The notes under the pieces were generated by a model, which saw only the letters and a program-made list of their open reading frames with translations, was not told where the DNA came from and searched no databases. This document shows, in pieces, positions 1 to 12,335 of a stretch of DNA of 12,335 bases. Location of the stretch: positions 1-12,335 of the forward strand of contig CBFGJN010000056.1 of the NCBI GenBank assembly GCA_965649115.1. The letters are read 5' to 3'. Both the position numbers and the translations under genes were made by a program. How positions within the stretch are numbered: position 1 is the first letter of the stretch; each line of letters begins with the position of its first letter. This DNA comes from a candidate division WOR-3 bacterium (GTDB lineage: Bacteria > Hydrothermota > Hydrothermia > LBFQ01 > DSFT01).

Positions 1-127
1 ATATTTTTCCCACCCACCCTATATTTAAGTCTTCGGCTTATAAATACCCGTTTAAATCTATAATTTCCTCAAAGCTTTTATAAGTTATTGATAATCAAGG
101 ATTTAACAATAATTATTGGATAAAGCA
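1..127 (+). mobile_element. MITE-like repeat, copy A (left end outside the window)
   Basis: Ends in AATAATTATTGGATAAAGCA. Positions 19-127 match 4697-4805 at 108/109 nt. Confidence 0.85.
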
Positions 128-430
128 GAACTAAAAAAATTATGATTATTTCTATGCTGTGTCTAAGAATTCTGAAATATAGATTATTTCTTATTTTGCC
201 CGCCCACCCTGAAAATAAGGCTTCGCCTTATAAATACCCATTTTTCGGCTATGGGGGGCAAAGCCCCCCTTAATGCCCCCATTATTTCAAGTATTTCAAT
301 GAATTTTTTATAAGTAATTGATTATCAATCACTTAACAATAATTATTGGACAAAGCATTATTTCTATGTCTCTCCCCCTGCCCTATCAACAAGCGTACGG
401 CTTTAAAACACTCAAAATTACTGGACGCGC
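128..430 (+). repeat. Older degenerate copy B, interrupted by copy C
   Basis: Joining 128-154 to 367-430 gives CTAAAAAAATTATGATTATTTCTATGTCTCTCCCCCTGCCCTATCAACAAGCGTACGGCTTTAAAA, colinear with 8769-8830. AATTACTGGACGCGC (416-430) resembles a decayed right end. Confidence 0.6.
155..357 (+). mobile_element. MITE-like repeat, copy C, full length (203 bp) with 9-bp target duplication
   Basis: Left end TGCTGTGTCTAAGAATT, right end AATTATTGGACAAAGCA. Flanked by TTATTTCTA at 146-154 and 358-366. Confidence 0.88.
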
Positions 431-443
431 TAATAAATTTCCC

Positions 444-455
444 CTTTAAAATTTT
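444..455 (+). promoter_or_regulatory. Putative -10-containing motif CTTTAAAATTTT before nadC
   Basis: Shared with four other unit-first genes. TAAAAT is 12 nt before the ATG at 465. Confidence 0.4.
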
Positions 456-464
456 AAACTATTT

Positions 465-1298
465 ATGCTTGAAATTGAAGATATTATAAAATATGCTTTA
501 TTAGAAGATAGCTTTTATGGAGATTTAACAACGGAAATTTTAAATATAAATGGAAATGGTGAATTTTTACTAATATCAAAAGAAAATTTTGTCCTTTGCG
601 GAATTGATATATTTGAGAAAGTCTTTAAGTTTTTAAATAATTCAATTTCAATTAAGAAACTTTACAAAGATGGAGATTTTATAAATAAAAATGAGATTAT
701 AGCAATTGTTAAAGGAAGTATTAAAGATATTTTAAAAGGAGAAAGAGTTGCTTTAAATTTTATTCAAAAACTTTCAGGAATATCAACAACAACTTACTAT
801 TTTGTAAAAGAAATAGAAGGAACTGATTGTAAAATTCTTGATACAAGAAAAACAACTCCATTATATAGAAAACTTGAAAAATATGCTGTTAGAATTGGAG
901 GAGGAAACAATCATAGATTTAGTTTATTTGATGGAATTCTAATTAAAGATAATCATATAAAAGCTTTTGGTTCAATAGAAAAATTATTAGATATTGCTGT
1001 TAAAAATAAACCTTTTGGTAAGGAAATTGAAATTGAAGTTTCAAATTTAGAGGAATTAAAAATTGTACTAAATTATCCTATTGATATTGTTTTACTTGAT
1101 AATTTTAAGATTGAGGATATTAGAGAAGCAGTAAAATTGGTAAATGGAAAATGTAAAATTGAAGTTTCAGGTGGTATAAAATTAGAAAATGTTAGAGAAA
1201 TCGCTAAATTGGGTGTTGATTATATATCAATCGGAGCATTAACTCATTCTTCAAGATGGGTAGATATTTCATTAGAATTGAATAGCTTTGTTCAATAA
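465..1298 (+). CDS. nadC: Nicotinate-nucleotide pyrophosphorylase (quinolinate phosphoribosyltransferase)
   Basis: 277 aa. QPRTase motifs ERVALN, DTRKTTP, HRFSLFD, LIKDNH, EIEV, LLDN, EVSGG, ISIGALTHS. Confidence 0.96.
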   Translation: MLEIEDIIKYALLEDSFYGDLTTEILNINGNGEFLLISKENFVLCGIDIFEKVFKFLNNSISIKKLYKDGDFINKNEIIAIVKGSIKDILKGERVALNFIQKLSGISTTTYYFVKEIEGTDCKILDTRKTTPLYRKLEKYAVRIGGGNNHRFSLFDGILIKDNHIKAFGSIEKLLDIAVKNKPFGKEIEIEVSNLEELKIVLNYPIDIVLLDNFKIEDIREAVKLVNGKCKIEVSGGIKLENVREIAKLGVDYISIGALTHSSRWVDISLELNSFVQ

Positions 1299-1400
1299 AT
1301 AATGGGAGGTAGAGCCTCTATTTGACGAAATAAGGTGGCGAAGCCCCCTAATCAATATCCCCTCCCCCTATAAATTATGTTAAGTCCTTGTAGAATTAAA
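1285..1400 (+). repeat. Degenerate short copy D between the convergent nadC and hutH
   Basis: GCTTTGTTCAATAAATAAT resembles the terminal inverted repeat. It is followed by GAAATAAGG, GGCGAAGCCCCC and CCCCCTATAAA, all seen in other copies. Confidence 0.55.
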
Positions 1401-2855
1401 TTAATCTATCAACAATTTATTATTTTTTAAATGATAAATGGCACTTTCAATATCTTTATTTAAATTTCTATCTTCATCAATAGGTTTTATTTGATGGGTT
1501 TTATGATTTCTTAATTCTTCATAAATTTCCCTTAATTCTTTTGGAAGTTTTTTATAATTTTCTGTTAGGTATAAAGCTTGTAGTGAGGCAATTAGTTCAT
1601 AAGCAAAAATATAATAACATTTTTTAACATTTTCAAAAAGAGATAAACTTGAATTTGAACTAAATGAAACGACATCTTCTTGAAATTCGCTTGTAGTTAT
1701 ATTATCAATTGAGTATGGATAAAAATTCATACTGTTTAACAAGCTTGCTTGACTTACTTGAAACATCATAAGACCACTATTTAAACCAGGAGCTTTTGTT
1801 AGAAATTCATATTCCTTCAATAATTGGAATGTTCTTCTCTCCGAAAGATGACACATCTTAATTAAATTCATATTTAAAAAATCTGAAAGAAATGCAATTT
1901 CTTGACCTTGAAATAAGCCAGAAGAAATAATTTCATTATCAACAATTACTGGATTATCTGAAACACTATTTAATTCTTCATTTGTTTTTCGTTCAATAAA
2001 TTTTAAATTATCATATATGCTAGCATATATTTGTGGAAATGTTCTAAATGAATAAGGGTCTTGAATTCTATTACCTTCAAGACTTTCAGTATATTTATTT
2101 AAAATTCCTAAAATTTCATAAAGACCTTCACTTTTATTTAACTTTGATAGCTTTAAATTATAATGTTTTTTATTAGCATTAAATGCATATGCTGAAAAAA
2201 GAAAAATTGTGATAGATTGCCTAAAAATTCTAATAAATTCATTTAAACTTATTGATAAAAGCGCTTTACTAAATTCAAGTCCATTTATTAGTGAAAGTCC
2301 TTCTTTTTCCTTTAAATTTAAAGGTTCTATATTTAAAATTTTATGAGCAATAAGCGAAGGATAAAATGATTTATCTAAATATACATAACCTTCACCAATT
2401 AATGTTAGTGCCATATGGGATAAAGGAATTAAATCCCCACTTGCCCCAACCGAGCCATATTTTGGAATTACAGGATAAACTTGATTATTTAAGAAAAATA
2501 GTAATCTATCTATAACTTCGTACCTAACACCACTATAACCAAGACTTAAATTATATAACTTTAAAAACAAAATTGCCCTTGAAATTTCTCTCTCTAATTC
2601 TTCCCCAACTCCAACCGCATGGGATCTTATTAAATTTAATTGTAATTTTTCAATTTCATCAACAATTTTATAAGCTAATTTTCCAAAACCCGTATTTACA
2701 CCATATATAATTTCATTGTTTTTTATTTTTTCTTCAAGAACTGTTCTTGAATGTAAAATTCTTTGTTTTAATTTTTCAGATATTGAAATTTCTTTATTAG
2801 AATGAGCAACCTCATAAACTAAATTATGGTCAATTTTTTCATCTAATAAAATCAT
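1401..2855 (-). CDS. hutH: Histidine ammonia-lyase (MIO-dependent aromatic amino acid lyase family), divergent
   Basis: 484 aa. IYGVNTGFG, LIRSH (SH pair typical of HAL), MIO tripeptide in GSVGASGDL, KEGLSLING, QDPYSFR, QED. Start overlaps the rpsE stop (ATGA, 2852-2855). Confidence 0.85.
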   Translation of the reverse strand: MILLDEKIDHNLVYEVAHSNKEISISEKLKQRILHSRTVLEEKIKNNEIIYGVNTGFGKLAYKIVDEIEKLQLNLIRSHAVGVGEELEREISRAILFLKLYNLSLGYSGVRYEVIDRLLFFLNNQVYPVIPKYGSVGASGDLIPLSHMALTLIGEGYVYLDKSFYPSLIAHKILNIEPLNLKEKEGLSLINGLEFSKALLSISLNEFIRIFRQSITIFLFSAYAFNANKKHYNLKLSKLNKSEGLYEILGILNKYTESLEGNRIQDPYSFRTFPQIYASIYDNLKFIERKTNEELNSVSDNPVIVDNEIISSGLFQGQEIAFLSDFLNMNLIKMCHLSERRTFQLLKEYEFLTKAPGLNSGLMMFQVSQASLLNSMNFYPYSIDNITTSEFQEDVVSFSSNSSLSLFENVKKCYYIFAYELIASLQALYLTENYKKLPKELREIYEELRNHKTHQIKPIDEDRNLNKDIESAIYHLKNNKLLID

Positions 2856-3316
2856 TTAGAATATCTAAATTTCAAAACATATTCTGGATCTTTAAGAGAT
2901 TCAAGGGCAAGCATAGTTGCTTTTAATAAATTGACTGGATTTGTTGATTTTCCAAGAACTTTTGTTAAAACATTCTTATAGCCTGCCATTTCAAGAATTG
3001 CTCTAACGGGTTGGCTTGCTATAATTCCTGTTCCTGGTGCGGCTGGTTTCATAAGTAATTTTATAGCACCAAATTTAATATAAACAGGGTGGGGAAGTGT
3101 CCCATTTTTTATTACTACATTTCTCAAATTCTTTCTTGCCCTCCTTACCGCTTTTGCATAAGCTTCTGGTGTTTCAGCAGCTCTACCGTGTCCTATTCCT
3201 ACTTTTCCTTGACCATCACCTACAACAACCCAAACATGCATTCTAAATGTTCTTCCACCAGCCCTCATTTTTGCTGTTCTTTTTATAACTACAACAGTTT
3301 CTCTTAAACTTTCCAT
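2852..3316 (-). CDS. rpsE: 30S ribosomal protein S5 (uS5)
   Basis: 154 aa. KRTAKMRAGGRTF, VVVGDGQGKVGIGHG, TLPHPV, LMKPAAPGTGIIA, VRAILEMAG, STNPVNLLKAT. Strong SD upstream. Confidence 0.93.
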   Translation of the reverse strand: MESLRETVVVIKRTAKMRAGGRTFRMHVWVVVGDGQGKVGIGHGRAAETPEAYAKAVRRARKNLRNVVIKNGTLPHPVYIKFGAIKLLMKPAAPGTGIIASQPVRAILEMAGYKNVLTKVLGKSTNPVNLLKATMLALESLKDPEYVLKFRYSK

Positions 3317-3319
3317 TTT

Positions 3320-4633
3320 TTATCCTCCTATTTTTGAAAATTTTAAAGTATCAAGAATCCAATAAATTATTGTTCTAACACCAAAACCTGTTGCTCCAAT
3401 TTCATTATTATAAGCTACACCAGCAATATCAATATGAGCCCACTTATTAGGTTCTTCTACAAATTCCCTTAAAAATAATGCTGCAAAAATTGCTCCACCC
3501 CACCTGTCTCCTGTATTCTTTATATCAGCAACTTTACTTTTTAGTTTTTGGGCAATTTTTTCATCTAAGGGCATTAACCAATAATTTTCATCTGCTAAAC
3601 TTCCATAGTATTCAATTTTTTTATATAAATCAAAATTTGGTGTAAAAACACCTGCTCTGTATTCTCCAAGAGCAACAACAATAGCACCCGTTAATGTTGC
3701 AAAATCTATAATATAATCTAAGTGTTTATAATGCTTTGAGATATATGATAAAACATCAGCAAGTGTTAATCTTCCTTCTGCATCAGTGTTAAGAATTTCT
3801 ATTGTTTTACCATTATATGCTTTTACAACATCACCTGGTTTCATAGCTTTACCAGAAGGCATATTCTCGCATGTAGCAAAGAATCCATGAATTTCAATAT
3901 CTTTTAGCTTTAATTTTCCAATTATATCAAATACTCCAAGAACAGTTCCTGCACCTGCCATGTCAATTTTCATATCTAACATCCCTTCATAAGTTTTTAT
4001 ATTCAATCCTCCACTATCAAATGTTAATGCTTTACCAACAATAGCAATTTTTAATTTTGGATTACCACTTTTATAACTAAGATGAACGAAATATGGTTCT
4101 TTATCAGAACCACTTGCAACCGCTAGAAAGGCATTAAAACCCATCTTTTCAAGCTCTTTTCTGTCAAAAACCTCAATTTCAAAATTGTAATTTTTGGCAA
4201 TTTTTTCAGCTTCTAACTTTAATGTTTCGGGATATATTTTATTTGGAGGTTCATTAACAAGGTCCCTAGTATAATTAACACCTTCTGAAATGATTTTTGC
4301 TAAATTATTATCATCAATCTTTGAAATTATGAAATAATTAACATCAAAAGTGTTAATTTTTGACTTATACTTATCAAATGAATAGTGTTGATAATAAAGT
4401 TCTTCAATAGCAAATGTTAAATTCTCATCATCTTTGAGACTTAAGAGAACATTCTTAAACTTAAAATCTTTAACAATTTTTGAAACTTTTCTTATATAAT
4501 CACGAACATTCGTCCATTTTATAAGAAATGTTTTTGGTTCAACGAACAAGAAATCATTTTCAATATCCGAAGGCTCAAAAATAGCATTATATTCAATATC
4601 TTCCTTCTCTTTTAAAATTTTTACATTAATCAT
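3320..4633 (-). CDS. pepA: Leucyl aminopeptidase (M17 family)
   Basis: Motifs VGKALTFDSGG, MKIDMAGA, NTDAEGRL, ATLTGA, WAHIDIAG. ATG at 4633 is preferred over the track's TTG at 4654, which abuts a repeat target duplication. Confidence 0.93.
   Translation of the reverse strand: MINVKILKEKEDIEYNAIFEPSDIENDFLFVEPKTFLIKWTNVRDYIRKVSKIVKDFKFKNVLLSLKDDENLTFAIEELYYQHYSFDKYKSKINTFDVNYFIISKIDDNNLAKIISEGVNYTRDLVNEPPNKIYPETLKLEAEKIAKNYNFEIEVFDRKELEKMGFNAFLAVASGSDKEPYFVHLSYKSGNPKLKIAIVGKALTFDSGGLNIKTYEGMLDMKIDMAGAGTVLGVFDIIGKLKLKDIEIHGFFATCENMPSGKAMKPGDVVKAYNGKTIEILNTDAEGRLTLADVLSYISKHYKHLDYIIDFATLTGAIVVALGEYRAGVFTPNFDLYKKIEYYGSLADENYWLMPLDEKIAQKLKSKVADIKNTGDRWGGAIFAALFLREFVEEPNKWAHIDIAGVAYNNEIGATGFGVRTIIYWILDTLKFSKIGG
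3323..3329 (-). promoter_or_regulatory. Shine-Dalgarno site of rpsE (AGGAGGA)
   Basis: AGGAGGA lies in the last pepA codons, 6 nt before the rpsE ATG at 3316. Confidence 0.8.
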
Positions 4634-4637
4634 ACCC

Positions 4638-4649
4638 AAAAGTTTAAAG
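4638..4649 (-). promoter_or_regulatory. Putative -10 motif CTTTAAACTTTT before pepA
   Basis: TAAACT is 7 nt before the ATG at 4633; no SD. Confidence 0.5.
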
Positions 4650-4661
4650 TTCAAAGTGAAG

Positions 4662-4805
4662 TGCTTTGTCTAGTAATTCTAAAAATATGATTATTTCTAT
4701 ATTTAAGTCTTCGGCTTATAAATACCCGTTTAAATCTATAATTTCCTCAAAGCTTTTATAAGTTATTGATAATCAAGGATTTAACAATAATTATTGGACA
4801 AAGCA
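4662..4805 (+). mobile_element. MITE-like repeat, copy E (144 bp) with 8-bp target duplication
   Basis: TGCTTTGTCTAGTAATT ... AATTATTGGACAAAGCA (15/17 inverted match). AAGTGAAG at 4654-4661 and 4806-4813. Confidence 0.9.
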
Positions 4806-4813
4806 AAGTGAAG

Positions 4814-4955
4814 TGGTTTGTCTAGTAATTCTGAAATATAGATTATTTCTTATTTTCTCCCATCCACCCTACGAAATAAGCCTTCGTCTTTATAATGCCC
4901 ATTTTTAAACCTCCAAAAAATAAATTGACTATAAATCCCCCTATAAAAGCGATAG
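4814..4955 (+). repeat. Copy F: left end and core, right end missing
   Basis: TGGTTTGTCTAGTAATTCTGAAATATAGATTATTTCTTATTTT, then CCCATCCACCCT, AAGCCTTCGTCTT and CCCCCTATAAAA. Right boundary approximate. Confidence 0.78.
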
Positions 4956-4993
4956 TTCTAATAGACTTTATTTTTATACCTTGGGGGTTCATT

Positions 4994-5701
4994 TTATTTG
5001 AAAAAGCAATTTCCATTTATTGTTAAATAAGCAAAATAATTAAAAATTTCATCATTTGAAACCTTCAAAAATTTTTCAATTTCTTTTAATGAACTATCTC
5101 TCATTTCATTTAAGGCATAACAAGAAATGTACCTTATTGAAAATAAGCTATCTTTAAGGTGTGGAATAATGTAAGGAATTGAAGGATAGTACTTTAATTT
5201 TCCAAGTGATTGTATTGCTCTAAATCGTACAATTTCATCTTCATTATCAACATATTCAAGTAAGTACTTCCCATAATTACTATCATTTGAGTTTCCTATT
5301 GCTCTTATAATAGAAGCTAAAATATGAGGTCTATCATCATATCTACTTAATAACTGCCACAAGACATCTGTAATTTCTTTAACTTTCCATTCATTTATCA
5401 AGTACAAAGCATCTTTAACTTTTAAGGTATCATTTGAGAGTAAAACAAATTTCAAATAAGGAATTGTTCTTTGATAATTGTCCATAAACATATCTCTAAT
5501 AGCTCTAAGAGAAAATCTATCTCTTTTACCAATTTTATTATTAAATAGCCAAGAAACAACTTGCGGGCATTTTTTTAAACTATCTCTTGCAATATCAACT
5601 TTTTTTACATTTTCACCTGCTCTCCATAAACTTGCTGTTTTCCACAATCTCTCCATCAAACTATCAGAACAAGATATAAATAAAATTATCATGTTGTCCA
5701 T
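4994..5701 (-). CDS. HEAT-repeat (PBS lyase HEAT-like) protein, function unknown
   Basis: 235 aa with tandem HEAT-like units (LASIIRAIGNS; LLEYVDNEDEIVRFRAIQSLGKL; IIPHLKDSLFSIRYISCYALNEM). Overlaps the end of the PFK gene; alternative ATG at 5692. Confidence 0.72.
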   Translation of the reverse strand: MDNMIILFISCSDSLMERLWKTASLWRAGENVKKVDIARDSLKKCPQVVSWLFNNKIGKRDRFSLRAIRDMFMDNYQRTIPYLKFVLLSNDTLKVKDALYLINEWKVKEITDVLWQLLSRYDDRPHILASIIRAIGNSNDSNYGKYLLEYVDNEDEIVRFRAIQSLGKLKYYPSIPYIIPHLKDSLFSIRYISCYALNEMRDSSLKEIEKFLKVSNDEIFNYFAYLTINGNCFFK

Positions 5702-6891
5702 TTAAAGTTTTTTATAAATTCTTCTTTTTCCATTTTTGCAACTTCACAAAGCTTTAAAAGAAATTCTTCATTTTCAAAATCTTCCTTTCTAAGTCTAATC
5801 ATATAATGATAAGCAGCTTCATATACCTCACCTTTCAAATCAACATATCTTATTTTAATTTTGTCATTTTCTACAAATTCATTTATATCAACTGGCTCTA
5901 TCTTTTCTCCTCTTAATGTAATCACAGCACAATGGATGCTATTATTAGATAACAAAAATTTTACTGCCCCATATCCAAGGGTTATTGTATATGCGATATC
6001 AAAAGCAATTGGTTTAGCATTTCTCAAAACATATCCAATATTTTGCGGAATAATTCTTATATTTATATTTCTTTTTTTAAGCCTATTTTCAACTTCATTT
6101 GCAAGTAATTCAGCAAGAGGAAATTCAGAAATTGAATGATAATGCTCCAAACTGAAATTTTCTAATTTCAAGGATAATCCTTCTGCCAAAATAGCAACAC
6201 CATAAGGTTTATTATATGCTAAACGCTTAATAATTGAACCTTCCAAAATATCTACTAAAAGTTTTAAAGGAATTTTTTCATAATTTTGAAATTCTTCTGG
6301 AATAATTGTTAAAGTTGCTCCTGAACTTTTACCAATACCGATTGCTAAATGTCCTGAACTTCTACCCATAACTTGAACAAAAAACCACCTTTTCAAAGTT
6401 TTTGCATCTTCCATTAGATTAAGAACAAGTTCCATACCAAGATTTCTTGCAGTTTCAAAGCCAAATGTCCTACTACTTGGAGGAAGAGGAAAATCATTAT
6501 CAATTGTTTTTGGAATGTGGGCAAACTTTATTTTTTTATCTTTATCAAGCTTTGATATTTTGTATATCATACTTGCAGTCCCATCACCTCCTATTGAAAC
6601 AAGATAACTGATACCTGAATTTACTAAACTAATGTATGTATTAAAAACTTCTTCATCACTTGAATTACCTCGTGATGTTCCTATTATTGAACCACCATAA
6701 TAATGAATTCTGCTTACATCCTCTATTTCCAAATTTTTATAAACAATTTTATTTTTACTTAGATGATGAAATCCATCTAAAAAACCTATAACTTCTAAAT
6801 TTCTATTTTTTGCTTCTATTACAACTGCTCTAATTACTGAATTTATCCCAGGAGCTGGTCCTCCTGCACAAACGATACCAAGTTTCTTCAT
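5689..6891 (-). CDS. 6-phosphofructokinase, PfkA family; PPi-PFK 'short'-clade-like scaffold with ATP-type GGDG motif
   Basis: 400 aa. GGPAPGIN, GGSIIGTSR, IGGDGT, PKTIDND, TFGFETA, VMGR, IIPEE, IGYVLR, YMIRL. Confidence 0.9.
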   Translation of the reverse strand: MKKLGIVCAGGPAPGINSVIRAVVIEAKNRNLEVIGFLDGFHHLSKNKIVYKNLEIEDVSRIHYYGGSIIGTSRGNSSDEEVFNTYISLVNSGISYLVSIGGDGTASMIYKISKLDKDKKIKFAHIPKTIDNDFPLPPSSRTFGFETARNLGMELVLNLMEDAKTLKRWFFVQVMGRSSGHLAIGIGKSSGATLTIIPEEFQNYEKIPLKLLVDILEGSIIKRLAYNKPYGVAILAEGLSLKLENFSLEHYHSISEFPLAELLANEVENRLKKRNINIRIIPQNIGYVLRNAKPIAFDIAYTITLGYGAVKFLLSNNSIHCAVITLRGEKIEPVDINEFVENDKIKIRYVDLKGEVYEAAYHYMIRLRKEDFENEEFLLKLCEVAKMEKEEFIKNFKWTT

Positions 6892-7967
6892 TTAAGTCTG
6901 TTCTCAAAAATCTCATCAGCTACAATAGCAGGGCTTTTATTAGTTCTTCTTACAATTTCAAAAATTTCATTTAAATTCTTTATAACATTTTCCTTTGTTT
7001 TTTCAATTGCAATTTTTCTTGCAGTTTCTTGACTAGTTTGCTTTCCTATTCTTAATTCGTACTCATAATACACAAGTGTTAGACCTCCGAGATTTATAGC
7101 ATAATCAGGTGCATATACTATTCCTCTATCTTGTAATTTTTGAGCAACATCGTAATTTTCAATTTGATTATTAGCAGCACCTACAATAGCTTTATGTTTA
7201 ATTTTTTCAACATTTTTACTATTTATTACTTTACCAAGTGCATTTGGAGAGAAAATATCAAATTCCTTATCAAAAACCTCATCAGGTGGAATATATTTCA
7301 AATTTTTATATTTGTTTAGAGCATTTTCAATAGCCTTTGGACTAACATCAGAAATATAAATTTGATAACCTTCATTATATAAATGCTCTAAAAGATAACT
7401 TCCAACTTTTCCTATGCCTTGAAGTAAAATTGTAGTTTTTGAAGGCTCTTTATTTAAAATTTTTTCAGTAATGTAATTTATGGCTGTAAAAACACCAATA
7501 GCTGTTACTGGTGAAGGATCTCCAAGTCCTCCCATAGATTCAGGTAATCCTACAACATGTTTTGTCCTTTCACTTACAATTTTCATATCTTCAACACGAG
7601 TTCCAACATCTTCTGCTGTTATATAATTTCCCTTCAATTGCTCAACAAAATCTCCAAAACTTTCAAAGAGACTTCTTCTTACATCAGGTAGTAATTCATA
7701 GAATTCTGATATGATTACAGCTTTACCTCCACCAAGTGGTAAATTTCCAGCAACTGCCTTGTAAGTCATACCTCTTGAAAGTCTTAAAACATCTTCAAGA
7801 GCTAATGCGGACTTTGCCCTATGATTCTCATAATGATAAAATCTACATCCTCCAAGTGCTGGACCTCTTTTTGTACTATGAATTGCTATAATAGCTACAA
7901 ACCCTCCATATATCTCTTTAACATAAACTTTTTCCCATCCAAAAATATCAAGTTCTCTTATTTCCAT
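6888..7967 (-). CDS. Leu/Val/Phe-type amino acid dehydrogenase (ELFV family), probably leucine dehydrogenase
   Basis: GPALGGCR, LSRGMTYK, GGGKAVI, YITAEDVGT, GDPSPVTAIGV, Rossmann QGIGKVG, GAANNQ, YAPDY. ATG at 7967 is preferred because of the AGGAGG at 7977-7982. Confidence 0.9.
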   Translation of the reverse strand: MEIRELDIFGWEKVYVKEIYGGFVAIIAIHSTKRGPALGGCRFYHYENHRAKSALALEDVLRLSRGMTYKAVAGNLPLGGGKAVIISEFYELLPDVRRSLFESFGDFVEQLKGNYITAEDVGTRVEDMKIVSERTKHVVGLPESMGGLGDPSPVTAIGVFTAINYITEKILNKEPSKTTILLQGIGKVGSYLLEHLYNEGYQIYISDVSPKAIENALNKYKNLKYIPPDEVFDKEFDIFSPNALGKVINSKNVEKIKHKAIVGAANNQIENYDVAQKLQDRGIVYAPDYAINLGGLTLVYYEYELRIGKQTSQETARKIAIEKTKENVIKNLNEIFEIVRRTNKSPAIVADEIFENRLK

Positions 7968-8643
7968 GTATCTCAACCTCCTTTCTTAAAATTTCAAAAA
8001 GTTCAAACTCTCTAAATTTTAATCCAAAAACTTGTTCAAATCCTTTAATAATTGAATTTTCAACTAAATTTCTATTATTTATTCCAACTTCCTTATAAAT
8101 ACTTGTAATGCCCTTATCTTTTATACCACAAGGAATAATTAAATTAAAATGTTCATATATTGGATCAATATAAAGAGCAAATCCATGGAATGTTATCCAA
8201 TCCTTAACTGCTATTCCAATAGCACAAATTTTATTATTACCAACCCAAACACCCGTATAATTCTCAATTTGATTTGCATTTATATTTAATTCTTTTAAAG
8301 CAATAATAATTGCTTTTTCCAAATTTCTTACAAAATTTCTAATTTCATTAAGACCATTTATTCTAAAAAATAAATAACCAATTAGTTGTCCAGGTCCATG
8401 GTAGGTTATATCACCTCCTCTTTCAACATAATAAACACTAATTCCCATTTCTTTTAAATAGTCCTCGGGAACAATTAAATTTTCTAATTTACCTCTTCTG
8501 CCAAATGTTATTACAGGTTCATGTTCTAATAGCCATAAGGTATTTGGAATTTCATCATTTTTTCTTAAATTATGAATAATTCTTTGTATTTCAAGTGCTT
8601 TTTTATACTCAACTATTCCTGACCTAATTAGGATAGCATCCAA
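7948..8643 (-). CDS. lipB: Lipoyl(octanoyl) transferase
   Basis: LLEHEPVITFGR, ERGGDITYHGPGQL, GVWV, KICAIG, HGFAL, IIPCGI. Start uncertain: TTG at 8643 is favoured by typical LipB length and the upstream motif; the track start is 8697. Confidence 0.92.
   Translation of the reverse strand: MDAILIRSGIVEYKKALEIQRIIHNLRKNDEIPNTLWLLEHEPVITFGRRGKLENLIVPEDYLKEMGISVYYVERGGDITYHGPGQLIGYLFFRINGLNEIRNFVRNLEKAIIIALKELNINANQIENYTGVWVGNNKICAIGIAVKDWITFHGFALYIDPIYEHFNLIIPCGIKDKGITSIYKEVGINNRNLVENSIIKGFEQVFGLKFREFELFEILRKEVEIHGNKRT
7976..7982 (-). promoter_or_regulatory. Shine-Dalgarno site of the dehydrogenase gene (AGGAGGT)
   Basis: AGGAGGT lies 8 nt before the ATG at 7967, inside the 3' end of lipB. 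Confidence 0.8.
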
Positions 8644-8648
8644 TTTCC

Positions 8649-8660
8649 AAAATTTTAAAG
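8649..8660 (-). promoter_or_regulatory. Putative -10 motif CTTTAAAATTTT before lipB
   Basis: TAAAAT is 8 nt before the TTG at 8643. Confidence 0.45.
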
Positions 8661-8724
8661 GATAGCCAAGGAAAAAATAAATTTTTATTTTCCACACCTA
8701 CCTCAGGCTAAAATCAAGCTTAAA

Positions 8725-8751
8725 TTTACTTGAAAATTTATAAGTTGGTGA
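8725..8751 (+). repeat. Remnant G of the element's right part
   Basis: TTACTTGAAAATTTATAAGTTGGTGA resembles TTACTTTGAAAATTCATAAGTTATTGA in copy H (8892-8918). Confidence 0.5.
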
Positions 8752-8953
8752 TGCTTTGTCTAATAATTCTAAAACTGTAATTATTTCTTATTTTCCCACC
8801 CACCCTATACTCAAGGCTACGCCTTTAAAATCCCCATTTTTCGGTAGGGGGGCTTCGCCCCCTTTTCAATAACCCCCTATAAAATAAACAATTACTTTGA
8901 AAATTCATAAGTTATTGATAAACAATTATTTAAATTATTTGTTAGACAAAGCA
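8752..8953 (+). mobile_element. MITE-like repeat, copy H, full length (202 bp), flanks do not match
   Basis: TGCTTTGTCTAA ... TTAGACAAAGCA is a perfect 12-bp inverted repeat. Full internal motif set present. Confidence 0.88.
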
Positions 8954-8962
8954 ATTTTTTCC

Positions 8963-9090
8963 TGTTTTGTCCAAATAATTCTAAAAATATATAATATAAT
9001 TCTTCTTTATTCCCACCCACCCTGTATTTAAGCCTTCGGCTTATAACTTTGCCCCCTATTAAGACCCCCCTATAAAATAAACGATTTCTT
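8963..9090 (+). repeat. Copy I: left end and core
   Basis: TGTTTTGTCCAAATAATTCTAAAAATAT, CCCACCCACCCT, TAAGCCTTCGGCTTA, CCCCCTATAAAATAAAC. Right boundary approximate. Confidence 0.78.
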
Positions 9091-9094
9091 TTAT

Positions 9095-9215
9095 TTAAAT
9101 TACTTATATATTTCTCAACTCACCCTATTTTTAAGCTTACAGCTTTTAAAAACCCCAATTTTTGCTATTGGGAACTTCGCCTCCCTATAATCCCTCATAA
9201 GAACTACGATTTAGC
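9095..9215 (+). repeat. Copy J: degenerate core only
   Basis: CTCAACTCACCCTA, AAGCTTACAGCTT, AAAACCCCAATTTTTGCTAT, GGGAACTTCGCCTCCC. Boundaries approximate. Confidence 0.65.
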
Positions 9216-9235
9216 CGAAAAAAGGACTTATTTTT

Positions 9236-9335
9236 TGCTCTGTCTAATAATTCTAAAATTATTGTATATTCAAAGCTTCGCTTTATAAATAGCTACGCTC
9301 TCTTTCAAGAATTCCTCTAAAATAAATAATTTCCT
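9236..9335 (+). repeat. Copy K: left end and internally deleted core
   Basis: TGCTCTGTCTAATAATTCTAAAA, AAAGCTTCGCTTT, AGCTACGCT, CCTCTAAAATAAA. Right boundary approximate. Confidence 0.7.
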
Positions 9336-9360
9336 TAAAATTTTTGTAAATTATTTATTT

Positions 9361-10338
9361 TTATATTGATAAGTTTGGCTCAGCAGTTATTTCAAAGCTA
9401 CTTTTATATCCTTTCTTTAATCTATAAGCACCTGCAACTCCTATCATTCCTGCATTATCAGTACAAAATTCAGGAAGAGGGAAATAAACTTCCTTTATGT
9501 ATTCTTTAAATTTTTCTCTTAATCTACTGTTTAAAGATACACCTGCTACAACAGCAACCTTTTCAATTTTAAAATCCTCAATAGCTTTTAGTGTTGTATT
9601 TAGTAGTATATCAATAAGTGCCTCCTGATAGCTTGCACAAATATCAGATAAGTGATAGTTTATAAAGTCTTTATCTTTATCACTTAAATACAATTTTAAT
9701 GCAGTTTTAATACCACTAAATGAAAAGTTATACTTACCATATTTAATTTTTGGAATACTAAACTTTATGAAGTTTTTATCTCCTCCTTTTGCTAATTTAT
9801 CAATATATGGACCACCAGGATAAGGTAAGTTTAACATTTTTGCTCCTTTATCAAATGCTTCACCAACAGCATCATCTAATGTTTGGCCAATAAGTTTATA
9901 TTTCAAGAAATCTTCAACTATTAGTAGTTCGGTATGACCTCCTGATACAATTAAACATAAAAATGGAGGTTTTAATTGTCTATTATTTATAAAAATTGAA
10001 AATATATGACCTTCAAGATGATTTATACCAATAAATGGCTTTTTTAAAGCTTGTGCCAATGTTTTACCAAATGTTATACCAATCAAAAGTGAGCTTGCCA
10101 AACCAGGTCCATAAGTAAAAGCAATTCCTTCAATCTCATTTAAACTAACTTTATTTAAAGCTTTTTTTGTAAGTTTATCAATATATAAAATATGCTCCCT
10201 TGCAGCAATTTCTGGAACAACGCCACCAAATTCACTATGAACTAATTGCTGTCTTGTTAATTGAATAATAACATCAAAATCATCAACAATTGCAACAGAT
10301 GTCTCATCACAAGATGTTTCAAATGCTAAAACTTTCAT
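9361..10338 (-). CDS. tsaD: tRNA N6-adenosine threonylcarbamoyltransferase
   Basis: 325 aa. ETSCDET, GGVVPEIAAREH, GPGL, NHLEGH, VSGGHT, TLDDAVGEAFDK, FSFSGIKT, CTDNAGMI. Confidence 0.96.
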   Translation of the reverse strand: MKVLAFETSCDETSVAIVDDFDVIIQLTRQQLVHSEFGGVVPEIAAREHILYIDKLTKKALNKVSLNEIEGIAFTYGPGLASSLLIGITFGKTLAQALKKPFIGINHLEGHIFSIFINNRQLKPPFLCLIVSGGHTELLIVEDFLKYKLIGQTLDDAVGEAFDKGAKMLNLPYPGGPYIDKLAKGGDKNFIKFSIPKIKYGKYNFSFSGIKTALKLYLSDKDKDFINYHLSDICASYQEALIDILLNTTLKAIEDFKIEKVAVVAGVSLNSRLREKFKEYIKEVYFPLPEFCTDNAGMIGVAGAYRLKKGYKSSFEITAEPNLSI

Positions 10339-10958
10339 AATGTTTTTATACTAATAATTAAACCATCACCAATAGGAATAAATGAGCTTATGAAATCCTT
10401 ATCAGAAAAAATTAGTTTATTAAATTCTCTAATAGCTATTGTTTCTTCTGAATTGTCGTTTTTATCTAAAACTTTATTATGCCATAATGTATTATCTGAA
10501 ACAAAAACACCTCCAACCTTTAGCTTCTTCTTTACCAAACTTATTATTTTGGGATATTGTTTTTTATCAGCATCGTTAAAAATTAAATCAAACTCCATTT
10601 TTATTTCATTTAATAAATTCAATCCATCACCAATATATGTTTCAATTTTATTTTCAAGACCGACAACTCTGAAAAATTCTCTTGCTAATTCAAGATTCTG
10701 AGATTTATAATCTGTAAGATATATTTTTTCAACATATTGATTATATATTGCTATCCACATTGCAGAATAACCAAAACCTGAACCTATTTCAAAAATATAT
10801 TTTGATTTATTTGCTATTGATATTAATGATAAAAATCTTGCAGACAATCTATTTAATATAGGAAAATTCATTTTTTTACCATAGTTTTCCATTTCAAGAA
10901 TAATTGGATGAACTAATTGATAGCTTTCAAGCTCAATAAGATAGTCTAAAAGATTCAT
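10335..10958 (-). CDS. Class I SAM-dependent, cation-dependent O-methyltransferase (CCoAOMT/TrmR-like family)
   Basis: 207 aa. EIGSGFGYS (motif I), FDLIFNDADK, GGVFVSDNTLW, PIGDGL. ATGA overlap with tsaD. Confidence 0.87.
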   Translation of the reverse strand: MNLLDYLIELESYQLVHPIILEMENYGKKMNFPILNRLSARFLSLISIANKSKYIFEIGSGFGYSAMWIAIYNQYVEKIYLTDYKSQNLELAREFFRVVGLENKIETYIGDGLNLLNEIKMEFDLIFNDADKKQYPKIISLVKKKLKVGGVFVSDNTLWHNKVLDKNDNSEETIAIREFNKLIFSDKDFISSFIPIGDGLIISIKTL

Positions 10959-10962
10959 CTTG

Positions 10963-10974
10963 AAAATTTTAAAG
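10963..10974 (-). promoter_or_regulatory. Putative -10 motif CTTTAAAATTTT before the O-methyltransferase gene
   Basis: TAAAAT is 7 nt before the ATG at 10958; no SD. Confidence 0.5.
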
Positions 10975-10993
10975 TTGAAAGGGATTTATTATT

Positions 10994-11280
10994 TGGTGTG
11001 TATAGTAATTCTGAAAATATTTATTTTTCTATATTTTGCCCACCCACACTGAAAATAGGTCTTTGGCTTATAAATACCCGTTTTTCCGCTTCAAAGTACT
11101 TCAACTTTTGCTTTTGGGGCATAGCCCTTCTTAAAGCCCTCTGTAAAATATATAATTTTAGTATCTTTTTTGACAAGTTAAAGCATAAAGCTCTAAAAAA
11201 ACAACGATAAATACTTGAAAAAAATTTGATTTTTATAAGTTATTGATAATCAATAATTTAATTAAAATTTGATGGCACAT
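10994..11280 (+). repeat. Copy L: long variant with decayed ends, in the divergent spacer
   Basis: TGGTGTGTATAGTAATTCTGAAAATAT, GCCCACCCACACT, ATAGGTCTTTGGCTTATAAATACCCG, GGGCATAGCCC, TAAGTTATTGATAATCAATAATTTA. Confidence 0.8.
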
Positions 11281-11318
11281 TTTAAACATTTTTAAATTGA
11301 AAGTTTTTGTTTTTTATA

Positions 11319-11330
11319 CTTTAAAATTTT
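11319..11330 (+). promoter_or_regulatory. Putative -10 motif CTTTAAAATTTT before the lipoprotein gene
   Basis: TAAAAT is 8 nt before the ATG at 11336; no SD. Confidence 0.5.
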
Positions 11331-11335
11331 GGCAA

Positions 11336-12335
11336 ATGAAAAATTATTTTTTAATTTCACTTATGATATTAATGGGCTGTGTCAAAAGCGAATTTTCTGA
11401 AATAAATATGTGTAAAAAATATGCCTTAAATGCTCCAAAACTTGAGAATAATAGTGAGAATTTACAAAAATTTTATCTTTTTATAGATGGAACACCATCT
11501 ATGAAAGGATTTGTAGCGGTGAATTATAATAATTATAAATTTTTTTTGGAAAATTTGGAAAACATAGTTTCTATAATTTATAAACGATCGGATGTTGAAT
11601 ACTATCGTTTTGGAAAGCAGGTTTATAAAATAGACAGAAATGAATTTAGAAAGAGTTCATTAGACTCTGGTTTTTATAGTGATCCAATTACCTACATAGA
11701 TGTTGTAATTGATAGCGCCATTAAGTGGTCATTTGATAATAAACACTATTTAATTTTAACAGATTTATTTCAGCAAGAAGGAGACATAGATAAATTTATA
11801 TCAAAAATAAAGGAATTGGCAAATTTAGATATATTTATGGGTATCATTAGTATTGATGCTGATTTCAAGGGTAAGGTTTATGATGTTTCACCAAGTGCTT
11901 ATGCATTTGATTATGAGGGAAAAAGACCATTTTATTTACTTATATTTTCAAAAAATTTAAGTTTAATTGATAAAATTATAAATGAAGTTTCAAATCAATT
12001 GAAAGAAAATTTAAGTGCTATTATAGTTGGAAATTACTTATCAATGTCAAATTATACGCCAAAAATTTCAAAAAGATATGAAGGTTTTGTTAGAATTTCA
12101 GATAGTGTTTTAAAAATGAATAAGAGTGAATTAAAAATTCCTCTAAAAATGGAATTTGATATTTCAAAATACTCATTATCACCTAACTTTGCCGAAGTAA
12201 AAGTTATTGATTGCGAAAAAGGCAAAACATTATCAGATAGAAGTTATTCAATAGAAGATGACATATTAAATATAGATTTAAAAATTACAAAGAAAGACAA
12301 GCCTCATATAATAAATGTAAAAGTCCATTCTAATC
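11336..12335 (+). CDS. Predicted lipoprotein with vWA/MIDAS-like domain (3' end beyond the window)
   Basis: Read manually as open from ATG 11336 to the window end. MKNYFLISLMILMGC (lipobox, Cys15), then FYLFIDGTPSMKGF (DxSxS-like), DPIT, LILTD, KRPFYLLIF. Confidence 0.78.
   Translation, partial: MKNYFLISLMILMGCVKSEFSEINMCKKYALNAPKLENNSENLQKFYLFIDGTPSMKGFVAVNYNNYKFFLENLENIVSIIYKRSDVEYYRFGKQVYKIDRNEFRKSSLDSGFYSDPITYIDVVIDSAIKWSFDNKHYLILTDLFQQEGDIDKFISKIKELANLDIFMGIISIDADFKGKVYDVSPSAYAFDYEGKRPFYLLIFSKNLSLIDKIINEVSNQLKENLSAIIVGNYLSMSNYTPKISKRYEGFVRISDSVLKMNKSELKIPLKMEFDISKYSLSPNFAEVKVIDCEKGKTLSDRSYSIEDDILNIDLKITKKDKPHIINVKVHSN

Follow-up and report, generated by a model that had tools for sequence, protein, structure and literature searches.

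Our analysis has shown that, in the genome under study (G000), a short MITE and its parent IS alike insert in one orientation and at a fixed distance upstream of the host -10 box, with the MITE 'left' end, which is of the IS-right-end type, facing the box. Among 342 outer left ends, 185 have a host -10 box 21-22 nt downstream (vs. 2.3 per position upon shuffling), with a one-base peak comprising 139 ends at offset 22 vs. 5 at offset 23, while the 137 right ends examined as control yielded at most 5 at any offset. The parent IS displayed the same register for 11 of its 16 right ends (10 at exactly 22), as did 20 of 42 ends in the sister species G002. The other 157 outer left ends of G000 are positioned elsewhere, 57 of them at 13-16 nt.

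The repeat family and its parent IS

The genomes compared were G000 (94.5% complete), whose host is a hot-spring bacterium, its sister species G002 and the congeners G001, G003 and G004. Repeat matches were counted with an nhmmer HMM trained on 120 genomic copies, which gave 723 matches (5.2% of the G000 genome) and 0 in the reversed genome. The repeat is short and non-coding, with a modal length of 203-206 bp (~205 bp), terminal inverted repeats and a mean identity of 79% among copies. As anticipated in the original prediction, there is no credible internal ORF, with the longest ATG frame per copy having a median of 23 aa and a maximum of 55 aa; in addition, ORFs of at least 150 aa hold only 3 of the 723 matches. 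Of 278 two-ended copies, 105 are flanked by an exact 9-bp target duplication (control 0.7) and 11 by an 8-bp one, with none of 10-15 bp among these pairs; the earlier suggestion of 11- and 10-bp duplications has to be abandoned, as the terminal T/A belongs to the element and 11 bp fits only 48 of the 105 duplications. Comparison with the sister species revealed 11 syntenic junctions at which G000 carries the element and none was detected in G002, exemplified by a tRNA promoter on C2 and a three-unit array on C51. At an empty site, the 9-mer was recognized by eye as one diverged copy in one case only, and when assembled contigs from four sequencing runs were compared with the DNA described below, none of the joints shown was a clean empty-site joint. 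Taken together, the target duplications, the empty orthologous sites and a parent IS sharing its ends support the view, also held originally, that the repeat is a non-autonomous MITE, presumably moved in trans. The repeat matched no family in Rfam or among known plasmid and phage elements (the one Rfam match in the window, E 0.48 and outside the repeats, is due to chance), and a literature search covering few subscription journals found nothing on this element or on promoter homing in the IS5 family.

Judged by its sequence, the parent is an IS5-family, IS903-group IS that shares the MITE ends. The IS256 or IS1595 family had been guessed previously, but Pfam searches of G000 for these transposases (Transposase_mut and DDE_Tnp_IS1595) gave 0 matches. 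Identical IS stubs are present at contig ends, 10 left and 16 right (~16 copies), and 7 of the left stubs could be paired, through an identical duplication, with a right stub from a different contig. The reading frames of the stubs match both ends of P0003, a 300-aa IS5_2 transposase from another sample that is 92-96% identical over the N-terminal stubs of G000, scores 245 bits vs. a cutoff of 140 (PF13737+PF01609 / NF033579 type) and has D115, D194 and E256 conserved in alignment A1. With the P0003 ORF length (903) filling the interior, the IS would measure ~1,052 bp (67+903+82). Its size, single DDE transposase, short inverted ends (14 of 17 bases matching IS903B) and 9-bp duplication are in line with the IS903 group (IS903B, ISAba10, ISVa1, ISPam1 and others), for which PMC3281130 gives ~1,050 bp, one ORF, inverted ends of 15-27 bp and a 9-bp duplication; the transposase is only 26-30% identical to the elements named here, and P0021 and P0026 are Aquificota relatives. 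The G000 assembly lacks the IS interior and contains only the two ends of the transposase gene, which explains why DDE_Tnp_1 and DDE_Tnp_1_5 gave no Pfam match in G000; a PF13737 search across the genus was likewise empty. Two candidates were rejected, namely DDE_Tnp_1 matches in a sister genus, which are unrelated to the MITE ends, and the multicopy ORFs of G000, which are not transposases. An end-motif scan of the genome contigs yielded mostly chance hits among the matches listed, and a metagenome scan with the IS-end pattern found 0. For the cargo ORF on C11, the Atlas leads were all <0.9.

Promoter register in the window and in a second genome

The window, i.e. the whole stretch of 12,335 nucleotides analysed, contains a genuine repeat family, with 11 HMM matches (2-127, 155-357, 358-419, 4662-4730 + 4726-4805, 4814-4968, 8752-8953, 8963-9090, 9105-9220, 9236-9357 and 10994-11179) that cover 1,444 bp or 11.7%, rather than the ~14% claimed earlier. 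The statement that the family occupies every intergenic spacer holds for the window only, where all five spacers of at least 100 bp carry it, because MITE pieces were present in just 295 of 460 gaps of at least 100 bp genome-wide. The features of the window are:

2..127, + strand: MITE copy truncated at the contig start and carrying an internal deletion (model 39-205, 79 bits)
146..154, + strand: first copy of a 9-bp target duplication (= 358-366)
155..357, + strand: full-length 203-bp MITE (model 1-205, 188 bits)
311..335, no strand: palindrome of two inverted overlapping IHF-consensus sites (consensus WATCAANNNNTTR, from PMC3281130); also at 81-105, 4759-4783 and 11236-11260, with a half site at 8908-8920
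358..419, + strand: second copy of the duplication (358-366) and rest of an older decayed copy (model 30-92, 20 bits)
444..454, + strand: promoter box preceding nadC (host box profile derived from MITE-free genes)
1284..1400, - strand: decayed remnant in opposite orientation (best E 0.0026, 137-bp search; end motif at 1284)
4641..4646, - strand: -10-like hexamer of an aminopeptidase gene at a distance of 15 nt from the end of the MITE (minor register)
4662..4805, + strand: 144-bp internally deleted MITE between 8-bp duplications (4654-4661, 4806-4813)
4814..4968, + strand: older distal unit, far end lost (model 1-154, 58 bits)
8752..8953, + strand: full-length MITE, first unit of a four-unit array (140 bits)
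8963..9090, 9105..9220 and 9236..9357, + strand: three units, increasingly decayed (48, 44 and 21 bits)
10964..10974, - strand: promoter box of a leaderless O-methyltransferase gene (hexamer 10966-10971, ATG 10958)
10994..11260, + strand: decayed copy with the palindrome at 11236-11260 (model 1-164, 92 bits)

Both exact flanking duplications reported earlier, of 9 and 8 bp, were recovered. As its target at 146-154 sits within an older MITE copy (halves 128-154 and 358-419), the copy at 155..357 is a nested insertion; a -10 box in the usual register of 22 nt is absent from its outward flank. The nadC box at 444..454 is host DNA, of the type of site targeted. The copy at 2..127 terminates in the 'right' end (IS left-end type), and 19-127 is 99% identical to 4697-4805. 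The copy once placed at 1285-1400 persists only as the weak, decayed remnant listed above, with its end overlapping the last codons and stop of nadC (ORF 465-1298). The MITE at 4662..4805 is the promoter-proximal unit of a two-unit array; around 8752..8953, a matching duplication is absent and the flanks differ. Among four free or nested left ends in the window, only one is in the canonical register, namely that of the copy at 10994..11260, located exactly 22 nt upstream of the hexamer 10966-10971 in an O-methyltransferase promoter box that also occurs upstream of the orthologues in G001, G003 and G004. The original prediction had recorded the palindrome, overlooking that it consists of two inverted IHF-consensus sites, and the promoter-anchored register and orientation were missing from it.

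The duplicated 9-mer sits at about -34 to -26, the usual position of the -35 box, and no -35 signal was seen in G000 host promoters (box profile, MITE-free genes). A genome from another family of the same phylum, G255, harbors a different MITE with IS903-like ends, of which 22 of 43 are located at TTGACW with an offset of 5-8 (shuffle 0.09); the end is 8 nt from a TTGACA -35 box and the duplication abuts this box. These 22 ends suggest that a related element in G255 also homes to promoters. Registers in the two genomes differ by 8-9 bp, a difference not expected from a rigid tether. In a -35 test on 20 end matches from 9 further genomes, 2 of 20 fit, with 13 located in another repeat and thus uninformative; within the family f26 subset, 2 of 5 fit.

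As for how promoters are found, we surmise that the transpososome may locate them via bound RNA polymerase/sigma or a promoter-specific DNA shape rather than one motif, which is the least certain element of our explanation and one that we only somewhat favor. It is possible, albeit doubtful, that the transposase itself recognizes the promoter motif in the DNA, which would then amount to an extended target consensus, and that RNA polymerase or sigma is not needed: the host box, which lies at a constant spacing, is a strong and nearly palindromic AT motif, and 9 of 64 exact boxes in a rough coding class, some maybe at mis-called starts, have an end at 21-23 nt. However, the G255 element uses TTGACW at another offset, a motif that gives no peak at the G000 ends (5 scattered matches in 342), and the only trait common to the targets in the two genomes is that of being a promoter.

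Arrays, gene order and conserved internal parts

Array junctions (n=142) are head-to-tail in 107 cases and tail-to-tail in 6, with 29 untyped. In 24 of 49 arrays the spacer is identical to the 9-mer on the promoter side, and in the other 25 it differs. We rejected tandem duplication as the origin of the arrays, because the similarity between array neighbours (0.81) does not exceed that between random copies (0.82). The more intact copy adjoins the promoter and distal copies decay, as a full-length unit was found in 19 of 28 proximal vs. 7 of 28 distal positions (p=0.004 on score per base). MITE copies are also recombinant mosaics, with an identity correlation between first and last thirds of 0.03 vs. 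0.27-0.37 for random column thirds.

The explanation that we consider likely as a whole is that an IS903-group (IS5 family) DDE transposase would act in trans on the MITE via the shared ends, with insertions positioned such that 22 nt separate the IS-right-end-type terminus from the host -10 box downstream of it. Because the promoter would survive each insertion intact, the same site could be targeted again and arrays would grow head to tail, with the newest copy adjoining the promoter. Recombination between copies would give rise to mosaics and, between loci, to swaps of whole transcription units; such rearrangements would be cheap since the transcription unit moves with its own -10 box.

Vs. 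the sister species, synteny was broken at 39 of 57 MITE junctions and 15 of 81 MITE-free boundaries, suggesting that MITEs mark most places of gene-order reshuffling. Among promoter-box junctions only, breaks occurred at 28 of 39 vs. 7 of 32 (odds ratio 9.1), and scoring the MITE in one genome alone gave odds ratios of 9.5 and 6.8. We think it rather unlikely that this link reflects metagenome misjoins at repeats, or that MITE-rich boundaries are merely fragile. Both assemblies are fragmented, 83 of 198 contig ends fall within the repeat, the comparison covered only 378,700 bp of G002, and congeners with 0 or 1 copy also differ mutually in upstream neighbours, so the element is not required for shuffling; on the other hand, at 79% mean identity MITE copies should mostly be resolvable in assembly, breaks inside operons amounted to 3 of 146, the odds ratios remain high for each genome and among promoter-box junctions, and mosaicism independently indicates exchange between copies. 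Displaced duplication halves were seen at only 5 contig-internal loci, two of them AT-rich, and many other matches are contig-end splits. We also dismissed the idea that rpsE had left its operon through the action of a MITE, as rpsE-hutH linkage is present in 4 of 4 congeners.

Within the MITE, the stem of hairpin 1 pairs perfectly in 104 of 108 copies, compared with 52 when the arms are shuffled, and of 119 full copies 94 carry an exact IHF consensus in the forward and 88 in the reverse direction, with 96% conservation at IHF-specified vs. 70% at N positions; the left end of the parent IS carries no palindrome. The hairpins and the double IHF-like site are under selection, the probable purpose being end synapsis or insulation of the adjacent promoter. 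These features, together with three HU/IHF-family genes in G000, would also suit a regulatory module domesticated by the host (an IHF bend with hairpins, serving as terminator or insulator) under host selection, which we nevertheless regard as improbable, since the best-scoring model for the two HU/IHF proteins tested is IHF yet both fall below the curated cutoffs, distal copies decay, and selection for mobility would explain the conservation equally well. The host co-option envisaged originally is likewise not supported, as three of four congeners, with the element absent or single-copy, keep the same promoter box. Random insertion followed by selection that purges hits in genes and core promoters or favors hybrid promoters is hardly credible: it would account for ORF avoidance (3/723) and for a minor 12-14-nt class in which the end's TAGACA/TGGACA-like hexamer comes 17-19 nt from the -10 box, but a one-base peak in one orientation would not be expected, young identical IS copies already share the register, and at offset 22 the hexamer is 27 nt away in host promoters devoid of a -35 signal.

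Relation to known systems

We tentatively speculate, at somewhat less than even likelihood, that a clade within the IS903-group transposases homes to promoters via the host transcription machinery and follows the promoter type of its host, giving rise to polar arrays and sockets. If so, a -10-only box would be targeted in G000 and a TTGACA -35 box in G255, polar arrays would record insertion order, and MITE sockets upstream of core promoters would let transcription units shuffle without loss of expression. A 300-aa IS5-family enzyme homing to promoters in two hosts that differ in promoter type would then be a small tractable system for promoter finding and possibly a gene-sparing insertion tool; the element would also provide a concrete mechanism by which gene order is scrambled at the boundaries of transcription units, and its ends may map promoters in an uncultured lineage. 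What is added here comprises the polar head-to-tail stacking, mosaicism, the synteny-break link and a second, apparently promoter-homing MITE in G255.

According to PMC11335895, IS903 and ISAba13 follow H-NS-bound DNA, and ISAba13 has no orientation bias within genes; in contrast, register and orientation to promoters are fixed here. In the literature searched, promoter-targeted transposition in bacteria has been described solely for prokaryotic Mutator-like (p-MULT) enzymes (TnGBS ICEs, ISLre2 and ISKra4-group IS; PMC3942029, in the main text of which the term 'MITE' has 0 occurrences), and promoter targeting is common to these and the present element, judging by the registers in G000, the IS and the sister species. 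Their transposase family is, however, unrelated (no PF00872 match in G000), and they insert 15-17 bp upstream of the -35 region (PMC3942029). That register was not encountered here, the distances being 22 nt to the -10 box in G000 and 8 nt to the -35 box in G255.

The target duplication of Correia/NEMIS elements of Neisseria is TA, in contrast to the 9-bp duplication, IS903-type parent, two inverted IHF-consensus sites and promoter-anchored polar arrays found here. With these and other IHF-site MITEs (PMC2229807, PMC10969869), the element has in common a small size (150-205 bp), intergenic location and high copy number as well as an IHF-type site and stem-loops, IHF binding being predicted in our case. 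The share of the genome is 5% here vs. the 'up to 2%' given in PMC3281130, and ERIC in Photorhabdus, with 711 copies, reaches a similar count.

The repeat family and its parent element

The MITE-like repeat predicted to fill the intergenic spacers of the window, a ~205-bp MITE, is present there as described, with 11 HMM matches, while its coverage, originally put at ~14%, amounts to 1,444 bp or 11.7%. In addition to these matches there is one weak remnant:

1284-1400, reverse strand: weak repeat remnant

nadC takes its last codons and stop from the end of a decayed MITE (window 1284-1298). The window spans the whole of contig C56 of the source genome (1.85 Mb, 27.6% GC), which holds 723 HMM matches on 93 of its 99 contigs (96.5 kb, 5.2% of the genome) vs. 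none in the reversed genome. Exact 9-bp duplications flank 105 of 278 two-ended copies and 8-bp duplications another 11, with 0.7 and 0.25 expected, respectively, from shuffled pairing. ORFs of at least 150 aa make up 84% of the genome, and the centres of only 3 of the 723 matches fall inside them. Among 272 genomes of the phylum, the right-end motif occurred in two, the source genome and its sister species G002; the congener G003 has a single MITE copy. Among the matches listed, a full MITE copy flanked by a 9-bp duplication resides at a Candidatus Hydrothermia locus, and the best-matching metagenome runs come from hot springs.

Transposase family searches of the source genome found no transposase. 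Listing MITE ends that lack the MITE interior behind them, we found two sets of identical end stubs at contig ends (10 of one kind, 16 of the other), and for 7 of the 10 the duplication recurs at a stub of the other set that lies on a different contig. A frame opened in one stub is 92% identical to the N-terminus of P0003, a 300-aa transposase from another sample (PF13737 and PF01609 domains), and direct reading showed that the opposite stub encodes the last residues of this protein. P0003 passed the NCBIfam IS5_2 model and matched ISVa1, ISAba10 and IS903B on plasmids (26-30% identity). The implied parent IS of 1,052 bp agrees with the IS903 group as described in PMC3281130 (1,050-1,054 bp, 9-bp repeats), and 14 of 17 bases are equal between the IS903B and MITE ends. 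The parent IS belongs to the IS903 group. The end originally named left is of the IS right-end type. The closest named transposase relatives, P0021 and P0026, are IS5 elements of Hydrogenivirga (Aquificota), 43-45% identical.

Insertion register at host promoters

Among 342 outermost left ends in the source genome, the -10 box TA[AT]AAT starts 21-22 nt outward of 185 (139 at 22 nt) vs. 2.3 per position in shuffles, with a second class of 57 ends at 13-16 nt. No box peak was found at any offset from 137 outer right ends. Left ends mostly face gene starts (248, vs. 40 facing stops), and an intact left end lies 21-23 nt from at least 142 of the 495 exact boxes in intergenic DNA. The box is host DNA, since it is also found 6-8 nt before ATG in MITE-free genes, whose promoters gave no -35 signal, and it precedes two orthologous genes in the congeners G001, G003 and G004. 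Many genes of the source genome appear to be leaderless: their box is of the -10-only kind and stands 6-8 nt ahead of the start codon (also at window 10958-10974), an arrangement shared by the transposase gene. The register recurs in: 1) the parent IS, with 11 of 16 right ends in register, 3 more adjoining a MITE, and none of 10 left ends; 2) a sample from the sister species, with 20 of 42 ends; and 3) metagenome relatives, where 5 of the 7 right ends inspected by eye are at 21-22 nt. The window itself speaks against homing in that only its left end at 10994 is canonical; the end at 4662 has its box at 15 nt, that at 8752 has no canonical box, and that at 155 is nested inside an older MITE copy.

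A second element was found in G255, a genome of a different family in the same phylum, which encodes fragments 36-49% identical to P0003 and has 58 end matches, from its IS and a 159-bp MITE with IS903-like ends and an unrelated interior, separate from the first MITE. Loci were read for 30 of the 58 matches plus three IS loci. TTGACW starts 5-8 nt outward of 22 of 43 distinct ends (16 at 8 nt; shuffles 0.09, maximum 2), and 21 of the 22 also have a -10-like box, canonically spaced. Either end of this element can face the promoter at -35 boxes, in both orientations (L262-L291); TTGACW is present at one end or both in 13 of 17 two-ended copies, and 6 of the 17 have a 9-bp duplication. The two systems are related yet differ in the promoter motif that they target, and this favours the promoter itself, over any one DNA sequence, as what is recognised, although the two registers lie 8-9 bp apart. 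In nine further genomes, 2 of 20 end matches fit the register and 13 were uninformative. Another modular intergenic repeat, with an internal IS903-like end motif and a constant flank, occurs in G135-G138 (family f27, L297-L309).

TnGBS, ISLre2 and ISKra4, as described in PMC3942029, work alike, but membership in that set was rejected because their transposase and register differ from those of our element. The IS903-group members studied follow H-NS-bound DNA, according to PMC11335895. A literature search, with ISfinder and most subscription journals outside it, returned no paper on this element or on promoter homing in the IS5 family.

Arrays and the element interior

Another end follows 142 right ends after 8-9 bp (107 left-type, 6 right-type, 29 untyped), and only 2 left-left junctions were seen. 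At least two units are present in 49 of 198 promoter-anchored arrays, and in 24 of these 49 the first spacer is identical to the 9-mer on the promoter side. Adjacent units are no closer than random copies (median identity 0.81, n=15, vs. 0.82). Because last units are truncated by definition, which introduces bias, the comparison was restricted to 28 arrays with the first two units both two-ended; the proximal unit was full length in 19 and the second in 7 (discordant 14 vs. 2), and score per base was higher in the proximal unit in 21 (p=0.004). This pattern is consistent with the element having inserted repeatedly at the copy of the duplication on the promoter side, and in the window, decay runs in the same direction in the arrays at 4662 and 8752.

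Full copies have a mean identity of only 79%, even though many carry perfect duplications. In 118 copies (2 of 120 were removed for poor alignment), the correlation between identities of the first and last thirds was r 0.03, compared with 0.27-0.37 when columns were assigned to thirds at random; linkage r2 fell from 0.12 at <15 bp to 0.02 at >60 bp. Copies of the family are mosaics made by recombination, and this accounts for the modules of the original prediction. The stem of hairpin 1 is perfect in 104 of 108 copies, in several stem variants, vs. 52 (maximum 68) with shuffled arms. The loop is 3 nt long in both hairpins and reads GNA or ANA on one strand, a type that would make very stable DNA mini-hairpins; the hairpin 2 loop is found in either orientation. 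The palindrome, absent from the parent IS left end, consists of two IHF-consensus sites in inverted orientation, which match the consensus exactly in 94 and 88 of 119 copies; conservation is 96% at specified positions vs. 70% at N positions. MITE DNA (5% of the genome) holds 524 IHF-consensus matches vs. 381 elsewhere. Of the three HU/IHF-family proteins of the source genome, the two that were scanned scored best as IHF, below cutoff; IHF binding is predicted. Correia elements likewise carry an IHF-type site, according to PMC2229807 and PMC10969869.

Synteny breaks and neighbouring genes

The synteny set covered 378,700 bp of the sister species (20 stretches, about a quarter) with 301 orthologues of 91% median identity. 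Junctions were broken in 39 of 57 cases with a MITE, 15 of 81 MITE-free transcription-unit boundaries (odds ratio 9.5, p=5e-9) and 3 of 146 operon-internal cases; a similar excess was seen when the MITE was scored in the sister species only (13/20 vs. 21/98) and at promoter-box junctions only (28/39 vs. 7/32). Empty sites, which the original prediction had proposed to seek, were found, as 11 syntenic junctions with a MITE in the source genome had none detected in the sister species. We infer that the MITE causes the breaks, with the limits that both assemblies are fragmented, direct exchange traces between MITE loci are few, and element-free congeners differ in upstream neighbours too.

A 1,426-bp composite between MITE ends (L014, C11:31359-32784), with an exact 9-bp duplication, contains a 242-aa ORF and a short ORF, possibly cargo carried by these ends; the 242-aa ORF gave no Pfam or NCBIfam match and only weak PD-(D/E)XK leads. 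A methyltransferase gene occurs three times (C21:9006-9698, C23:648-1340, C46:10367-11059; 83-96% identical, one split), each copy adjoining MITE arrays, and further genes are duplicated between C11 and C48 and between C30 and C61. In the window, an ORF of at least 346 aa (11297-12335), cut by the contig end, had no Pfam match; its N-terminus is short and hydrophobic, with a Cys after it. rpsE (ribosomal protein S5; 2852-3316) is located outside the spc operon and immediately precedes a histidine ammonia-lyase-type gene, a linkage kept in all four congeners.
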